IMG/VR virus record: IMGVR_UViG_3300048672_000512
Span: 32,001-96,000 of that record
Direction: 5' to 3' (one strand)
Origin: a virus
Length of the DNA: 64,000 nucleotides
Shown here one piece after another: positions 1 to 64,000 of the stretch. The notes under the pieces were generated by a model. The model did no database searches. It was not told the origin of the DNA and worked only from the letters and a program-made list of their open reading frames with translations. A program made the translations under genes and the position numbers. Every line of letters starts with the position of its first letter. The stretch's first letter is position 1.

Positions 1-2
1 TC

Positions 3-125
3 GATACAGACGAAGTAGACGACAATCCAGTAGCCGTCTTTTCGGATGCAGAAGCTGAAGATGACGGTGTCGTTGACACCGGCGTGGACTCCATTGACAA
101 CCTGTCCGAACGTGACGGGTATTGA
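3..125 (+). CDS. 3' end of an acidic-tailed protein (partial, starts before window)
   Basis: Open D/E-rich frame DTDEVDDNP...ERDGY ending at TGA 123-125. Confidence 0.6.
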   Translation, partial: DTDEVDDNPVAVFSDAEAEDDGVVDTGVDSIDNLSERDGY

Positions 126-152
126 AATCTCAATCAACCTTATAGGTGAAAC

Positions 153-977
153 ATGAAACTTACCGCTTCCAGCATGCTGAATGGCTACACCCCTGTTACT
201 ATCACGGAATACGAAGAGATCAACCCTCGCGTTGCTCGCGTCATTCTGACAACGTCTAGCACGGACAAGGCTGCAATTGCAGCTTCGCTGTCTAGCACGC
301 TGAAGAACTCTGCTGCAGCTATTCCGGATTCTTTCCGCTGGCTTGAATACGGCAACAGCATGATCGGCTATGTTACTGCGTCGCAGGATGTTCGTGTCCT
401 TGACAAAGAAGCAAGCCCGATTCAAGCCGGTTACAAGCTTGTTGCTGCAAACATCTTCATGGACAATGACGATTCCCAAGTGTGGGAACTGAAGTCCGGC
501 GCAGCTGGCAAGTATCTTGTGCGTCAAGGTCACGACAACCTAGCGGAACTGATTGAAGCGAATCGTCGCTCGCCTCGTGGCTCCACTCCTCGTATGCACA
601 GCGTGAAGAGCGCAAAGGCTGAAACAAACGAAGTCATCGCCTTTGTTAACAGTCACGGTAGCATGACGCCAGAAGTTGACTACGGCATGTGCGTTCGCAC
701 TACAGCTCGCGGTTACGAAGTTATCGTTGCTGGTGTTCAAGAGCCGATTGAAGTTCTGCAATCTGAAGTCGTATCTTCGCATGTTCTTGATACTGATGAA
801 CTCAAGCAAGCTATTGCTGCTGCGTATCAGACTGCAGGTGAACGCCCTCAGAAGGTTCGTGCTGCTACCGATGATGGCAAGATGTCGCTTGAAGAATACT
901 ATCGCAAGCTGTTCAGCTACAATCCTGCCTACGTCAAGCTGATGATGAAGGTTATCAAAGAACAAGCATCAATGTAA
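153..977 (+). CDS. hypothetical protein (possible virion protein)
   Basis: 274-aa ORF, upstream AGGTG RBS, phage-typical codon usage; no recognisable motif. Confidence 0.6.
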   Translation: MKLTASSMLNGYTPVTITEYEEINPRVARVILTTSSTDKAAIAASLSSTLKNSAAAIPDSFRWLEYGNSMIGYVTASQDVRVLDKEASPIQAGYKLVAANIFMDNDDSQVWELKSGAAGKYLVRQGHDNLAELIEANRRSPRGSTPRMHSVKSAKAETNEVIAFVNSHGSMTPEVDYGMCVRTTARGYEVIVAGVQEPIEVLQSEVVSSHVLDTDELKQAIAAAYQTAGERPQKVRAATDDGKMSLEEYYRKLFSYNPAYVKLMMKVIKEQASM

Positions 978-991
978 GTTCAAATCATACG

Positions 992-1022
992 TACCCCGTA
1001 CTCCGTAAAAGGATACGGGGTA
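992..1022 (+). terminator. stem-loop, probable terminator
   Basis: TACCCCGTA...TACGGGGTA inverted repeat just after stop 977. Confidence 0.5.
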
Positions 1023-1055
1023 TAGTTGCTTGCGGACACAAAACAGGAATACAAA

Positions 1056-1745
1056 ATGGCACTGAAAGCGACCAAGACTTCCATGCGAACTGCAGCGGTA
1101 AGTACCAAAAAAGTAGTAGAGAAACAGAGTCAGAAAAAAGAATCTGTGAAGGAGACAAAGAGCATTACATTTGACGTTTCTCCTGAACGAAACCCGGCAC
1201 AAAAACGGCTTTCTAGCGTAGCTGCCGAAGGCGAATCTCTGCCTGCCGTTATTGCACCAGATGTAGAGAAGAAGTTGCAATCCATGTTCGGTAAGAAAGC
1301 CGGTGTGATTGTAGACATGCTGGAAATGGATGACAGCGATGGCGCGCTTACCCTTGTCAGCAGATCCTTGCTGCAGACACTGGTTGACATTCTTCCAATA
1401 GCAGAGAACAACGTTAGAAAGACCGATGGTGCAAAGGGCGTGTACGGATTCAATCAGCTTGTATCTCAGGTGCGAGAAATGTGCAATGACATACGCGCCC
1501 ATCAGGATCGCGGCCATATAGGGCAGCGAATAGTTGAACAGAGCGTACGTCCAGTTTTTGTAAGTATCAGCATGCAGATAGTTCAAGCCTTCATTGAGCT
1601 TGACTCGATAGCTAGAGTTAGTATGAAAGAAACTGACTACGCGCGCTTTGTAAAAGCGCTTGATAGTATGAAAACAAATCTGGCTCAATATATGATGTCT
1701 CAGTACACAGAAGTTGAACAGCAAGTTACCAGATCTTTAAGCTGA
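1056..1745 (+). CDS. hypothetical protein, basic N-terminus and helical C-terminus
   Basis: ATG 1056 after AGGA RBS; in frame with track ORF 1026..1745. Confidence 0.6.
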   Translation: MALKATKTSMRTAAVSTKKVVEKQSQKKESVKETKSITFDVSPERNPAQKRLSSVAAEGESLPAVIAPDVEKKLQSMFGKKAGVIVDMLEMDDSDGALTLVSRSLLQTLVDILPIAENNVRKTDGAKGVYGFNQLVSQVREMCNDIRAHQDRGHIGQRIVEQSVRPVFVSISMQIVQAFIELDSIARVSMKETDYARFVKALDSMKTNLAQYMMSQYTEVEQQVTRSLS

Positions 1746-1791
1746 AACACTCACTCATTTTTGAAGCATTGCAACACAGATAAGGGCAATC

Positions 1792-4700
1792 ATGATTTCT
1801 AACTTTGTAACCGAAAACAGAACTATCACTGTTCCGTTGTTTCGGCAAAAGCCTCAATTCACGCCAGTTGCTGTTGCCGCTCGTAATGTGTCGCAACCAG
1901 CACGCGCTATTACTGCAGCTCCGGTGATCCGTCAGGTTTCCACTCTGTACCCTGACGCTAGGTTTGAGCTGGTTGAAAAGGACCGCAATAACGGTTTTCT
2001 ATACCTTTTCAACGGCAGGTACGAAGCGCAGAAAGCTATGTACCTTTTCCTTTCCATGGTTACGGCTGCTGCATATCCTACGCTAGAGCAGATTCCTATT
2101 GGCAAGAAGGTTCGTGGAAATAGCGCGCCTGTTAAGGAAATGACAAAGGGCGATCGTGAAACCATAAACAAGGTTCTGATCGAATCCTTCAAGCGTCGTG
2201 GTGCCGTGTCGTTGACCACGGTTAAAAAGCAGGCTTCCGAGTTTCGCGTTACGCTGCCGCTGTTTGCTTCAACTGGACTTAATCTTCCTGGTATTACAGC
2301 TCGGCTGTCCTCGCGCGCCGGCGTTACTAATGAAGAACTTGAGCAGTTCGGTACAGGCCGGGAATGGCCGCTAGCATCGCTTCCGGCTACGGGTGGTAAC
2401 TACAATGACAAGTTCAAAGCAGGTATCGCTTCAGCGAGTCCAGTTCTGAAGTTTGTAAAGCTCGGGGAACTCGATGCTTGGGTTTTGGAATTGACTATCA
2501 CAAAGGGTCAAGCTGAATTCCTGACCAATTCTTCTTGGGTTGAAATCCGCCCGATGGACTTGCATGGTCTGCTATACGAGTGGGGGTTGACATACTATGG
2601 CGATCTTATCAAGGCAACTCCTGACTACGCAATTCCGCTTCGTCAAATTGCAAAGTCGCTTGATGCTTCTCGTACAACGCCGCGCCTTAGTGAAGACGGG
2701 CTTCTTGTCACTGAGCGTGCTGAAATCCTTGCACTGCCACGCGAGCTTGACGCTGTTCGTACTTTTGAAGACCGCTATGCGTCTGCGTACACGCAGCCGA
2801 ATGGTGCCTTCGGTGCCTTGGATCTTGAAAATCCTACGGCTGCACCGCGTCGTCCGCCTAAGGCGATGCCGGTTCTTATCGACTGGGCCAACCTAAAATT
2901 TGCGTACACCACGCAAGATGGGCGTTTGCAGACGCGTTCTCTGGATCGTTCGCGCCCGGTTACCGTAACTCACATTGTTCGTTTTCTGGAACGCAGGGTA
3001 GGTAACGATTCTGTTCGCCATGTACTAGCTCAAACGGTGTCTGTAGGTTCCAAGTGGGGTTTTGAATACCTTGGTGAGATTCGCAGCATCACTGAACTTG
3101 AACGCGCAATTGAAATTGTCGGCAAGGCCGTTGATGAATATAAGGGCATTACTGAAATCCCTCTGTATGAAGTTGCGCGCTACGCGCTGACTCCGATGGC
3201 AGAGCTGCCGGAAAACCTGCATCAGTCTTTTGCCGGTACGCTTACATCTTTCTACGCTCTGTGCAAGGCTGTGCTTGAACGCATTGACGCAGAACCCGAA
3301 ACGGCCTATGCAGAGTACTCGGTTCCTACCATAATCGAACTGCGTGCTTTCCTTGTGATCTTTACGAAGTATGCAAAGGACATTCGCAAGCTTCGCACTC
3401 AGGACGAAGAGCTTCGTAAGCCATATCTGGAGCAGCCGCCTGAAACCATTCGCCCGGAGGATCTTGCAAAATACACAGATCCGAACATGCCGCTGGAAGC
3501 TGTTCCGTTCGCTAATGACTCTGGCAAGCAGCCTTGGGGTGCTTTGCCTCACCAAGCAAAGATTGCACATCTTACAGCATCAGCACCGCCTAACGTCATT
3601 CTTCCAGTCGCTACTGGTGGTGGCAAATCTTCGATCATCATCTACGATATCCTTCGTGAAATGGGTCGCGGTAGTAAAGGCCCGTTCCTGATTCTTTGCC
3701 CGTCGCATCTTGTTTCCAACTACGTGCGAGAGTTTGTCTACTTCACGAACTCTGAAGTGAACGTGATTCCGATCACCAACTACACAATCAACCGTCATGG
3801 CTATGAACGCCTGCAGACGATGATTGAAAAGGCTCCGGTTAACACGGTTCTGATTGCAGACTTCAACTCGATTCGCAACAAGGCTTCATCTATTGCGTAT
3901 GGTGTTGCGCCTACCAAGGTGTTTCCTGCTATCGAGTTTCTGCGTCAGTTCGCTCCGCAGTATGTAGCTATTGACGAGAGTCACTACCTGCGTAATCGGA
4001 ATGCGCGTCAAGATGCCGTTGCTCGCTTGGTGTCTGACATTCCTAAGATCCGCCTAGCTTCGGGTACGCTGGTTGCTAACGTGCTTCTTGATCTGGTTTC
4101 TCAGTTTGCTCTGATGGACCCGACACTGTTTGGCACGGAAGAGGATTTCATCAAGACCTATGCTGCTGGTTCTACCGGTAACAAGGTTATCTATCGAGAC
4201 GGTGCAGAGCAGGAAGTGAATTCGGCACTGCGCTCTTCGTGTCTGTTTGCAAAGGCGCAGAAGAAGGAATGGGCTGCTATCCTGCCATTCCCGTTGGAAC
4301 AGATTCACGGTGTTGAGCTTAGCAAGGCTCAGAAAGAGGTTTACCAGAAGATCTTTGAACAGTCGTTTATCGAAGCAATCAAGCAAGATTCTGCGCGTTT
4401 CGGTCTTCTTCTCAAGCGAGACGAAGATCTGACAGATCGTGAACGTGAAGAGCGTAACTCTCTGAACCTTGACGGTCTGATGTCGCAGTGTCTGCAGCGC
4501 ATTGAGTCGTTCCTGACTGCACCTGGCGAAGATGAAGGTGGCGCTCTTGAACTAAAGGGTGACGATCTTATTTCACCAAAGGTGCGCAAGATTGTTGACC
4601 TGTGCAAGACGCATCTGGAAAAGGAGATTCCGGGCAAGATTCTTATCTTCACCAACTACAACAAGTCAGCAGACGCAATTGACAAGGCTCTGAAGGCAGC

Positions 4701-7700
4701 TGGCCTTGGTGATATGTCCATCTACTACACGGCTACCGAAAAGGAGAAGTGTGGTGCGGACTTTGAGAACAACCCCAAGAAGAAGATCATGTTCGGGATT
4801 GAAAATTCCATGAACACTGGTTTGAATCTTCAGTACTGCTTCCCAGGTCACACTCAGATCATGACAAGTAAGAACACTGTCATGTCGCTGAAAGACGTGT
4901 TTGAGAATCCAAACGTCACAGAAGTTCTGTCCTATGACCTGAAGAATCGCAAGATTGAAATCAAGCCAATTCTTCGCAAGATTCGTACGCGTGTCAAGGA
5001 AGTAGACAAGTACGTCAAGATAGGCGTCGTTGACAACAAGACGGGTGAGCAGCGGTCTATGGTGGTAACTGCAAACCATAAGATTTTCATGAAGGGCGGT
5101 GGCAAGCTGCGTGCAGATGAACTTACAGAAGGTGATCAGCTTATAACCTTTGGTGGTAATTTTGAACGCATGCGTTCAAATCCAGACACTGATGAAATCC
5201 TTTCGTCTGCTGACTGGTTAGAAGTGCGCAATCGTGCAATTGCGTGCCCTGAGTGTGGAGAGTTCATCACACCTCAGAGCAAGATGAAACACCTAGCAGT
5301 TGAGCACGGTATTGGCGTTGCTGAGTATCAAGCACTGCTTGCAACAAAGAGCAAAAACAGCAAGCACAACTGGAGTAGCGATCGAGAGAAGATGCTCAGT
5401 GCCGTTCTGAAAGGTCATGCAGCGCAAACACACGAGCAGCGTTCAGAATACACGTCCAAGGCATGGGCTAATGACGACGGTACGCGACGTCAGCGCATGT
5501 CAGAGCTTGCTACTGCACGTTGGCAAGATGAGGATTACAAGGAAGCTACTGGCAACGCAATATCTGAAGCGCTGTTGAAGATACCTGAAGTTCTTTCTGA
5601 AAACTCAAAGCGTAATTGGGCACGTCCTGAGTACCGTGAGCGGCTGCTGGAAGTATTCTCTTCGGAGGAACACAAGCAGAAGTTGCGAAACTCTACTACT
5701 GAGCGTCATGAGAACGATGCCAGTTTCACGTTGAAGTGCTTGGTTGGAATGGCTGAAGGCCGCATGTCGGAACCGTCAAGCTATGAACAGAGGGTTATTG
5801 ACCTGCAGATTGACAACTTGAAGTTTGTTGGAACCTCGCATGCTCACTGCACTATCACTTTGGAGATTGACGGAAAGCGTGTTCTGAAGAACCCAGATTT
5901 CATATCTGAAAACCACCTGGATGAAGACGGTCAACCTTTGCGCGTTGTTGAAGTAGTTGGTGGTCGCAAGTGGACAAATCGCTTTGCAGAGCACGACAAG
6001 AAACTGATTGCAGCATACAAGAATGCTGGCATCAAGTGCTTGGTAATTGGAGAAGAGGACTTTGCAGACCTGGAAACAGTAGAGGCAAAGTTGCAGTCCT
6101 TTGTAAACAATCACTATCTAACGGTTCGTTGGGTTCGCAACTACACGAACACGAATGTGATTGGTGACTTCAAGTACGACATTGAAGTTGAAGGTAACCA
6201 CAATTACTTTGCTCTTGCTGGAAACGAGGATCTAGCACGTCAGAGTCGAAAGGGCATTCCTGTTCTGGTAAGCAACTGCAGTAGGCTGATTAGGTGTGAG
6301 ACAGTGTGGACCCCAGGTGTTCTTGAACAGGGTAACGCACGTATCGGACGCCCAAATCTGAAAGTTGAGGAATCACGTCCTTACGTCTACTACGACTGGG
6401 TTGTGGCTCTGGATACGCTTGACGTCACGAAGATCAGCTACCTGATTTCAAAGACTATCTCTGCAGCAAAGTTCTCTGAAGCCGGAAACGAACGCTTTGA
6501 TGACATTGAAGTTCCGCCGCTGTTTCCCATGACTCTGGAAAACATCCAGAACATGAATTCGTGGCAGGAGACTCTTCCTGAGTACATCAGTGCCTATCAA
6601 GCATATCAGAAAGCGACAGAAGCCGAGTACGCGGACTATCGTGAACGTGCAAAGGACTACCTGTTTGACGCTGACGGAAAGCGCCGAATGGCTAAGGTGT
6701 CGCGCGCTGCTAACCCTCCTGGTTCTGCTCTTATTCGTCGAGTTCCTTACCACCCGGGTACGGAGCTTTATGGTCAGGATCAACTTGGACTTGTTCGCTA
6801 CGACCAATTCCTGCGTCAGCAGGGCTTCAACGTAGCAGCTGAAGACGATGAATTTGCAGAGGATAGTGGAGCGGAAACTCCAAGTGCAGATGGTGGTTCT
6901 AAGGGGCGCCTGTCTCCTGAAAAGCGCGAACAGCTTCTCAGGGAGAACGCACTCGTAGGTGGCATGTGGGCGCATACGGAATTTGGTGATGGTCAGATTG
7001 AAAACCTTTCAGTGTCTACGATCAAGGTTCGCCTTGATAGCAGCGGTGAGCTGGTTTCGGTTGATCGCTTGAACTGCTTCCTGATCACTCGTGCTGAGAC
7101 GTCGTCAAAGGACATTCGTACTCAGGTTCTGAAGTTGCGTGGTCAAGTTCCGCTTGATGCACCAATTGAGGTTCTTGAGTCTCAGTTGACACCTGCAAAG
7201 ATGAAGATGCTTGAACGTGAGCGTCGCCAAGCAGACCAGGATGCGTATCAGCAACAGGAAGAGGAACAGGCAAGCACGGAATTTGAATTCCGCTTCAGCA
7301 TTGTCAACGACTGGCTATCGATCATCCTTGTCAACTCTGACAATGACACTGCAGTATCCGTTGTTCAGCAGAGCGGCTTCAAGTATTCACCCGAGTACTT
7401 CTATGCTGAAATGCGAACACCTAAGATGCTGTTTGATCAGTTCCAAGCGTGGTTTGATGCAGGCCTTGAAATTCCCGCAGACTACACTGACCACCTTACT
7501 GAAGTCTACAAGCGCTTCAAGTCGAATGGCAAGAAGGGCGTTACTTCGTTCATGGGCATTGCTAAGGAGCTGGAGATTCGCAACTTCTACAAGGTTGAAT
7601 TCAAGCCTGATGCTGATGCAAATACGATTCGACCCTTCCCGCTTATTCAGGACGATATCCTGTACATAGCTCTTCCTTCAAAGGGCCATCCCGGTTCCAA

Positions 7701-7905
7701 GAACGCTATGCGTCACAAGGTTCCTGGCGTGACGTGGTACAAGGAAGAAGAAGGAGCCGCGCTAGCTGCGTACACCAAGACGCGTAACAACGCAGTTACT
7801 TTCTTTGAACACATCGAAAGTCTTGGTTACACAATCTCTAACAAGGCGGATCTTATTGCAGAGCTTCGTACGCTGAAAACCATCCCTGCCAAGCCGTCCA
7901 AGTAA
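1792..7905 (+). CDS. SNF2/SWI2-family SF2 helicase/ATPase precursor with intein
   Basis: Walker A ATGGGKS, IDESH, LASGT motif III, GLNLQ motif V, EQGNARIGR motif VI. Confidence 0.85.
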   Translation: MISNFVTENRTITVPLFRQKPQFTPVAVAARNVSQPARAITAAPVIRQVSTLYPDARFELVEKDRNNGFLYLFNGRYEAQKAMYLFLSMVTAAAYPTLEQIPIGKKVRGNSAPVKEMTKGDRETINKVLIESFKRRGAVSLTTVKKQASEFRVTLPLFASTGLNLPGITARLSSRAGVTNEELEQFGTGREWPLASLPATGGNYNDKFKAGIASASPVLKFVKLGELDAWVLELTITKGQAEFLTNSSWVEIRPMDLHGLLYEWGLTYYGDLIKATPDYAIPLRQIAKSLDASRTTPRLSEDGLLVTERAEILALPRELDAVRTFEDRYASAYTQPNGAFGALDLENPTAAPRRPPKAMPVLIDWANLKFAYTTQDGRLQTRSLDRSRPVTVTHIVRFLERRVGNDSVRHVLAQTVSVGSKWGFEYLGEIRSITELERAIEIVGKAVDEYKGITEIPLYEVARYALTPMAELPENLHQSFAGTLTSFYALCKAVLERIDAEPETAYAEYSVPTIIELRAFLVIFTKYAKDIRKLRTQDEELRKPYLEQPPETIRPEDLAKYTDPNMPLEAVPFANDSGKQPWGALPHQAKIAHLTASAPPNVILPVATGGGKSSIIIYDILREMGRGSKGPFLILCPSHLVSNYVREFVYFTNSEVNVIPITNYTINRHGYERLQTMIEKAPVNTVLIADFNSIRNKASSIAYGVAPTKVFPAIEFLRQFAPQYVAIDESHYLRNRNARQDAVARLVSDIPKIRLASGTLVANVLLDLVSQFALMDPTLFGTEEDFIKTYAAGSTGNKVIYRDGAEQEVNSALRSSCLFAKAQKKEWAAILPFPLEQIHGVELSKAQKEVYQKIFEQSFIEAIKQDSARFGLLLKRDEDLTDREREERNSLNLDGLMSQCLQRIESFLTAPGEDEGGALELKGDDLISPKVRKIVDLCKTHLEKEIPGKILIFTNYNKSADAIDKALKAAGLGDMSIYYTATEKEKCGADFENNPKKKIMFGIENSMNTGLNLQYCFPGHTQIMTSKNTVMSLKDVFENPNVTEVLSYDLKNRKIEIKPILRKIRTRVKEVDKYVKIGVVDNKTGEQRSMVVTANHKIFMKGGGKLRADELTEGDQLITFGGNFERMRSNPDTDEILSSADWLEVRNRAIACPECGEFITPQSKMKHLAVEHGIGVAEYQALLATKSKNSKHNWSSDREKMLSAVLKGHAAQTHEQRSEYTSKAWANDDGTRRQRMSELATARWQDEDYKEATGNAISEALLKIPEVLSENSKRNWARPEYRERLLEVFSSEEHKQKLRNSTTERHENDASFTLKCLVGMAEGRMSEPSSYEQRVIDLQIDNLKFVGTSHAHCTITLEIDGKRVLKNPDFISENHLDEDGQPLRVVEVVGGRKWTNRFAEHDKKLIAAYKNAGIKCLVIGEEDFADLETVEAKLQSFVNNHYLTVRWVRNYTNTNVIGDFKYDIEVEGNHNYFALAGNEDLARQSRKGIPVLVSNCSRLIRCETVWTPGVLEQGNARIGRPNLKVEESRPYVYYDWVVALDTLDVTKISYLISKTISAAKFSEAGNERFDDIEVPPLFPMTLENIQNMNSWQETLPEYISAYQAYQKATEAEYADYRERAKDYLFDADGKRRMAKVSRAANPPGSALIRRVPYHPGTELYGQDQLGLVRYDQFLRQQGFNVAAEDDEFAEDSGAETPSADGGSKGRLSPEKREQLLRENALVGGMWAHTEFGDGQIENLSVSTIKVRLDSSGELVSVDRLNCFLITRAETSSKDIRTQVLKLRGQVPLDAPIEVLESQLTPAKMKMLERERRQADQDAYQQQEEEQASTEFEFRFSIVNDWLSIILVNSDNDTAVSVVQQSGFKYSPEYFYAEMRTPKMLFDQFQAWFDAGLEIPADYTDHLTEVYKRFKSNGKKGVTSFMGIAKELEIRNFYKVEFKPDADANTIRPFPLIQDDILYIALPSKGHPGSKNAMRHKVPGVTWYKEEEGAALAAYTKTRNNAVTFFEHIESLGYTISNKADLIAELRTLKTIPAKPSK
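4837..6276 (+). mobile_element. intein (480 aa) with inserted endonuclease
   Basis: N-junction GLNLQY|CFPGHTQI; C-terminal YDIEVEGNHNYF...VLVSN|C; splicing restores GLNLQYCSRLI motif V. Confidence 0.92.
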
Positions 7906-7953
7906 TCAACCAACTTAGGGGGTCGGAGCTAATAACTTCGACCCCTGTTCAAA

Positions 7954-8352
7954 ATGCAACTGAACGCTTCCAACATCCATGCCGCTATCCTGCAATACTT
8001 GAAGGATCAGAAGGTAGCTCTTGAACACGAGATTGAACTTACCGAGAATCATATCAATCACTTTGTTGGTCAGATAGCGTACACCTACAACTTGATGGGT
8101 GAGCACGTTCGCGCTGCTATTGGCACTGTGGGCCTCTTCCCATCCGAGCTTGTCAATCACCTTGAGTCTGTTCTTGAAAGGGCAGAAAACAAGGTTGAAG
8201 AGGCTCTTGGTATCGCGGACACCTCAGACGAACCGGAGGTTGCCGCTGAGGATGACTCGGAGGCAATTCCTGATGCGGTAGACGCTGATGCGGAAAACGC
8301 TGCACCTGTTGTCAAGACCACTTCTTCCAAGAAGAAAAAGGCTGCTGAATAA
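7954..8352 (+). CDS. hypothetical protein with acidic/basic tail
   Basis: 132-aa ORF, TAATG-coupled to the next gene. Confidence 0.6.
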   Translation: MQLNASNIHAAILQYLKDQKVALEHEIELTENHINHFVGQIAYTYNLMGEHVRAAIGTVGLFPSELVNHLESVLERAENKVEEALGIADTSDEPEVAAEDDSEAIPDAVDADAENAAPVVKTTSSKKKKAAE

Positions 8353-8714
8353 TGGCTGCTAACATCTTTTCAAACCACGTACCTCGCCTTACGGCAAGAG
8401 GTCCGGTGCAGTACTTCGCTGTTTCAAGCACAGCAGCAGGAACCTACTATTTCAATCTGTCAGGCCTTCTGCGCCCTGGTATCACAAACATCGGTTTGGC
8501 TGTGCAGGCTATTGGTTCTCAGGTCACGGCTTCGCTTTCTCTTCAGGAACCGTCGCAACCTACTGAACCGACAGATGCAGACCTTGCATCGCTTGCGTGG
8601 TTTGCAACTACCCCGGTTGCAGCTGGTGGATATCAAGTGCTGAATCCGCCTTTTGCTAACTGGATCAAGCTTGTATTTGCAGGTGCGGGAACGGCTTACG
8701 TCGGTTCCATGTAA
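8352..8714 (+). CDS. hypothetical beta-rich protein (possible virion component)
   Basis: 120-aa A/G/T/S-rich ORF followed by a terminator. Confidence 0.55.
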   Translation: MAANIFSNHVPRLTARGPVQYFAVSSTAAGTYYFNLSGLLRPGITNIGLAVQAIGSQVTASLSLQEPSQPTEPTDADLASLAWFATTPVAAGGYQVLNPPFANWIKLVFAGAGTAYVGSM

Positions 8715-8719
8715 CAATC

Positions 8720-8754
8720 AAAAGCCCCTTGGTTTGTTTAGCTAAGGGGCTTTT
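8720..8754 (+). terminator. rho-independent terminator (first part of repeat copy A)
   Basis: AAAAGCCCCTT...AAGGGGCTTTT hairpin with T tail. Confidence 0.85.
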
Positions 8755-8755
8755 A

Positions 8756-8917
8756 TTTTGGCTGAAATCTATGGTTTCCGAAGCACGCTTCCAGTCTTCG
8801 ACTACACCGTGTTTCCTGCTGTTTTTTCATTACAGAATCGACCGGAAACAGAGGTTTCCGGGCCGAGACGTGTATCTGGGTGCAGAAGCGAAAAACCCAT
8901 GAAAATGGCGTGTTTTC
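8756..8917 (+). repeat. non-coding inverted repeat, copy A
   Basis: 8756-8796 (41 nt) and 8853-8898 (46 nt) are exact reverse complements of 50748-50788 and 50649-50694. Confidence 0.95.
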
Positions 8918-8984
8918 TGCGCTTTCTGGTGACACTGTGAATGCTAATTGTTAAGCACGAAATCTCACTGTAAAAGGCATACCA

Positions 8985-9437
8985 ATGTTCAAATCGACCA
9001 AGACCTATGGTAGTGATCGCGGTTTTTCCGTAGCTCTGCGCAACCATCGCGCACGCAATGACAACTGTGAGTTGCTTCATGGTTACTCGCTGGGTTTCAA
9101 ATTCGTTTTCGCTTCACCTACCCTGGACGCTCGTGGATGGGTTGTTGACTTTGGCGGATTGCGTACGTTGAAAGAAGAGCTTGAACATAACTTCGATCAC
9201 ACTACTCTCATTGCTGAAGACGATCCAGAACTGGAAACCTTCAAGCTCTTGCACGATAAGAAGGCACTGAAGCTTAACGTGCTGCGCGGTGTTAGCTGCG
9301 AAGAGCTAGCCGAACAGGTCTTCAACCTGACTAGATTCTGGCTGGACACAAACGGCTATAAGCACGTCACGTTGGAAAGTGTTGAAGTATTCGAGCATGG
9401 TGCAAATAGTGCACTCTTCTACAACTCCAGCAAATAA
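8985..9437 (+). CDS. queD: 6-carboxy-5,6,7,8-tetrahydropterin synthase (QueD-like)
   Basis: C..LHGY, WVVDFGGL, DHT, CEELA, V.VFEHG.NSA motifs of the PTPS/QueD T-fold. Confidence 0.88.
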   Translation: MFKSTKTYGSDRGFSVALRNHRARNDNCELLHGYSLGFKFVFASPTLDARGWVVDFGGLRTLKEELEHNFDHTTLIAEDDPELETFKLLHDKKALKLNVLRGVSCEELAEQVFNLTRFWLDTNGYKHVTLESVEVFEHGANSALFYNSSK

Positions 9438-9463
9438 CGTCAGAGAACATCGGAGAACATCAA

Positions 9464-9856
9464 ATGAATAACCCTTATAGCGGCGTTCCGTCAAGCTCAG
9501 ACGCCTTCAGTCAATCCACATTAGTATGGATCAAGTTTCAGGTTGTAGGATTTCACTTCTATCCGAATGCACCTGACGACGTCTCTTACCTTCGAGACAA
9601 TCACCGCCATGTATTCAATTTCAAGGTTACGATTTCCGTAACGCATGATGAACGCGAGATTGAATTTCACCAGTTCAAGCGAGAGCTTCAGGCGCGCTAT
9701 TCATCGGAGGAGCAGTTCGGCGGATCCTCTTGCGAAACTATTGCAAAGAGCTTGCTGAACTACATCGTAGACAAGTACAAAGGACACGAGTTCGTGTCCG
9801 TTGAAGTTTCTGAAGATGACGAGTGTGGCTCGGTTGTAACCTGGGAAAGGGGTTAG
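9464..9856 (+). CDS. dpdL: second T-fold QueD-like protein, DpdL-like (predicted CDG decarboxylase)
   Basis: LRDNHRHVF matches LxxxHRHxF; GFH.YP, EREIEF, GSSCE, VEVSED.E.G. Confidence 0.7.
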   Translation: MNNPYSGVPSSSDAFSQSTLVWIKFQVVGFHFYPNAPDDVSYLRDNHRHVFNFKVTISVTHDEREIEFHQFKRELQARYSSEEQFGGSSCETIAKSLLNYIVDKYKGHEFVSVEVSEDDECGSVVTWERG

Positions 9857-9862
9857 TAGATC

Positions 9863-10222
9863 ATGATAAAAGAAACTTGGTATCTGCTGTATCGTGTACT
9901 TGACAATGGCGAGCTGGAATTTGTCAGAAGGACAACAAGCGGATCGCTTGCTTTTTCCTGGTTCAACGATGTTGATACTTGCGTTCAGATAGTGACGGAT
10001 ACAAGTCTTTGCACGGCTACCGGGTGGGAAGACTTTCAAAACATACTGTCGTCAATAGCCCTGCGTATAAAGGCTAAGACAGAAGAGGCAACAAAAGATC
10101 TTCCCCAAGGAACTTGCCTCTCTTGTCGTGGCGATGGAGAAATAGGTGGTCAATTCTGTGGAGGTACTTATGAACAGTGTCCCGCCTGCAACGGTACAGG
10201 AGTTGCTACCAATGGCAAGTGA
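9863..10222 (+). CDS. hypothetical protein with DnaJ-type Cys-rich zinc finger
   Basis: CLSCRGDG...CPACNGTG. Confidence 0.6.
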   Translation: MIKETWYLLYRVLDNGELEFVRRTTSGSLAFSWFNDVDTCVQIVTDTSLCTATGWEDFQNILSSIALRIKAKTEEATKDLPQGTCLSCRGDGEIGGQFCGGTYEQCPACNGTGVATNGK

Positions 10223-10922
10223 TCCGCGTGCTAGTCTCTGCAAAGCTCCACTGTTCTACGGCAAAGAACTGGAAGGATTCTCGCAAGGAGAATACACGGT
10301 TTTCGTAACGGACATTCGCTACCTTTTGGAAAACGAAAACCTTGTTACTAGCGCAGCGTGGCTAGCTCACAGCTGCCTTCCGTCTAACGTTCGCTACCTA
10401 CATCCTTACCAGTGGCTGCACAGGCTGTACTTAGGTGCGGGTGAGCTATCTGATATTTCAATCAGCGACTTGCATGATCTGCTGACTTCTGAATATATAG
10501 CAGTTGTCAAGACACTAGTCGTAGAAGCTACAGCTGAGTGGTATCTAGCAAACGCGGCAGAGCTTAAGCATCTAGTGCAGGAGTTCAACTGCTCAAGTGC
10601 AAACAGAAGCGCAGCTCGCAGCCGATACCGTACAACCACAAAGCTTCAGTTTGAGTTTGTAGTTACCACAACAATGATAGGCTCTGGTGGCAGGTTTATA
10701 ACCGACTGTACTGAAAAAGAGTATGTAGCTGTTAAACACCTGCAAGACAGCTTTGAAGCCTGCAACGTATCTTTCTACTACAAAGTAGACGCGTGTAACG
10801 TAGTTGTTATCTCTATCAGAAACTCACTAGCAGGAAATACAGCAGTTAGGCTTAGTTCTGTGGGTGGCAAATACAGCAATGACGTGGACTTGACACCATA
10901 CATCGATGACATGAAAAGATGA
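10212..10922 (+). CDS. hypothetical protein
   Basis: ATG 10212 after GGAG; ATGA overlap with next gene. Confidence 0.55.
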   Translation: MASDPRASLCKAPLFYGKELEGFSQGEYTVFVTDIRYLLENENLVTSAAWLAHSCLPSNVRYLHPYQWLHRLYLGAGELSDISISDLHDLLTSEYIAVVKTLVVEATAEWYLANAAELKHLVQEFNCSSANRSAARSRYRTTTKLQFEFVVTTTMIGSGGRFITDCTEKEYVAVKHLQDSFEACNVSFYYKVDACNVVVISIRNSLAGNTAVRLSSVGGKYSNDVDLTPYIDDMKR

Positions 10923-12247
10923 ACAAAAAAGAAAAGGAAGAGCTGCTACGCTCCGGTGTTGGGTATTACCTAGCACCTGCCTGCATAGATAGAATACTGC
11001 CATCGCTTATCAAAGAGGTTGCAGATGGGTCAACAGAGTTGACAGCGTCAACGCAGAAAGAAGGGGCGCTAGCTAAGTACCACCTAACGATGCCTGGAAA
11101 GAGTCTGTATATTGCTTCAGACTCTTACGCTTTGCGAAACACACAGCTTCTGAAATCAAAGAACTTCCACAACTGGCGAGCATTGTCCGACTCACCCTTT
11201 GGTCTGATAAATCACTTTGATAGTCCAGATCGGATTGCAGGTTTCCTGAAGTCTACCAAGTTGATTCTTCAGGACTCTGGTGGTTTTCAGATGGCTACCG
11301 GAAAGACAGACTTTGTGTGTCCTGAGTACGTTCTGGAAAAGCACAGAAACAACGCAGACATCGGAGTGACACTGGATATTCCGATCTACCCGTTCACGCA
11401 TGCTATAACAGCAGAGACAATACCAAGAGTTGCGTCAGTCACTGAAAGAACGAACCGATACTTTCTGAAGTCTGGCTATAGCAGCTTCATGAATCTGAAT
11501 CATGGAAGAAACATCAAGGAGCGTCTGAAGTGGATGGAGAGCACTCAGAAAAAGGCTCCGGGTGTCGCTCTATGCATCGGGGGTTTCATCAGCAACAATC
11601 GCAGAAAGGTGCTACCCAAAGCGTTTGCTGCAACGGTTGTCAAGCTCATTCAAGCGTCTGGGTATAGATACTTTCATGTTTTGGGTGTTAGTACAAGTTG
11701 GCAACAGATCATCCTAGCTTCAATAGCGCACAGGTATAAAGTGCTGATAACCAGCGACAGCACATCCTGGCTTACACTAGCGCGACGCGGCTGCTTGATA
11801 ACGCCTAACTATGACGTGTATCAGCTTCCAAAGTCAAAGCCTGGTCACAAGACAGACAAGCTTTTGAACTGCGTGTGTCCTGCTTGTTCCATCTTTCAGT
11901 ACGAAGCTTTGTACTCGCACAACACGCGGTTTGCTCTTGTGCACAATTTGCTAGCAGCAGACCGAATTGCTTCTCAAATCAACGCAGTTTTTGCTGGCAA
12001 TCCAGACCTGTCTGTAGACTGGGAGTCCAGTCTTGTGAAAGAGAACATGAAAGGCGTTGACGCCTACATAAACGGCGAACGTGTATGGAAGGACACAGAC
12101 GAACTGAAGACCGGAACAACCAAAATTCGAGAGTCGCTGTTCAGCAGCAGCGAAGACTTTGTGCATGCAGATCTGGCAACACAGAAGGCTTCCCTGAACA
12201 GAATTTTGACAGCATACGACAAGTTCTTTGCAGAAAGAGGAATCTAA
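10919..12247 (+). CDS. dpdA: guanine transglycosylase (TGT/DpdA family)
   Basis: QDSGGFQ catalytic motif, LDIP, HVLG, SDSTSW, CVCPAC...HN zinc site; located in a Que cluster. Confidence 0.82.
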   Translation: MNKKEKEELLRSGVGYYLAPACIDRILPSLIKEVADGSTELTASTQKEGALAKYHLTMPGKSLYIASDSYALRNTQLLKSKNFHNWRALSDSPFGLINHFDSPDRIAGFLKSTKLILQDSGGFQMATGKTDFVCPEYVLEKHRNNADIGVTLDIPIYPFTHAITAETIPRVASVTERTNRYFLKSGYSSFMNLNHGRNIKERLKWMESTQKKAPGVALCIGGFISNNRRKVLPKAFAATVVKLIQASGYRYFHVLGVSTSWQQIILASIAHRYKVLITSDSTSWLTLARRGCLITPNYDVYQLPKSKPGHKTDKLLNCVCPACSIFQYEALYSHNTRFALVHNLLAADRIASQINAVFAGNPDLSVDWESSLVKENMKGVDAYINGERVWKDTDELKTGTTKIRESLFSSSEDFVHADLATQKASLNRILTAYDKFFAERGI

Positions 12248-12248
12248 C

Positions 12249-13463
12249 ATGAGCAAGATGTTTTACGTCGGTCTGGAGCGCTATCAGTCTCGCTACAGCT
12301 ATGATCTTGAGAATTGGACGCGCCAAGCCTGTGGTGAAAACTTTCCGCTTGAATTCGTTTCTGTTGGAGACAGCAAGTCGCTACACGCAATCAGCAACGG
12401 TCAGGTTCTTGACGCGTGTATTCGACCGCTACACGCGCTGATGCAGATTTCTGAGTTGATTCAATACGTGCAAGACGGAAGTCTAACTTCCGACGATCTG
12501 ATCTTCTTTGAAGACATGTACCATCCTGGCTTGGATGGTCTAGCTTACGCTCTTGCTCTGAAACGCGTCAAGCCACTTATCGTAGGTCGCTGCCTAGCGC
12601 AGACAATCGATCCAGACGATTTCACGTCAAACCATCCGGTGCTGCGCAAGTGGATGCCCAAGTATGAAAAGATGGCGCTTGACATCTTTGACGTACTGTT
12701 TGTTGCATCGCATGAAATGGTGAGCTTCATGCGAGCGGCTGGTTGGAACGCGCACGTGCTTGTTACCGGTCTTCCATTCAGCACAAAGTGTGTACGTGAA
12801 GTTGCAAACTGCAATCCTGATGGTATGCAGCCTGAAGGCTTTCACTCGCGCAAGCAGCGCGTGGTGTTTGCTTCGCGTCTTGACTGGGAAAAGCAACCCG
12901 TCTTCTTCCTTGAGGTTGCAAGAACAGTGCGTAAGATAGCACCGCATATCGAGTTTGCTTTCTTATCAGGCAAGCCGTGGTCAAGCAACAGACGGAGCAT
13001 TGAAGTTGAGATCCGCAAGGATATCAATGACGGTCTGGTTTCCATGTACGACAACCTTAGCAAGGAAGCGTACTACGATATTCTAAAAGACTCGCGTGTG
13101 CTGTTCAATTGCGCGCTGCAAGACTGGGTTTCAAACACGGTGTCTGAAGCTGATGCTCTTGGCTGCAATCTGGTGTTTCCTGCCTACCGCTCTTTTGTTG
13201 AGTTGTTTGTGGAGCGACAGTCCTGCCTGTACACACCTTGGAATGTAAAACAAGCAGCGGACGCGGTAATCGTAGCTTGTTGCAAGCCGGATGAAAAGAT
13301 CGGAAGTACGGCCGATATGATGTCAGCAATGACAGCTAGCAGCATGACACAACTTGCTGAGCTACTGCAAGATCATATTCAAGGAGAAGGCTTTTCGCAT
13401 GGAACTACGGTTGCTGACCTTGACAGGATGCATTTTAACCGAGCAGACTGGAGCTACACATGA
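12249..13463 (+). CDS. GT-B fold glycosyltransferase (GT4-like)
   Basis: FASRLDWEKQ, YYDIL.DSRVLFN, QDWVSNTVSEA.ALGC.LVFP C-terminal donor-binding motifs. Confidence 0.82.
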   Translation: MSKMFYVGLERYQSRYSYDLENWTRQACGENFPLEFVSVGDSKSLHAISNGQVLDACIRPLHALMQISELIQYVQDGSLTSDDLIFFEDMYHPGLDGLAYALALKRVKPLIVGRCLAQTIDPDDFTSNHPVLRKWMPKYEKMALDIFDVLFVASHEMVSFMRAAGWNAHVLVTGLPFSTKCVREVANCNPDGMQPEGFHSRKQRVVFASRLDWEKQPVFFLEVARTVRKIAPHIEFAFLSGKPWSSNRRSIEVEIRKDINDGLVSMYDNLSKEAYYDILKDSRVLFNCALQDWVSNTVSEADALGCNLVFPAYRSFVELFVERQSCLYTPWNVKQAADAVIVACCKPDEKIGSTADMMSAMTASSMTQLAELLQDHIQGEGFSHGTTVADLDRMHFNRADWSYT

Positions 13464-14311
13464 TTCCTATCTATGCAGATACAAATGTAGGGCCGAAGTT
13501 CTACACGCGAGCCGATGCGCTGCTTGTACGCCACACGTTCTTCACTATTCAGAGTGAAGGTCCATTCTGCGGGCGGCCTGCTTTCTTCATTCGCCTGGGA
13601 GGATGTAATCTTGGCGACAAGTCCAAGTACTGTTCTTTCTGTGACTCGGATTTCAGAGCAGAGCATTCCACGTATCAAACCTACCAAGAATTGCTTGACA
13701 AGATTCTTGAAGTAAGGGCGCCGCTTGAGTATGACCCGCTTATCGTGATCACGGGCGGTGAGCCGTTTCTGCAGGCTATACAGCTTCAGCGTTTTGTACG
13801 GCACTTGCATGAAAACTTGGACTGGGTTGAAATTCAATTTGAGTCCAACGGAACAATGTTTTCGCACATCCGCAGCCTACTAGCGCAAGCTGTCTACAAC
13901 TCCGTGTCTGTAGTCGTGTCTCCAAAAGCTGCAATGACGGATGATGGCTTACACTTCACGGGCGACCCTGGAGCTTCCTTCACCGACGCTGAAGAATCAG
14001 ACAGCGCATCTGAAGAAACCTGGTTTATTGCAGACAACCTCTATTACAAGTTTGTGGTTTCTGCAGATCCAACTTCAAAGCATAACCAGTTGCCTGCATG
14101 GGTAGACAGGATTCCGCCAGAGAAGGTTTACATATCTGCTATTGCAGAGTACAGGCGTGAACTGAAGCCTGGAGAAACCGCAAACCTGTGGGATGCGACT
14201 CTGATTGATCAGGCGAGTACTTCCAAGAACTACCAATATGCTGCTGAACTTGCAATGGAGAAAGGATTCAACCTGAGTGTACAGAGTCACCTTCTTTGCT
14301 CAATAGAATAA
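13460..14311 (+). CDS. queE: 7-carboxy-7-deazaguanine synthase, radical SAM
   Basis: TIQSEG...GRPAFFIRLGGCNL..CSFCD, VITGGEPFLQ, FESNGT, VSPK, SVQSH. Confidence 0.88.
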   Translation: MIPIYADTNVGPKFYTRADALLVRHTFFTIQSEGPFCGRPAFFIRLGGCNLGDKSKYCSFCDSDFRAEHSTYQTYQELLDKILEVRAPLEYDPLIVITGGEPFLQAIQLQRFVRHLHENLDWVEIQFESNGTMFSHIRSLLAQAVYNSVSVVVSPKAAMTDDGLHFTGDPGASFTDAEESDSASEETWFIADNLYYKFVVSADPTSKHNQLPAWVDRIPPEKVYISAIAEYRRELKPGETANLWDATLIDQASTSKNYQYAAELAMEKGFNLSVQSHLLCSIE

Positions 14312-14436
14312 TGTATCAAGGATACCAAAGAAAGACAGACAGAAGGTTCTGTCTTGCGTGTGGATGCAACCGTTGGCATTTCAAAACCGAAAATGGCAAT
14401 TGGTATTGCATCGTGTGTTTCCGACTCTTAACCTAA
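14311..14436 (+). CDS. 41-aa zinc-ribbon microprotein (not in ORF track)
   Basis: TAATG overlap with the queE stop; MYQGYQRKTDRRFCLACGCNRWHFKTENGNWYCIVCFRLLT with CxxC...CxxC. Confidence 0.6.
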   Translation: MYQGYQRKTDRRFCLACGCNRWHFKTENGNWYCIVCFRLLT

Positions 14437-14448
14437 GCGGGACGTCAA

Positions 14449-14814
14449 ATGATCAAGAAGATTTCAACCATGCTACTTCTGTGCGCTACAGTTTCACTAG
14501 CACCAGTTGTGCAAGCTGCAGAGGTTTCCTCAGATATCAATCTGCGCCCTATTGTTAGTACGGCTAGGGGCTTGGGTTATCTGCTTGGCACAAATGAAGA
14601 CGAGCGCAAGCTGTTTTTCGGTTACCTGTACGGAGCTTTAGGCATGGGGAACCATGTATTCTTTTGTCTTCCGGAAACTCCATCGATAAAGAGTATGGGG
14701 CTATTTGCAGTGCGTGCCTTTAACTCCATCCCAGAAGACAAACGGGACGTAGTAGAGGCAGCAGACGCTCTAGCTGTTTATCTGGCACTTCGATACAAGT
14801 GCACAAAGGCGTGA
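14449..14814 (+). CDS. secreted Rap1a/Tai4-like immunity-fold protein
   Basis: Signal peptide (..APVVQA|AE); GYLYG...FCLP...PE.R...AA..LA...Y.C pattern. Confidence 0.6.
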   Translation: MIKKISTMLLLCATVSLAPVVQAAEVSSDINLRPIVSTARGLGYLLGTNEDERKLFFGYLYGALGMGNHVFFCLPETPSIKSMGLFAVRAFNSIPEDKRDVVEAADALAVYLALRYKCTKA

Positions 14815-14822
14815 ACCTTGTG

Positions 14823-14855
14823 AAGGCTCTGTAGATAACTCTACAGAGCCTTTTT
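14823..14855 (+). terminator. rho-independent terminator
   Basis: AAGGCTCTGTAGA-TAAC-TCTACAGAGCCTT perfect stem plus T run. Confidence 0.85.
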
Positions 14856-14860
14856 AACTT

Positions 14861-17365
14861 ATGACCATGTTTACCGCCTACTTTGAAACTGGACAGCTGC
14901 GCTACCGTAGTGATCTTGAAGTCCTAAACCTTTCTGAGGTGGAAGACTTCTACAAGCTAGTGCCAGTATGTTCTAGAAACTGGAAGTCCTCCGAGTTCCG
15001 TCTTCTGGTTGTTGTGGAAGCTGTAGATCGTCAAGACCTGAAGACAGGAAAGCTTCTGTCTATGGACCTTGAAAAGGAGCGCGGTTCCTCCTACTACGCA
15101 AACACAATGACTGCACTTCTACCTGGGCTGCTTGACGCCTCATGGAAGATGTACACAGACTGGCTTGCAGTAGACAATGAAACACCTGAAGTTTCTGAAG
15201 TAGCTCTTGGTGTTGTCAATTTCAACGCTGCAAAGACGTACACGCTTGAGCCTACAGCAAGAAAGGCGATGCACAAGAAGTTTGCGGATCGTGTTATACA
15301 CGTGATCGATAGCATGAAACCCACGCATGTCTTTGTGTGTGGAGACACTGCTACCGTCAACCTGTTGGAATTGCTATCCGAACAGGATGTTCCTCACTGC
15401 GAAGTGAAGCGTGGCTGGGTTTTTGACCTAACGCACAAGAACCACAAGTTCAAGCTGGTTCCATCGCTGGATCTTGAAACGCTGTACAACCCAAAGGCTA
15501 ACGAGTCTGCAGATGACGACGACGGCGACTCAGACATGGCGGACAAGTACGCAACTGCAGATCTGCTGTACTTTGTAGGTCGCAACCTTGTAAACCTGTT
15601 TGCTGGACGGCACCTGTACTCTCTTAAGAGGCTGCGTCCAAAGGCCGTGTATGTAGACACCGTGGAACAGTTTGACAAGGTCATGGACCTTGTTGAATCT
15701 CCGGACGTTGAATATGTTGGCACAGACACGGAAGGTGCTAGCCTGAATGTAGTGACCAACAAGATATTTTCTGTGCAGTTTGCTGTAGACACAAAGGTTG
15801 GCTATGTCATACCGCTGTTGCATCCAGATACGCCGTTTGATGGAGAAGAGCTGAAGTATGTTTTCAAGCGACTTCGGAAGTTCTTTGGTGCTACCAAAGA
15901 GGCAAGCCTGAAGACGCTGGTGTACATCAACGGCAAGTTTGACCTGCGCTTTCTACGTGTGCAACTAGGCATTCCTGTCATTCTGCATCGCACCTATGAG
16001 GTTAACGCCGGCGAACAGCTTCTGGATGAAAACATTGGCTTGTTTGGTGGTGCTGATTCTGGAGGTCTGCGCTTTCGCAAGGATAACGACAAGGTCCGCA
16101 CCTCGTATCAAGGCCTCATGAATGCTCTGTGCCTGTACGAGAACGACGCTTACTACAATCTGCAGTTTTCAAAAGAAGACCGTGGAAACATGGGTGCGCA
16201 ACCGTTGAATGATCCAGACGTTCTCTACTACTGCGCGCATGACTCTGTAGCTGTCTTAGCCATGGCACGCATGCAGATACGTAGAGCTAAACATACATTC
16301 GTGCGTCCGAACTTTGACAGCAAGAAGCTGGTTCCATATTACAAGTATTTCATTCGGCACGTTGTTCTACAGATGGGGGCTACGGTTCAAGGTCTTTCCT
16401 ACATGGAGCAGAATGGCTCGCCCATTGACCTTGAATACCTGACCATTCTTGCTGGAAAGAAGTCACCTTTGCTTGCTGAAATCAATCAGCTGAACAACGA
16501 CATGCGGGCCTTCCCTAGCGTAGCTGCAACAGAGAAGCTGCTGTTGAAGTCTATGGGGCGCTCCGGTGGTGGTTTGCTTGGTTCCGTTGGAACTGCTGGC
16601 ATGTTCGACATATCTAAGCGGGATCACTTGCACAAGCTGTTCTACGAAGTGATGAAGCTTAAAGTGGTGTCGCATACAGGCGGTGGTGCCGTAGCAATCG
16701 ACAAAGAGTTCATAAACACCTACAGCGCGGATTACAAGGAAGTAGCAACCTTTGGTCAGTACACCAAGGTAACGAAGCTGATGTCAACCTACGTCAAAGG
16801 GTGGTTGAAGAAGATTCAAGTTTCGGTAGACGACCTAGCTAGAAGTGTTCTGAGTCCTGGCTTTGGATTCTTTACCATTGTCACTGGACGCCTGAACAGT
16901 TTCAAACCTTCTTTGCAGAACGTACCGTCACGCGGAGGTACGGCAAAGATAATCAAGCGAATGTTTCGAGCACCCAAGGGTTTTCTTAGCGTCAATTTCG
17001 ATTACAGCGCGAATGAAATCCGTGGCGGCGCTATCCTTGCAAAGGATGATAAGCTAGCCGGAGCTTTTCAAGATGGTATCGATCTACGTAAACAGTGGAT
17101 TGTAAAACCTTCAGCTGAACTTGCAGCCAGTCTAGCAACGCGCGGTGACGTCCATATTCAGAACGTCAAACGCCTGTTTGGTGTTTGGGTTGCAAAGTCC
17201 GACCCTCGCCGTAATGCCATTAAGGCAGTTGTGTTCGGTCTTATGTATGGAAAGGGTGCAGGAACCCTCGGTAAGGACTTGAAGAAGGACGCTCTGAATG
17301 AGGCTATGGATAAGCGTCGCAGTATCGTCAAACAGATACGGGAACTTGAAAAAGAAGTAAGCTGA
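14861..17365 (+). CDS. polA: family A DNA polymerase, N-terminal part (UDG-like domain, 3'-5' exonuclease, motifs A and B)
   Basis: DTEG, NGKFD, YCAHD exonuclease motifs; TGRLNS..PSLQNVP; FDYSANEIR (motif A); RNAIKAVVFGLMYG (motif B); no motif C. Confidence 0.9.
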   Translation: MTMFTAYFETGQLRYRSDLEVLNLSEVEDFYKLVPVCSRNWKSSEFRLLVVVEAVDRQDLKTGKLLSMDLEKERGSSYYANTMTALLPGLLDASWKMYTDWLAVDNETPEVSEVALGVVNFNAAKTYTLEPTARKAMHKKFADRVIHVIDSMKPTHVFVCGDTATVNLLELLSEQDVPHCEVKRGWVFDLTHKNHKFKLVPSLDLETLYNPKANESADDDDGDSDMADKYATADLLYFVGRNLVNLFAGRHLYSLKRLRPKAVYVDTVEQFDKVMDLVESPDVEYVGTDTEGASLNVVTNKIFSVQFAVDTKVGYVIPLLHPDTPFDGEELKYVFKRLRKFFGATKEASLKTLVYINGKFDLRFLRVQLGIPVILHRTYEVNAGEQLLDENIGLFGGADSGGLRFRKDNDKVRTSYQGLMNALCLYENDAYYNLQFSKEDRGNMGAQPLNDPDVLYYCAHDSVAVLAMARMQIRRAKHTFVRPNFDSKKLVPYYKYFIRHVVLQMGATVQGLSYMEQNGSPIDLEYLTILAGKKSPLLAEINQLNNDMRAFPSVAATEKLLLKSMGRSGGGLLGSVGTAGMFDISKRDHLHKLFYEVMKLKVVSHTGGGAVAIDKEFINTYSADYKEVATFGQYTKVTKLMSTYVKGWLKKIQVSVDDLARSVLSPGFGFFTIVTGRLNSFKPSLQNVPSRGGTAKIIKRMFRAPKGFLSVNFDYSANEIRGGAILAKDDKLAGAFQDGIDLRKQWIVKPSAELAASLATRGDVHIQNVKRLFGVWVAKSDPRRNAIKAVVFGLMYGKGAGTLGKDLKKDALNEAMDKRRSIVKQIRELEKEVS

Positions 17366-17398
17366 GCTACCAACCCAAGAAATCACACGGAGAGTAAG

Positions 17399-18412
17399 AT
17401 GCCAAATGCAGGAAGTCAAACTAGTCAGACTAGTCACGATGTAACGATACGCAAGATGTTGGATGGGTGCGAGCTTCTTGTAGACGCTTACAGCCTGACT
17501 TGCGTGGATCCAGTCGTACCGTCGCCGCACGGAGCCTCCTATATGTTTGTGGATGGCACGTGGGTAGGCGCTAGTACAAGCATAACCGGAACCGTTGGAC
17601 GCAAAGCGCGTGTTATTCCACACCAAGGATCAGCACCGCCGCGTTCAAACATCACAACAGAAGTCCTTGCAACAGGAGCAAATACAAACTGCACCGTTGA
17701 AGTATGTATTCCAGGTCAGCTATGGTGGCATGGTCAGAGCATAGAGTTTGCTATTGAACCGTTTTCAGTTCTTGTTCTATCAATGACTGGTACTGGAAAG
17801 TGCGATCTGAGAATCACTGGAAGTGGCTACCAGTCCGTAACAAGCGGGCTTGGTGGCTCTGCTCGCTACAACGTATCTGCAAACAATCCACGAATCACAG
17901 ACATTCGCTCCGGCCCAGCTGTTCATACGTTCACTGCGGGTCAGGCTGGTATGGTGATTGTTCTGTGCTATGACACAATGCTGATAGTGGGACCACCAAC
18001 AGCACCTGCGGGCACGATAACGCATAGCTTCCAGCCAGTAAGCTCCAGCACATACACTGGATATAAAGGCGCTGCGTCATCTACTACTGTCAAGACGGAA
18101 GACAAGGTAAAGATCAACCTTGATAAGCTACCGTCGCATATTAAAGACAGGTATAACGCTACTATTGTTAGAAAGCTGCAAGAGTACATAACAGCGTACG
18201 AGACTGGATCTGGAATTACGCTTGTGCCAAATACCATGTCAGTAACGCAGAGTAAAGATGACCCGCCTCGCACGTTTCATGCTTCCTTTCGTTCTCATGG
18301 ATACGACAAAGAAGTGTTCAATGGACTAGACGCCTTTCTTCTTGTGAAGGGTTATGCAGGAAGTAGATACGACGTTGCTTCCTCCCTGATAGATCTTGAC
18401 TTTGAGGTGTGA
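17399..18412 (+). CDS. unknown beta-rich protein inserted between polymerase halves
   Basis: 337-aa ORF with own GGAG RBS; no intein or homing-endonuclease motifs seen. Confidence 0.7.
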   Translation: MPNAGSQTSQTSHDVTIRKMLDGCELLVDAYSLTCVDPVVPSPHGASYMFVDGTWVGASTSITGTVGRKARVIPHQGSAPPRSNITTEVLATGANTNCTVEVCIPGQLWWHGQSIEFAIEPFSVLVLSMTGTGKCDLRITGSGYQSVTSGLGGSARYNVSANNPRITDIRSGPAVHTFTAGQAGMVIVLCYDTMLIVGPPTAPAGTITHSFQPVSSSTYTGYKGAASSTTVKTEDKVKINLDKLPSHIKDRYNATIVRKLQEYITAYETGSGITLVPNTMSVTQSKDDPPRTFHASFRSHGYDKEVFNGLDAFLLVKGYAGSRYDVASSLIDLDFEV

Positions 18413-19354
18413 ATGACAACCGAAACAGAGTCACCTAAAGCAAAACTCGCAAGGCTGCGCACCGAGCTGAAAGACATAGACAGCAAGATAGAAGAGATTG
18501 AGGCAAAGGATTGGAAAGCGTTTGCGCAAGAAACCGTTGAAAAGTTCTATGGTGAGTTTGACGCTACGCATCACTATCTGGAAAACTGCGCTGACCACAT
18601 TCTGACAGACATGCACATCATGTCTCCAGTCGGGCGACGACGTAACATGTGGCGAGTTCTTACCGGGCGTCCCGGTATTCTTGCAGCTGCGCAGCGTCGA
18701 GGCAAGAACGCTCCGATTCAAGGCTTTGCTTCCGAGCTTGGTTGTGCAGCGGGTACGCTCATTATTGAGGAGCTTTATCTCTTTCTTCGACGCACACGTA
18801 AGTGGAATTGGCAGTTTCTGAATGACGTTGGTTTGTCTGTGATCGGCTACCTTCTGTCTCTGTACAACCGAGCGGTTCATGACGCTAACTATTACACGGT
18901 TCGCTACGAAACCATGATTCCACACATTCATATCATGCAGCACCAAGCCACCTACGGCGTAGCTCGCTGGTATGAAGAAAACTTTGACATCAAGTTCAAC
19001 GTAGACCCGGAAATCGAACTTGACTTCTCGGCTACTGCCGACAAGACGCACACATGGAACTGGGCGCTACACGGAACCGATGGCATAAAGACCAGTGGTG
19101 ACAGCCTGGATACGTGCCTGTTCAATTCTCTTGTTGATCAAGTGAAGCTGAAACAGATCACCAGCTCCAAGGAACTCAAGAGAATTGTGAAGGTGATCTG
19201 TGCACCCTGGGAAGATCAGGAAATGCGTGACTACCTGAATCAGAAGTACCCACTGTTGGGTGTCACTGATCTTGATACACAGATTGAAGGTTTCCTTGAA
19301 TCGTTCAACGCAAAGATTCAGGCCTTCTGTTCCGAACCAAAGAACTTTGAATAA
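18413..19354 (+). CDS. polA: family A DNA polymerase, C-terminal part (motif C)
   Basis: SPVGRRR, AQRRGKNAPIQG.ASE, AVHD (motif C); GAGGT RBS upstream. Confidence 0.88.
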   Translation: MTTETESPKAKLARLRTELKDIDSKIEEIEAKDWKAFAQETVEKFYGEFDATHHYLENCADHILTDMHIMSPVGRRRNMWRVLTGRPGILAAAQRRGKNAPIQGFASELGCAAGTLIIEELYLFLRRTRKWNWQFLNDVGLSVIGYLLSLYNRAVHDANYYTVRYETMIPHIHIMQHQATYGVARWYEENFDIKFNVDPEIELDFSATADKTHTWNWALHGTDGIKTSGDSLDTCLFNSLVDQVKLKQITSSKELKRIVKVICAPWEDQEMRDYLNQKYPLLGVTDLDTQIEGFLESFNAKIQAFCSEPKNFE

Positions 19355-19365
19355 GGAACCATGAA

Positions 19366-19536
19366 ATGTCTTTTCTTGACAACCTTCTCGGGTTAATCTT
19401 CCTCTCCGTTTTCTTTACGGTTTGGACGCTAGGCTTTGTAATCGCCAAGGGTTTTGCGGCATTCGCCTGTATTTTCCCGCCGTATGCCCTCTACGTTGTT
19501 GTGGAGTACGCATGGAATCATGTCCAGCTTTGCTGA
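19366..19536 (+). CDS. 56-aa membrane protein (not in track)
   Basis: MSFLDNLLGLIFLSVFFTVWTLGFVIAKG...; AAGGA RBS; two hydrophobic stretches. Confidence 0.55.
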   Translation: MSFLDNLLGLIFLSVFFTVWTLGFVIAKGFAAFACIFPPYALYVVVEYAWNHVQLC

Positions 19537-20551
19537 TGTAATAATCAACCAGCTGGAAAGGTATGCAGGTGAAAAGAAGATTGGCACAAAGTTCTCTTTC
19601 ATTCTGTGTCCTTTCCATTCTGAGTCAACACCGTCTGGTCGCATACGTCACGACCCTTCAAAAGACGGAATAGGTAACTTCAAGTGCTACGGGTGCGGGC
19701 GCAGAGCCAGCTGGAATGAGATAGCTGCAGCGTTAGGCTTACAGCAATTCAAGTCTGCAGGCGAAACGCTAGATGGAAGCGTACCGCACATTGACACCAC
19801 AAGGTACAAGGAACAATTCCTAGGCACCAGCACAGCATCGAACGTAGAACATGAAGATCTTCTGATGTTTGATCTGAGCCATTCTCTAGCAGAAGAGCTT
19901 GGGTTGAAAGACAATCAGTGGAGAGGGTACGATATAGACTGGTTGCGTGAAGCCGTGCAAGCTCGAATCTGCTACGCAGTAAAGGCAGAGCGTCACTATC
20001 TGTGGCTTCCAGTGATGATCAACTCAGAGGTAAAAGGCTACATCAAGGCTCAGTTTCACAAACCGTACTCCAAGAAAGTGCCTTCGTACCTGAACGCTCC
20101 TGGAAGCTGGTCGCTGACACACGGATTATTTCCTTTCGATCTTGCAGTCAGCACGATGCGAGAGCTGAACAGGAAAACAATGGTGCTGGTTGAGGGTCCG
20201 CGTGACGCGCTGCGACTTGTTCACTTTGGCATTCCTGCTGTATGCATTCTTGGTACGCATTCGTGGACGGATGCTAAAAGCAGGTTGCTTGAATTTGCGG
20301 GTGTTGAACGCGTAGTTCTAATGATGGACGGTGACGATGCCGGGCGTAACGCAACGTACCTGCTAACTAACGGGCACTATCCAGAGTCACCAGAGCAGAA
20401 AGTGTTCAACGGATTGGAGTCCGTGTTTGATCTGAAGACAGTGCGCCTATGGAACTTTGATGTACCTGAAGACTTTCCTGAGAAAGCTTTCGATCCCGGA
20501 AACATGCCAACCTCGCTTTTGAGAAAAGTAAAAGCGAACATGCTTGTTTGA
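19520..20551 (+). CDS. dnaG: DNA primase (zinc finger + TOPRIM)
   Basis: CPFH...CYGC zinc finger; LVEGPRD and MDGDDAG TOPRIM motifs. Confidence 0.85.
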   Translation: MSSFADVIINQLERYAGEKKIGTKFSFILCPFHSESTPSGRIRHDPSKDGIGNFKCYGCGRRASWNEIAAALGLQQFKSAGETLDGSVPHIDTTRYKEQFLGTSTASNVEHEDLLMFDLSHSLAEELGLKDNQWRGYDIDWLREAVQARICYAVKAERHYLWLPVMINSEVKGYIKAQFHKPYSKKVPSYLNAPGSWSLTHGLFPFDLAVSTMRELNRKTMVLVEGPRDALRLVHFGIPAVCILGTHSWTDAKSRLLEFAGVERVVLMMDGDDAGRNATYLLTNGHYPESPEQKVFNGLESVFDLKTVRLWNFDVPEDFPEKAFDPGNMPTSLLRKVKANMLV

Positions 20552-20615
20552 AACTGTGAATGCTTTTAGCAGTAATAACCACTTGCACAATTGAAACCAC
20601 TGAAAGGTAAACACC

Positions 20616-20924
20616 ATGAACCAAGATCAAACTCAAGAACAAGCAACTGACGAGATTCCTGCAAACTTGCTGGTGCTCGCTGAAGTGATGTACGGTGCAT
20701 ACTATAAAGAATCCGACTTGAAGGTTGTACCGTTTAGCGAGCTTACTCCGACACACCTTGACCGGTGGCTACGAACAGCAGAGGCCGCAGCAACGTTCGT
20801 GATTGGTAAAGTGTTTGAGGACGAGGAAGAAGTACTAGAAGCTACTCTGTCGGAAAACGCTGTAGACGAAGCCAATGTGGTTCCTGGTTGCGATAACAAC
20901 TGCCCAGGTTGCAGCTGCAAGTAA
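20616..20924 (+). CDS. hypothetical acidic protein with Cys-rich C-terminus
   Basis: AAAGGT RBS; 102 aa. Confidence 0.55.
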   Translation: MNQDQTQEQATDEIPANLLVLAEVMYGAYYKESDLKVVPFSELTPTHLDRWLRTAEAAATFVIGKVFEDEEEVLEATLSENAVDEANVVPGCDNNCPGCSCK

Positions 20925-20934
20925 GGAGACACAA

Positions 20935-21429
20935 ATGAGCGAACACGAGAACGAGAACGATATCAGTGCTGAAGAAGGTTCTTCTCCACACTTTGAATAT
21001 GCTACAAACTTCCTGCGCATTGAACAGCAAAAAGAAGATCCTCTTGTGTACGAGGTCAGTTTCCTACCGGACCTGACAACGCGTCCGCATGTACACGGGC
21101 CTCTTCACTTCTGGCGAGAAGTAGTGCGTGCAATGCGAGAGCTTACTGGCGACAGTAGCTGGATCATTCGATATGCAAGTCAAATCGACGCCCAGAATGT
21201 GCCGGCTGCAAAGTCCTCGCATGCAAACACAGTGCTGCTTGACCTGATGGCCCCATATCGCAGTGTTGTCAAGGCCTTGCTTATCGGTGGAAAGGTGAAC
21301 TTGAGGATGTTGCCTCGTTCAGAACCTTACTTCTTCAAGTCTCGGGATGCTGTAAACGCAACGGCTAGCGCACGCCGTGCCTCTCGAAAGAACAGGCAGT
21401 CTCCTATCAATCAGCCAATTGAGGAATAA
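20935..21429 (+). CDS. hypothetical protein
   Basis: AGGAG RBS before ATG 20935. Confidence 0.55.
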   Translation: MSEHENENDISAEEGSSPHFEYATNFLRIEQQKEDPLVYEVSFLPDLTTRPHVHGPLHFWREVVRAMRELTGDSSWIIRYASQIDAQNVPAAKSSHANTVLLDLMAPYRSVVKALLIGGKVNLRMLPRSEPYFFKSRDAVNATASARRASRKNRQSPINQPIEE

Positions 21430-21434
21430 ACAAT

Positions 21435-21731
21435 ATGTTCAATATCAAAACTAGCAAGTGGACACTGACAGTTTCCACGTGCTATGTTGAATTTTCTTGT
21501 GACCTGCGTCAGTATTCGGATGAAAACGCATACACAGCTATTCGTACTTCTGATGTAGCTGCTGTCCAAGTAGAGAAGACTCAACAGCAAACGGTTGTCA
21601 TCAAAAGCAAGATGCCTGACCGCCAGATCAGGGTGACTTTTGACAGCGCTGCAGCAGCAGCAAAGTATGCTGCTTACATTTCAACTGCCATCTTCACTTG
21701 TATCTATCCACCAGACATCGATCTGACATAA
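21435..21731 (+). CDS. hypothetical protein
   Basis: GAGGA RBS; 98 aa. Confidence 0.55.
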   Translation: MFNIKTSKWTLTVSTCYVEFSCDLRQYSDENAYTAIRTSDVAAVQVEKTQQQTVVIKSKMPDRQIRVTFDSAAAAAKYAAYISTAIFTCIYPPDIDLT

Positions 21732-21744
21732 ACACGTAAGAAAG

Positions 21745-21770
21745 AAAACGGGGCTTCGGTCCCGTTTTTC
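21745..21770 (+). terminator. rho-independent terminator
   Basis: AAAACGGGGC-TTCG-GTCCCGTTTTT. Confidence 0.8.
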
Positions 21771-21785
21771 ACATCAGGAGTTCAA

Positions 21786-22451
21786 ATGAAATCAATCGCT
21801 GATGCGTATTCAGAGAAGGCTCGCATCCTTTCGGATGTCAACATTGCTATTGAAGCCGCCGTTCTTGGAAGCGAAAAGCTGCAAGCCGCAGTAGCAAGAC
21901 TCAAGGAAGTTCAACGCGACTACTTTGAATTGCTGATCGCTAAAGCTGACAAGCAGATTCCTCTAGACGTCACAGAGGAAACAACAATGGATCTTGCTGA
22001 CTTCATTCTGACGTCAAGCTGGATTCCTCAAATGGCGGATACACTGTTGCGTCAACGCAAGGCTGCGGCGAAAAAGCGAGCACGCAAGTTGTACTCAAGC
22101 TGTTTTCCAGACGCAATCGGTAACGAGTCAAAACGCGATCTTTTCGAGTTGCTGCGCAAGGCAACTCGCAACGGCGATCTTGAGCTGATAGCAATGGTCG
22201 AAGAGAAGCTTGGCGTGCTTAAAGATGACTCAGAGGTCTTTGTTGTGATCGAAGCTATCGATGCTCAAGTGCGCTTGATGCAAGGCTCAAAGCTGTTTGA
22301 CATTTGCCGTGGCTTCTACAGTGGAAGTCCCGCAGCAACAGATAGCTTGCTTAGTTTCGTCCTGGAAACTACAGCAGACATTCAGGCAAAGCTTCCGCTG
22401 CCAGTTGTAAAGTCTTCAGGTTTTGTGAATACCGAAGGTCACGGTTTTTAA
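21786..22451 (+). CDS. hypothetical helical protein
   Basis: AGGAG RBS; 221 aa. Confidence 0.6.
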   Translation: MKSIADAYSEKARILSDVNIAIEAAVLGSEKLQAAVARLKEVQRDYFELLIAKADKQIPLDVTEETTMDLADFILTSSWIPQMADTLLRQRKAAAKKRARKLYSSCFPDAIGNESKRDLFELLRKATRNGDLELIAMVEEKLGVLKDDSEVFVVIEAIDAQVRLMQGSKLFDICRGFYSGSPAATDSLLSFVLETTADIQAKLPLPVVKSSGFVNTEGHGF

Positions 22452-22470
22452 TCAGGAAAGGCTCAACATC

Positions 22471-23424
22471 ATGTCCATGAATACAAACGCAACCGCTGCT
22501 GATAGCGCCTCTAGCGTGCAAACAGCCTTCCCATTCTTTCGTGTGGAAGTTATCGAAGCAAGCGAGTTCGTTGATGAAGTTATCGGTATGTGGTCACCAC
22601 GACTGGTGACGATGCAGCTGACGTACCCTCGTTTCATTCATGCTGAGTTTCTGCGCCATCGCGTCTTCTCTCACAGCGTAAGCAGTAGCCGAGCTATTCC
22701 GGTTGCACGCATGCTTGCTGACATCAAGGCAAACCCTGCTTTCTTTACGCACATCGGAAAGAATCAGGCCGGCATGTCCGCAGCCGTTGAAGTTGAGGAT
22801 GACGTCAAGGCAAAATTCAAAGATGAATGGTTGGAGCTGTTGGAAATCACTTCCAAGTACGTCACGCGTTGGAGTGATGAATACAAGATTCACAAGCAGG
22901 TTGCTAACCGTGCAGCTGAACCTTGGCAGCTTATCAATCAGGTTGTGACTTCTACTGCTTGGGGTAACTTCTTCGAGCTGCGTTGTCATGAAGACGCTCA
23001 GCCCGAGATTCATGAACTAGCGCTGCTTATGCGAGACGCATACTACGAAGCCGATTTCAAACTATTGAGTGCTACCTCGAAGCACCAATGGCACCTTCCG
23101 TACATCAAGGAGTGGGAACGTGAGGCTTTCCATACTGATGCGCTGCTTCGCATGTCAACTGCGCGATGTGCTCGCTCCTCCTACAACAATCATGACGGAA
23201 CAAGCGCAACTTATGAGGAAGATGCAAAGCTTTTTAAGAGGCTGCTTGGATCGCGTCCGTTGCATGCTTCTCCATCAGAGCATCAAGCTACACCAGTGAA
23301 GTCTGTCAAGAACGGTCTTATGCGAAACCTGCTTGGGCTTCCGGTGCGAAACGACTATCAAATATCCAACCTTCAAGGCTGGAATCAACTTCGCCGGTTC
23401 GTTGAGAGTGGCGACTTCAGCTAA
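22471..23424 (+). CDS. thyX: flavin-dependent thymidylate synthase
   Basis: YPRFIHAEFLRHRVFSHSVSSSRAIP ThyX motif; HASPSEHQA. Confidence 0.9.
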   Translation: MSMNTNATAADSASSVQTAFPFFRVEVIEASEFVDEVIGMWSPRLVTMQLTYPRFIHAEFLRHRVFSHSVSSSRAIPVARMLADIKANPAFFTHIGKNQAGMSAAVEVEDDVKAKFKDEWLELLEITSKYVTRWSDEYKIHKQVANRAAEPWQLINQVVTSTAWGNFFELRCHEDAQPEIHELALLMRDAYYEADFKLLSATSKHQWHLPYIKEWEREAFHTDALLRMSTARCARSSYNNHDGTSATYEEDAKLFKRLLGSRPLHASPSEHQATPVKSVKNGLMRNLLGLPVRNDYQISNLQGWNQLRRFVESGDFS

Positions 23425-24088
23425 TCGCAAGTACGGCAAAAGGAACTTTAGCAAGAAAGGAAGCAGAACTTTCGGACCTAAAGTTCCAAAGCCGAGGCTA
23501 CTCAAACTTCAAAGCCTGATCGTGCAAAAGAAGAAGTTCAAGTATTTGTCGGATGAACTGATTCAGGCGTTTCTTCACGTGTTGAAGCGCTTTGATCTGG
23601 AGTCTGAAGTCAAGCGCATAGAAGCTGGTGCAGACCTGGAACCGTTCACGGCAAAAGGAACAAACCTTACGTACAGGCCATCGCTAGTTCACACTGCGCG
23701 TGACGGAACCGTGACTGTCTACATTGTAGGTTCACCATACGCCCTTGGATTGACGGATACGGGCGAACGCATGTGGTCTTATCACAGAATGTGGGCTCGC
23801 ATCTTTGCTGAAGACAAAGGCTTTGAAGTTACCACTGTTGTGGTGTCGCCTTTGACAAAGAAGCCAATGTACGGTTTCTTCGGTGTACCTCCTGCATGGG
23901 AACAAGCAAACCCGCAGTGGAACTATCGATCTGCAAAGCTAGCAGTTACTTCTATCAGAGAGGCACTAAAGGACGCAACCGACGCAGGACACACAAAAGA
24001 GGAACTTGTGAAGTTGAGGCAGAACCTTAGATTCTACAAGGATCTTATGGAACTAAACGCAAAACGCATGGAGAATACTGATGACTGA
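23408..24088 (+). CDS. hypothetical protein, weak TnsA-N/gp4-like nuclease resemblance
   Basis: Probable GTG start 23408; TYRPSLVHTARDGTVTVYIV resembles a degenerate YxPDF..dG...vEvK motif. Confidence 0.45.
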   Translation: MATSANRKYGKRNFSKKGSRTFGPKVPKPRLLKLQSLIVQKKKFKYLSDELIQAFLHVLKRFDLESEVKRIEAGADLEPFTAKGTNLTYRPSLVHTARDGTVTVYIVGSPYALGLTDTGERMWSYHRMWARIFAEDKGFEVTTVVVSPLTKKPMYGFFGVPPAWEQANPQWNYRSAKLAVTSIREALKDATDAGHTKEELVKLRQNLRFYKDLMELNAKRMENTDD

Positions 24089-24506
24089 AGAAACGCCGAA
24101 AATTGGTGATGTCTGGTATCGATATGTTGATGACCAACGCATAGACGCCTACAATCAGGTAAAGATGCACGTGTCAGAGGTTGAGTATCGAGTTGTCAAG
24201 GTTACACTGAAAGGTGTTTGGCTAATTGACGATGAAAAGTCTCGTTATGGGTACGTGAAGAGCAGCTACGGTTTCATTCAAGGAAAACGCTTCGTACTTA
24301 CGGCAGCAAGAGTTCGCTTTGCCTATCCTACCAAGCAGCTTGCTATTGAATCGTACATAGCACGCAAGAAGAGTCAGATCGACTTGTGCTTGCGTCGCGC
24401 TGAACTTGCAGAAGCAGCTTTGAACATTGCCAAGGTCATTCAGATGGACCCGTCTGTGCGCCCTTACGCAACTGTCACCTCTGCATATCGTCTTGATCTT
24501 GAATGA
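24081..24506 (+). CDS. hypothetical protein
   Basis: 141 aa; overlaps upstream stop; GGAG RBS. Confidence 0.55.
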   Translation: MTEETPKIGDVWYRYVDDQRIDAYNQVKMHVSEVEYRVVKVTLKGVWLIDDEKSRYGYVKSSYGFIQGKRFVLTAARVRFAYPTKQLAIESYIARKKSQIDLCLRRAELAEAALNIAKVIQMDPSVRPYATVTSAYRLDLE

Positions 24507-24516
24507 AGTGGTTAGT

Positions 24517-24813
24517 ATGACTACACGAAAAGTTGTGTGCTCTGCAATCAGGTCAGAGTCAGGAAAGCTGATGCTAGGTTTGCGCCACTACGGCGAAGAC
24601 ATGAAGGTTCAGCTTAACTTCAGATCCGATGCTTCTGATTTTACAAACAGGTGCGGAGCTGATCAGGGTTTTGTAGATCAGTACGGAGTCTACATGACAA
24701 GAGAAGAAGCCTGGCGGGTAGCGGTAGCCGCAGGGCAGATAAGCAAAGAGTGCGAAACCGCACGCGAAGCCTTTGCTGTACATTGCAAACTCTACAGTGA
24801 GGACTTGTACTGA
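24517..24813 (+). CDS. conserved-type phage hypothetical protein
   Basis: GLRH...QGFVDQYG.YMTREEA...A..AGQ...LYSEDLY pattern. Confidence 0.6.
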   Translation: MTTRKVVCSAIRSESGKLMLGLRHYGEDMKVQLNFRSDASDFTNRCGADQGFVDQYGVYMTREEAWRVAVAAGQISKECETAREAFAVHCKLYSEDLY

Positions 24814-24814
24814 A

Positions 24815-25060
24815 ATGAACAAATATCCTTCAATACGCCTGCTTATTGAACCGCGCACCGGAGAATCTATAAAAGCCTTTGTTGACGCTGCATTAGCTTT
24901 TGCAAATGACTACAACGTCGCTGTGACGGGGAAGTTCAATGGTGCAACTATGTATGTAAGTCCTGGAGCGTCTGCTGCTAGCATTGTAAAAGGTTTGGAA
25001 GAAGATTTAGCTATGCTAGCAAACTTGCGCCCCTCCGTAAGTTGGCCGAGCCTAAAATAA
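24815..25060 (+). CDS. hypothetical protein
   Basis: ATG 24815 directly after upstream stop. Confidence 0.5.
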   Translation: MNKYPSIRLLIEPRTGESIKAFVDAALAFANDYNVAVTGKFNGATMYVSPGASAASIVKGLEEDLAMLANLRPSVSWPSLK

Positions 25061-25070
25061 AGGAGTAACT

Positions 25071-25547
25071 ATGGACAACAAAGCTACCTACGTTCCGCAA
25101 GTTGGTGGAACTCATTACCAGTCTGACTATCAGGTGTGGGACTACTCTGCTGACGTGCATCTTGACCCTTACCGATTCAATGCTGTGAAGTATCTGCAGC
25201 GAGCTGGTCAGAAACCAGAAGTATCGGAGTTGCGCGATGTGATGGCAGCGCTATCCTATATGAAGAAGCTAGCTGTGCTGCTGAAGATGTCGGATCACTG
25301 CTCAAGAGGCTCTTTCTTCAGTATGTGGGCGGGTGTCGGCTCTATCCTTAGCAAGGAAGAAAAGACTCCTTTTACCGACAAGTTTGCTGACAGCAACAAA
25401 GTGAAGCCTGTGTACTTCAGCATCATTGTCGATATCGTCAATGTGATCGACAAGGACACACGTATTCTGGACTTCTATAATCGCTTGGAAGAGATTGAAA
25501 AGCGGTTGGAAGCCTGCGTTGCTTCTCTGCAAGAAGCCTATAAGTAA
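25071..25547 (+). CDS. DUF3310-like protein
   Basis: QVGGTHYQ...NAVKYLQR...K..D. Confidence 0.6.
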   Translation: MDNKATYVPQVGGTHYQSDYQVWDYSADVHLDPYRFNAVKYLQRAGQKPEVSELRDVMAALSYMKKLAVLLKMSDHCSRGSFFSMWAGVGSILSKEEKTPFTDKFADSNKVKPVYFSIIVDIVNVIDKDTRILDFYNRLEEIEKRLEACVASLQEAYK

Positions 25548-25558
25548 GGAAGCAAACC

Positions 25559-25960
25559 ATGAGCAGGCACACATACCAAATTTGTCAACTAACAGGTGAC
25601 TCGCTTAACTTAGCGGTTGCTATTGTCAGAGGTGAAAAACCGTACTTGGCAGTAGTGCGAAAAGGCTATAGCACAGCCGGAACTCGGCTCTTCGGACAGC
25701 ACGACGCCGAGTTCTTTCGTGACACAAGCAATAGGCACCTGAAAGCAGTAATTGCAAAAGACTACCGCAACGGGATGTGCTTGCTGGAGATGATTGAAGA
25801 GTTTGCAATCGGATGCAAGCGTATAGTTGATGCAACATGGGAAGCAGAGTCTGCAAAGCCTGTAGCTATAGAAAGAGGCAGCTCTTTCATAGAGGCGGTT
25901 TTGCGTTGTTATGTTGCTTGTCGCACTGGCTCCGAAACGTTAACGCTTGACATTGTTTGA
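25559..25960 (+). CDS. DUF2591/NinX-like phage protein
   Basis: LTG..LN.AVA...G N-terminus and G.S..EA.LRCYV C-terminus. Confidence 0.5.
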   Translation: MSRHTYQICQLTGDSLNLAVAIVRGEKPYLAVVRKGYSTAGTRLFGQHDAEFFRDTSNRHLKAVIAKDYRNGMCLLEMIEEFAIGCKRIVDATWEAESAKPVAIERGSSFIEAVLRCYVACRTGSETLTLDIV

Positions 25961-25990
25961 ATAACCGCCGTAACGGCAAAGGACTACGCA

Positions 25991-26641
25991 ATGGGATGCT
26001 CTATTGAAATGCCGAAGTACGTGTGCCACAAAGAAGTGTGGGCTTTGAAAATAGCTAACATTGTTCCGGCGCAAATGCGTCTAGACAGTTCGCCTTATGA
26101 CGGTAAGTGGTTGCTCATTCCAGAAGACAAGCAATACGGTCCGATAGAGGTCGATCACCTTGAATACTACGTCAAACACAAACCGCAAGCCGGTGGTTAC
26201 TACGTTCAGTACAAGGGAGGTTACGAAAGCTACAGTCCAGCGGATGCCTTTGAAGAAGGCTACACACGCAAGACACCTGTAGAAACCCTCAACGCACGGA
26301 AAGCAACAGTGATTCGTGAAATCGAAATTGAAGCGTTGATCCAAGCTAAGAGGTTGACACGTCCGCGCCTTACTCCGGCAGACATCGATGCCACAATCAA
26401 AGCCGAGACGTACACAACTTTACCAAGTGGCAAGGTGATGGTGTGCGAGTTGACTCTTTGCAATGGATTCACGGTGCGTGGAGAAGCAGCTGTAGTTAGC
26501 AAGGGCAACTTCAATGAGGAAATTGGTCGCAAGATCAGCCGTGAAAACGCCCGCAGCAAAGTGTGGGAGCTGGAGGGCTATCTGCTGCAACAGAGGCTGT
26601 ACGAAGATGTAGTTGAAGAACAGGCTACAAAACTTCCTTGA
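25991..26641 (+). CDS. two-domain phage protein with C-terminal gp49/gp66-family domain
   Basis: GGYYVQY.GGYESYSP..AFEEGY plus L.NGFTV.GE.A.VS..NF.EEIGRKI..NA..KVW.LEGY. Confidence 0.7.
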   Translation: MGCSIEMPKYVCHKEVWALKIANIVPAQMRLDSSPYDGKWLLIPEDKQYGPIEVDHLEYYVKHKPQAGGYYVQYKGGYESYSPADAFEEGYTRKTPVETLNARKATVIREIEIEALIQAKRLTRPRLTPADIDATIKAETYTTLPSGKVMVCELTLCNGFTVRGEAAVVSKGNFNEEIGRKISRENARSKVWELEGYLLQQRLYEDVVEEQATKLP

Positions 26642-26720
26642 CTGCTAGGGTGCGAACTGGCCGCACACCACAACAGCGCCCACCATTTTTTGTGTAGTAA
26701 ACACAACCGGAATAAACACC

Positions 26721-27179
26721 ATGCCTACTACCAGAAGTGGTGGAGCTTCCTTCCCTAAGAAGAAGGATTGGCCTACACTCACATTCAAACAGATATCAAG
26801 AAACACTTCGCAATCGCGTCATGACTTGTCCCATCAAGTCAAGATCCTGAATTTGAAATTTGGGCTGTCCAAGACAGTGTTGCCTGCTGGTAATCTGCTA
26901 GGAGTAGCGCGAACTTATACACCAGACACCAGCTATCTACGATACACAACCTCAATTGAGATCTGGCCTGCTGACAAGGTAAAGCTTTCCTGCAGCTGTG
27001 ATGACTTCAAGTATCGATGGGAATATGCACTGTGGTTGCGTAACTGCGCAGACATCATTTACTCCAACGGAGAGCCGCCTTTGGTTACGAATGGCATACT
27101 ACATCCAGGAGCGTGCAAACACCTCATAGCGCTGCACGCTGCCCTTGTTGCTAGAGGCAAAATACATTCACTGGTATGA
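26721..27179 (+). CDS. SWIM zinc-finger protein
   Basis: CSCDDF...GACKHL (CxC...CxH). Confidence 0.65.
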   Translation: MPTTRSGGASFPKKKDWPTLTFKQISRNTSQSRHDLSHQVKILNLKFGLSKTVLPAGNLLGVARTYTPDTSYLRYTTSIEIWPADKVKLSCSCDDFKYRWEYALWLRNCADIIYSNGEPPLVTNGILHPGACKHLIALHAALVARGKIHSLV

Positions 27180-28195
27180 GTAACAAGATGGATGAAACTG
27201 GACTTGACGACGAAGAGGGTGCACTTAGCCGAAGATCCTACCTTGCCAAGGTCAAGGATATACGCGAGCAGATTACAGACAATCTGTCAACACCTCAGTA
27301 CTTGCAGATATACGAAGAGCTGATTGAAAATGCAATGCAACCAGTTCTAGTTTCCTGCAACTATTTTGATCTTTTTCTGCTACGCCTAGTGTCCTGGCAA
27401 GATGTTAACTTTCGACGCAAGGCCTCGTTTCTGAAACGCGCTGAGTTCCCTCGCTTAGCAATGACCTTTCTTCTGCAGCGAACTCCAGAAGAGAGACTGA
27501 CTGCATATCGAAACCTGCGCCTTGATCGCGGCGCTCGCATCGAATTCCTCAAGCTGTTTCTTCAGTACACAGCAGAGTACAAGAAAGCTTGCAACTGTGA
27601 ACTGGAGTTACCTGATGGCAGCTCCGCGATGTCGGTTCTGAGTCACTGCGCTTCTGTGAAGGCAGACATCGAAGTCAGGTTGAAAGCAACGCACCCGTTG
27701 ATTGCTGCTATTCGTGAAGTTGAATACTGGTTGGATAGCGCGCAACACTTCAAGCAGTTGCTCATGGAAAAGTATGTTCGCATGTGCATCAACACTGCAG
27801 AGAAGGATAGAACCCTTATCTTTGGTGAAACAGTAAAGCTCGATGACATTGTGCAGACATACCTGATGGCTGCGTCTAGAGCGATTGATAAGTGCGATCA
27901 CCGACAAGGAACGCTGACAACTCTCATTCAGAAGTGGATGCTTACCGCTCGTGAGGTAATAACCAAACAGAAGGACAGAACAGACAATGTAACCATAAGT
28001 GGCATAGACGAAGAGGAAGTTCAGTGGGCTGTTGTTCAGTCCTATGAACAGACTGTGCTTGACCAAAACGACGAAGACGAGAAGCTTCTCGTTTTGTGTG
28101 AAGTAGCTAAGCTGGTAGATCCCACTGGAGCTGCTAGAGAGATCCTTGGCATACCGGAATTTTTAACTGAGCGCGAGCTAAAGCGCCTTTCCTGA
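27176..28195 (+). CDS. sigma70-like transcription factor (region 2 recognisable)
   Basis: LDDIVQTYLMAASRAIDKCDHRQGTLTTLIQKWM aligns to the sigma region 2 consensus DLiQ.g..gL.rAvekFD..rG..fsTYa.wWI. Confidence 0.6.
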   Translation: MSNKMDETGLDDEEGALSRRSYLAKVKDIREQITDNLSTPQYLQIYEELIENAMQPVLVSCNYFDLFLLRLVSWQDVNFRRKASFLKRAEFPRLAMTFLLQRTPEERLTAYRNLRLDRGARIEFLKLFLQYTAEYKKACNCELELPDGSSAMSVLSHCASVKADIEVRLKATHPLIAAIREVEYWLDSAQHFKQLLMEKYVRMCINTAEKDRTLIFGETVKLDDIVQTYLMAASRAIDKCDHRQGTLTTLIQKWMLTAREVITKQKDRTDNVTISGIDEEEVQWAVVQSYEQTVLDQNDEDEKLLVLCEVAKLVDPTGAAREILGIPEFLTERELKRLS

Positions 28196-28206
28196 AAGGA
28201 ACCACA

Positions 28207-28962
28207 GTGAACGATACTTTTACTCAACACATCATTGACGTCTGCCATACGCAGGACACTGTCAACCGCAAGTCTCTTGGTGACGACTGGAAGTACCAAG
28301 GTTACAAGCAAGAAGACGTTGACTACGCCTTTGCTGCGATTGATGAAATCAGCGAGTTCTGGCGTAGCGCTCTTCACTACAAGTGGTGGGCTAAGGCAAA
28401 AGAGCAGGACATCGACAATGCTATTACCGAGCTGGTTGACATTCTGCACTTTGGAGTCTCGCAAGACCTCATTCATCAGCACTACTTCCTTGGTGTAAAA
28501 GACGACGCCAAAGCCTATCAACTTATTGCGAAAGACGCAGTAAGGTCTGCAGACCGAGCCAGAGCTAACTTTGATTACACCTGTAAGAGCGGTACTGACA
28601 CTCAAATCGCAATGCGCCGCGCTACAAAAGAACTACTTGCGGGCTTCACGGCTGCGTGTATTGAAGACCACGATGTGTTTATGTGGGATGACTTCTGGGA
28701 ACTTACCTACCTGATTGGCGCGACACCAGAGCTTATCGTGTCACGCTACAAGGCTAAAGCACAGCTCAACCTGTTCCGTCAAGCTAACGGCTACAAGGAT
28801 GGTACTTACAAGAAGTATTGGAAAGACGGGCGCGAGGACAATGCCTTCCTTTCTGACTATCTGAAAACCCTTCAAGCCTACCCTGGTGACGAAGAGATTC
28901 AAAAGTGGCTGACTGCAAACTATCTCCTGTGCACTGCACCGACTGTCACGGCTCAAGCTTGA
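28207..28962 (+). CDS. dut: dimeric (all-alpha) dUTPase
   Basis: E..E..., YKWW, ELVDILHF, K..LN.FRQ.NGYK.G.Y.K.W..G.EDN. Confidence 0.85.
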   Translation: MNDTFTQHIIDVCHTQDTVNRKSLGDDWKYQGYKQEDVDYAFAAIDEISEFWRSALHYKWWAKAKEQDIDNAITELVDILHFGVSQDLIHQHYFLGVKDDAKAYQLIAKDAVRSADRARANFDYTCKSGTDTQIAMRRATKELLAGFTAACIEDHDVFMWDDFWELTYLIGATPELIVSRYKAKAQLNLFRQANGYKDGTYKKYWKDGREDNAFLSDYLKTLQAYPGDEEIQKWLTANYLLCTAPTVTAQA

Positions 28963-29008
28963 GACTTCAACTTTCCAACAACTGCAAGTAAAGCAAAAGG
29001 ACTACATC

Positions 29009-29602
29009 ATGGCTGTTCACCTCTATCCGGCTACCGACGTCAACGCTATCGGCGTTATCGAGCAACTCGAAGACGCAGATGCTACTTCTGTTGAAGTTCG
29101 CGTTATTCATTATCGATTCTACGGCAAGAGCACGGCGCTGTACGCTAACCAGCTGCCGGAGTCCAAGGGCGGCTACACTATTGCCTACACAATCGATTCC
29201 GTCTACCACAAGTCTTGCTCGATCACGTTTGCAATTGCAGCCTGCTCTGCTGAAGATAACTTCGTCAAGGCAACTGGCACGCAGCTTGCTACAAAGCGCC
29301 TGCTTGAAGACGGCCCTCTGTATGAAACTGACCTGAGCGTTGGTTCTGACGCTATCGTGATCATGGTGGACTACGATGCGGAAACAGGAAAACCGAAGAA
29401 CGCTTGGTACGAATTTTCCAACTCTTCTTTGCTGCGGCGCTCTATCGCTGAACACTGCATTGAAGTTGCAGAATACATGAGGAACACTGGCTCATTGCTT
29501 GCAATGGAGCCTGATGACGATGGAGAAGAATACGACGAGGAAGATGGAGTTGCTGATGAAAGCAGCGAAGAAGTAGTCGCTGACGAAGAAACTGTGAAGT
29601 AA
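29009..29602 (+). CDS. hypothetical protein with acidic tail
   Basis: AAGGA RBS; 197 aa. Confidence 0.6.
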   Translation: MAVHLYPATDVNAIGVIEQLEDADATSVEVRVIHYRFYGKSTALYANQLPESKGGYTIAYTIDSVYHKSCSITFAIAACSAEDNFVKATGTQLATKRLLEDGPLYETDLSVGSDAIVIMVDYDAETGKPKNAWYEFSNSSLLRRSIAEHCIEVAEYMRNTGSLLAMEPDDDGEEYDEEDGVADESSEEVVADEETVK

Positions 29603-29653
29603 GTTTGTAGCATACAAGCTGCATGCAGATAATCTCAAACTAAGGAATACATA

Positions 29654-31030
29654 ATGGCAAAAGGCCGCGATATTGACGACGTTGAAGTCGGTGGTGGTAA
29701 GGGCAAGCGGGTCAAGCCGGAAGAGCTGGTAGACATTGTAAAGCTTCCGCCAAAGAGGTACATGACGTTGCGACTTATCGGTCAAGCATTCTTGTACGGC
29801 GGTCACTGGATCAAGACAAAGACGCGTGAGGGAAAGCCTACGCAGTTCTATACACCTTGCCTTGCATTCGATAGTGAAACTGGCAAGCATGATTCCACCA
29901 AAAAGTGCCCCTGGTGTGACCACGAGGGAGAAGAAGTTCGGTTTGCTGTAGACACTTGGACAAATGCAATCGTCCGTGACCTGCAAAAGAAGAAGCCTGC
30001 TGAAGTCGAAGAACCCTCTGAAGAAGAACTCGAAAGTGGTTTCAAGTCAAAGGATTCTGAGACTTGGACTCCGGTTCTCGCCTTCCGAATGGGAACATCG
30101 GTTGTTCGTTCAGTGAAAGAACTTCGTGAGCTGAACACTGTTGATACGGATGAAGGAACAAAAACCTTTGGCATGACTCACCCCAAATACGGGTGCGATA
30201 TTCAAGTCAAACACAATCCAGACGTTGCACCTGCACAGCAATATACAGTTCATAAGGGCGGTGAACCGACACCGCTCAAGCGGTCGGAGCGTGGTTACCT
30301 TATCTGGGATCTGTCTAACCTGCAGCCGGATATGGGAACCTACGAATCAGAACTGAAGGAATACACGCGTTGGGCTGAAAAGATGGGCCTGGCAGTTCCA
30401 AAGAAAAAGTCAAAGTCTGTGCCGGATGACGACGGCAGCACAGGAATGGACGACGATGACGAGGACGAAATGCCGCGCAAGAAAACCGCACCGGCAAAGA
30501 AGTCCCGCACAAGTCCACCGCCTGAAGATGATGACGAGGACGAAATGCCGCGCAAGAAAACCGCACCGGCAAAGAAGTCCCGCACAAGTCCACCGCCTGA
30601 AGATGATGACGATGACGAACCTGTCGTCAAACCAAAGCGCAAAGCTGCGCCTCCCCCTGATGACGATGATGACGATGATGAGCCGGTTGTTAGGAAAAAG
30701 TCTGCAGCCAGCAAACGCGTAGTTGAAGACGATGATGATGACGAGGATGAACCCGTTGTCAAGAAAAAGCCTGCAGCTAAAAAGTCTCGTTTCGAGGATG
30801 ACGAAGACGAAGATGAACCTGCAGTGAAACCGAAGCGAAAAGCGGCACCACCCCCTGATGACGATGACGAAGATGAAGAACCCGTTGTCAAGAAAAAACC
30901 AGCTGCCAAGAAACGCGTCGTTGAAGATGATGACGAAGACGAGGATGAACCTGCAGCACCTCGCAAAAAGGCAGCAGCAAAACCGGCAGCTAAGAAGTCT
31001 CGTTTCGATGACGATGACGACGAAGACTGA
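29654..31030 (+). CDS. single-stranded DNA-binding protein (gp32-like) with long charged tail
   Basis: OB-like N-domain with H..C...CPWC; acidic C-terminus; lies upstream of recA. Confidence 0.65.
   Translation: MAKGRDIDDVEVGGGKGKRVKPEELVDIVKLPPKRYMTLRLIGQAFLYGGHWIKTKTREGKPTQFYTPCLAFDSETGKHDSTKKCPWCDHEGEEVRFAVDTWTNAIVRDLQKKKPAEVEEPSEEELESGFKSKDSETWTPVLAFRMGTSVVRSVKELRELNTVDTDEGTKTFGMTHPKYGCDIQVKHNPDVAPAQQYTVHKGGEPTPLKRSERGYLIWDLSNLQPDMGTYESELKEYTRWAEKMGLAVPKKKSKSVPDDDGSTGMDDDDEDEMPRKKTAPAKKSRTSPPPEDDDEDEMPRKKTAPAKKSRTSPPPEDDDDDEPVVKPKRKAAPPPDDDDDDDEPVVRKKSAASKRVVEDDDDDEDEPVVKKKPAAKKSRFEDDEDEDEPAVKPKRKAAPPPDDDDEDEEPVVKKKPAAKKRVVEDDDEDEDEPAAPRKKAAAKPAAKKSRFDDDDDED
30455..30612 (+). repeat. 75-bp tandem repeat (~2.1 copies, coding)
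   Basis: GATGACGAGGACGAAATGCCG...CCTGAAGAT repeated with period 75 (DDEDEMPRKKTAPAKKSRTSPPPED). Confidence 0.9.
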
Positions 31031-31054
31031 CCTCTAAAAGTGAGTTGACAAACT

Positions 31055-31089
31055 AGGTCCGATTCGGTGTTTCTGGATCGGACCTTTTT
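31055..31089 (+). terminator. rho-independent terminator
   Basis: AGGTCCGAT...ATCGGACCT plus TTTT. Confidence 0.8.
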
Positions 31090-31119
31090 ACCTTGTGGTT
31101 GCACAAATAAGGAAGTTCA

Positions 31120-32541
31120 ATGGCTACAAAGAAACCTAAAGCTGCTACGCAGAGTCGTTCTCCTGTTGACATGCTAGCAATTGTTTCTGACCTGGAGAAG
31201 GTTGTAAAGATTCAAAGCATTACGCTAGGTGCGGAAGACCGAGTGTCTACTGGGCTACTATGCCTTGACGTCATTCTTGGCGGCGGCATAACTGCTGGAT
31301 GGTACACGTTCTCAGGTGCTGAGCAGTCTGCAAAGACAACTACCGCTATCACAGCAATGGCTTCTGCTGTTAAGCAGAACGTCAGTATGCCTGTTCTTTG
31401 GGACGCAGAGCAGAGTAGCGGTTCTTCGATTGACTACGTCAGCAACATCATGCAATCGTGTGGTGTAAACAAGTCCATTGAAGAGCTGTTCGGTGTTCGT
31501 AAGAATGGCAAGTATGTAACTGTGCCCCTGGTTTATTATCGAGACGAAGGCGAGCTTGAAACATTCTTTGACTGGACCTCTGCGCTACTTCGTCGTTTGC
31601 CAGACAAGCGACTTGAAAACGGGCAGTGGTGGTACATCTACGAAGACACAAAAGAAAATCGAGCAAAGTACAAGGAAGTTCTTGACGCTGGAATGACGCG
31701 TGCCTCAAACGGAATCTACATTCCAGCTGAAGACGGCAGCCTTCAAGCCTACATTCTGATTGATAGCTATCCGTCGCTAGTTCCAAAGGCGATGGACGAC
31801 GATGATCCTTCTGCCGGCATGGCGCTTGCAGCTCGTGAATTTGCAAAGCATATTCCACGTGTAAAAGGCAAGCTGCGCTCAAAGCGCGTTGCAATCGTAG
31901 GTATCAATCAGATTCGTGAAAAGCCGGGTTTCAACATGGGAGATCCTCGCTACGAACCTGGTGGCCAAGCGCTACGTTTCAACTCGGATGTGCGCGTATG
32001 GAACACACCTCGCGCACTGTCGGGTGTTCCTTACAACCCGAAAGGTAAAGGTAGCTACGAAGAGGAAGACTCGGTTGAATTTGATGGTGGCAAGGATACC
32101 TATCGATACATCAACTCTAAGGCTATCAAGAACAAGTTGAGCATTCCTAATCGAGACACGTGGTTGCGTATCTGGGTCAAGGATGGTGACGAAAAGGCAC
32201 GCGGCTTCTGCCCGGTTTTTGACGTCTTTCACTACCTGATGCAGACTGGTCAAGCCTCCGGCAAACGCAGTTCTATCACCTTGAATGTTAGTGGCATCGG
32301 ACCTGCTAAGAAAGCTATCAACTGGATGGAGTTCAAGACTCTGGTTCTGTGCGACAAGGAGGGTAGGCAAGACGTATTCGACAAGATTGGATATCCGAAT
32401 GTGAATCTTCGCAACGGCTTGTTCAAGCAGTTCAAGTCAGGTCTGGCAGAAGATCTGTACATTGCTAACCTGCGCGGTCCTGTGAAGGTTAGCAAGGATT
32501 CGGAAGCTGAAGACGACTCTGACGATGGAGACGACGAATGA
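31120..32541 (+). CDS. recA: RecA/UvsX-like recombinase
   Basis: STG.L.LD.ILGGG, GAEQSAKTT, LIDS, INQIREKPG...GD..YEPGG.AL.F.SDVR. Confidence 0.88.
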   Translation: MATKKPKAATQSRSPVDMLAIVSDLEKVVKIQSITLGAEDRVSTGLLCLDVILGGGITAGWYTFSGAEQSAKTTTAITAMASAVKQNVSMPVLWDAEQSSGSSIDYVSNIMQSCGVNKSIEELFGVRKNGKYVTVPLVYYRDEGELETFFDWTSALLRRLPDKRLENGQWWYIYEDTKENRAKYKEVLDAGMTRASNGIYIPAEDGSLQAYILIDSYPSLVPKAMDDDDPSAGMALAAREFAKHIPRVKGKLRSKRVAIVGINQIREKPGFNMGDPRYEPGGQALRFNSDVRVWNTPRALSGVPYNPKGKGSYEEEDSVEFDGGKDTYRYINSKAIKNKLSIPNRDTWLRIWVKDGDEKARGFCPVFDVFHYLMQTGQASGKRSSITLNVSGIGPAKKAINWMEFKTLVLCDKEGRQDVFDKIGYPNVNLRNGLFKQFKSGLAEDLYIANLRGPVKVSKDSEAEDDSDDGDDE

Positions 32542-32798
32542 CTATCCATCTTCTACTAGCAATTCCCATTCTAATCTTGCTTGCCCTAGTTCTAGCCTTT
32601 GTAGTCTACTACATAGGAATGGCTTTGCAGTCTCTTCGTGGGGACGAAACAGTAGTGATTGCAGATTGTTCTATCGAAGGTCACGATTGGAGCCCCGATT
32701 ACTTAAACACAAAGGGGTCGGATGGTAAGGCAGCATGCAGAATTCTTGAGTCCTACTGCCTGCGGTGCGGCGCTAGGCAACAAGGAAGTGGGCAATGA
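32538..32798 (+). CDS. small membrane-anchored Cys/His protein
   Basis: N-terminal TM helix; C...GHDW...C..CG. Confidence 0.55.
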   Translation: MTIHLLLAIPILILLALVLAFVVYYIGMALQSLRGDETVVIADCSIEGHDWSPDYLNTKGSDGKAACRILESYCLRCGARQQGSGQ

Positions 32799-33022
32799 CA
32801 GAAACAGAAGCTATGCTGCAGCGTGCTCGTGAGTCGGTACGCATTGCACTGAAAGCCTTCAAGGAAGGGCAGGAGGCATTTGACAACTACGTTCAAGGCA
32901 CCATATTGGACTTGAATCCACCATACGCAGAAGAAACTACTGAGTGTGAAGCTTGGTGGGACGGCGTTGATTCTGCAAATAAAAAGTTTGCAGCCGACCT
33001 TGGTTACGATATTGACGAGTGA
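32795..33022 (+). CDS. Rmf/CrpP-like small protein
   Basis: AF.EG..AF...NPPY......W..G pattern. Confidence 0.4.
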   Translation: MTETEAMLQRARESVRIALKAFKEGQEAFDNYVQGTILDLNPPYAEETTECEAWWDGVDSANKKFAADLGYDIDE

Positions 33023-33089
33023 ACCGTAGTGGACAAAGCTATTTCATTTACGCAAGACGCGGATACAAAAGACGTGATGGAGCTGCAGC

Positions 33090-33497
33090 ATGGCTGACAA
33101 TAAACTGCTAACTTGGACTGACGAACTAGCTCCAACTGAAACCTGCAGATACAACCACTGCGTATCGCAAACTCCGTTTGGAAGGTTCCTAATTACATGG
33201 AAAGTGTGGAAAGACTATCCGGCGCCTACGGTTGACGAAACTCCGTGGGGTGGCTGGTTTTGAGCATTTGATACCATAGCAGAAGCAAAGGATGCATGTG
33301 AAGCTGAGTTTGTAAAACGCATTCAAGACTGCGGTAACACAGTTATTCAAGAAGCCGTAAAGCTAGAGCGTCAGCGTTGCGTCGCCGCTGTAGAAAACTA
33401 CAAAATTACTGTTGGGGTTCTACCTGAAGGTGAAAAGGTAGCTGTGGGTGTCATGGAAGCCCTTACCGAAGTGCGCTACGCTATTCGTAATCCGTGA
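33090..33497 (+). pseudogene. 135-codon frame interrupted by one in-frame TGA (33261-33263)
   Basis: MADNKLLTW...PWGGWF*AFDTIAEAKDACEAEF...RNP reads as continuous protein-like sequence; no restart codon near the TGA. Confidence 0.6.
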
Positions 33498-33502
33498 TTG
33501 AA

Positions 33503-33670
33503 ATGAAAAACCAGATTACAGCCTACGACCAAGGCTATAAAGCAGGTCAATCAAGCATGCATTCTCGCAATCCTTACCGTCCTGGAACAACAGACTACGA
33601 AATGTGGGAAGAAGGTTTTGTTGACGGTCAGGATTACGTTGAAGAAGAGCAACGCAACTCGGAGTACTGA
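33503..33670 (+). CDS. 55-aa Rmf/CrpP-like protein (not in track)
   Basis: AYDQGYKAG...NPY......WEEGF resembles the RMF pattern A...GY.AG...CPY...W..GW. Confidence 0.55.
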   Translation: MKNQITAYDQGYKAGQSSMHSRNPYRPGTTDYEMWEEGFVDGQDYVEEEQRNSEY

Positions 33671-33671
33671 C

Positions 33672-33878
33672 ATGCACCAAAAAGCAGTAGACTGGGACGC
33701 AGAGCGCGGATTCGACAACAGGTGGGAGGGGTCAGGTCCTAGGTGGCACGATGCGCTACCTTTTCCTGAAAATCGCCCCTGTGACTTTTGCGGAAAACCC
33801 GTGGACGTAGGCTTCATTCATGATGAATGTAGTAAGAAAGAAACGGACCTATGGATAGACCTTGGCGTTTTCTTCTGA
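33672..33878 (+). CDS. hypothetical protein with CxxC...HxxC
   Basis: ATG 33672 after upstream stop; CDFCG...HDEC. Confidence 0.5.
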   Translation: MHQKAVDWDAERGFDNRWEGSGPRWHDALPFPENRPCDFCGKPVDVGFIHDECSKKETDLWIDLGVFF

Positions 33879-34414
33879 CCTTCCTGTTGCTGGTAACTTC
33901 ACTCTGTAGGGCTTCGGCCCTTACGGACGAAGTTACCTTGCTTCGTTCATTATCGATAGAAGCAAGAGCTGATCGCGTTCAAGCCCGCCTTGGATCAATG
34001 TACTTTCGTCAGGGTCGCATCGGTGAATACTGGCAGTCTCCTGACACTACCATTGAAACTCAGATAGGTGCCTGTGCAGACTTTGCTGTCTTGTCCTTCT
34101 TCCTGTTGAAACACTCTGGTGTTGAAGACTCTGACTTGAGGTTGGTTTACGTGCAGACGAGTAGTCAGGAAAGGCATCTTGTTCTTGTTGTGAGAGCTGC
34201 AGGAAAGAGCCTTGTGGTGGACTCTGCTAGCTTTTCAAGTCGCGCTACGCTGCTGGAAGAACGAACAGACTTGCAGCCGCTTCTTGCTTTTAACTCCTAC
34301 TATGTGTACTCAAGGTACGACCTGGACGTGCCGGTAGCTGGTTACTATGCTAGAAGCATTCGCCAATGGAACTCTGTCTTGACACGTGAAGAGTTCAAAG
34401 AAAGACACCAATGA
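33851..34414 (+). CDS. transglutaminase-like cysteine peptidase (BTLCP/LapG-like), secreted
   Basis: Signal peptide; YWQSP..T....GACADFA..., G....LRL..V, HLVLVV, LVVDS (Cys-His-Asp triad). Confidence 0.7.
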   Translation: MDRPWRFLLTFLLLVTSLCRASALTDEVTLLRSLSIEARADRVQARLGSMYFRQGRIGEYWQSPDTTIETQIGACADFAVLSFFLLKHSGVEDSDLRLVYVQTSSQERHLVLVVRAAGKSLVVDSASFSSRATLLEERTDLQPLLAFNSYYVYSRYDLDVPVAGYYARSIRQWNSVLTREEFKERHQ

Positions 34415-34463
34415 TACTGAGCAGGCACACTGGCTCTACTAAAGTTAAATCAAGGATACACAC

Positions 34464-35495
34464 ATGATTGAGTTCATAGGTATTGGTGACCTGCACCTTG
34501 ACGGAAAGTTGAAGAAGTACATTCCAGATTTCAATGCTTTCGTTCTTGGCGAAATTGCAAAGCCCGTAGCTTACGCAAAGCGTAACGGTGTCAAGAATGT
34601 TATCTTCTACGGCGACATCAGTGATGTGCCTCGTCTTTCCGCTGACGCAACGCTGAAGCTACTTGATCTGTTTCTGGAGAACCCAGATATTCAGTTCTAT
34701 ATGTACCCTGGCAACCATGATTACGAATGCGAGGGTGTGCACAGCCTTCAGGTTCTAGCAAAACTATCTGACACGGAAAGCATTCCGAATCTGCACGTCA
34801 TAGAAGAACCTACAGACCTGTTTACAGACGAAGGTTGCCCTGTACGAATTCTACCCTGGCCTCACTTTCAGGTAAGCAAGAAAGCCTTGAACCTTGCTCA
34901 CATCGAGGTTCACGGCGCACAATGGGACCATGGCTCCAGTGTTTCAAGTGAGAGAAACACGCAATGTCACTTGATATCCGGACACCTACATACCAAGCAG
35001 GTTGTAGGACCGAAGAAGAACGTGCACTACTGTGGAACGTTGTATCAAACAAGCTTCGGTGAACGAGAAGAGAAGTACTTCCATCACGTAAAGTGGAATG
35101 GCAAGATCGCCGACATCACGTACGTCAGAACAAAGCCTAAGTACACTTTGCACAATCTTGTCATAAGCTCTGTAGTAGACCTGGAAAAGATTGACAAAAA
35201 CCCATGTTGCTTGTACAAGGTTTTTGTGAAGTCAGGTACAGACTTAGGTCCGGAGTCGCTAGCTGCGTATCCGAATGTGGTGAAGACAAACCCGTTCTCC
35301 TCACGCAAGGAACTGGAGAGCCTATTAGCAGACGAACTGTTTCTGCCAGATGGTGACGGAGAAGTAACTTCGCTTTCCGTGTTGGAAGCTCTGAAGAGCT
35401 ACATGGTGCGAGCTAACGCAGACAAGAAGGTAACAGCACGCGCCATTGAACTGTTTGAAGAACTGTCGCGCAAGTCGATAGGAACTGACAAGTAA
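34464..35495 (+). CDS. Mre11/SbcD (gp47-like) nuclease
   Basis: GDLHL, GD..D, GNHD, HIE, GHLH. Confidence 0.85.
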   Translation: MIEFIGIGDLHLDGKLKKYIPDFNAFVLGEIAKPVAYAKRNGVKNVIFYGDISDVPRLSADATLKLLDLFLENPDIQFYMYPGNHDYECEGVHSLQVLAKLSDTESIPNLHVIEEPTDLFTDEGCPVRILPWPHFQVSKKALNLAHIEVHGAQWDHGSSVSSERNTQCHLISGHLHTKQVVGPKKNVHYCGTLYQTSFGEREEKYFHHVKWNGKIADITYVRTKPKYTLHNLVISSVVDLEKIDKNPCCLYKVFVKSGTDLGPESLAAYPNVVKTNPFSSRKELESLLADELFLPDGDGEVTSLSVLEALKSYMVRANADKKVTARAIELFEELSRKSIGTDK

Positions 35496-35516
35496 CTCAA
35501 TCGAAAGGACCAACCC

Positions 35517-36638
35517 ATGAGCACAAATGAAAAGAGCGGACTGCACAACAAGTACCGCCCGTCTACGCTAGCTGAAATCATTGGACATGAAGCCGCAGTT
35601 TCCAAGCTTCGAGGTTTCATCAAGTCAGAGAAGTACCCATCTGCTGTTCTGCTGACTGGACCTACGTCTGTTGGCAAGACTACGCTAGCGCGTGCGTTTG
35701 CTACGGAGTCTCTTGGTGTTTCGGCAACAAGCACTCCGGATTACTATGAACTGAACATGGGAGACTCCCGTTCAATAGAAGACATTCGCTCTTTGATTCA
35801 GATGGTTCGTCTGAAGCCACAAGGCGGCAAGCGTCGCTTTGTTATGCTGGATGAATTTCATCAGCTTCTGTCAAATGCACCCGCCGCTAACGCTTTTCTG
35901 AAGGTTGTAGAAGAACCTCCTAGTCACGTTACTTTTCTGCTTGCTTCAATGGAGTCTGAAAAGTTCGGTAGCTCGCAGTTAGGAAAGGCCTTTATCAATC
36001 GAGCAATTCCGCTGCAGTTGACACCACCAAGCGATGAACAGTTGACCAAGCAGGCAAAACGTATCATCAAGGGTGAAGGCATGCAAGAGATTCTGGATCC
36101 AGAATCGCTGCCAAGTATCGTATCCGCCGCGCATAGTTCAATGCGTGAACTTGCAAACGTTCTTGAGTCTCTGCAGGCATTCCACGCAGGACTGTCAAGG
36201 TCTAGGGTTCTTACCGCTGAAGATGTCACGGAAGCACTTACTCTCAACATCAGCTCTGACGAGATTAGCGCCGTGAAATTCATGGTAGCTATCTGGGCGG
36301 GTAAGATAGGTGGCGCGCAACGAGCCCTTCTTGAACTCAAAGACGGTGTTGCATTCACCAACGCAGCTAGCTATGTTTCATGGTACGTTTTCAACAACTA
36401 CCTGTTGAAGGGCGCTAGGCATCCTGCGGTGTGGGGCAACGCAGCGCGTACCTCTGCTGCTAAGCAATTTGAGGCGCTGAACTACGAAAGAGGCGTAGCC
36501 CTTGAGATCCTTGCAGAAGTAAACGCAAGCATCGTTGAACTTAGAATGCAAGCAGGCGCCTTTGCTGTTAACGAGCAACTGGCGCTTTCTGCGTTTGCAG
36601 TGCGCGCTATCAGCAAAGTCAACGGCATCAAAGCATGA
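35517..36638 (+). CDS. clamp-loader AAA+ ATPase (DnaX/RFC-like)
   Basis: KYRP.TL.EIIGHE, GPTSVGKTT, LDEFH, KVVEEPP. Confidence 0.85.
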   Translation: MSTNEKSGLHNKYRPSTLAEIIGHEAAVSKLRGFIKSEKYPSAVLLTGPTSVGKTTLARAFATESLGVSATSTPDYYELNMGDSRSIEDIRSLIQMVRLKPQGGKRRFVMLDEFHQLLSNAPAANAFLKVVEEPPSHVTFLLASMESEKFGSSQLGKAFINRAIPLQLTPPSDEQLTKQAKRIIKGEGMQEILDPESLPSIVSAAHSSMRELANVLESLQAFHAGLSRSRVLTAEDVTEALTLNISSDEISAVKFMVAIWAGKIGGAQRALLELKDGVAFTNAASYVSWYVFNNYLLKGARHPAVWGNAARTSAAKQFEALNYERGVALEILAEVNASIVELRMQAGAFAVNEQLALSAFAVRAISKVNGIKA

Positions 36639-36871
36639 CGCAGTTTCTAATTGACAGCATACCTTGGTTTCTAAGTGCTGTTACCATTCTCACTCAATGG
36701 ATGCTAGGCAACCGTGATGACAAGGCTTGGATCATAAGCTTGTGCAGTCAGCCGCTGTGGTTTCTATGGAGCGTGTTGAGTCACAGCTATGGGTTCCTGC
36801 CATTGAACCTGTTTCTTACTGTCATTTACTTCCGTAACTACCTGAAGTGGAAGAAGGATCGCGGAGCCTAA
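36635..36871 (+). CDS. small 3-TM protein, PnuC-like half transporter
   Basis: Three hydrophobic helices; W......W.W....YG...N......R.Y..W pattern. Confidence 0.5.
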   Translation: MTQFLIDSIPWFLSAVTILTQWMLGNRDDKAWIISLCSQPLWFLWSVLSHSYGFLPLNLFLTVIYFRNYLKWKKDRGA

Positions 36872-36873
36872 CA

Positions 36874-39066
36874 ATGCTGGTATTTGAAGACATAACTGTA
36901 AAGAACATTCCCTTTTTCAAGGAACAAAGCTTCAATCTTAACAGGAAGGGTATCAGCCTCATTCTGGGTCAGAATCTGAATGTCTCCAGCACAGCTACAA
37001 ACTTTGCTGGCAAGTCTCTATTCTTCTCTCAGTTTGGGGAGTTTCTTACGGACGAAGTGTTTGTAGGAACCAAGAGAGACATCACACGTAAAGGATCTAG
37101 AAGCGTATCCTTCTCTATTGGCAAGGACAAGTACGAAGCCGTGCGCAGCTTTTCTCCTTCGGAGAAGGTTGCTATATCGAAGAACGGCGAGGCTCTAAAC
37201 ATACGAGAGCTTAGCGAGGCAAAGGCAAAGCTTCGGAGTTTGATCAACTTCTCGCCAGAAGAGTTCAAGACGCTTGTTTACCTTGACTTCCGCACTCCAC
37301 ATCCGTTGATCCTTGGTGACACCGCAGAGCGGCGAAAGTTCTTTCTGTCGTTCTTCCGCCAGCTTAACGCTATGGATCCAGTACGAAAGCTGATTGCTTC
37401 GCAGATTCGGGCGTTGAAAGACAAAGCTATCATTCTTGAGGAAGTGAAGGCGCAAGCATCCTCTCTCAAGGGCGAGTGTCCAGCGAACATCAAGGAGTTG
37501 AAGCAAGAACTGGAAGAGATGTCTGCAGAGCATGCCAGCGCAGAAGCACGGTTAGCTGAACTTAGTACGGCAGCCGCGCTGTGGTCGCGTATTGAAAGTT
37601 ATGCCGACGTTTCTGAAGTGTGCACGCGTGAAAACATTGATACGGAAGAACAGCGAAAGTATGCTGTAAGTGCTATCAAGAAAACGTGCTTGAGCTTGCA
37701 GAAGGCAATTGATGACTGTGAGGCTTATGACAAGTGGAAGTCAGACAATCAAGCAGCTAGCGAAGTACTTCAGAACTTGACTAGCAAGCTTGAAGAGATA
37801 GGTGTAAAGCCAAGCAAAGCAGAAAGCTACTATGAGAGCTGCACTGCAGTTCTTGAGGATTACTTAAAGGCCCGTGAGAAACTGCTGGATCAGACTGCAG
37901 CCTTAGCGGGTCAGATACGCGAAGCAAAAGAGAAAAGAGAAGTAGTAGAAGCTGAGTACGACAGGCTGATAAAAAAGCGACGTATGCTCAAGGAAGCTGC
38001 TACCACCTGCCCAACTTGCGGAGCACCGTACAGCAACGAACACGCAAGCGCTGAACTTGAAGCCGTGCGTAAAGCCATTCAGAAAAACAAGGAAATTGAA
38101 CTTGAGGATGTAGCAACCCTTGAGGAAGAGCTGAAACGACTTCAACAGGCCTCAAGGGAAATACAGCGTGAGACTCAAGATGCGCAGTATCGTGCTAAAA
38201 CGCTTCGTAGTTATCTTAATCTGGTAGCTTCAAACGCGAGTACGTCGGCACCACCTGAAAAACCGGCTGGAAAGAAAAGCGACTTTGAGTCGGATCTTGA
38301 ATCGTACCAAGACAAGCTGGAAGCTTTGAGGAACGCAAAGTACCTGCTGGAACTTGAAGCAGAATGGCGAGAACTTCCAAGGGACATTCGTAGAGAGGCT
38401 AAGCTAGGAGTGAAAGAGGCACAACAGAAGTTCACGGAACGTGCTACTGCAATTGCCCGTATCTCTGCAACTATTGAATCAGCAGCAGACAAGCAGCGAA
38501 AGCTGAAAGAGCTAAGCCGGCGTGCTCAGGATCTGATGCAGGAACTTGAAGATAACGAGCCACTAGCACTGTTGGACGGCGCCTTCTCAAAGAAAGGCCT
38601 TGAAACAATAATCATAAACAACCTGTGCGAGACTCTTGGTGCTATCGTGAACCGATATGCAAAGTACCTGTTTCCTGAAGACTATCACTTCAGCTTTGAA
38701 CTCGAATCACAGTTCAACATTCTGGTGACTAGAAAGTACAAGGACAAGGAAGAGGTATCGGATGTACGCAAGCTATCTGGCGCTGAATGTCGTTTGTTCT
38801 CCCTTGTGCTGCTGATATCTCTTCTTTCTTTCGTTCCGAAGAATCGACGTTCAAACGTGGTGATCCTTGACGAACCAACCTCCATGATGGGTCCAGACTC
38901 TGTGCAATCGTTTGTTCAGTTTCTTCCAGTTCTGAACAGTGTGATTCCTCATGTAATCGTCATCACGCCATTGAACAGCACAGAGTATGCAGGCCTCAAT
39001 CCAAACGTGTTTACTGTTCAGAAAAAAGGCAATCGAAGTAGAATTCTGGAAGGTCAGTTCTCATGA
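36874..39066 (+). CDS. Rad50/SbcC (gp46-like) ATPase
   Basis: NFAGKS Walker A, CPTC zinc hook, LSGAE signature, ILDEP. Confidence 0.9.
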   Translation: MLVFEDITVKNIPFFKEQSFNLNRKGISLILGQNLNVSSTATNFAGKSLFFSQFGEFLTDEVFVGTKRDITRKGSRSVSFSIGKDKYEAVRSFSPSEKVAISKNGEALNIRELSEAKAKLRSLINFSPEEFKTLVYLDFRTPHPLILGDTAERRKFFLSFFRQLNAMDPVRKLIASQIRALKDKAIILEEVKAQASSLKGECPANIKELKQELEEMSAEHASAEARLAELSTAAALWSRIESYADVSEVCTRENIDTEEQRKYAVSAIKKTCLSLQKAIDDCEAYDKWKSDNQAASEVLQNLTSKLEEIGVKPSKAESYYESCTAVLEDYLKAREKLLDQTAALAGQIREAKEKREVVEAEYDRLIKKRRMLKEAATTCPTCGAPYSNEHASAELEAVRKAIQKNKEIELEDVATLEEELKRLQQASREIQRETQDAQYRAKTLRSYLNLVASNASTSAPPEKPAGKKSDFESDLESYQDKLEALRNAKYLLELEAEWRELPRDIRREAKLGVKEAQQKFTERATAIARISATIESAADKQRKLKELSRRAQDLMQELEDNEPLALLDGAFSKKGLETIIINNLCETLGAIVNRYAKYLFPEDYHFSFELESQFNILVTRKYKDKEEVSDVRKLSGAECRLFSLVLLISLLSFVPKNRRSNVVILDEPTSMMGPDSVQSFVQFLPVLNSVIPHVIVITPLNSTEYAGLNPNVFTVQKKGNRSRILEGQFS

Positions 39067-39773
39067 AAGTCACAGCGTTTGCTACGCCATCCGCTTCCTG
39101 GTTTGACATTCAGGAATTGGTAATGCTCGGTGTCATTCCGAATGCAGAGTTTGCAGACAGGAAAACAAAGGCGACACCGTCGATCAGGCACACCTGGGTT
39201 AGTGATATGCATGTTGTGTACGCAGAGTCGCTGTCTGCTCTTGCAGTTCATTCGCAAAGCGTACCTGAGTGTTCTCTGACAGAAACCGTCTACTTTGTAG
39301 GTGTTGGCAGCACCACTGCAAAGGAATACGCGTTACCCGTTCTTGAAAAGCTGCCTACAAAGCCGATTGAAACGATTCTGCTGTTCAGCTCTAAGCCAAA
39401 CTACCGAATACGAATTCGACCAGCGTCCAACTGCTACAAGGACGTGTACCGAAAGCACGCAGAAACAAAGAGCTATGTGCATGCCTTACAGCCTCTCATG
39501 TACAAGATAAAGGACAAGGACAAACGAAAGCTGATCGAGTCTCAGGTTCATGCATTCCTAGGTGGTGTTGCAAAGAAGCCGCCGGCTACAGGGATTGAGC
39601 GTATCGATACGCTGCTTGCTAATGAATTGACTTCAGAGTTTCGATCCGTGTGCATTCGAGCTGCCGGTGCTAGAGTTGCAGTAGAAGACGCATGCGGAGA
39701 CTCTGGCTTCAATCCGTTTGAAGTTATTTTTGTACTAAAACGCTGCAGTCTTCAGTACCGTACTTTTCTGTAG
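39063..39773 (+). CDS. hypothetical protein
   Basis: ATGA-coupled to Rad50 gene; 236 aa. Confidence 0.55.
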   Translation: MKVTAFATPSASWFDIQELVMLGVIPNAEFADRKTKATPSIRHTWVSDMHVVYAESLSALAVHSQSVPECSLTETVYFVGVGSTTAKEYALPVLEKLPTKPIETILLFSSKPNYRIRIRPASNCYKDVYRKHAETKSYVHALQPLMYKIKDKDKRKLIESQVHAFLGGVAKKPPATGIERIDTLLANELTSEFRSVCIRAAGARVAVEDACGDSGFNPFEVIFVLKRCSLQYRTFL

Positions 39774-39817
39774 CTCATTTTTAATGCAAGTGATCCGATC
39801 ATTTTGAAGGAACAACA

Positions 39818-40285
39818 ATGACTGCAATAAGTGGTAGGTTTGAGTACCCGGTGGGCTCTGGTGGTTTTGTAGATCTAGCTACTGGCAGGTACGTTAACGC
39901 GTATGCTGGAAACGACAGTCTGAGTTTGACACCTCCTTCTGGTCTGTCTACTGCTAGCAACTACTACACGATAAACCTGACAAACGGTCAGTATCTGAGT
40001 GCACCGGAAGGTAGCTCTTTTACTACAGCAGACGGTGACTTGTTTGTCATTGAAGACATGCTGTACATGGTGCAAAAAGGGACTCGCGTTGACTTGCCTC
40101 TTTTTCACTATACCGTCGTGACTGAGCGCACAGGAAGCGTAATCAACTCGGTAGTTGCAAGAGTTGCTTCTGTTACCAAGACTTCAGGTCCGGTTACAAT
40201 ACCGCCAAATTCTGCATACGTTTACGTGCTTGCTTCCAACAGTAGAGCAGGCACGCAGTATCTAATTCAAGTAGCTTCTGTATAA
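39818..40285 (+). CDS. beta-rich hypothetical protein (virion-like)
   Basis: S/T/G/V-rich 155 aa; AAGGA RBS. Confidence 0.55.
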   Translation: MTAISGRFEYPVGSGGFVDLATGRYVNAYAGNDSLSLTPPSGLSTASNYYTINLTNGQYLSAPEGSSFTTADGDLFVIEDMLYMVQKGTRVDLPLFHYTVVTERTGSVINSVVARVASVTKTSGPVTIPPNSAYVYVLASNSRAGTQYLIQVASV

Positions 40286-40288
40286 ATC

Positions 40289-41095
40289 ATGGCATCTCAA
40301 AACTTTCTCCCTGTACTTTCAACTAACCGAATCGTGCTTGGGGCTGTGCCTATCACGTCCACGGCGTTTACTGGTTCCGAGACGACGTTTACGGAAACCT
40401 CCACGTCAAAGACCTACGCAACCAAGAGCTTTACTGTTCCCTACGTGTACGCAGATCCAGCAGTAGCCGGTGTCAACGTTCTTTCTTCTGCAACATACGT
40501 TGGCATTGAAGTTTCCACGTCTGTTGCTAACAGTGGAATGCATGTAGTGAAGACTGCAGTTCCTAACATGATCGAAGCTATCGATCTGGTTCCGCAACGT
40601 ACCTGGGTGCAAGCTAACGGCTTTGTTACCGAGATGGGTTTCCTTGCAAATGGCGGTAGCTTCTCGAACTTCCTGTTTCAGCTAGCTACTGGTGTTCAGG
40701 TTCCGTCTACTACGATTGTAGCCCCGCCGCTTGCTACTCCGACTGCGTCTAATGCTACGTTGTCGTGGGTTACCAAAGTTCAATTCAGCAATGCACAGGC
40801 AACCTCGTTCTTTGACGTGAACTGGGTTGAAGCTCTTAGTGCGTCAAGTGGCAACTACGAACCTGTCTCTGCTTCCATCGGTGCCCCGTCTGGTGGTATT
40901 GCAACCTACGTTCGCGCCTTCGTTGTTCAGTCTCCGTCTGCGGTTGGACGTTTTGGTGGTGTGCAGTACAACGTGATGCGATTTATTCGCGTTACGTCTG
41001 ATCCTGTTCCTGCAGGTACGTACGTGTACCCGATCACCATCACCAATACAGATGGCAACACTGTGACCGTGAACCTGTCAGTTGTTGTTTCCTAA
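40289..41095 (+). CDS. beta-rich hypothetical protein (virion-like, Ig-like C-terminus)
   Basis: Very low charge; GTYVYPITITNTDGNTVTVNLSVVV C-terminal strand pattern. Confidence 0.55.
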   Translation: MASQNFLPVLSTNRIVLGAVPITSTAFTGSETTFTETSTSKTYATKSFTVPYVYADPAVAGVNVLSSATYVGIEVSTSVANSGMHVVKTAVPNMIEAIDLVPQRTWVQANGFVTEMGFLANGGSFSNFLFQLATGVQVPSTTIVAPPLATPTASNATLSWVTKVQFSNAQATSFFDVNWVEALSASSGNYEPVSASIGAPSGGIATYVRAFVVQSPSAVGRFGGVQYNVMRFIRVTSDPVPAGTYVYPITITNTDGNTVTVNLSVVVS

Positions 41096-41111
41096 CCTTT
41101 GAGGTAACCGC

Positions 41112-41417
41112 ATGAAATGCCCACAAGACGTAAGCAACGAAGAGAATGAATGGCTCAGTGACAACACCTGCAGCTACTGTGGAAGTCTGAACCCAGAAAC
41201 TTTCCTTCGTGAGATAGAAGCGGGTTCTACTATCACACCAACAGACAAGAACTACAAAGCATACTTGAACACGAGTAGTGGCCGGCGCAAGTTCTATTTT
41301 GAACATCTTTCTGACGAGCAAAAAGCTAAGTTTGTGCAGCTTTGCAATGACAAGAAGTTGAAGTTTGAGTACCCAGGATACTTCTACATCCTGCCATACT
41401 TCTGCAAAGCTGCGTAG
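41112..41417 (+). CDS. hypothetical phage protein
   Basis: CSYCGSLNP...TDKNYK.Y...KFYF.HLS. Confidence 0.6.
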   Translation: MKCPQDVSNEENEWLSDNTCSYCGSLNPETFLREIEAGSTITPTDKNYKAYLNTSSGRRKFYFEHLSDEQKAKFVQLCNDKKLKFEYPGYFYILPYFCKAA

Positions 41418-41600
41418 TTGTGTTTTCATACCGGACGCTTTCTGTTTGCTGCGCGTTTGTTGGTCCTTTCCGCGCAAGTAGTTCTTGTCTCCAAGCTACT
41501 GCAGACAGTGTAGTGTTTTGCACCGGCGAGAGCTTTCCGGTTCAATACTGTGAAAGTGTTGAGGTAGCGAAAGCTGCCAGGCTCGAAGACCCGGTGTTTA

Positions 41601-41810
41601 TTGGAGAAAAGGGTGCTGCGATTCACAAACTATGACGCGCCGTCTATTGAAGAGGCTACGAAGATAGATGAGACAAGACTACCGGAGAAAGTAGAATCAA
41701 TTGAGGTTTATCACGATGGTGGTAGGCTTGCCATAGTGGTGAACGGTCAAGAGTTCTTTTATGTAGACGAAGGTACTCGTGACTGCCATGTCTGTTTAGA
41801 CAATACGTAA
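41601..41810 (+). CDS. hypothetical protein
   Basis: 69-aa ORF from track, TTG start. Confidence 0.4.
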   Translation: MEKRVLRFTNYDAPSIEEATKIDETRLPEKVESIEVYHDGGRLAIVVNGQEFFYVDEGTRDCHVCLDNT

Positions 41811-41818
41811 CAAACAAA

Positions 41819-41895
41819 GGGCCGATAGCTTAGCGTTCCAAAGCAGCGGACTCATAATCCGTTGATCGTCGGTTAGAATCCGACTCGGCCTACCA
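41819..41895 (+). tRNA. tRNA with CAT anticodon (probably Ile2/lysidine-type; elongator Met possible)
   Basis: Acceptor stem GGGCCGA/TCGGCCT + A + CCA; anticodon arm GCGGA-CTCATAA-TCCGT; T arm GTCGG-TTAGAAT-CCGAC; C4:G69 and C5:G68. Confidence 0.9.
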
Positions 41896-41898
41896 AAA

Positions 41899-41934
41899 AA
41901 ACCCCACTATCTACTTGCTAGGTACGTGGGGTTT
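41899..41934 (+). terminator. terminator hairpin after tRNA
   Basis: AAACCCCAC...GTGGGGTTT. Confidence 0.65.
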
Positions 41935-41953
41935 GTTGCTTCTGCATTACAAA

Positions 41954-42000
41954 CTGTTACACTTTAGTTCTTGACAACCGGTGTGTAACAGAGGTAAACT
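41954..42000 (+). promoter_or_regulatory. sigma70-type promoter with overlapping inverted repeat
   Basis: TTGACA (41971-76) - 18 nt - TAAACT (41995-42000); CTGTTACAC/GTGTAACAG 9-bp inverted repeat at 41954-62 and 41983-91. Confidence 0.6.
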
Positions 42001-42055
42001 GAAGGTGCAGGTAGCAAGCTACCTATCACCAGAAACAACCCTGAAGGAAGAAACC

Positions 42056-42397
42056 ATGTTCAAGACCACCAACGAATTCCAAGCTGCTGCTACCGCTCTG
42101 CGCCCTGGCGCATGGGTTGCCGTGCTACCTCCTGACGTTGATACAACAAACCCGCACCTGCGCGGTCTTGCAGTGTTCTGCGAGGAAATCCTGCTTGCAC
42201 AAGTGACGTCCAACGATAGCGAAGGCATCATGGCCGACGTGCACGTGATTGACGTTGCAGACGTTCCCGACTGCACAATGGAAATGAAGTTGACGCATGG
42301 GTCGATAGCGGCAATCTGGACCGGGATCGAGTTCCCCGAATGGAAACCGGACCTAGCTAACAACGGCTGGAGCGTGGATCCGTTCACTGCAGTTTGA
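42056..42397 (+). CDS. hypothetical (probable early) protein
   Basis: GAAGGAAG RBS; own promoter and terminator. Confidence 0.6.
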   Translation: MFKTTNEFQAAATALRPGAWVAVLPPDVDTTNPHLRGLAVFCEEILLAQVTSNDSEGIMADVHVIDVADVPDCTMEMKLTHGSIAAIWTGIEFPEWKPDLANNGWSVDPFTAV

Positions 42398-42406
42398 TTC
42401 TGACAC

Positions 42407-42430
42407 ACGGGAACTTCGGTTCCCGTTTTC
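42407..42430 (+). terminator. rho-independent terminator
   Basis: ACGGGAAC-TTCG-GTTCCCGT-TTTC. Confidence 0.8.
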
Positions 42431-42445
42431 ATTTGGAGTTCTGAA

Positions 42446-42958
42446 ATGAACAATCGCATGTTTCTTGCAGCCGACCTACACATCGAGCATGCAAGCATTG
42501 TAAAGTTTCGTACCCGCCATGATGGTTCCCCTTTCAATAACACTCAGGAGCACACTGCGTACCTGAAAGAAAGGTGGAATGAAACTGTCAAGCCGAAGGA
42601 CACGGTTCTGATACTTGGTGACGCTGTATTTGGCGCAAGCAACATTCAGATTCTGAAGGAGTTCAACGGCGTCAAGAAACTGATCATGGGGAACCATGAT
42701 AGCTATCCGGCAGCAAAATACCTTGAGGTATTCAATTCTGTGCATTCATCAATGCAGATTGCAAGCACAATCCTGACGCACATTCCTGTACATCCATGCC
42801 AGTTTCCGCGCTACCAAGCTAATGTGCATGGGCATCTGCATGACATGAGAATTGATGATCCCCGGTACTTCTGCGTATCGATGGATCAAATTGAATGCAA
42901 GCCGATACTTCTTGCAGACGTGTTTGCGCGCCTTGGTGCGCATGGAGTTCTGAAATGA
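42446..42958 (+). CDS. calcineurin-like metallophosphoesterase
   Basis: ADLH, LGD, GNHD, THIP, NVHGHLH. Confidence 0.85.
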   Translation: MNNRMFLAADLHIEHASIVKFRTRHDGSPFNNTQEHTAYLKERWNETVKPKDTVLILGDAVFGASNIQILKEFNGVKKLIMGNHDSYPAAKYLEVFNSVHSSMQIASTILTHIPVHPCQFPRYQANVHGHLHDMRIDDPRYFCVSMDQIECKPILLADVFARLGAHGVLK

Positions 42959-43272
42959 CCAAACCTACACTGAACGGAAACTACGTGTCTGCGGTTCCTG
43001 GCGGCACACTCATTCGCAATTTCAAACCCGCAGACCGAGAGTGGTTACTCAAGTGGACAACTTGGTTCTTTTTTAGTGTTCCGGAAGCACGCAAGCATTT
43101 CTTCATTGAAGAGTGCAACTACTTTTACGATCCAGCAACAGAGACAACGCGACGCTTCTACACTGAGGGTTTTTCTCTGCACTACGTTCCTGCCAAGAGT
43201 GACCCTTTGCTTCATGCATTTATAGAAGAACTGGACCAGCAGACATGGTTGCGAATAGCTAACCGGCGTTGA
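42955..43272 (+). CDS. hypothetical protein
   Basis: ATG 42955 adjacent to upstream stop. Confidence 0.5.
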   Translation: MTKPTLNGNYVSAVPGGTLIRNFKPADREWLLKWTTWFFFSVPEARKHFFIEECNYFYDPATETTRRFYTEGFSLHYVPAKSDPLLHAFIEELDQQTWLRIANRR

Positions 43273-43317
43273 CTGTGAAGGTAGTCGTGTAGTCCTGCAA
43301 ATTTTCTGGAGAAAGTC

Positions 43318-43986
43318 ATGAGCAAGAAGAGCATTGGTCTAGCCCGTTGCGTGCAATCGCGTGACGTGCGCAACGGTGTTGTCACCAGCTACGCGAGCAT
43401 GTCACTATGCGCTAAGAAGTTTGGCATGACGCAGGTTCAGCTTACCGAACACCTCAGGTCGGTGAATGCTTCCAAGCGCACATGGAAATGGCATGTCTTT
43501 CGCTATGAAAGCGACTCACATTTGCCTTGGCCGGACTTGGATCCGGTTCTTGCTATCGAGTACTCCATGAGTCTGAAAGAAGTCAGGCTGTACGTAGTCG
43601 AACACAAAGACGGCAACGGCGTCCAGTGCAAGAAGGTTTTGCCGTGGTTGGAAGACGTCAAGACCTACATTGGAAACAAAACGCTGAAACTTGACAAGCT
43701 TTCAAAAGCACGCACGATCAATGTGAATGGCGTTGACTTCCGATGCCGTGTAGCAACGCGTGAAGAGCTTCTTGAGAACTCAGAAATTCTTTCTGAGACA
43801 AGCCGCGTGCGCTCCAACCGTTTGTGTGCTTCCTACATACGAGACAATCACCCGGCTTCGGTGGCTGCCGCCGTAGAACCTGCATACGCTAGCGAGGGTT
43901 CTTCAGACCAAAGCTCTTCAGCCAACAGTCTGCAAGATGCTTTTTCCATACTGACTCAGCTCGGACGGCAACATGATACTGCCTAA
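43318..43986 (+). CDS. hypothetical protein with NUMOD1-like N-terminal DNA-binding motif
   Basis: V...D..NG....Y.S...CAKKFG. Confidence 0.45.
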   Translation: MSKKSIGLARCVQSRDVRNGVVTSYASMSLCAKKFGMTQVQLTEHLRSVNASKRTWKWHVFRYESDSHLPWPDLDPVLAIEYSMSLKEVRLYVVEHKDGNGVQCKKVLPWLEDVKTYIGNKTLKLDKLSKARTINVNGVDFRCRVATREELLENSEILSETSRVRSNRLCASYIRDNHPASVAAAVEPAYASEGSSDQSSSANSLQDAFSILTQLGRQHDTA

Positions 43987-45940
43987 ACCTCTCAGCGCAA
44001 AGAAAAAGCTGTTTCTCCAAGCAAGAAACGAATACTACAATTCAGCTACTGGAGCTACCACGCTTACCGACGCCGAGTTTGACATTCTGGAAGATCAGAT
44101 TCGCAAGCTTGACCCAGAGTGGAAGGAGCTTCAACGTACAGGTATCTCGGCCGGCAAGAAGAAAGAAATTCCTCTTGTGTGCCAGATGCCTTCGCTTGAC
44201 AAGATACAAGCGGAAAACCCGGAAGCAGTCAACAAGTTTCTTTCTCGAATATCCAAGCTAAGCAGCAATGTTGAGCTTAGCGAAAAGCTTGATGGTTGCG
44301 CGTTGCAGGCTGTGTACGTTCTTGACAAGAAGCACTCCGTGTACGTGATGCAGCAGCTTATAACGCGAGGCGACGGTGTACTTGGCAAGGATGTTTCCTA
44401 CTTCATACCTCACTTGAAAAACGTTCCGGTAGCTATGGATCTGCGGCCGGCGCTGCGCAGCACACTACCGGAAAAAATAGTTGTGCGTATGGAAGCTGTG
44501 ATCCGTCGCAAAGACTTTAATGAAAAGTGGGCTACGGTGTTCGACTCTGCGAGGGCCGCTGCATCCGCTATATTCAATCGTCACGACGTGCATGCCGCTC
44601 TTGCAGACGTGCGCCTTGTCGCTATTCGAGTTCAGTACCCGTACTGGTCTATCAAAGCTGGCCGTGAGTTTCTGAAGTGTCATGAGTTTGAGGTTGTGCG
44701 TAGCAAGACGGTGCGAGTGGAAGAATGCACGGTTGAAAGCTTGACCGCGTCAGTTGAACGTATTCGAGAGTCTTCAAAGTACGACACCGATGGCTTAGTG
44801 CTTTGGACGTCTTGCATGCTTCAAGATTACCTTGAAGACACGGAAAAGCGCCCGCAGCATGCGCGAGCTTTCAAGTTGAATGACATTCAAGACGCAAAGC
44901 TCACAACAATAACACGTGTTGACTGGCAACCGTCGCCTCACGGCTACCTGATACCGAAGGCTCAGATTGAACCTCTAAAGTTCGGTGCGGTCACTGTCAA
45001 GCAGGTTACTCTGAATAACGCAAACTGGGCACATGAGCGTGGCCTGGGTGTCGGAGCCCAAGTCAAAGTGCTGCGTTCTGGTGAAATCATTCCAAAAATT
45101 GTTGCAGTGGTGAAGAGTGCTAAGTTCCAATTACCGTCCAGCAAGGAGGTAACTGGCTCGTATGAATGGGACAAGACGCATACGCACCTTGTTCTTGCAT
45201 CGAGCGTTGACAACAAGGAAGTGGTCGCTAAGAAGTTCAACCGCTTCTTCACGTCTTTGGGTATGGAAGACATTGCAATCGGAGTAGCTACCAAGCTTGC
45301 CGATGCTGGATTCACTTCTACTGCGCAGCTTGCTAATCTGCAATTGGCAGACTTTGCAAGCCTGCCTGGAGTGAAGTCTTCTGCAGCAAAGTATGCAGAG
45401 CAGGTGCAGCGAATTCGTGACTGTGAGTTTGACATGATCAGTCTCATGGTAGCTAGTGGCGTGTTTCCTAGAGGCGTCGGTGAAACTCGTTTGCGTTCTC
45501 TAGCTGCAGCAGTACCTACGCTTTTCAACATCAAAACATTAGATGAATCGGAAAAACTACGGTACTCTAACTATGTTGAGGCTGCAGCTGAAACAAAGGG
45601 TTGTGGACCCGCCTTCGCGGAAGCGTTGAAAGTAGGGCTTCCTGCATTCGCTAGATGGCTAGCCGAAGCAGACATTGAAGTTAGGGCTGTCAAGAAAGAA
45701 TCAAAGGTCATTGGTCCGCTGACAGGAAAGTCTTTCTCTTGGACTGGATATCGAGACAAGCAGCAAGAGCGCATCGTTGAAGATCTTGGTGGTCGCGTAG
45801 TTGCCTTCAGCGTCAAGAAGACTTCGGTTTTGTTCTACCAGCAAGGCTCCAGAGAAACAGCCAAGCCGGACAAAGCACGAGAGTCTGGAATTCCAGTCAT
45901 ATCCAATTTTGCAAAGTGGTTGGATACTGTGAAAGATTAG
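43973..45940 (+). CDS. ligA: NAD-dependent DNA ligase
   Basis: YY...LTDAEFD, SLDK, EKLDG, TRGDG..G.DV, DGLV, AFK, RSGEIIPKI, BRCT-like C-terminus. Confidence 0.9.
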   Translation: MILPKPLSAKKKLFLQARNEYYNSATGATTLTDAEFDILEDQIRKLDPEWKELQRTGISAGKKKEIPLVCQMPSLDKIQAENPEAVNKFLSRISKLSSNVELSEKLDGCALQAVYVLDKKHSVYVMQQLITRGDGVLGKDVSYFIPHLKNVPVAMDLRPALRSTLPEKIVVRMEAVIRRKDFNEKWATVFDSARAAASAIFNRHDVHAALADVRLVAIRVQYPYWSIKAGREFLKCHEFEVVRSKTVRVEECTVESLTASVERIRESSKYDTDGLVLWTSCMLQDYLEDTEKRPQHARAFKLNDIQDAKLTTITRVDWQPSPHGYLIPKAQIEPLKFGAVTVKQVTLNNANWAHERGLGVGAQVKVLRSGEIIPKIVAVVKSAKFQLPSSKEVTGSYEWDKTHTHLVLASSVDNKEVVAKKFNRFFTSLGMEDIAIGVATKLADAGFTSTAQLANLQLADFASLPGVKSSAAKYAEQVQRIRDCEFDMISLMVASGVFPRGVGETRLRSLAAAVPTLFNIKTLDESEKLRYSNYVEAAAETKGCGPAFAEALKVGLPAFARWLAEADIEVRAVKKESKVIGPLTGKSFSWTGYRDKQQERIVEDLGGRVVAFSVKKTSVLFYQQGSRETAKPDKARESGIPVISNFAKWLDTVKD

Positions 45941-45959
45941 TAGTACACAAGGGGTTGTC

Positions 45960-46550
45960 GTGAACATATTTGCAGTAAACCGCGATCCGGTGCTAGCAGC
46001 AAAAGATCTGATAGATGGCCATGTAGGCAAGATGTGCTTGGAATCGGCGCAAATTTTGTGCACTGCGCATCGCACTTGTAAGTCACCTCTGTCCAGTAGC
46101 AAGCTAAGTAGGCTATACAAGGCAACGCACGTAAGTCATCCGTCATCAAAGTGGGTTTGCTACAGCAGAGATAACTATAGTTGGCTGTATGAGCACTTTG
46201 AAGCGCTCAGCGCTGAATACCAGCGCCGGTCTGCACACAAGAACCCTCATGCTTCTTTTGCTAAGCTTGGTGCTCTCTTGCGACCGTGCCAACTGGATTT
46301 CTACGATGACGGTTTTGTTCCGTGGTTTCCTGCAATGCCAGAAGAGATGAAACCAGCGTCAGGCTGTAGCGTAGACGAAATGGTGACTGCATACAAACAT
46401 TTTTATGTAGAAACCAAGCAGCCTTTTGCATACTGGACAGAACGTGCTGTTCCAACATGGTACAGAGAAGCCTGCGAGGCAAAAGGCCTTTGTGAGTACG
46501 AAGGCAAGCACAAAGATGGCCGGCGTTATAGGTTCATGCACACTGAGTGA
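45960..46550 (+). CDS. pyrimidine-dimer DNA glycosylase-like (DenV family) protein
   Basis: MNIF...DP..AA....D.HV.KM.LE.AQ.LCTAH, YK.TH..HP...W. Confidence 0.7.
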   Translation: MNIFAVNRDPVLAAKDLIDGHVGKMCLESAQILCTAHRTCKSPLSSSKLSRLYKATHVSHPSSKWVCYSRDNYSWLYEHFEALSAEYQRRSAHKNPHASFAKLGALLRPCQLDFYDDGFVPWFPAMPEEMKPASGCSVDEMVTAYKHFYVETKQPFAYWTERAVPTWYREACEAKGLCEYEGKHKDGRRYRFMHTE

Positions 46551-46558
46551 GAAACCAA

Positions 46559-46930
46559 ATGATCTTTCGTATTGCAACAACAATGTCCACAGAATTGACG
46601 CCTAGCGTAGTCGATCACGACAAGCTTGCGCAGGTGATTAATCAACGTGCATCCGAGCATCTTGGCAACGTTCTAAGTGTAGCTTTCTCAGAAGGCATCA
46701 GAGCAGGTAGCAAACCTGTTGACTTCCTAGAGAAAAGCACGCGCCCTGAGAAGATTGCCGAACAGGTTGCGTTTCTGGTGAACAACGATCTTAGCATCAT
46801 GCTTGACGGCCTGTCTCAGGAGTGGGGTGCTATCGACATGTATGCAACTGTAGAGTTTGAGGATAGCTACACGCTGATTGTTACCTTGAAGCCACGTTGG
46901 TATCATGCGGCTTCAAACGAGGTACATTAA
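46559..46930 (+). CDS. hypothetical protein
   Basis: ATG 46559; 123 aa. Confidence 0.5.
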   Translation: MIFRIATTMSTELTPSVVDHDKLAQVINQRASEHLGNVLSVAFSEGIRAGSKPVDFLEKSTRPEKIAEQVAFLVNNDLSIMLDGLSQEWGAIDMYATVEFEDSYTLIVTLKPRWYHAASNEVH

Positions 46931-47893
46931 GTGCATAACAAAGACCAAGTTGTAAAAACCATTAGCGCGCTGCTTACTCAAATTACGCGACAAGGTACAG
47001 TAGGCCACAAAACGGATTACAAGCGAATCACGCAACTGCGATTCAGTAGTTTTCCGTTTTGTGGCCTATACTGGTTTCTGAAGCTGCCGGAAAGCATTCA
47101 ACCACATACGCGTAAAGACTTTGGTTTTGCTTACTTCACGTCTGTTGGAACAACGGTGCACAACGTGTTTCAGGAAGCAATTCAGTCTATAGTACCTGCA
47201 AACACAAAGCTACTGCATGACTATGTGTGCCGTCGATACGATTGTGGGCACCGACATCGCCTGCGATTCAAAGCACCAAAGGCTTGCACCAAGTGCAAAG
47301 GTAGCATCTTTGAAGCGTCTGAAGTGGAGGTTTCGCTTCAGGGCGCAAAAGGCCATATCGACCAGATTCTTGTGTGGGTTGACAGCGACGGTGAAATGCA
47401 CTTGATCGTGATTGACTACAAGACCACTACGTCTCAGAAAGTCAATTCCAAGAAGGGAATTCCATACAAAGAAAACATATCACAGATCCGAGCATATTGC
47501 GCTGCACTGACAGACGAAGGCTACAGCGTGTCGGCGTTTGTTCTTGTGTACATACCTAGAGACAACCCGTTTGCTCCGTGGCCCTATGTCGAAATGTACA
47601 CCGATGCAATGTACAAGAAAGACATGACGCGCATTAAAGGGTACAGCAAGCAGCATGCTGCTTGGACTTCAGTTGCTTCTGCAAAAGACGCAGTCGCTCT
47701 GCTTTCAACGCGACCCTGCCAAGATCCACTAGATGTCCCGGAAGACTATGCAGACTGCGAGTACTGCAAGCTGTGCACGCTAAGAAACACAGCTAAGATC
47801 AAAGAGAAAATCGCAGATGCAGAGTTGAAACTAAAGGGTTGGTTGCCAATCAATCAGCTCAACGTAAAACTCAAGGAAGGTAAGTTACCATGA
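46931..47893 (+). CDS. Cas4/AddB-like PD-(D/E)XK nuclease
   Basis: GT.VH, GHIDQI...IDYKT, QIRAY; Cys set PFC...C...CEYC; internal C..C zinc finger. Confidence 0.75.
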   Translation: MHNKDQVVKTISALLTQITRQGTVGHKTDYKRITQLRFSSFPFCGLYWFLKLPESIQPHTRKDFGFAYFTSVGTTVHNVFQEAIQSIVPANTKLLHDYVCRRYDCGHRHRLRFKAPKACTKCKGSIFEASEVEVSLQGAKGHIDQILVWVDSDGEMHLIVIDYKTTTSQKVNSKKGIPYKENISQIRAYCAALTDEGYSVSAFVLVYIPRDNPFAPWPYVEMYTDAMYKKDMTRIKGYSKQHAAWTSVASAKDAVALLSTRPCQDPLDVPEDYADCEYCKLCTLRNTAKIKEKIADAELKLKGWLPINQLNVKLKEGKLP

Positions 47894-47958
47894 CGTCCAC
47901 GCATGTGTTAGCTGTAATGCTGCTAGCCACTGCCTGTTGTTTGATTCTGGTTTTGTGA
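47890..47958 (+). CDS. 22-aa hydrophobic microprotein (not in track)
   Basis: ATGA overlap with upstream stop; MTSTHVLAVMLLATACCLILVL. Confidence 0.4.
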   Translation: MTSTHVLAVMLLATACCLILVL

Positions 47959-47990
47959 ATGTTATCTGCAAACTTCATTAGGAGAATTTC

Positions 47991-48269
47991 ATGTATGACT
48001 TTCGTACTGGAGATCCTGTTCTTTTGGTAGGTGGTGACGATCACCCGCCGCTTGCCGCAGAAGGTGAAATCGTCAGACCTACGGATACGTTTGGCTACTG
48101 CGAGGTTTTCTTTCCACGTCATTACCCACCGCCTGAAAACGGTGATGAATCCTGCTTCTGCACTTGGTGCATACCTGTTGAGCACTTGCTGCCACTTCAG
48201 GACATATCAGAACTCGATATGCTTGAAGAACAGAACGCTATAAACCTTATGCTGAAATCCGGACTATGA
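47991..48269 (+). CDS. hypothetical SH3-like protein
   Basis: AGGAG RBS; F..GD.V......G.IV...V.F. Confidence 0.55.
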   Translation: MYDFRTGDPVLLVGGDDHPPLAAEGEIVRPTDTFGYCEVFFPRHYPPPENGDESCFCTWCIPVEHLLPLQDISELDMLEEQNAINLMLKSGL

Positions 48270-48568
48270 ATGAACTTACTGTATCAATTGTTGACGTGTT
48301 GTTTCTTATCTGCCTAGGTGTTCTTGCAGGATACACCCTTCGCCATCTGGTTGCTCTGAGCGACAAGAAGTGGGAACGCGAGCAACGCGCAATGAAGAAA
48401 AAACTAGATAGCGCTATCGATGCAGCCTTGGAGTTATCTGTGCTTCCAACAATACGTATGGAAGTGCAAGAGAAAGCCAAGCTTGTAGCGCGCTGTGAGG
48501 CTGTACAAACACCGGTTCAAGCTTACGTTAGAGAATTGATTCTGAAAGACCTGGAGAACAAGCAATGA
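48266..48568 (+). CDS. membrane-anchored coiled-coil protein
   Basis: N-terminal TM helix; ATGA overlaps. Confidence 0.55.
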   Translation: MNELTVSIVDVLFLICLGVLAGYTLRHLVALSDKKWEREQRAMKKKLDSAIDAALELSVLPTIRMEVQEKAKLVARCEAVQTPVQAYVRELILKDLENKQ

Positions 48569-48792
48569 GCAACAAAGTCGTACACGTTGATTTCAAACAC
48601 AGGCTGTTGCTAAAGGCAGCCACTGAGCTAGCTAGGCAGATAGACCCAAAGAAGGTAGCGTCACGGTTTGACCTGTTCACCTTTGATTCAATTGTTGAAG
48701 ACGTAGCGAAGGATGCTGCAGTAGCCGCCCAACGCAGCGAGCAAGAAGCCTTGCGCAGTATTCTGGATCGAGCAGATAAACTGGACTGGTAA
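48565..48792 (+). CDS. hypothetical protein
   Basis: ATGA overlap; GGAG RBS. Confidence 0.55.
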   Translation: MSNKVVHVDFKHRLLLKAATELARQIDPKKVASRFDLFTFDSIVEDVAKDAAVAAQRSEQEALRSILDRADKLDW

Positions 48793-48798
48793 CTGCAG

Positions 48799-49701
48799 AT
48801 GGAAATCGGAGTATTCTGCGATGGCAACTGGTTACTGTATCGAGCGTACTCCGTTGTAAAAGACAGTCCGCAATATAAGACCAAGACAGCGCTACAGGTT
48901 CTGTCTTGGTTTGTCGAGTACAGCATACGGTTGCGAGCTACCCACGGGGCTTTGTGTTTTGACGGTGCTAAGAACTTTCGAGTTCAGATATATCCGGAAT
49001 ACAAAGCCAATCGTTCCGACAAGGAAAAACATTCGCGCACGTCAGACGCAAGCCTCAACAAGGATGCAGTGTACGAGTGTCTACCTGTTACGCAAAAGCT
49101 ATTTCAAGAAGTAGGTCTGCCTTGTTTTCAGGTTGATGATCTGGAAGCAGATGACCTTCTAGCAGCTGGTGCGTTTCGGTTCACACGCACAAACGAAAAG
49201 CAGTATCGAAAAGATCGCAAGGCTTTCATAGGCACGCTTGATAAAGACTTGCTGCAGTGCGTAGACAAGCAGGTTTGCGTATGGAATCCAGAAACCTTTA
49301 ACCGACCTGAAACCACCTACGATATTGCACGCGTTTGCCTGGAAAGGGGGCTGACACCAAAGCAGTTTCGAGACTTTCAGATTCTCATAGGTGACAAGCA
49401 AGACAACGTGCCAGCGTTAATGAGCGATGGAAAAGCAAAGAAGCTTGTGAAGGCACACGGTAGCTTGAAAGGTTACCTTGCTACAGAGGAAGGGGCTGCA
49501 TTCTTTGAAGAGCGAAAGCACGACCTCTTGCGAAACAAGCAACTCATAACAATGAGAAGGCTAGCTTGGCATCCTGACACCGATTCGCTGAAGCTACAGA
49601 TCAACCCATCATACAAGAAGGTTTGCGCAGACTATGGACAGACTCCAAGCGTATTACAAGCAGCAAGAATGCAGTGGTCAACCACAAAGCGTCTCTTCTG
49701 A
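48799..49701 (+). CDS. 5'-3' exonuclease / flap endonuclease (PolI N-terminal / T4 RNase H-like)
   Basis: DGN..LYRAY, FDG..NFR..IYP.YKANR, EADD, DKD..Q, L.GD..DNVP. Confidence 0.88.
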   Translation: MEIGVFCDGNWLLYRAYSVVKDSPQYKTKTALQVLSWFVEYSIRLRATHGALCFDGAKNFRVQIYPEYKANRSDKEKHSRTSDASLNKDAVYECLPVTQKLFQEVGLPCFQVDDLEADDLLAAGAFRFTRTNEKQYRKDRKAFIGTLDKDLLQCVDKQVCVWNPETFNRPETTYDIARVCLERGLTPKQFRDFQILIGDKQDNVPALMSDGKAKKLVKAHGSLKGYLATEEGAAFFEERKHDLLRNKQLITMRRLAWHPDTDSLKLQINPSYKKVCADYGQTPSVLQAARMQWSTTKRLF

Positions 49702-49711
49702 GACTACGCAT

Positions 49712-50038
49712 TTGTTTTTGAAGGAAGTTGACGTAAGAAAGCTCCCTGAACCGGTTGTTGAAACAGTAACTATAGGCAACACAGCAAAGGTGAAAGTTGC
49801 CTCAATTGCTGGAATTATTCCAGTGTACGCATACGTTCAGACCTCCGGCGGAATGACGGTTACGGGTAGGCATTACTGGACAGACCTCGTGTTTACCAGC
49901 ACTGACGTAACTAAGGACTTGCTTGGCGCGCACGTAAAAATCTCTATCGAGAACTCCAAGGCTACTTACGAAGGCTTGTTAACAGAACACTGCGCCGACG
50001 AGTACACTGCTAAAATCGATATCGCATATCTCAAATGA
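49712..50038 (+). CDS. hypothetical protein (start uncertain)
   Basis: Track ORF 49634..50038; TTG 49712 is the first plausible start after the exonuclease stop. Confidence 0.45.
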   Translation: MFLKEVDVRKLPEPVVETVTIGNTAKVKVASIAGIIPVYAYVQTSGGMTVTGRHYWTDLVFTSTDVTKDLLGAHVKISIENSKATYEGLLTEHCADEYTAKIDIAYLK

Positions 50039-50250
50039 ACTGGCAACAAGCTGTAAACTGGATGAAGCTTGGTTCCAGCGTCAAGCGCGAGTCTGCAAAT
50101 ACTGACGGTGTTCCTTGTGAACCTTGCTGCTTGATGTGGGCCTGGACGCCAGAGAATCAGATTGTCAGAGTGTTCATCGGCAAGGAAAGCAAAGAGTTGT
50201 TCGTCCCAACTACCGAGGACGAGTCTGCTACCGACTGGGTAGTTTGTTAA
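50035..50250 (+). CDS. DUF2829 / Tad2-like anti-defence sponge candidate
   Basis: MNWQQAVNWMKLG..V.R...FVPT.ED..ATDW.V matches the DUF2829 pattern. Confidence 0.6.
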   Translation: MNWQQAVNWMKLGSSVKRESANTDGVPCEPCCLMWAWTPENQIVRVFIGKESKELFVPTTEDESATDWVVC

Positions 50251-50266
50251 TAAAGGAAAGAACCAA

Positions 50267-50599
50267 ATGCCTACAAAGCAACTGAAAAAGCGCACAGAGG
50301 CCGGCGTCGTAGAAAAGTCTTCAGAAGCTCCTGAAACAAAGGCTGAACCAGAACGTAATCCGGATAACCTCTATACTATTCTAGAGCAGTTATCATTGAA
50401 CCTTGATAACTTAACTTCAGATGTAGACCTTTTGTACTCTAGACTGTACCCTGTCGTTGAGCAGATTCCTATGCTAGCTGTTCCGGAAGATCAAGGAAGA
50501 GGCGACTGCAAACTAGCCAGGGACTTATCAGAGCAGGTTCTTAAATTGCTCAAATTGGGCCGCTTGGTTGCTGATATGCATCGAGCACTACGCGTATAG
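50267..50599 (+). CDS. hypothetical coiled-coil protein
   Basis: AAGGA RBS; last gene of the + block. Confidence 0.55.
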   Translation: MPTKQLKKRTEAGVVEKSSEAPETKAEPERNPDNLYTILEQLSLNLDNLTSDVDLLYSRLYPVVEQIPMLAVPEDQGRGDCKLARDLSEQVLKLLKLGRLVADMHRALRV

Positions 50600-50624
50600 C
50601 ACCTAAAACAGCCAACTAAACAAA

Positions 50625-50788
50625 CCCCTGAAAACTGCGTGTTTTCAGGGGTTTTTCGCTTCTGCACCCAGATACACGTCTCGGCCCGGAAACCCCTGTT
50701 TCCTGCTGTTTTTTCATTACGAAAACGATCGGAAACAGGCACTAGGAGACTGGAAGCGTGCTTCGGAAACCATAGATTTCAGCCAAAA
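50625..50788 (-). repeat. non-coding inverted repeat, copy B
   Basis: Exact reverse-complement arms to 8756-8796 and 8853-8898. Confidence 0.95.
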
Positions 50789-50789
50789 G

Positions 50790-50824
50790 AAAAGCCCCGC
50801 AACCACAAGGTCCGGGGCTTTTTT
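50790..50824 (-). terminator. terminator (likely bidirectional), part of repeat copy B
   Basis: AAAAGCCCCG...CGGGGCTTTTTT. Confidence 0.85.
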
Positions 50825-50842
50825 ACGTCTGTACTTGCGCCG

Positions 50843-52459
50843 TCAATCGTCGTTAGCAACGTGACCGTTGAAACCACCTGCGGTGAAGATACTGACTTCT
50901 GTAGGAGACGATCCAACAACCGCCAACACGTTTACGCTCGGAGACACGTTGTTAGCCGCAGCTGCAGAGTCTAGCTTTGTTGAACTCGGAGCTACGCTGA
51001 AGGTTGAACCAAACTTCATGTTATTAGCCATGACTTTCGGATACACCGTCTGAACGTACACATACCAATACGGGTTACCGTCAGCGCCGTAGGTGGAAAC
51101 CTTCTCATAGACGTGAACACCACCAGCTTGAAGGTAGCGTATGCTTGTCTTGCCTTCGTTTCCGTAGGTGTGGCGGTTTGGCTCTGCAACAAGCAACAAG
51201 CCACCGTCCTTGCTCATTGTCATTGACGCAGCAAAATTCCCGAAAGTGCTTGGAGAGTCGTAGGGTGGACCGAACGTCTGCAATGCACCCCATGCAGTTC
51301 CATTCCAACTATAAACATGGATAATGGTTGGCTGCGTTGTACCTGAGTAGGTAGTGTTAGCTACTGCTAGATAGTTGCTTGAAACGCAAACATTGCTAGC
51401 TACACCCGGCGGCGGCATGGAGATAAATTCGTAGCCGTATCCAGTTCCTGTGTTGTTTGCAGAAGAAAAGTTTACAGCTACAGCGTTTGAGGTTCCGCTT
51501 GTTGCTAAGAACAGCGTGTCGGTGCTGCTTGTGTCCATTGTTGCGTTTGTAGACAAATGCAAACCCATGTTTGAAGCAGAGCTGCGCCACGTCACCGGAT
51601 ACAGAGAGTTTGGATCTCCCATTATCAGTCCAGTTCCTATAACACCCGTGATAGCTCCATCGTTGAAGCCTACTATGAAAGTATTTGACGTGTCATGGAA
51701 ATACTGAAGTTCTCCACTACTGTTGACTTCAAAGCAGGTGACGCCACCAGAAAGTGTACTGAAGTATCTTTTATACGGCATCCCTGTAGCTACGTAAACG
51801 CGCGTAGCTTCCGCTGTAGAATTCAAAACAAGGAACTTTACCGTGTACCCTATCTTCGCATCGCTTAGGTTGCAGTAGGAAAGAAGGTTATTCAACAGGC
51901 ATACATCTACGAAAGCGTCTATGCCACCTCCTATGTTCGATACAGTAGCATCATGTGCAGCCGAGATTAGAGTTGCAGGTCCATAGTTATCCACTATTCT
52001 ATAGACCGTCACTGCACCAAGAATGCGGCTTGCATCGCGTATAGCAGTAGACCTGTCATTCAAACGCAGCTTTGGGCAATCAGGATATCCAACAGCTAAC
52101 ATAGCACCCGAGAAGCTGCTAGCGCGCAGATAATCGAAATCGCTTATAGCACCATACCCGGCGGCTGCAGTGACTACAGGAACATCCAAGTACAGAGAAT
52201 ACGTGTCATCAGGGTTACGCTTGTGCCACCAGATAGTATCGAGAGCACCGCTCTTTCTGAGAAGAACAAACAGGTTGCCGTCGTCTGTCAGCAGAGTTTT
52301 GACAACGCTGTACCCTTCTGCTACGTTTATAGTAGCACGCAGACGTCCAAGTGCAGGTATGTCATCTTCCTTGATTTCAACGTTTGCATTTGGAGGTAGA
52401 GAAAAACCAAACATGTTGTCCTTTCCGGCTTGGCGAGTACTCGCCAAGCCGCTGTTCAA
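50843..52459 (-). CDS. beta-propeller (FG-GAP-like) tail/baseplate protein
   Basis: Repeated LAVG.P, FG..FA.S......LLVAEP, AGGVHVY motifs; downstream of tail fibres. Confidence 0.6.
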   Translation of the reverse strand: MNSGLASTRQAGKDNMFGFSLPPNANVEIKEDDIPALGRLRATINVAEGYSVVKTLLTDDGNLFVLLRKSGALDTIWWHKRNPDDTYSLYLDVPVVTAAAGYGAISDFDYLRASSFSGAMLAVGYPDCPKLRLNDRSTAIRDASRILGAVTVYRIVDNYGPATLISAAHDATVSNIGGGIDAFVDVCLLNNLLSYCNLSDAKIGYTVKFLVLNSTAEATRVYVATGMPYKRYFSTLSGGVTCFEVNSSGELQYFHDTSNTFIVGFNDGAITGVIGTGLIMGDPNSLYPVTWRSSASNMGLHLSTNATMDTSSTDTLFLATSGTSNAVAVNFSSANNTGTGYGYEFISMPPPGVASNVCVSSNYLAVANTTYSGTTQPTIIHVYSWNGTAWGALQTFGPPYDSPSTFGNFAASMTMSKDGGLLLVAEPNRHTYGNEGKTSIRYLQAGGVHVYEKVSTYGADGNPYWYVYVQTVYPKVMANNMKFGSTFSVAPSSTKLDSAAAANNVSPSVNVLAVVGSSPTEVSIFTAGGFNGHVANDD

Positions 52460-52462
52460 ATG

Positions 52463-55400
52463 TTAATAACCGCTAAGAGACGTCCAGTAACCCTGATGCG
52501 TACTCAAGCCTTCGTGATACGTTATCTGAAGGTAACCAGTCATCCCTGCAGCGTATGGCGGCAGCCCCGCTACATACGGACCCGCAGCCACGGTAAACCA
52601 ACCGCCTACAGGCTGCTGAAACCGCACGGTTATGAACTGCCCAGGGTTCCAGTTGTAGACAGTAAACGTGGTTACGTTAGCTGTCAACTCGGTAACAAAG
52701 AAGACGTTAGACCTGGAAGCGTCTATTGACAAAACTCCTGCAACTGGAGTAGCAAGAACCGGCTCTGTAGTAAACCCAGTCTTCAGTGTCGAGCCACCGT
52801 TGGAAATGACAAGAGTGTCTTCCTTGACCTGAACACTATCCACACTGTTTGTTGTAGCAATTACAACCTTGGTGGTGAACGTGTCTGTTGCGGAATCATA
52901 GTTTCGTACCTCAGACCGAATTGTAGATCCTTCGTACACGCTAGTTCCGTCAGTGTCACCGATGAAACCGATGTGTCCTATGTGGTCGCCAGCTTGCACG
53001 CGAACACGTGTTCCTACCGCCGTTCCACGAGAACGAAACAGGTTAACGCTACCTGCAGAGGTTGCAGTCGTTCCCCAGTATCCGGTAACAGAGCTTGCAT
53101 CAGCTGCAGTCGTCATGTGCTGTTGCAGACGGAAGTTGATACCTCCATCAAAAACAGTACCGTGATCAGACACCAGAAGCTTGCCAGCTCTTGATGCTGC
53201 AGCAACTACGCCGCCGGAAACCAGCGACAACTTTGCAGTGTCAGTAGTTCCTACTTGAAGGTCTGTTGCAGAGCTTGTAAGCACGTTTGCAGTATCGGCA
53301 GCTTCTATTCCAGAAGAGTATCCAGAATTTCCAAGACTGACTCGCAGCGTCTTGCCAGTGTCAGACACTAGGCTAAGTTGCTGGTTTGCTGTAGCTGATG
53401 TGCTCTTTAGGTAAAGCGTTGTAGCTGCAACATCGCAGGCAAGAGTAGCGGTATCCGAGAGTTCAAGACGTGTGCCGTTCGCTGCTGGATCGCCACTAAG
53501 GCTCAGATAGGTGGTAGAGGAGCCGTCTGTTTTCAGAAGAACATTAGCTACGCTTGTGCTGTTTCCAGACACGTTAAAGCGAAGACCGCCCTGCGTATTA
53601 GGCCCGGCGGCTGTTGTACTTATGGTTGCATATTGCGAGTTTTGCTCCCACACTTTCTTGGGTGTACTTGAGCCAATTGCAGTGACATAGGTTCTAAGCA
53701 GCGTAGGCGTGGAAGACAAAGACCAGACTGCTTCTGCTACGGCTTCTGTATAGGCAGAAATCGCAGAGTGTGCAGTGGAGTTGTCGCCACCAAAGCGCAC
53801 ACCACCTAGTACGTCTCCAGTCTGCACTGGAGCATAAGTGCTAGCTGCAATTTGCGCCGGCGTTGCTCTGCTGCTGCTCAGGATAAGACTAGCACCCGAC
53901 GTCGTACCTGTTGGAATGCTATGTGCAAACACAAGCGTACTTGCATCGCTACCCGAAACTTGCAGCGTTGCCTCAGTCGGAGTTGAAATCGCAGGTACTT
54001 GAACCGTTCCCGTGGGCTTGCTGACTCGCGTATTGGTGCTGATTGCAAAGTTCAAACTGTTGCCAGTGAGGTACTTTGTAGTAGCGTTGTAGGACAGAAT
54101 GTCATTTGCGCCTGCAGATATAACTACGTTTGCCGTGTTACCGACGCTCGATCCAAACCGAACAGAGTCGTCAGAGTCTAGGCGCAAGCCACCTTTCAGA
54201 ACGTTGTTGCGAAGCAGCTCATAAGCCGCTGTGGAACTAGCAACGCTACTAGAGTCCAAGGAGAACGCACGTGTCGTTCCCCACTGCCCAGGGAAGTTAG
54301 TACCGATGCCTATGTTGCCAGAAGTGAAATTCAGGTTATTTGGAAGGGCAACTGACTTTGCTTTTATGGTTACCGTGTCCGAAGCGCTGTCCCCAAGCGT
54401 GGTGTTTCCATTTACACTGAGGTTTCCGCTTACCGTCAGATCGTTTCCGCTAAAGAACTGAGTCAGCGGATGCCATCCTGTACCATCGTACACGTAGGGT
54501 ATGTAGGAGATACCGTCATTCGTGTCAAAGTACAGCGAAGGGTTTGTACTCGTCACACCAAGAACAGGAGCACCAGCGCCGAATTGCACCACCGGACCTA
54601 CTATCTTGTTCCAAGCAGCACCACTGTACACGTATAGCGTGTACGGTGTAGTGCTTGTGTTGAAATAGATAGCAGGAGAAGTCGGTGTCGTACCAAGGAC
54701 GGGAGCCCCCAGGCTGAACTGGCAGGACGGATATGTAACCTGAGTCCACGCGCTGTTGTAAACGTACAGAGAGTAGGGAGAAACGCTGGTATCCAGATAG
54801 GCAGAAGGTTCTACCGGAGTACCTACGTCAGGAGCACCAGCGCCGAATTGCACCGCCTGAGAGACAAACTTCTTCCACACGCCAGCGTTGTTAATCCAAG
54901 CCTGATACGGATTCACTGCTGTATTGAAATACAGTCTTGGATTCGTAGGCGTCGCTCCGGATGGATTGCCAGATCCGAACTGCACAGTCTTTGCTACGTT
55001 GTAAACTACATAGCTGACAGCAGTTTGCAGAGCGTTAGCTGCCCCTGCATTATTAAGGGCTTCAACAAGACCCAGAGGTGTTGTTACCAGGGAGCTTGAA
55101 CTTCCTGTTCCCGTCTGAGTAGAACTGGCCAGTAGCACGTCACCCGAAGTGGATGTAGTAGCAGTCGGATAACCAGTTATAAGCAGGCCTGACAGAAACG
55201 TGTAAGCAGCTTGCGTAAGGTGATAGTATTCGCCTGCTGTTCCACCTTGAAGACCACCAAGCGAACTATGTTGCTTTGTAGCAAGGACGGAATTAAGAAA
55301 ACCCTTGGTAGCAGCATCCGTATCAAGCAGAGGATCCGCAACGTCAGTAAGTCGGTGTCCTCCTATGTCCAAGTCTCCGGTTGCTGGAGACGTGCCATCC

Positions 55401-56311
55401 TTTCGCAGCATTGCGCTGGCAGGGTTTGCAATCAACTCATTGATCATCGAGGCTGTAAGCCCTGAATCCAATCCATGAAGAAGATTTGCAATGAATGGCG
55501 TAAGCTCTGACTTCTTTAGAACCTGAAACGTGGTTCCAACCGGCGGATTACTACCAAACGGCGTAAAGAACTGGTAAGTCTGAGTTAGCGTGTCGTATGA
55601 GGAAACAACACGCACGACACCAGTGTTCAAGCCAGAGGTGAACTGCACCACAAGTTCACCGGAGAACCCAGGAGCTACTGCTGGATCCAGAGTCGTTATG
55701 GAGTACGCCGTAGCACTCGAAACTTCTCCAAGGTGAATCTGATCTTGGTAGCCAACAACAGTCCAAAGAGTGTCATTGGAAACAGCTACTACGGAATTCT
55801 GACCGTCAGGTGCTGCCGTTGTGTAGATGTTAGGCCTAGCGTCTACAGCACGCGGCAGCTGATCCAGAGAGGCAAGAGCCGGAACTGACATTGCAAAGTC
55901 AGAGTTTCCAAGTTCTGCGTACACTTGAAACAGCATGCCTACCGTTGACACATAACAGTCAATAGCGAACGCGTTACCTTGAACAAGACTTGTCTTCTTG
56001 ATCTTGGAAATGCTTGTGCTATTCACGCCTAGTGCGAACAGAACATTGCCTGGCAGGTACAGGCCTACTTCAGAGAAATTGAAGTCTCCAACGGAGTAGT
56101 CCATGTACAGAGTGTACTTGAGAAGATTATTCTCAACCACAACTGGAGCGGACGGTACGCCGTTGTACAGGAGGTTTCCGTGAATGTCTGTATCACTAGC
56201 CCCCGGAACGTATCCAAGACCGTCGCCAATACGAAACAGCGACAGAACTGGAGGGAGGCTTGGATTCAGAGTGAGGTAGTCATTACCTTCTGTGGTAAGT
56301 TGAAAATACAT
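52463..56311 (-). CDS. long tail fibre protein
   Basis: Baseplate-attachment N-domain (F.EVGLY....LFA.G), DAATKGF stalk motif, four ~44-aa repeats, G/S/T-rich. Confidence 0.8.
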   Translation of the reverse strand: MYFQLTTEGNDYLTLNPSLPPVLSLFRIGDGLGYVPGASDTDIHGNLLYNGVPSAPVVVENNLLKYTLYMDYSVGDFNFSEVGLYLPGNVLFALGVNSTSISKIKKTSLVQGNAFAIDCYVSTVGMLFQVYAELGNSDFAMSVPALASLDQLPRAVDARPNIYTTAAPDGQNSVVAVSNDTLWTVVGYQDQIHLGEVSSATAYSITTLDPAVAPGFSGELVVQFTSGLNTGVVRVVSSYDTLTQTYQFFTPFGSNPPVGTTFQVLKKSELTPFIANLLHGLDSGLTASMINELIANPASAMLRKDGTSPATGDLDIGGHRLTDVADPLLDTDAATKGFLNSVLATKQHSSLGGLQGGTAGEYYHLTQAAYTFLSGLLITGYPTATTSTSGDVLLASSTQTGTGSSSSLVTTPLGLVEALNNAGAANALQTAVSYVVYNVAKTVQFGSGNPSGATPTNPRLYFNTAVNPYQAWINNAGVWKKFVSQAVQFGAGAPDVGTPVEPSAYLDTSVSPYSLYVYNSAWTQVTYPSCQFSLGAPVLGTTPTSPAIYFNTSTTPYTLYVYSGAAWNKIVGPVVQFGAGAPVLGVTSTNPSLYFDTNDGISYIPYVYDGTGWHPLTQFFSGNDLTVSGNLSVNGNTTLGDSASDTVTIKAKSVALPNNLNFTSGNIGIGTNFPGQWGTTRAFSLDSSSVASSTAAYELLRNNVLKGGLRLDSDDSVRFGSSVGNTANVVISAGANDILSYNATTKYLTGNSLNFAISTNTRVSKPTGTVQVPAISTPTEATLQVSGSDASTLVFAHSIPTGTTSGASLILSSSRATPAQIAASTYAPVQTGDVLGGVRFGGDNSTAHSAISAYTEAVAEAVWSLSSTPTLLRTYVTAIGSSTPKKVWEQNSQYATISTTAAGPNTQGGLRFNVSGNSTSVANVLLKTDGSSTTYLSLSGDPAANGTRLELSDTATLACDVAATTLYLKSTSATANQQLSLVSDTGKTLRVSLGNSGYSSGIEAADTANVLTSSATDLQVGTTDTAKLSLVSGGVVAAASRAGKLLVSDHGTVFDGGINFRLQQHMTTAADASSVTGYWGTTATSAGSVNLFRSRGTAVGTRVRVQAGDHIGHIGFIGDTDGTSVYEGSTIRSEVRNYDSATDTFTTKVVIATTNSVDSVQVKEDTLVISNGGSTLKTGFTTEPVLATPVAGVLSIDASRSNVFFVTELTANVTTFTVYNWNPGQFITVRFQQPVGGWFTVAAGPYVAGLPPYAAGMTGYLQITYHEGLSTHQGYWTSLSGY
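54460..54990 (-). repeat. four degenerate ~132-nt (44-aa) coding repeats in tail fibre
   Basis: VQFG.G.P...P..YF.T...PY..YVY....W x4; identical 26-mer at 54565-54590 and 54829-54854. Confidence 0.8.
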
Positions 56312-56320
56312 GTGCGTCCT

Positions 56321-57820
56321 TTAGATTGAAGAAACTACCCAGCCAGTTGTGTTATCCACCCAGGTGAATCTAACTGACTTTACAGTAGACACTGTAGCAC
56401 CACCGGTATCGCTATGAACCGTGCCAGTTACTACAAGATTCTTTGTAGTCCAAGTGCTTGCAGTGTCAGCTAACACTACGAATTCACTTCCGTCACCTAC
56501 AAAACCCGTTGTTACAGGAAGGATGACGTTTAGCGTAGCTGCAGATATAGCACTACTGTCAACCAGCACCATGTACCCTAGATGGGCTACTGTAAGCGTC
56601 AAGGTTGTGGTTGAGCTACCAATTGTAGGCGTAGGCGTGTACTTTGGAATAGCGGATGCCCGCGCCCACAGGCCGTCACCTTTAAGAACTCTATCCTGTT
56701 GACCCGCTGTTGGCTTCGGAACCGCACCACCGATACCGTCAAAACCAGAAGTTGCACCGGTAAACGCATAGACGTTCGATCCAAGCTGAACAATAGCCTG
56801 CGTCATCGAATACAGATTCACTGCATCACCAGGAGCTGTTGGATTGCCAACAGACGTCAATTTGTAGCTACCCATGCTCAGAGGAGCTTGCATCGTGCGC
56901 GAACCATCCAGCAGAACAGCTGCAGTTATGTCCGTGTTGAGAAGTTCATTTACATGAGCTGCTGTCAGGCTTGTATTGAGTCCAGCAAGAAAAGCTGCTG
57001 CGGTATCTGTCAGAATCCGTTTTCGGTAAACAACAAAGGTATCGTTGACGGATGGCGCAGAAGCTAGTGGGTTTACAAAGTTGAAACCCGTTGTGTCCGA
57101 AGTCAACGATGCAACCTGACGCAGCAAACCCGCCTTGCTACCAGATACAAACTGAAGTATGTATTCTCCAGTGTAGCTAGGTGCAGCGATAGAAAGCACA
57201 CCGCTAGTGCTCACAGAAGAACCTGTTGCAGAGGCTACTGTTCCGTTAAGGATAACTTCTTCATAGCCAGTTATAGACCACAGCGACTGGTTAGAAAAAG
57301 CAAGAACCGAACCTGTGCTGTCAGGGGAGAAGGTTATAAAGATGTTGGGTATCGCTGTTGCCGCCTGTGGAAGTGAGTCCACGCTCGGTTGTGATCCCAC
57401 CACCAAGCTGTTATCAGAGTTTCCAAGCTCTGAGTATATAGCCTGATTCGTGCCAGAAGTAGAAACATAGCACTCGATGACAAGTGCATTTGGATTCGTA
57501 CTTGACGAAGGGGACTTTATGATAGGCGTTGAATTCACACCTATAGCAAACAGCGAACTCGAAAGGAACAAGCCGCATTCACCAAATGTAAACGGACCAG
57601 CAGAGTAATCAACGACGACGGTGTACTTCAATACGTTTGCAGAAGACTGCACGTAGGCAGAAGTGGAACTGGAATAGACCACCGTTCCAACGAGGTTTGT
57701 AGCCGACGGGCTTGCAGTGTAAGCTCCAGACGTTCCAAGTTTAGCAGTTAGTGTTTCAGGAGGATTGCCCGGATTCGCCTGGAGGTAGCTGATGCCAAAG
57801 TCTGTAAGTATGAAGTACAT
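56321..57820 (-). CDS. short tail fibre / baseplate protein, paralog of 52463..56311
   Basis: Shared N-terminal domain (MYF.LT..G..YL..NP..PP, ELGNSD, S.D.LP.A..A.PNI). Confidence 0.75.
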   Translation of the reverse strand: MYFILTDFGISYLQANPGNPPETLTAKLGTSGAYTASPSATNLVGTVVYSSSTSAYVQSSANVLKYTVVVDYSAGPFTFGECGLFLSSSLFAIGVNSTPIIKSPSSSTNPNALVIECYVSTSGTNQAIYSELGNSDNSLVVGSQPSVDSLPQAATAIPNIFITFSPDSTGSVLAFSNQSLWSITGYEEVILNGTVASATGSSVSTSGVLSIAAPSYTGEYILQFVSGSKAGLLRQVASLTSDTTGFNFVNPLASAPSVNDTFVVYRKRILTDTAAAFLAGLNTSLTAAHVNELLNTDITAAVLLDGSRTMQAPLSMGSYKLTSVGNPTAPGDAVNLYSMTQAIVQLGSNVYAFTGATSGFDGIGGAVPKPTAGQQDRVLKGDGLWARASAIPKYTPTPTIGSSTTTLTLTVAHLGYMVLVDSSAISAATLNVILPVTTGFVGDGSEFVVLADTASTWTTKNLVVTGTVHSDTGGATVSTVKSVRFTWVDNTTGWVVSSI

Positions 57821-57831
57821 AGTAATCCTAG

Positions 57832-58236
57832 TTATGACTGAAGGATGTGCAGCAACCCGACTCTTGGAATAAATACTATTTCCAACTTTATAGGGTCAGG
57901 TGCTTTTGTCTGAGGTGTTGATGCTATAACCGTCGGTGAAATAGTAGCAACCACGGATATCGCATAGACGGTATAACCACGCAAGCTCGAAGATCGGACT
58001 CTTGTTGGCACTATGCCTAGGTCAGAGAGCTTGTACTTGAATTCAGTCTGGGCTGCAACGAGCTGACGTTTCAACGCAGACGTTATTTTTATGTCGTAGG
58101 TACGCGGCTTCAAACTGACACTGAAAGATGCGTCAACGCTTCCTAGAATGTTGACGCGTTCCAACGGTTGAGTATTAGCAGCTTTACTGCAGGCACTGAT
58201 GACACCGTAGTAAAGCTGCTTTTCTGCTAGTGACAT
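57832..58236 (-). CDS. hypothetical protein
   Basis: 134 aa; TAAATG coupling to upstream gene. Confidence 0.5.
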   Translation of the reverse strand: MSLAEKQLYYGVISACSKAANTQPLERVNILGSVDASFSVSLKPRTYDIKITSALKRQLVAAQTEFKYKLSDLGIVPTRVRSSSLRGYTVYAISVVATISPTVIASTPQTKAPDPIKLEIVFIPRVGLLHILQS

Positions 58237-58803
58237 TTATTTAGGCCACACAAAGTAGTAATCGTTATCATCTTCGTCCATGCGAATGTATGACTCGGAA
58301 GCATCGTCGTACAGAAGCGGCATGCTTCCGGAGAAGTCTGCATAGACCTTCTTTCCACGTGAGTTCACCAAGTGAATCTCTTTGTGCTTGCGTGCTACGG
58401 AACACCAGTTGCGTACAGCCATTGATCCAATGTTGTCGCTTGAAGTAAGAAGCTTGTCTGCAGGTATGTACTTTCGTGCCTGCTCAAGAAGTGTTCTTCC
58501 GTATCCAAGATTGCGATACGCTAGCTTCACGTATATTGTTCCTACAGCGACTTTTTTAGGATCGCGCGTAGCAGAGATTCCTAGTATTGCGTGCACGTCC
58601 CATTCGTCGTCGGTTCCTTGCACGATAAATCCGTACTCAATACCGTGAAAGCCTGGCTTTGATATAGCACGGAACTGCTCTTGTCTATCCGCGTTCAGCA
58701 TGCTAGCAAGTTCAGTTCCGGACTTGAAGTTGACGTACACGCGGCGAGCATCAAATTCGTCCGCGTTTTCACCTTCCGCAATATGCATAGCTTCCGTACG
58801 CAT
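58237..58803 (-). CDS. GNAT-family acetyltransferase
   Basis: IYV..AYRNLGYGRTLL motif A; LLTSS..IG.MA...W. Confidence 0.75.
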   Translation of the reverse strand: MRTEAMHIAEGENADEFDARRVYVNFKSGTELASMLNADRQEQFRAISKPGFHGIEYGFIVQGTDDEWDVHAILGISATRDPKKVAVGTIYVKLAYRNLGYGRTLLEQARKYIPADKLLTSSDNIGSMAVRNWCSVARKHKEIHLVNSRGKKVYADFSGSMPLLYDDASESYIRMDEDDNDYYFVWPK

Positions 58804-59610
58804 TTATACACCCCACAAAGACTGCATGTGTTTCACAACATCGTGATGGCTTGAGAGGCTTGCTTGGTCCTTGGTAGTTGCTACGCGCGCCTGTGTTGTG
58901 CTGCGCTCTGTGTAAGCCAGCTTGACGTCGCTGTGAGCAATAGCATAAGCGGGATCACGTACAACCGAGAACTCATAAGGTGATATCCCCTCTACTGTCT
59001 TGTAAACAAGCTTGCCATTCAGTTCGTAGAAGGTGACAGGAGAATTTGCATTCAGGTGTCGGCATTTACCTTCACGTGCACCGCAGTAACCACAGTTGAT
59101 GTGGTCTGCCATTGCACCCATCGAATAGGTATTGATTTCACCGACTTCAACCTGCTCTGCAAGTTCTGCATTCTTAGTACGGTCAATTGCAGCGAGAGCT
59201 AGCACCTTCCAGATATTCTTTCCAAAACCCTTGATAGGACGCATGGAAACATCGGCAACTACACCAAGAGCTTTTGTTATGTCGTCACTCTGATGCTCTT
59301 CGTACATAGGAGCATAGCGCCAGCCCTCGTAAGCTTGACACTTAAGATCTGGGTTCCACCGAGTCAACTCAAGATTTGGAAATGAATAGCCATTGCGATT
59401 GCTGAGCTGTGTCATAAGCAGCGGGGTAACAAACATGAAGTAATCTTTTGGATCACTTGACAGGTTCATCACCTTGCTCAGGAAGGGAAGCTTTGCCTCA
59501 AACCCGGTAGGTGCTTGCGTTACTACTTCGATGTCAAGCTCAGACGCTACATACGATTTACGTTTGTTAGGCGTGCGAGTCTGCAAGCTGGAAATAACTT
59601 TTGTACTCAT
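58804..59610 (-). CDS. probable prohead/capsid maturation protease
   Basis: NRNG..FP, EH, YSMG (putative Ser), C..CG...C.H, E.SVV.DPA; in head module. Confidence 0.55.
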   Translation of the reverse strand: MSTKVISSLQTRTPNKRKSYVASELDIEVVTQAPTGFEAKLPFLSKVMNLSSDPKDYFMFVTPLLMTQLSNRNGYSFPNLELTRWNPDLKCQAYEGWRYAPMYEEHQSDDITKALGVVADVSMRPIKGFGKNIWKVLALAAIDRTKNAELAEQVEVGEINTYSMGAMADHINCGYCGAREGKCRHLNANSPVTFYELNGKLVYKTVEGISPYEFSVVRDPAYAIAHSDVKLAYTERSTTQARVATTKDQASLSSHHDVVKHMQSLWGV

Positions 59611-59632
59611 GATATTCCTTGTATATACGTTT

Positions 59633-60205
59633 TCACTTAGGCCACACAAAGTAGTAAGGTGGTCCGTTTGGATCTTCGTCAAGTTCAAACGCGTTTCCGC
59701 TGTCTTCAATAACGGGCATGCTTCCAGAGAAGTCTGCGTCCACAGTTTCCTTGGAGTGACCCTGCACCATGTGTATGCTAGTGTGCTTTCGAGCTAGTGC
59801 ACACCAGTTGCGTACAGCCATTGTTCCTATCTCGCTACTGGAAGTAAGAAGCATATCATCTGGAAGCAGGCGCCTAGCCTCTTCGACAAGTTGCTTTCCT
59901 ATACCAGTGTTTCGGTACTTAGGGCTGACGTAAATTGCATCAGTACTGACGCAGCGCTTTGAACCAAGCTTTCCAAGATCACTCTTTCCAGTCTGCAGCA
60001 AGCCAACCAGTTCAGCCCCTTCCTTCAGTATAAGAAGCATCTTTTCGTTTCGAGTGTCGTACTCATGAAACCCAAAACGATACGTGAAGCTACCTTTGGT
60101 TTCGGTAGCTAGCTTGAATGCACTGCTGTTGTTAAGCAGATCCTTTACTTGAACAAGCGAGAGATTTTCACCTCTCGCTATTTCCATTGCTAACACTTTT
60201 CCCAT
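59633..60205 (-). CDS. GNAT-family acetyltransferase, paralog of 58237..58803
   Basis: IYVSPKYRNTGIGKQLV; shared LLTSS..IG.MAVRNWC, ADFSGSMP, YYFVWPK. Confidence 0.75.
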   Translation of the reverse strand: MGKVLAMEIARGENLSLVQVKDLLNNSSAFKLATETKGSFTYRFGFHEYDTRNEKMLLILKEGAELVGLLQTGKSDLGKLGSKRCVSTDAIYVSPKYRNTGIGKQLVEEARRLLPDDMLLTSSSEIGTMAVRNWCALARKHTSIHMVQGHSKETVDADFSGSMPVIEDSGNAFELDEDPNGPPYYFVWPK

Positions 60206-60220
60206 AGCGTGTGCCGGTTA

Positions 60221-62218
60221 TCAGAACCAGCCAAACCACTGCGGAGCTAGAATAGCAGGGGTTCGCGGCGGAACCGGGCGCGTTGCAGGCGTGATGCCGT
60301 TGGGAACAAGAACTTCTGGCTTGACAGGCAGATCAGGAACCAGATTCTCGCTAGCAGGCGTCATTGTTACTTCGGACTTCTTGGTAGGTATGACCTGTTT
60401 CCAGTAGTCAACTTTTGTTCCGGGAACTGCGTCTGGGCGCTTGTTTGTGTAGTAACCTTTCCACACTTCTGAACCGACTTCTGGCGAAGCAACATCAATA
60501 TCGAATCGACCTTGAAACGCTGCAATGAGTTCGTTAGGGTTCGGTGTCACTAGGCAAAGGCGATGCCCTGCAGGAACAAGTCCTAGAACGTTGATGATGT
60601 CTCGCATCAGTTCAGAAACAGTAGGGCTATCCATCTTTTCATAAATAACTCCGAACTTCCAAGTTGGCATGTTGTCTTTTACCAGCTTGGAAGTATCCTC
60701 CGTAGTTGTAAACCTCGGAACCGATGTTTCCGAAAGCTTCAGCTTAGGATTCACGTCAGGAGTAGGCGATGCGTTACGCCACCGTTCTGCTGGTGTGTCA
60801 ACATTCAGGTCAAATGCTAGACCTCTGTCTGTGCTGCGTTCTGTCCACTGGTCCTCATACGTTGTGTATGGATTTCCAATTTCCTCTGCATCCTGTTGAA
60901 GCTTCAACAGTTCCTTGCCAAGTTCGATATCAGGCTGCACACGCGGTTGACTCGGAAGAGGTTCGGTGTCACCAACACCAGAAGTTATATCAGCGTTGCT
61001 AGGGTCAAACGTACCTTTGTTGCCGGTAGCCGACTTGATCTGCTCAGGTTTCAATACTACAAAGTGATCTGCGTTTGCGTCACTCCGGAAAGGGTCGTCG
61101 TCCAGGTTACGTATAATGCACCCATCGTTACGGCTGCTCAGTTTTGTTTTGCGTAGGGTTTTGTTGATAGTGTCTTCTATATCAACAAACCTTTCGCCAG
61201 CTGCATCAAGCGTCACTGGACTCTGAATTCTTAGGTAGACTGGAATGACAGACTGTCCTGAACCTCTCTCGCTAGATAAGCGTGATTCTAGGTCTTCGGA
61301 CTGTTCTACATACTTATCATAAGCATCATAGTCGCCACGCTTTTCCGCTTGGTCTGCTAGCTGAAGTAGCCTCTCTACTGGAGCAGTTTCAGCTGCATAC
61401 TTTGCATAACTTGAGGCTACTTTTGGGTCTGACACAAAGAAAAACCCGTAAGCAGCAGATTTCACCCGAGTTGCTGTTCCTAGTTTGCTCAGCGTAAAAG
61501 CAGAAAAGTCTGACGCAGTACCGTGATAAAGAACAAGGGGTCGGCCCTTTGAGTCTACAGCTTTGCTATCGCCAAACCACTTTTTGAAGTTATTCAGATC
61601 GTTCTCTGTCTGAGCTATAGGCTGACCTAAGCTGTTCTGATTTCCAGGATAGCTTGACCCGATCTTTAGTTCAGCAACCTCTGTCTTGCCAATAACCGAG
61701 AACAGTAGCGTATGTCGAGTCACCTTGCCGTCTTTCGACTGACGAATCCAGCTAGGCTTATTTTCGCCTGCTTCGCTCATTCCAAGATAGGTCACAAAAC
61801 CATGACGCTTCAGAATGTTGATCAGAGCTTCGTTCAGAGTTCCAATGTCCAGCTTACGAATGATGCAGGCAAGTCCATACGTGTCTGCAATGCGTTTCAT
61901 TTCCTCAAGATAGTCATTTGTAAACCACAAAGGAATACGCTTGGACTTTCCTCCAACGTGAGGGCTTGCAATGCGATCTGGCGCAAGAGAAAGCAAACCT
62001 TCCTGCGTAAGAACAGCAGGGTAGTACATGCTGCTCTTTGTAGTAGGAGGGAATTCGTCAGATAGGCGATTGATAGCATCGCGCACTTGCCTTTGCAGCG
62101 CAGGCTTCTTAGCGACCTCATTAAGTGGGCGCCGTGAGTACCCAGGAGTTTGCAGCGTCTCCTTCAGTTCGTCACCCGAAGTTGGCGTTTGTAGTGGTGC
62201 GTATTTGTCCATATTCAA
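60221..62218 (-). CDS. head-module protein containing an ART-PolyVal-type ADP-ribosyltransferase domain (~60985-61600)
   Basis: NFKKWFGDSKAVD..G.PLVLYHGT...F..F...GFFF.....A..YA...VYL....P...QIKSATGN.GTFDP...DI. Confidence 0.7.
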   Translation of the reverse strand: MNMDKYAPLQTPTSGDELKETLQTPGYSRRPLNEVAKKPALQRQVRDAINRLSDEFPPTTKSSMYYPAVLTQEGLLSLAPDRIASPHVGGKSKRIPLWFTNDYLEEMKRIADTYGLACIIRKLDIGTLNEALINILKRHGFVTYLGMSEAGENKPSWIRQSKDGKVTRHTLLFSVIGKTEVAELKIGSSYPGNQNSLGQPIAQTENDLNNFKKWFGDSKAVDSKGRPLVLYHGTASDFSAFTLSKLGTATRVKSAAYGFFFVSDPKVASSYAKYAAETAPVERLLQLADQAEKRGDYDAYDKYVEQSEDLESRLSSERGSGQSVIPVYLRIQSPVTLDAAGERFVDIEDTINKTLRKTKLSSRNDGCIIRNLDDDPFRSDANADHFVVLKPEQIKSATGNKGTFDPSNADITSGVGDTEPLPSQPRVQPDIELGKELLKLQQDAEEIGNPYTTYEDQWTERSTDRGLAFDLNVDTPAERWRNASPTPDVNPKLKLSETSVPRFTTTEDTSKLVKDNMPTWKFGVIYEKMDSPTVSELMRDIINVLGLVPAGHRLCLVTPNPNELIAAFQGRFDIDVASPEVGSEVWKGYYTNKRPDAVPGTKVDYWKQVIPTKKSEVTMTPASENLVPDLPVKPEVLVPNGITPATRPVPPRTPAILAPQWFGWF

Positions 62219-64000
62219 TCCATTGAAAAACGTCGAGTCTTGCGAGGGTCTTGAGGCTCAGTGGAGATTCCCATGTCGGCAGAAGCACCCATCTTCTCGC
62301 GCACTTCCTTGATTTTCTTAGCCTTGTACTCAGGATCAGCAAGTGCTCGCATAGCCTTGATGATGTGATCATTTGCTTTGCGAGAATCACGACCCGGGGT
62401 GAACGAGGCATGAACCTTGCCAGTCTTGCTCAGACGAGTATCGCTAGGAATGTTTCCAAAGTCTCGGTCTAGCAAGGGGACGCGCCGATGCATGCTGGTG
62501 GTACGTATCGGAAGATCTGCCATGTCGCGTCGAGCCTGCATGAACCTAGCTGTCTCTTGCGGGTTTGGTTCCTCTTGACCTTCTCCACCTTCGTTTTGAA
62601 TACCTTGCTGCAGAGCTGCTTCGTCAAAGCTGTTTTCGTCAAACTCGCCTTCACTGGAGTTGCCGATAGCTTCAGCCTTCTTGCCAGTGATGTCTTCGAT
62701 AGCTTCTCGAATCCGACGGTCTTCCTTCAGTTCCCGCAGAATGGTTGCAATGTCCTGACCTGCAGCACCCGCCCACATCTTCAGCGGAATGACAAAACCC
62801 TTTTCAGACATCTTTTCAAGCATGTCCCAGGTAGATTCTTCATCCTTGCCTGTAAGCGACTTGTGCCATTGAACCGACGGTATGCGCAGGTTTCGAGAGT
62901 TCTGCAGGTTGTGGAAGATGTCAGACGGAGAAGAAATCTTGCGCGCCTTCTTGACATCCTTGTACTGATTGTTAAGAACAGCAATCAGCGGAAAGAACTT
63001 TGAAGTGAACACCTTGTAGGTGATAAGCTGGCGATACGCCTCCATGTTCTCCATGAACACGGTAATGGCAGCCTCGGCAGTATTATGAACCACGAGTCCG
63101 TTTGCTACAAAAGCAGGTTCGGTTCCGGGCTTCATTGAAATATCGTACACGTGCTCCTTTCCGGCAGCGATAACGGAAACAACTTCCGAGTACCTATATT
63201 GATACTTCAACAGAGAAGTCAACTCTCGGTATTTTACCAAGCTCAATTTCTTCAGAAACTCAAGGAAGTTATCGTATTTGCCTTCAGCGTAGAACTTATA
63301 GTTAAACCTGCGCAGCTCCTTGGTATTAAATCCCCAGCTCTTATCATTGCAAGAATGACATACAACTTCGCCAGTGTCAGAAAGAAAGTAGGCACCGTGC
63401 CGGTCAAACTTCAGACGTCGCTCTTCTATAAATGAAGTCCAGTAGGTACAAGGAAGGCCGTCGTTCTTTGAATACTTACCACCAGCCGCATGACTGCTCT
63501 TTATAGACAAGTAGACATGCGCTGTTGACCAGAAGTCTTCTGAGTCTTCTCTGCTAAGGGACAGAACAGTGCCTGCATTCTGTGTTGTTGGCTGATAACC
63601 GTGAGAGTTCAACATAGCTTGAAGCTGTTGAATAAGAGTACAAGACACGCTTATCCAGCTAGTTCCCCTAGCTAAGGAACCGTCACACTCTGCGTACCCG
63701 GCTAGAAACGCTTTTTGACTCTCTTCGTCTGCTTGCAGAACAGACCACGGCACCTGCTTAAAGTAAGAAGGTGTTTTTCCGTTTACGCGCCCCGGCTTTA
63801 CGTACACACCAATGTCACGCAGCCAGTCAATAAGTGCCCTGTTTCGCACTCCAGTGCTAAGAATGCTACGATTTGTGCGAATACGCCTAGCAGGCTCTGC
63901 ATTTATTTGACTTGCCGACTTCTCAGTTATTTCTCGGAAGTCCACATCGAATATATCTTTTGCCAAGAAGACAAAACGATTTACTAGCTCCGGATCCGAG
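62215..64000 (-). CDS. probable portal protein, C-terminal part with intein (partial; start beyond window)
   Basis: Frame stays open to the window edge; C-extein TAEAA...IPSVQWHKSL; first gene of head module. Portal identity is inferred. Confidence 0.5.
   Translation of the reverse strand, partial: SDPELVNRFVFLAKDIFDVDFREITEKSASQINAEPARRIRTNRSILSTGVRNRALIDWLRDIGVYVKPGRVNGKTPSYFKQVPWSVLQADEESQKAFLAGYAECDGSLARGTSWISVSCTLIQQLQAMLNSHGYQPTTQNAGTVLSLSREDSEDFWSTAHVYLSIKSSHAAGGKYSKNDGLPCTYWTSFIEERRLKFDRHGAYFLSDTGEVVCHSCNDKSWGFNTKELRRFNYKFYAEGKYDNFLEFLKKLSLVKYRELTSLLKYQYRYSEVVSVIAAGKEHVYDISMKPGTEPAFVANGLVVHNTAEAAITVFMENMEAYRQLITYKVFTSKFFPLIAVLNNQYKDVKKARKISSPSDIFHNLQNSRNLRIPSVQWHKSLTGKDEESTWDMLEKMSEKGFVIPLKMWAGAAGQDIATILRELKEDRRIREAIEDITGKKAEAIGNSSEGEFDENSFDEAALQQGIQNEGGEGQEEPNPQETARFMQARRDMADLPIRTTSMHRRVPLLDRDFGNIPSDTRLSKTGKVHASFTPGRDSRKANDHIIKAMRALADPEYKAKKIKEVREKMGASADMGISTEPQDPRKTRRFSMD
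63082..64000 (-). mobile_element. intein with LAGLIDADG endonuclease (partial)
   Basis: FLAGYAECDGS (LAGLIDADG block), HVYDISM...FVANGLVVHN|T C-junction. Confidence 0.9.

Follow-up and report, generated by a model that had tools for sequence, protein, structure and literature searches.

Inverted hairpin interiors in a dispersed terminator cassette of an uncultured freshwater jumbo phage

Two copies of a short intergenic repeat in a large virus genome lie in opposite orientations, but the segment between the arms of one of their hairpins reads the same way on the plus strand in both. A reading made from the sequence alone had described this arrangement and had offered several explanations for it: hairpin or cruciform sites processed by nicking or template switching, a tiny invertible regulatory switch, or a signal that must keep its polarity. 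It had cited the flip/flop isomers of parvovirus and poxvirus hairpin ends, and recombinase-driven switches, as known parallels. The locus raises the question of whether the hairpin interior still inverts, whether it was inverted in the past, or whether it is held in one direction. The window analysed here is a stretch of 64,000 nt, bases 32001-96000 of an IMG/VR virus record of 178,048 bp; coordinates refer to the window unless marked as genome (the whole record) or prefixed with a label.

The phage record and its terminator cassettes

The source of the record is a large uncultured freshwater jumbo phage. Its DNA polymerase shares only 31-37% identity with those of the jumbo phages Burkholderia BCSR5, Achromobacter Motura, BcepSaruman, Ralstonia phiRSL1 and PaBG, and the sequencing runs in which this sequence occurs are freshwater metagenomes. 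Although the record is classed as 'linear, 75% complete', it probably represents a complete genome of about 177.9 kb, either closed or terminally redundant, because its ends overlap by about 140 nt. These ends (genome 1-141 and 177907-178048, outside the window) are direct copies of one another except in a poly-G run, which counts 8 residues in one and 10 in the other. The genes fall into strand blocks: plus to about 82.6 kb of the genome, minus between 82.8 and 143.7 kb, and plus again from 144 kb. GC skew follows gene orientation, so the polarities of replication and transcription are inseparable by skew.

Other repeats were also observed. An approximately 80-nt cassette at window position 41952 and at genome 144881, 148880, 151626 and 162632 contains a sigma-70-like promoter (TTGACA, 18 nt, TAAACT) with GTAACA-type inverted repeats on its flanks; these cassettes are probably phage early promoters for the host RNA polymerase. 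Tandem repeats of 63-75 nt at 30446-31033 encode an acidic/lysine-rich repeat region within a 458-aa ORF (29654-31030).

The repeat under study is a dispersed, mosaic, intergenic and non-coding terminator cassette comprising a terminator (T0), a flank (F1), a 41-nt core hairpin, a further flank (F2) and a second hairpin (H2). Genome-wide searches located four copies of the core, A and B inside the window and C and D outside it, together with a partial copy, E:

Genome 40810, plus strand: core copy A
Genome 82697, plus strand: core copy B
Genome 157791-157831 (L011:2792-2832), plus strand: core copy C
Genome 131996-131957, minus strand: core copy D
Genome ~5446-5470 (about 5.4 kb; L013): partial copy E, consisting of T0 with just 10 nt of F1

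The modules of the two copies in the window are as follows:

8720-8759, plus strand: T0 of copy A, an intrinsic terminator with a 15-pair stem and then a T run, also found in the relative L009
8760-8797, plus strand: F1 of copy A, 38/38 identical to 50747-50784 on the opposite strand
8810-8850, plus strand: core hairpin of copy A, with arms TGTTTCC (8810-8816) and GGAAACA (8844-8850) and a 27-nt loop (8817-8843) in the sense direction
8853-8898, plus strand: F2 of copy A, 46/46 identical to 50649-50694 on the opposite strand
8901-8917, plus strand: H2 of copy A, a decayed hairpin in which the loop is flipped compared with the L009 orthologue and with copy B
50622-50654, unstranded: H2 of copy B, a two-way terminator hairpin with 14-bp arms and the 5-nt loop TGCGT, from the terminator scan
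50649-50694, minus strand: F2 of copy B, inverted
50697-50737, plus strand: core hairpin of copy B, loop at 50704-50730, the variant ending ACGAAAACGATC, with the same plus-strand reading as copy A
50747-50784, minus strand: F1 of copy B, inverted
50788-50824, unstranded: T0 of copy B, a two-way terminator at a convergent gene junction, its 15-nt interior flipped relative to copy E

Copy A separates a 120-aa gene from a 7-deazaguanine operon led by QueD, and its T0 ends the upstream plus-strand gene (stop at 8714). Copy B is situated at the convergent junction of a plus and a minus gene block. In the sense of the local genes, the order T0, F1, core, F2, H2 is found in copy A only, and copies B, C and D have H2 (or another hairpin), inverted F2, the core, and then inverted F1 or other sequence. 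Copy D has a near-identical inverted F2 on one side of the core and an older, diverged F2 with a terminator on the other. A group I intron (Rfam RF00028, 79 bits, E 4e-19; L004:2147-2458, minus strand, genome ~132554-132865) separates the tail-sheath ORF from one of 162 aa and lies just upstream of copy D. Clusters of the GTTTCC/GGAAAC hexamers (at least 3 within 60 nt) occur only in these cassettes and at one coding site.

The modules do not share a single pattern of relatedness. Across loci the cores pair as A with C (41/41, the flanks of C being inverted) and B with D (40/41, D being on the minus strand), while A and B share identical F1 and F2 modules, which adjoin a linker that has diverged. 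From this discordance it follows that the modules were homogenised separately, in tracts of about 40 nt and in either orientation. The loop variants also differ in context: the one ending ACAGAATCGACC (A and C; L011:2799-2825) precedes genes, and the one ending ACGAAAACGATC (B and D; L012:5465-5491) precedes strong terminators and folds more stably.

Inverted interiors in three hairpins

The coordinates given for the core and for a second hairpin were confirmed in both copies, as were the inverted flanks, the common plus-strand reading of the 27-nt core and the identity of the first 17 loop bases. The loops of A and B match at 23/27 positions when read directly, against 12/27 in the sense that the flanks predict, and at least 22 of 27 matches would be expected by chance with a probability of about 1e-9. 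The loop of copy C matches that of A at 27/27 positions directly, again with inverted flanks. In the interior-inversion test, the interior was the reverse complement of its homologue, with outer flanks 75-100% identical in the other orientation. Perfect inverted-repeat arms bound every flipped segment, of 7-9 bp at the core and 14 bp at H2; the arms of T0 are 5 bp (GCCCC/GGGGC), or 9 bp when the A/T runs are counted.

A second hairpin, at 8901-8917 and 50630-50646, had been said to behave in the same way, and by eye it does, with 15/17 matches directly versus 11/17 in the expected sense. A systematic genome-wide scan of repeated perfect-stem hairpins with homologous flanks extended this pattern to further comparisons. 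The 14-bp arms and flanks of H2 are identical and in the same orientation in B and C, but their loops, TGCGT and ACGCA, are exact reverse complements (0/5 directly, 5/5 as the reverse complement). The H2 loop is flipped in the same manner (ACGCA versus TGCGT) between copy A and its L009 orthologue. At T0, the 15-nt interiors of B and E match at 6/15 positions directly and at 14/15 as the reverse complement, between identical flanks in the same orientation. The remaining repeated hairpins in the genome, for example those of the early-promoter repeats, were concordant, without flips. Together these comparisons imply at least four inversion events in a family of five copies: at least one in the core, two in H2 and one in T0. 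The H2 and T0 loops occur in either polarity relative to transcription, as is expected of a neutral mutational process in two-way terminators.

A protein-anchored metagenome scan recovered one relative as DNA, the 3,775-bp metagenome contig L009, whose flanking protein is 93% identical. Its orthologous cassette is without F1 (a 35-nt gap). A comparison of core orientation in related phages had been proposed from the sequence, and in this one relative, at locus A, the core lies the same way as in copy A, matching it at 14/14 arm positions and 17/27 loop positions, including an unbroken TTTTTCATTA. With an identity of about 65% locally, an unbroken block of 10 nt does not significantly exceed the length that chance would give. 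A sample from a second freshwater study contains copy C in the same arrangement, and three further relatives are known as proteins only (P0003-P0005). No match to the cassette was obtained by blastn against 50,697 phage records, and exact and degenerate DNA patterns of the cassette gave no related match in the viral and genome contig sets (one pattern match, L010, was a chance match within a coding region). Protein-anchored scans of the viral and genome contig sets with the neighbouring genes found nothing.

No flipped junctions were present among the Logan contigs of the source sample, which are assembled contigs that low-frequency forms could escape. The junctions in these contigs are all accounted for by copies A-D, and their loose ends by B, C and D. 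A Logan unitig spans F1, the A-specific linker and the forward core. The unitig for the F1-linker/core junction of A (window 8768-8839) has a depth of 36, compared with 58-60 in the unique flanks, and this drop may represent micro-heterogeneity at the junction.

Origin of the inversions

We consider it likely that the pattern records past spacer inversions at short inverted repeats, which became fixed, and that gene conversion then acted on each module by itself, with no switch in operation. The relationships among the copies are observed directly in the sequences, and from them we infer both this mechanism and any function. During replication or recombination-dependent synthesis, a nascent strand would change its template on reaching one hairpin arm, copy the opposite strand, and return at the other arm; recombination between the arms would be an equivalent route. 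By either route the interior would become its own reverse complement and the arms and flanks would be unchanged, strand switching and breakage-rejoining having the same sequence product. Later short-tract gene conversion would homogenise each module separately with any alignable copy; the flanks would align as inverted repeats, and the cores, over 41-45 nt, as direct ones. Separate conversion of this kind would account for the 100% identity of F1 and F2 in A and B and for the different pairing of the cores, A with C and B with D. Given later conversion of the core in direct orientation, a single core flip before the split of the L009 lineage would suffice; an alternative history would be antiparallel conversion followed by a second flip.

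The hairpins differ in how closely they fit known cases of this kind. In yeast, spacer inversion by intermolecular template switching involves arms of at least 9 bp and spacers of 2-5 bp and is recurrent and reversible (PMC8604942), and inversions of RNA hairpin loops occur across life (PMC8794818). Non-coding hairpins of plastomes carry inversions of 5-50 bp between repeats of 11-24 bp (Kim & Lee 2005, cited in PMC12928735). H2 (14-bp arms, 5-nt loop) and T0 (9-bp arms with the A/T runs counted, 15-nt interior) are inside the documented size range of template switching. The core, with arms of 7-9 bp and a 27-nt spacer, has shorter arms and a longer spacer than most documented template-switch inversions; it is outside the yeast range (PMC8604942), and relative to the plastid range as cited in PMC12928735 its spacer is within and its arms are shorter.

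The predicted stabilities bear on the suggestion that these sites are processed as cruciforms. Folded as single-stranded DNA, H2 of copy B (-15 kcal/mol, z -6.9) and T0 of copy B (-13.5 kcal/mol, z -5.4) are strong hairpins, the core of B is moderate (-9.4 kcal/mol, z -4.3), and the core of A is weak (-4.9 kcal/mol, z -1.3). H2 of copy A, at -2.2 kcal/mol and z -0.3, is no longer a real hairpin. The inner-stem pairing of the loop differs between the two core variants by a register shift, without compensatory change, and so provides no evidence of covariation. A 7-bp stem with a 27-nt loop makes a poor cruciform. Among the processes named in the sequence-only reading, template switching at the hairpin arms is the best mechanism for the inversions, and cruciform processing is disfavoured by the 27-bp interior, the 7-bp arms and the weak folding of A.

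An apparent core flip could also be produced by modular shuffling. On this account a polar core never inverted, and recombination at the GTTTCC/GGAAAC hexamers, which are repeated, attached the flanks F1, F2-H2 and T0 to it in independent events and either way round, much as in the PeSL cassettes of T4-type phages. The cassette is indeed mosaic, with L009 having no F1 and E consisting of T0 and 10 nt; F2-like sequence borders the core of copy D on either side, the hexamer clusters are nearly confined to the cassettes, and PeSL cassettes mediate such shuffling (PMC2839356). However, copy A and the reverse complement of copy B have the same order and spacing of T0, F1, hairpin, F2 and H2, which would require two independent joins. 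In addition, the flips of H2 and T0 sit in otherwise identical sequence and hence are not module swaps, so that inversion of hairpin interiors is real in this family. For the core itself, we regard shuffling without inversion as unlikely.

Quite improbable, in our assessment, is an operating flip-flop, in which the cores, and perhaps other hairpins, would invert at appreciable frequency during every infection, by means of a host enzyme or with no recombinase at all, and so would place a strand-specific signal under the control of a tiny phase switch. The recurrence of inversions in the family, the tendency of the core variants to track what comes next (genes at A and C, terminators at B and D) and the lower depth of the A-junction unitig are in keeping with such a process, but the orientation is unchanged in the relative and in the second sample, and the contigs hold no flipped junction. 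Searches of the 178-kb record with PF00239, PF00589 and PF07508 (resolvase/invertase, tyrosine recombinase and large serine recombinase) gave no match, with positive controls, and the IS200-type Y1 transposase family PF01797, the sole HUH family searched, was also absent from it; a host enzyme might still supply such an activity. A 27-bp segment is far below the length needed for recombinase-mediated looping, the hairpin of A is weak, and a sigma-70 promoter is not predicted in the core. On balance the evidence speaks against the invertible switch that had been suggested from the sequence and for mutations that arose in the past and are now fixed. Nor does the suggested analogy with parvovirus and poxvirus ends hold, since the copies are internal, between genes at genome 40.8, 82.7, 132.0 and 157.8 kb, and a terminal-hairpin flip/flop is inapplicable to sites that are not genome ends. 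Finally, in a cassette that is repeated both ways, and at which short-read graphs break, an assembler might have picked the orientation of a loop in a palindromic repeat arbitrarily. We think this is almost certainly not the case because the arms, at 7-14 bp, are far shorter than the assembly k-mers, which cover arm, loop and unique linker, and because the arrangement agrees both with the unitig that runs through F1, the A-specific linker and the forward core and with L009, which comes from an independent metagenome and has the same arrangement at the orthologous site.

Core polarity and comparison with known systems

Spacer inversion followed by conversion would explain how the core came to its present orientation, and a separate matter is whether that orientation is maintained. 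The proposal that the inverted cores are strand-polar signals is compatible with the core. At each of the informative loci, A, C and D, the core is in the sense direction and runs the same way as the genes around it, and at B it follows a plus-strand gene. The perfect conservation of the arms in L009 and the match between loop variant and context also speak for a polar signal. The proposal does not extend to the second hairpin, whose loop takes either polarity. Against it, chance alone would give sense polarity at 3/3 loci with a probability of about 0.25, the conserved 10-nt block is not significant, and the promoter, Rfam and motif searches described below point to no specific function. That the core is kept in its orientation by selection, acting on a strand-specific signal in transcription or in RNA, is possible but weakly supported; we place it short of an even chance, and our best guess for the nature of such a signal is a transcript-level element between terminators. 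If the sense orientation is selected, it marks a one-way signal. A bolder version would make the 41-nt core a terminator-insulated, strand-specific control signal whose polarity is reset, after copying in the wrong orientation, by recombinase-free flipping at the 7-bp arms, a flipping that might also persist at low frequency. This we hold to be very improbable; if true, the core would be a minimal phase switch without an enzyme of its own.

No sigma-70 promoter was predicted in the cassette or core, and an Rfam search of the cassettes gave no match, the only hit being the unrelated group I intron. The TTTTTCATTA block did not recur upstream of other genes, and a crude search for k-mers enriched in upstream regions revealed no motif of late promoters in common with the core. 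A different motif was found close to copy A:

8934-8944, plus strand: ACTGTGAATGC motif, candidate phage promoter upstream of queD (start 8985), outside the flipped hairpins

This motif has four intergenic copies (window 8934-8944 and 20553-20563; genome 25572 and 165760), all 40-70 nt upstream of plus-strand genes, and is conserved in L009 (L009:609-618). The copy at 8934 is a more convincing candidate than the core for the promoter of the queD operon. Possible coding sequences in the cassette were also considered and rejected. An antisense mini-ORF from the core (MKKQQET...) is without a ribosome-binding site and, by eye, its frame is lost in A and L009; small sense ORFs across the cassette (e.g., 8729-8902) are broken by the 35-nt indel of L009.

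Several known systems resemble the phage cassette in part. Flip/flop at parvovirus and poxvirus ends likewise yields loops that are reverse-complementary between hairpin copies, but those hairpins are genome termini, nicked in every round of replication, whereas the phage sites lie between genes, in the interior of a contig with overlapping ends. The fimS, hin and cwpV switches share a segment between short inverted repeats that occurs in two orientations; unlike them, the phage case has no encoded recombinase, a segment of only 27 bp, an orientation that is fixed in the relative and no predicted promoter. The PeSL cassettes of T4-type phages (Arbiol et al. 2010, PMC2839356) bear a loose resemblance, being short, repeated, intergenic and mosaic, with terminator stem-loops and recombination between copies. 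In contrast, the cassette described here is without a detectable sigma-70-like promoter and has only 4-5 copies, in both orientations, and loop flips are not among the features described for PeSL (PMC2839356).

The small inversions of plastid genomes, as presented in the source cited above, also affect non-coding stem-loops downstream of genes, with loops found both ways and a spacer range that includes 27 nt. They differ from the phage case in genome type and in their longer arms, and in being comparisons between species at one locus, where those made here are mostly between paralogues. Template-switch spacer inversion is alike in its exact reverse-complement interior between perfect arms and in being recurrent and reversible over short evolutionary time with no dedicated enzyme; relative to its known cases, the inversions here stand out in that they are seen among dispersed paralogues of one terminator cassette in a phage, at three of its hairpins. 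If this origin is correct, inversion of hairpin interiors would be a frequent mode of mutation in phage regulatory cassettes, and short modules of a single cassette could undergo concerted evolution in opposite orientations. It would also serve as a warning that clusters of substitutions in terminator loops, and apparent "inverted cores", are not to be equated with switches or with independent point mutations. The flips of the phage cassette are a new instance of a known mutational class, not a new type of element.

What the first reader, a model, noticed from the sequence alone, without database searches (positions are those of the whole stretch)
14861..19354. Family A DNA polymerase split at a coiled-coil tip by an unrelated gene, with all three ORFs in one frame separated only by single TGA codons
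Seen: Pol-N ends just after motif B with a heptad-like helix (DALNEAMDKRRSIVKQIRELEKEVS*). Pol-C begins with a complementary one (KAKLARLRTELKDIDSKIEEIEAK) and carries motif C. TGA 17363-65 is followed by 11 sense codons in frame to ATG 17399. That ORF ends at TGA 18410-12, immediately followed by ATG 18413. So 14861-19354 is one 1498-codon frame with two TGAs. No intein or homing-endonuclease motifs are present, and both downstream ORFs have an RBS. Inference: a two-chain PolA zipped together by an antiparallel coiled coil, i.e. a splicing-free split polymerase. Read-through isoforms or an unusual RNA-level excision remain possible. Caveat: stop-then-ATG in-frame junctions also occur at 58803/58804 and 58236/58237, so the shared frame may be partly chance.
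Basis: partly seen in the sequence, partly recalled or inferred. Interest (0 to 1): 0.8.

Follow-up and report, generated by a model that had tools for sequence, protein, structure and literature searches.

The report
Split phage DNA polymerase with passenger gene
A large phage encodes its only recognisable DNA polymerase (family A) as two separate proteins, cut at the tip of a helical hairpin in the fingers. Relatives carry the same cut with nothing, a homing endonuclease or other genes in the gap, so this is a two-piece enzyme and not an intron, an intein or a read-through product.

Summary
Pol-N (14861-17365), an unknown 337-aa ORF (17399-18412) and Pol-C (18413-19354) share one frame with two TGA stops.

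The split is real. Pfam DNA_pol_A positions 26-232 lie in Pol-N and 236-308 in Pol-C. The cut sits at the tip of a ~50-aa helical hairpin between motif B and helix O2, and unsplit relatives (BcepSaruman, BCSR5, phiRSL1) carry that hairpin in one piece.

Metagenomic relatives show the same cut with different gap contents:
- a 4-nt ATGA overlap in six contigs;
- a 6-nt spacer;
- a 581-aa homing endonuclease;
- a GNAT gene plus a 61%-identical copy of the 337-aa ORF.

The frame relation is not conserved, so the shared frame is chance. There is no room for an intein or a ribozyme. Both halves are under strong purifying selection, and the catalytic Asp of motif A and that of motif C lie on different chains. 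A complex model scores 0.82 against 0.00 for the best control, mainly through the palm sheet and also through the hairpin arms.

The 337-aa ORF is a conserved passenger of unknown function.

The closest analogue is the 43A/43B finger-tip split of T4-like family B polymerases. I class this as a new variant of a known kind, of moderate interest. Other first-reader notes of this scan cover this same stretch of this same genome; I retrieved none on other DNA.

The parts
14861..17365 (+). Pol-N (834 aa): N-terminal region, 3'-5' exonuclease domain, thumb, palm with motif A, fingers with motif B, and the N-arm of the hairpin
   Evidence: PF00476 positions 26-232 (E 2.8e-29), PF01612 (E 1e-5), phrog_17 (E 1.4e-56). 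It is 35-37% identical to the N part of the single-gene polymerases of BCSR5, Motura and BcepSaruman.
17000..17002 (+). Motif A catalytic Asp (D714, in FDYSANE)
   Evidence: Invariant in 5 Pol-N sequences. Aligns to the DYSQ(I/K)ELR motif of Taq polymerase.
17207..17254 (+). Motif B / O-helix (R783-K798; R, K, F and Y-G conserved)
   Evidence: Invariant R783, R784, K788, F792, G793, Y796, G797, K798. Aligns to Taq motif B.
17267..17362 (+). N-arm of the fingers hairpin (about residues 803-834), ending at the new C-terminus
   Evidence: Aligns to the first helix of the contiguous insert of BcepSaruman, BCSR5 and phiRSL1. Contacts Pol-C 8-35 with a 3-4 residue periodicity in the complex model.
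17363..17398 (+). TGA stop of Pol-N plus a 33-nt spacer carrying GGAG (17389-92) for the passenger ORF
   Evidence: The same GGAGAGTAA(A/G)ATG context stands before the homologue in L003.
17399..18412 (+). Passenger ORF (337 aa), function unknown, no known family
   Evidence: No Pfam, PHROG, NCBIfam or PADLOC match. One homologue, 61% identical, at the same site in L003. pN 0.26 against pS 0.73. Residues 1-48 are conserved, so the ATG at 17399 is the start, not the shorter database call.
18404..18407 (+). GAGG ribosome-binding site for Pol-C, inside the end of the passenger ORF
   Evidence: The stop TGA 18410-12 abuts ATG 18413, an arrangement that fits translational coupling (inference).
18413..19354 (+). 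Pol-C (313 aa): C-arm of the hairpin, helix O2 onward, motif C, C-terminal region
   Evidence: PF00476 positions 236-308. It is 34-37% identical to the C part of the single-gene polymerases. Ten stand-alone homologues of 278-314 aa, plus one 217-aa fragment; one of the ten, P0007, proved to be a contig-truncated call.
18413..18517 (+). C-arm of the hairpin (residues 1-35), up to the conserved KDW
18875..18892 (+). Motif C (VHDANY) with the second catalytic Asp (D157)
   Evidence: Invariant V155, H156, D157, A158, N159, Y160. The HDA(N) form is shared by the unsplit relatives, including BcepSaruman and BCSR5, so it is a family trait and not decay.

Best explanation
This is a naturally two-subunit family A replicative DNA polymerase of a large (jumbo-type) phage.

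Anatomy. The gene is cut inside the polymerase domain, in the fingers loop between helices O1 and O2. In this polymerase lineage that loop carries a ~50-aa antiparallel helical hairpin, and the cut lies at its tip. Pol-N carries the exonuclease domain, thumb, motif A and motif B. Pol-C carries motif C and the rest of the palm and fingers. The active site is therefore built from two chains.

How it is made (inferred). The halves are translated separately, each from its own start and Shine-Dalgarno site. They then assemble non-covalently through the shared palm sheet and the paired hairpin arms. No RNA or protein splicing is involved.

The gap. The space between the two cistrons holds different things in different phages: nothing, a free-standing homing endonuclease, an acetyltransferase gene, or the 337-aa ORF. 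The 337-aa ORF here is a conserved passenger of unknown function. Its stop abuts the Pol-C start, so Pol-C translation is probably coupled to it. That all three ORFs share a frame is coincidence.

Shown here: the anatomy, the conservation of the cut, the variable gap content, purifying selection, and the absence of intein or intron features. Inferred: separate translation, assembly and activity.
For: 1. The halves are consecutive parts of PF00476, positions 26-232 and 236-308.

2. Cultured relatives have one gene of 983-1075 aa: BcepSaruman, BCSR5, Motura, phiRSL1, PaBG, Lu11 and GR7B.

3. BcepSaruman, BCSR5, phiRSL1 and several metagenomic full-length proteins carry a contiguous hairpin exactly where the window is cut. 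The two arms of the window align to it with at most about 10 extra residues.

4. The insert replaces the short O1-O2 loop of Taq and Bst polymerases.

5. The same cut occurs in relatives:
- a 4-nt ATGA overlap in six contigs from six samples, L005-L007 and L022-L024;
- a 6-nt spacer in L021;
- a 581-aa homing endonuclease in L008-L010, phrog_559 E 1.8e-74 and phrog_3339 E 1.5e-72;
- a GNAT gene plus a 61%-identical homologue of the ORF, then a terminator, in L003.

6. Every Pol-C start examined has a Shine-Dalgarno sequence.

7. Selection between the window and L003/L004: pN/pS is 0.098/0.68 for Pol-N and 0.100/0.72 for Pol-C. Catalytic motifs are invariant.

8. No other polymerase of family A, B or C is found in the 178-kb record, which is estimated 75% complete.

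9. Complex model of Pol-N 480-834 with Pol-C: score 0.82, best of 3 controls 0.00. That mark was reached by 58 of 80 solved complexes and 2 of 110 mismatched pairs. The runs agree in at least 96% of contacts and the partner's pLDDT is at least 85. Because these are halves of a fold that has been solved many times, the pass may come from likeness to those structures.

10. No terminator-like site lies between the three ORFs.
Against: - No protein or RNA data exist; no RNA run holds this DNA.
- Assembly and activity are modelled, not measured.
- The complex pass is expected for halves of a known fold and does not prove that these chains bind.
- The record is only ~75% complete, so another polymerase could be encoded elsewhere.
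- The function of the 337-aa ORF is unknown. A role in the polymerase, or a novel nuclease activity, is not excluded.
Confidence: 0.85

Rival explanations
1. The 337-aa ORF, or an ancestor of it, is the mobile element that fractured the gene. It would be a free-standing homing endonuclease of an unrecognised type, so the window shows the causal insertion and not a later passenger.
For: The gap of a related split polymerase holds a recognisable homing endonuclease. The ORF occurs at the same site in two phages and evolves about three times faster than the polymerase halves. Gene splitting by free-standing endonucleases is known from mobE in nrdA and mobA in gene 60 (PMC2988022).
Against: No nuclease motif or family appears in Pfam, PHROGs, NCBIfam or PADLOC. 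A search of 1.84 billion representatives gave only a weak Ig-like repeat match. There is a single copy in the genome. The cut exists with an empty gap in the neighbouring split clade. A single origin of the split for the window's clade and that clade is not rejected, p-AU 0.42.
Confidence: 0.1
2. The interruption is removed so that one polymerase chain is made. Routes would be a self-splicing intron at RNA level, trans-splicing split inteins (a 'fractured gene'), or TGA read-through giving a 1498-residue fusion.
For: All three ORFs share one frame with only two TGA codons. Introns and inteins are common in phage polymerase genes, and neighbouring genes in relatives carry inteins. Fractured genes, with split inteins plus a free-standing endonuclease, are known (PMC2677866).
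Against: - Only 33 nt are non-coding, and no Rfam intron is found at E up to 10.
- No intein domains are found. The arms align to the contiguous hairpin with at most about 10 spare residues, whereas a split intein needs on the order of 130 (my own knowledge).
- The frame relation is not conserved. L003 and L005 have overlapping ATGA in another frame.
- The cut persists with a 4-nt overlap or a 6-nt spacer, where nothing could be spliced out.
- TGA is the commonest stop in the window.
- A 337-aa insert at the finger tip is absent from every relative's protein.
Confidence: 0.03
3. The 337-aa ORF is a third, lineage-specific subunit or regulator of the polymerase. It would be encoded between the halves so that all three are made in fixed proportion.
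For: It is translationally linked to Pol-C, with the stop abutting the start. It is under purifying selection and is kept at this site in two phages whose polymerase halves are about 85% identical. A split phage polymerase with an added accessory subunit is known for PhiKZ (PMC13648687).
Against: It is absent from every other split relative examined: L005-L008, L021 and L022-L024. In L003 a terminator and other DNA separate it from Pol-C. No fold could be predicted, pLDDT 30, so nothing ties it to DNA or to the polymerase.
Confidence: 0.07
4. The polymerase is a pseudogene that was broken by an insertion.
For: The gene is interrupted within its catalytic domain.
Against: Both halves show strong purifying selection and invariant catalytic residues. 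The cut is kept across lineages only about 42% identical. No other polymerase is found in the record.
Confidence: 0.01

Closest known systems
Bicistronic gp43 (43A/43B) family B DNA polymerases of T4-related phages (Aeromonas phages 25, 44RR, 31, 65; Acinetobacter phage 133). Petrov et al. 2006 and 2010, as summarised in PMC3061061 and PMC2988022.
   Same: The cut lies in the finger tip of the polymerase domain. The two cistrons are separated by anything from 2 bp to 3 kb. One member has a seg-type homing endonuclease in the gap, and it is debated whether the endonuclease made the split or invaded an existing one. The halves co-purify and are active. Unsplit relatives exist.
   Different: Those enzymes are family B; this one is family A. 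Here the cut sits at the tip of a lineage-specific helical hairpin inserted in the O1-O2 loop. The gap cargo here includes non-nuclease genes (a GNAT and an ORFan).
Exo/pol split family A polymerases of T7-like cyanophages (S-SBP1-like). Czernecki et al. 2023, PMC10201439; the paper describes this as the first split seen in PolAs. 'Split DNA polymerase' of cyanophage MAGs, bioRxiv 10.1101/325100.
   Same: A family A phage polymerase encoded as two adjacent genes, predicted to reassemble without splicing.
   Different: That split lies between the exonuclease and polymerase domains, which is a domain boundary. Here the cut is inside the polymerase domain, between motifs B and C, so the two catalytic aspartates lie on different chains.
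Aeromonas phage Aeh1 NrdA-a/NrdA-b split by mobE (Crona et al. 2011, PMC3045599).
   Same: An essential replication-related enzyme is fragmented at a site that hosts a free-standing homing endonuclease. The active enzyme is reassembled from two chains, with terminal tails acting as interaction elements.
   Different: In Aeh1 the tails arose with the insertion. Here the hairpin arms pre-exist in unsplit relatives. The enzyme family also differs.
[quoted passage not shown]
   Same: A phage DNA polymerase in two genes with an inserted ORF of no known family. The authors leave intron versus split open.
   Different: It is a different phage group (related to Zobellviridae). The position of that split within the enzyme was not available to me, so equivalence is untested.
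PhiKZ DNAP-N/DNAP-C split family B polymerase (PMC13648687); engineered finger-tip split of Pfu polymerase (PMC3061061).
   Same: These show experimentally that a polymerase cut into two chains, in Pfu at the finger tip, forms a stable and fully active complex.
   Different: Both are family B. Neither has a cargo gene in the gap.

Membership tests
Family A DNA polymerase (Pfam PF00476, with PF01612 exonuclease) | Significant profile match across the polymerase domain | tested here: met
   Pol-N scores 102.7 bits against a cut-off of 34.3, positions 26-232. Pol-C alone scores 25.2 bits, below the cut-off, at positions 236-308, but it continues the same profile. phrog_17 E 1.4e-56 and 1.8e-7.
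Family A DNA polymerase (Pfam PF00476, with PF01612 exonuclease) | Motif A Asp, motif B (R..K...F...YG) and motif C (HD) all present | tested here: met
   D714; R784, K788, F792, Y796; H156, D157. All are invariant among relatives. Motif C reads HDA instead of HDE, as in the unsplit relatives.
Family A DNA polymerase (Pfam PF00476, with PF01612 exonuclease) | Polymerase activity | not testable with these tools
   Needs primer-extension assays with the co-expressed halves.
Intein or split intein ('fractured gene', PMC2677866) | Intein splicing blocks at the new termini, and extra sequence (on the order of 100 + 35 aa, from my own knowledge) relative to unsplit homologues | tested here: not met
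   No intein or Hint Pfam match in any of the three ORFs. The arms align to the contiguous hairpin with at most about 10 spare residues.
Group I / group II self-splicing intron | A ribozyme core flanking or enclosing the ORF | tested here: not met
   No Rfam intron in 16800-19000 at E up to 10. Only 33 nt are non-coding. Relatives are split with a 4-nt overlap or a 6-nt spacer.
Gene split occupied by a free-standing homing endonuclease (mobE/nrdA, seg/gene 43 type) | A recognisable homing endonuclease gene between the halves | tested here: not met
   In the window the 337-aa ORF matches no nuclease family. The feature is met in relatives L008-L010, and partial copies sit upstream of Pol-C in L011 and L012.
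Gene split occupied by a free-standing homing endonuclease (mobE/nrdA, seg/gene 43 type) | Each half has its own start, stop and RBS, and unsplit orthologues exist in related phages | tested here: met
Programmed stop-codon read-through or TGA recoding | An in-frame arrangement conserved in relatives; TGA not used as an ordinary stop | tested here: not met
   The frame differs in L003 and L005. TGA ends 32 of 67 ORFs in the window.

The most novel reading that the evidence does not exclude
The helical hairpin at the family A finger tip is a pre-adapted clasp that lets the gene survive being cut. The site has therefore been cut, or re-fused, more than once, and serves as a landing pad where homing endonucleases and cargo genes come and go. 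This would be the first intra-catalytic-domain split described for a family A polymerase, with a composite active site. In addition, the 337-aa ORFan could be a new kind of mobile-element protein or a polymerase-linked factor. One speculative role would be tuning nucleotide choice in a phage that also encodes a 7-deazaguanine DNA-modification pathway, given that a finger-tip split changed analogue tolerance in Pfu polymerase.
Probability: 0.15. Interest if true: 0.7.

Novelty: new variant of a known kind. Interest (0 to 1): 0.5.

Why it matters
The case shows that a family A polymerase can work with its two catalytic aspartates on different polypeptides. Evolution appears to have reached in family A the same finger-tip solution already known for family B (T4-like gp43).

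It gives a natural series for studying how essential genes tolerate fragmentation by mobile DNA: unsplit with hairpin, split with an empty gap, split with an endonuclease, and split with cargo.

Naturally self-assembling polymerase halves with a zipper-like clasp are also of practical interest for split-enzyme engineering. For annotation, stand-alone Pol-C proteins of about 290-315 aa should not be called pseudogenes or fragments.

Tried and rejected
Searches that found nothing:
- Near-identical DNA search and a protein search with the 337-aa ORF in 50,697 phage records: no match.
- IMG/VR scan with Pol-C: no relatives apart from the genome itself.
- The 337-aa ORF in Pfam, PHROGs, NCBIfam, PADLOC and a PDB profile search: nothing.
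- phmmer of the ORF over 1.84 billion representatives: only a weak Ig-like repeat match, E 4.5e-6, 32% over 40 residues.
- ESM Atlas: no usable hit. Its own model has pLDDT 0.38, so the structural neighbours are meaningless.
- AlphaFold2 with a 2-row alignment: mean pLDDT 29.8. I ran no fold search on it.
- Repeats around the insert: only short, chance-level matches and no target-site duplication.
- Homologues of the L008 endonuclease, the L003 GNAT or the L004 74-aa ORF in the window's genome: none.
- RNA evidence: no RNA holder listed.

Corrected along the way:
- P0007 looked like a fourth split lineage. It is a contig-truncated full-length gene, with the frame open to the contig start.
- P0014 is likewise a truncated unsplit gene.

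Limits of two estimates:
- dN/dS values are unreliable because dS is saturated (pS about 0.7), so I use only pN much lower than pS.
- The AU test group was named after I had seen the tree, so p = 0.003 is indicative only.

Full report
**1. Observation**

- Pol-N, 14861-17365, 834 aa.
- An unknown ORF, 17399-18412, 337 aa.
- Pol-C, 18413-19354, 313 aa.

One frame runs through all of them, with two TGA codons. Eleven sense codons precede ATG 17399, and ATG 18413 directly follows the second TGA. Both downstream ORFs have a Shine-Dalgarno sequence: GGAG at 17389-92 and GAGG at 18404-07.

Pfam DNA_pol_A matches profile positions 26-232 in Pol-N and 236-308 in Pol-C. PHROG 17 behaves the same way. 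The two ORFs are therefore consecutive pieces of one family A polymerase. The middle ORF matches nothing.

A Logan assembly of the probable source run crosses 16900-18900 in a single contig without a difference. This argues against an assembly artefact, although it is the same sample.

**2. Where the cut lies**

The window comes from a 178-kb IMG/VR virus record estimated 75% complete. Its polymerase is 30-37% identical to the single-gene polymerases (983-1075 aa) of large phages: BCSR5, Motura, BcepSaruman/Sauron, phiRSL1, PaBG, Lu11 and GR7B.

Pol-N ends just after motif B, at the point where Taq polymerase has ...LSQEL. Pol-C picks up at the Taq/Bst segment EEAQ.., which I identify from my own knowledge as helix O2.

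In that O1-O2 loop, several proteins carry a contiguous insert of about 50 residues made of two helices. These are BcepSaruman, BCSR5, phiRSL1 and several metagenomic full-length proteins (P0016, P0018, P0020, P0021, P0025). Motura, PaBG, Lu11, GR7B and P0026-P0031 lack it.

The window's two 'heptad-like' tails align to the two helices of this insert, and the cut is at its tip. At most about ten residues are left over. This leaves no room for split-intein halves, and no intein domain is detected.

**3. The cut is conserved and the gap is not**

A length-restricted search found ten stand-alone Pol-C proteins of 278-314 aa at 38-85% identity, plus a 217-aa fragment. One of the ten, P0007, later proved to be a contig-truncated call. 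Their contexts are as follows.

| Loci | Gap between Pol-N and Pol-C |
|---|---|
| L005-L007, L022-L024 (six samples) | None. The Pol-N stop overlaps the Pol-C start (ATGA), in a different frame. The SD (CTGGAGG) is embedded in the ELEA codons of the N-arm. |
| L021 | 6-nt spacer |
| L008-L010 | A 581-aa gene overlapping both neighbours. It is a homing endonuclease (phrog_559 E 1.8e-74, phrog_3339 E 1.5e-72) with weak Vsr/DUF559-like Pfam hits. |
| L011, L012 | The end of the same kind of endonuclease gene lies upstream of Pol-C |
| L003 | Pol-N 85% identical to the window's, then a GNAT acetyltransferase (phrog_13728 E 8.9e-45) starting at an ATGA overlap, then a 333-aa homologue (61% identical) of the window's ORF, then a terminator-like hairpin and more non-coding DNA to the contig end |
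| L004 (same run as L003) | A 74-aa ORF, then Pol-C about 85% identical to the window's |

The two-cistron state is therefore stable across lineages only about 42% identical, while gap content and frame relation vary. This rules out any reading that needs the frame (read-through) or the insert (intron).

In the window itself, 11 of 40 close same-strand gene pairs are in frame and TGA is the commonest stop. Two in-frame junctions in a row have a chance of about 0.08.

**4. How often did it happen?**

I built a maximum-likelihood tree of the Pol-C region with 46 rows. It places the split forms in three groups among unsplit ones:
- the window plus P0004;
- the P0005/6/8/10/11/12 clade;
- P0009.

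An apparent fourth group, P0007, is a truncated gene call.

Holding all nine true split rows together costs 60.7 log-likelihood units, p-AU 0.003. The group was named after I had seen the tree, so this is indicative only. Holding the first two groups together is not rejected, p-AU 0.42. At least two cut or re-fusion events are therefore likely.

Within the second group, endonuclease-occupied and empty gaps are interleaved, as expected for a homing element that comes and goes. The unsplit relatives nearest to P0009 lack the hairpin, whereas P0009 has it. I cannot tell whether the hairpin was lost in them or travelled with the split.

**5. Is it functional, and how does it work?**

- Selection. 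Between the window and L003/L004, non-synonymous differences are far rarer than synonymous ones in both halves (pN 0.10, pS about 0.7; dS is saturated).
- Catalytic residues. All are invariant: motif A D714 and motif B in Pol-N, motif C H156-D157 in Pol-C. The HDA form of motif C is shared with the unsplit cultured relatives.
- Other polymerases. No family A, B or C polymerase is found elsewhere in the record.
- Complex model. Pol-N 480-834 with Pol-C scores 0.82, against 0.00 for the best of three controls. That mark was reached by 58 of 80 solved complexes and 2 of 110 mismatched pairs. The runs agree in at least 96% of contacts and the partner's pLDDT is at least 85.
- Caveat on the model. 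As halves of a much-solved fold, the pass may reflect likeness to known structures and does not prove binding.
- Interface. The most confident contacts join the motif A strand (707-713) to the motif C strands (160-165, 202-207). The arms 803-833 and 8-35 touch with a helical periodicity.

The most likely mechanism is separate translation followed by non-covalent assembly. The palm sheet is the main interface and the hairpin arms act as an added clasp.

No terminator-like site separates the three ORFs, and the passenger's stop abuts the Pol-C start. Pol-C is therefore probably made by coupled translation (inference).

**6. The passenger ORF**

- It has one known homologue, at the same site.
- It is a real gene: pN 0.26 against pS 0.73, with a conserved N-terminus and SD that support the ATG at 17399 over the shorter database call.
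- It has no detectable family, nuclease motif or defence-system match.
- Structure prediction failed.
- It is absent from every other split relative examined, so it is not needed for the split enzyme.

I read it as cargo in a permissive intercistronic slot. A novel mobile-element protein (about 0.1) or a lineage-specific polymerase partner (about 0.07) remain possible.

**7. Comparison with what is known**

The nearest parallel is the bicistronic gp43 of T4-related phages. These are family B enzymes cut in the finger tip, with gaps of 2 bp to 3 kb and a seg endonuclease in one member. The halves co-purify and are active (PMC3061061 and PMC2988022, citing Petrov et al. 2006 and 2010).

For family A, a 2023 survey reported the exo/pol split of T7-like cyanophages as the first split in PolAs (PMC10201439). 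That cut lies at a domain boundary, not inside the catalytic domain. OM43 phages MEP401/402 have a polymerase split with a small unknown ORF, but the position was not available to me (PMC10580990).

Aeh1 NrdA split by mobE shows assembly through terminal tails (PMC3045599). PhiKZ's split family B polymerase (PMC13648687) and an engineered Pfu finger-tip split (PMC3061061) show that such enzymes work.

In the literature I could search, I found no description of a family A polymerase cut between motifs B and C.

**8. Verdict**

The core of the interpretation, a splicing-free two-chain PolA cut at a hairpin tip, is supported. The significance of the shared frame is not, and the coiled coil is probably not the main glue.

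This is a new variant of a known kind: finger-tip-split phage polymerases and genes fragmented at sites used by homing endonucleases. Interest is moderate.

Noticed in passing
L003:9935-10065; window 50693-50760; G000:C1:157787 (outside the window): A conserved intergenic hairpin element (CCCCTGTTTCC ... TTTTTCATTAC ... GGAAACA) occurs twice in the window's genome. It also occurs, after a terminator-like stem-loop, inside the polymerase gap of the related phage contig L003. It may be a shared regulatory or mobile intergenic element of this phage group.
   Followed up: partly
L005:1-5439, L006:1-5438, L007:1-5439: Replication-module genes upstream of the split polymerase in the related contigs carry inteins (Intein_splicing, LAGLIDADG_3). 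One gene is 875 aa with the intein in L005 and L006 but 639 aa without it in L007. These phages are heavily colonised by mobile elements.
   Followed up: no
L012:3-239 versus L013:1-96: The identical Pol-C (P0011) is preceded in L012 by the end of an endonuclease-like ORF. In L013 the upstream ORF ends with residues that the L012 DNA gives in another frame. This suggests a frameshifted, possibly decaying, endonuclease copy, or a sequencing error.
   Followed up: partly
The same order (PTPS/QueD, AAA, ..., radical SAM, Rap1a-like, Pol-N) is kept in L003.
   Followed up: no
window 17399-17545: The database gene call for the passenger ORF (P0001, 289 aa) starts at Met49. Conservation of residues 1-48 and of the upstream GGAG in L003 shows that the true start is the ATG at 17399.
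   Followed up: yes
L021:1-1521 versus P0026-P0031: The split polymerase of L021 has the finger-tip hairpin, while its nearest unsplit relatives in the tree lack it. Hairpin presence and the split may be linked there, either through loss of the hairpin in the unsplit ones or through transfer of the hairpin with the split.
   Followed up: partly
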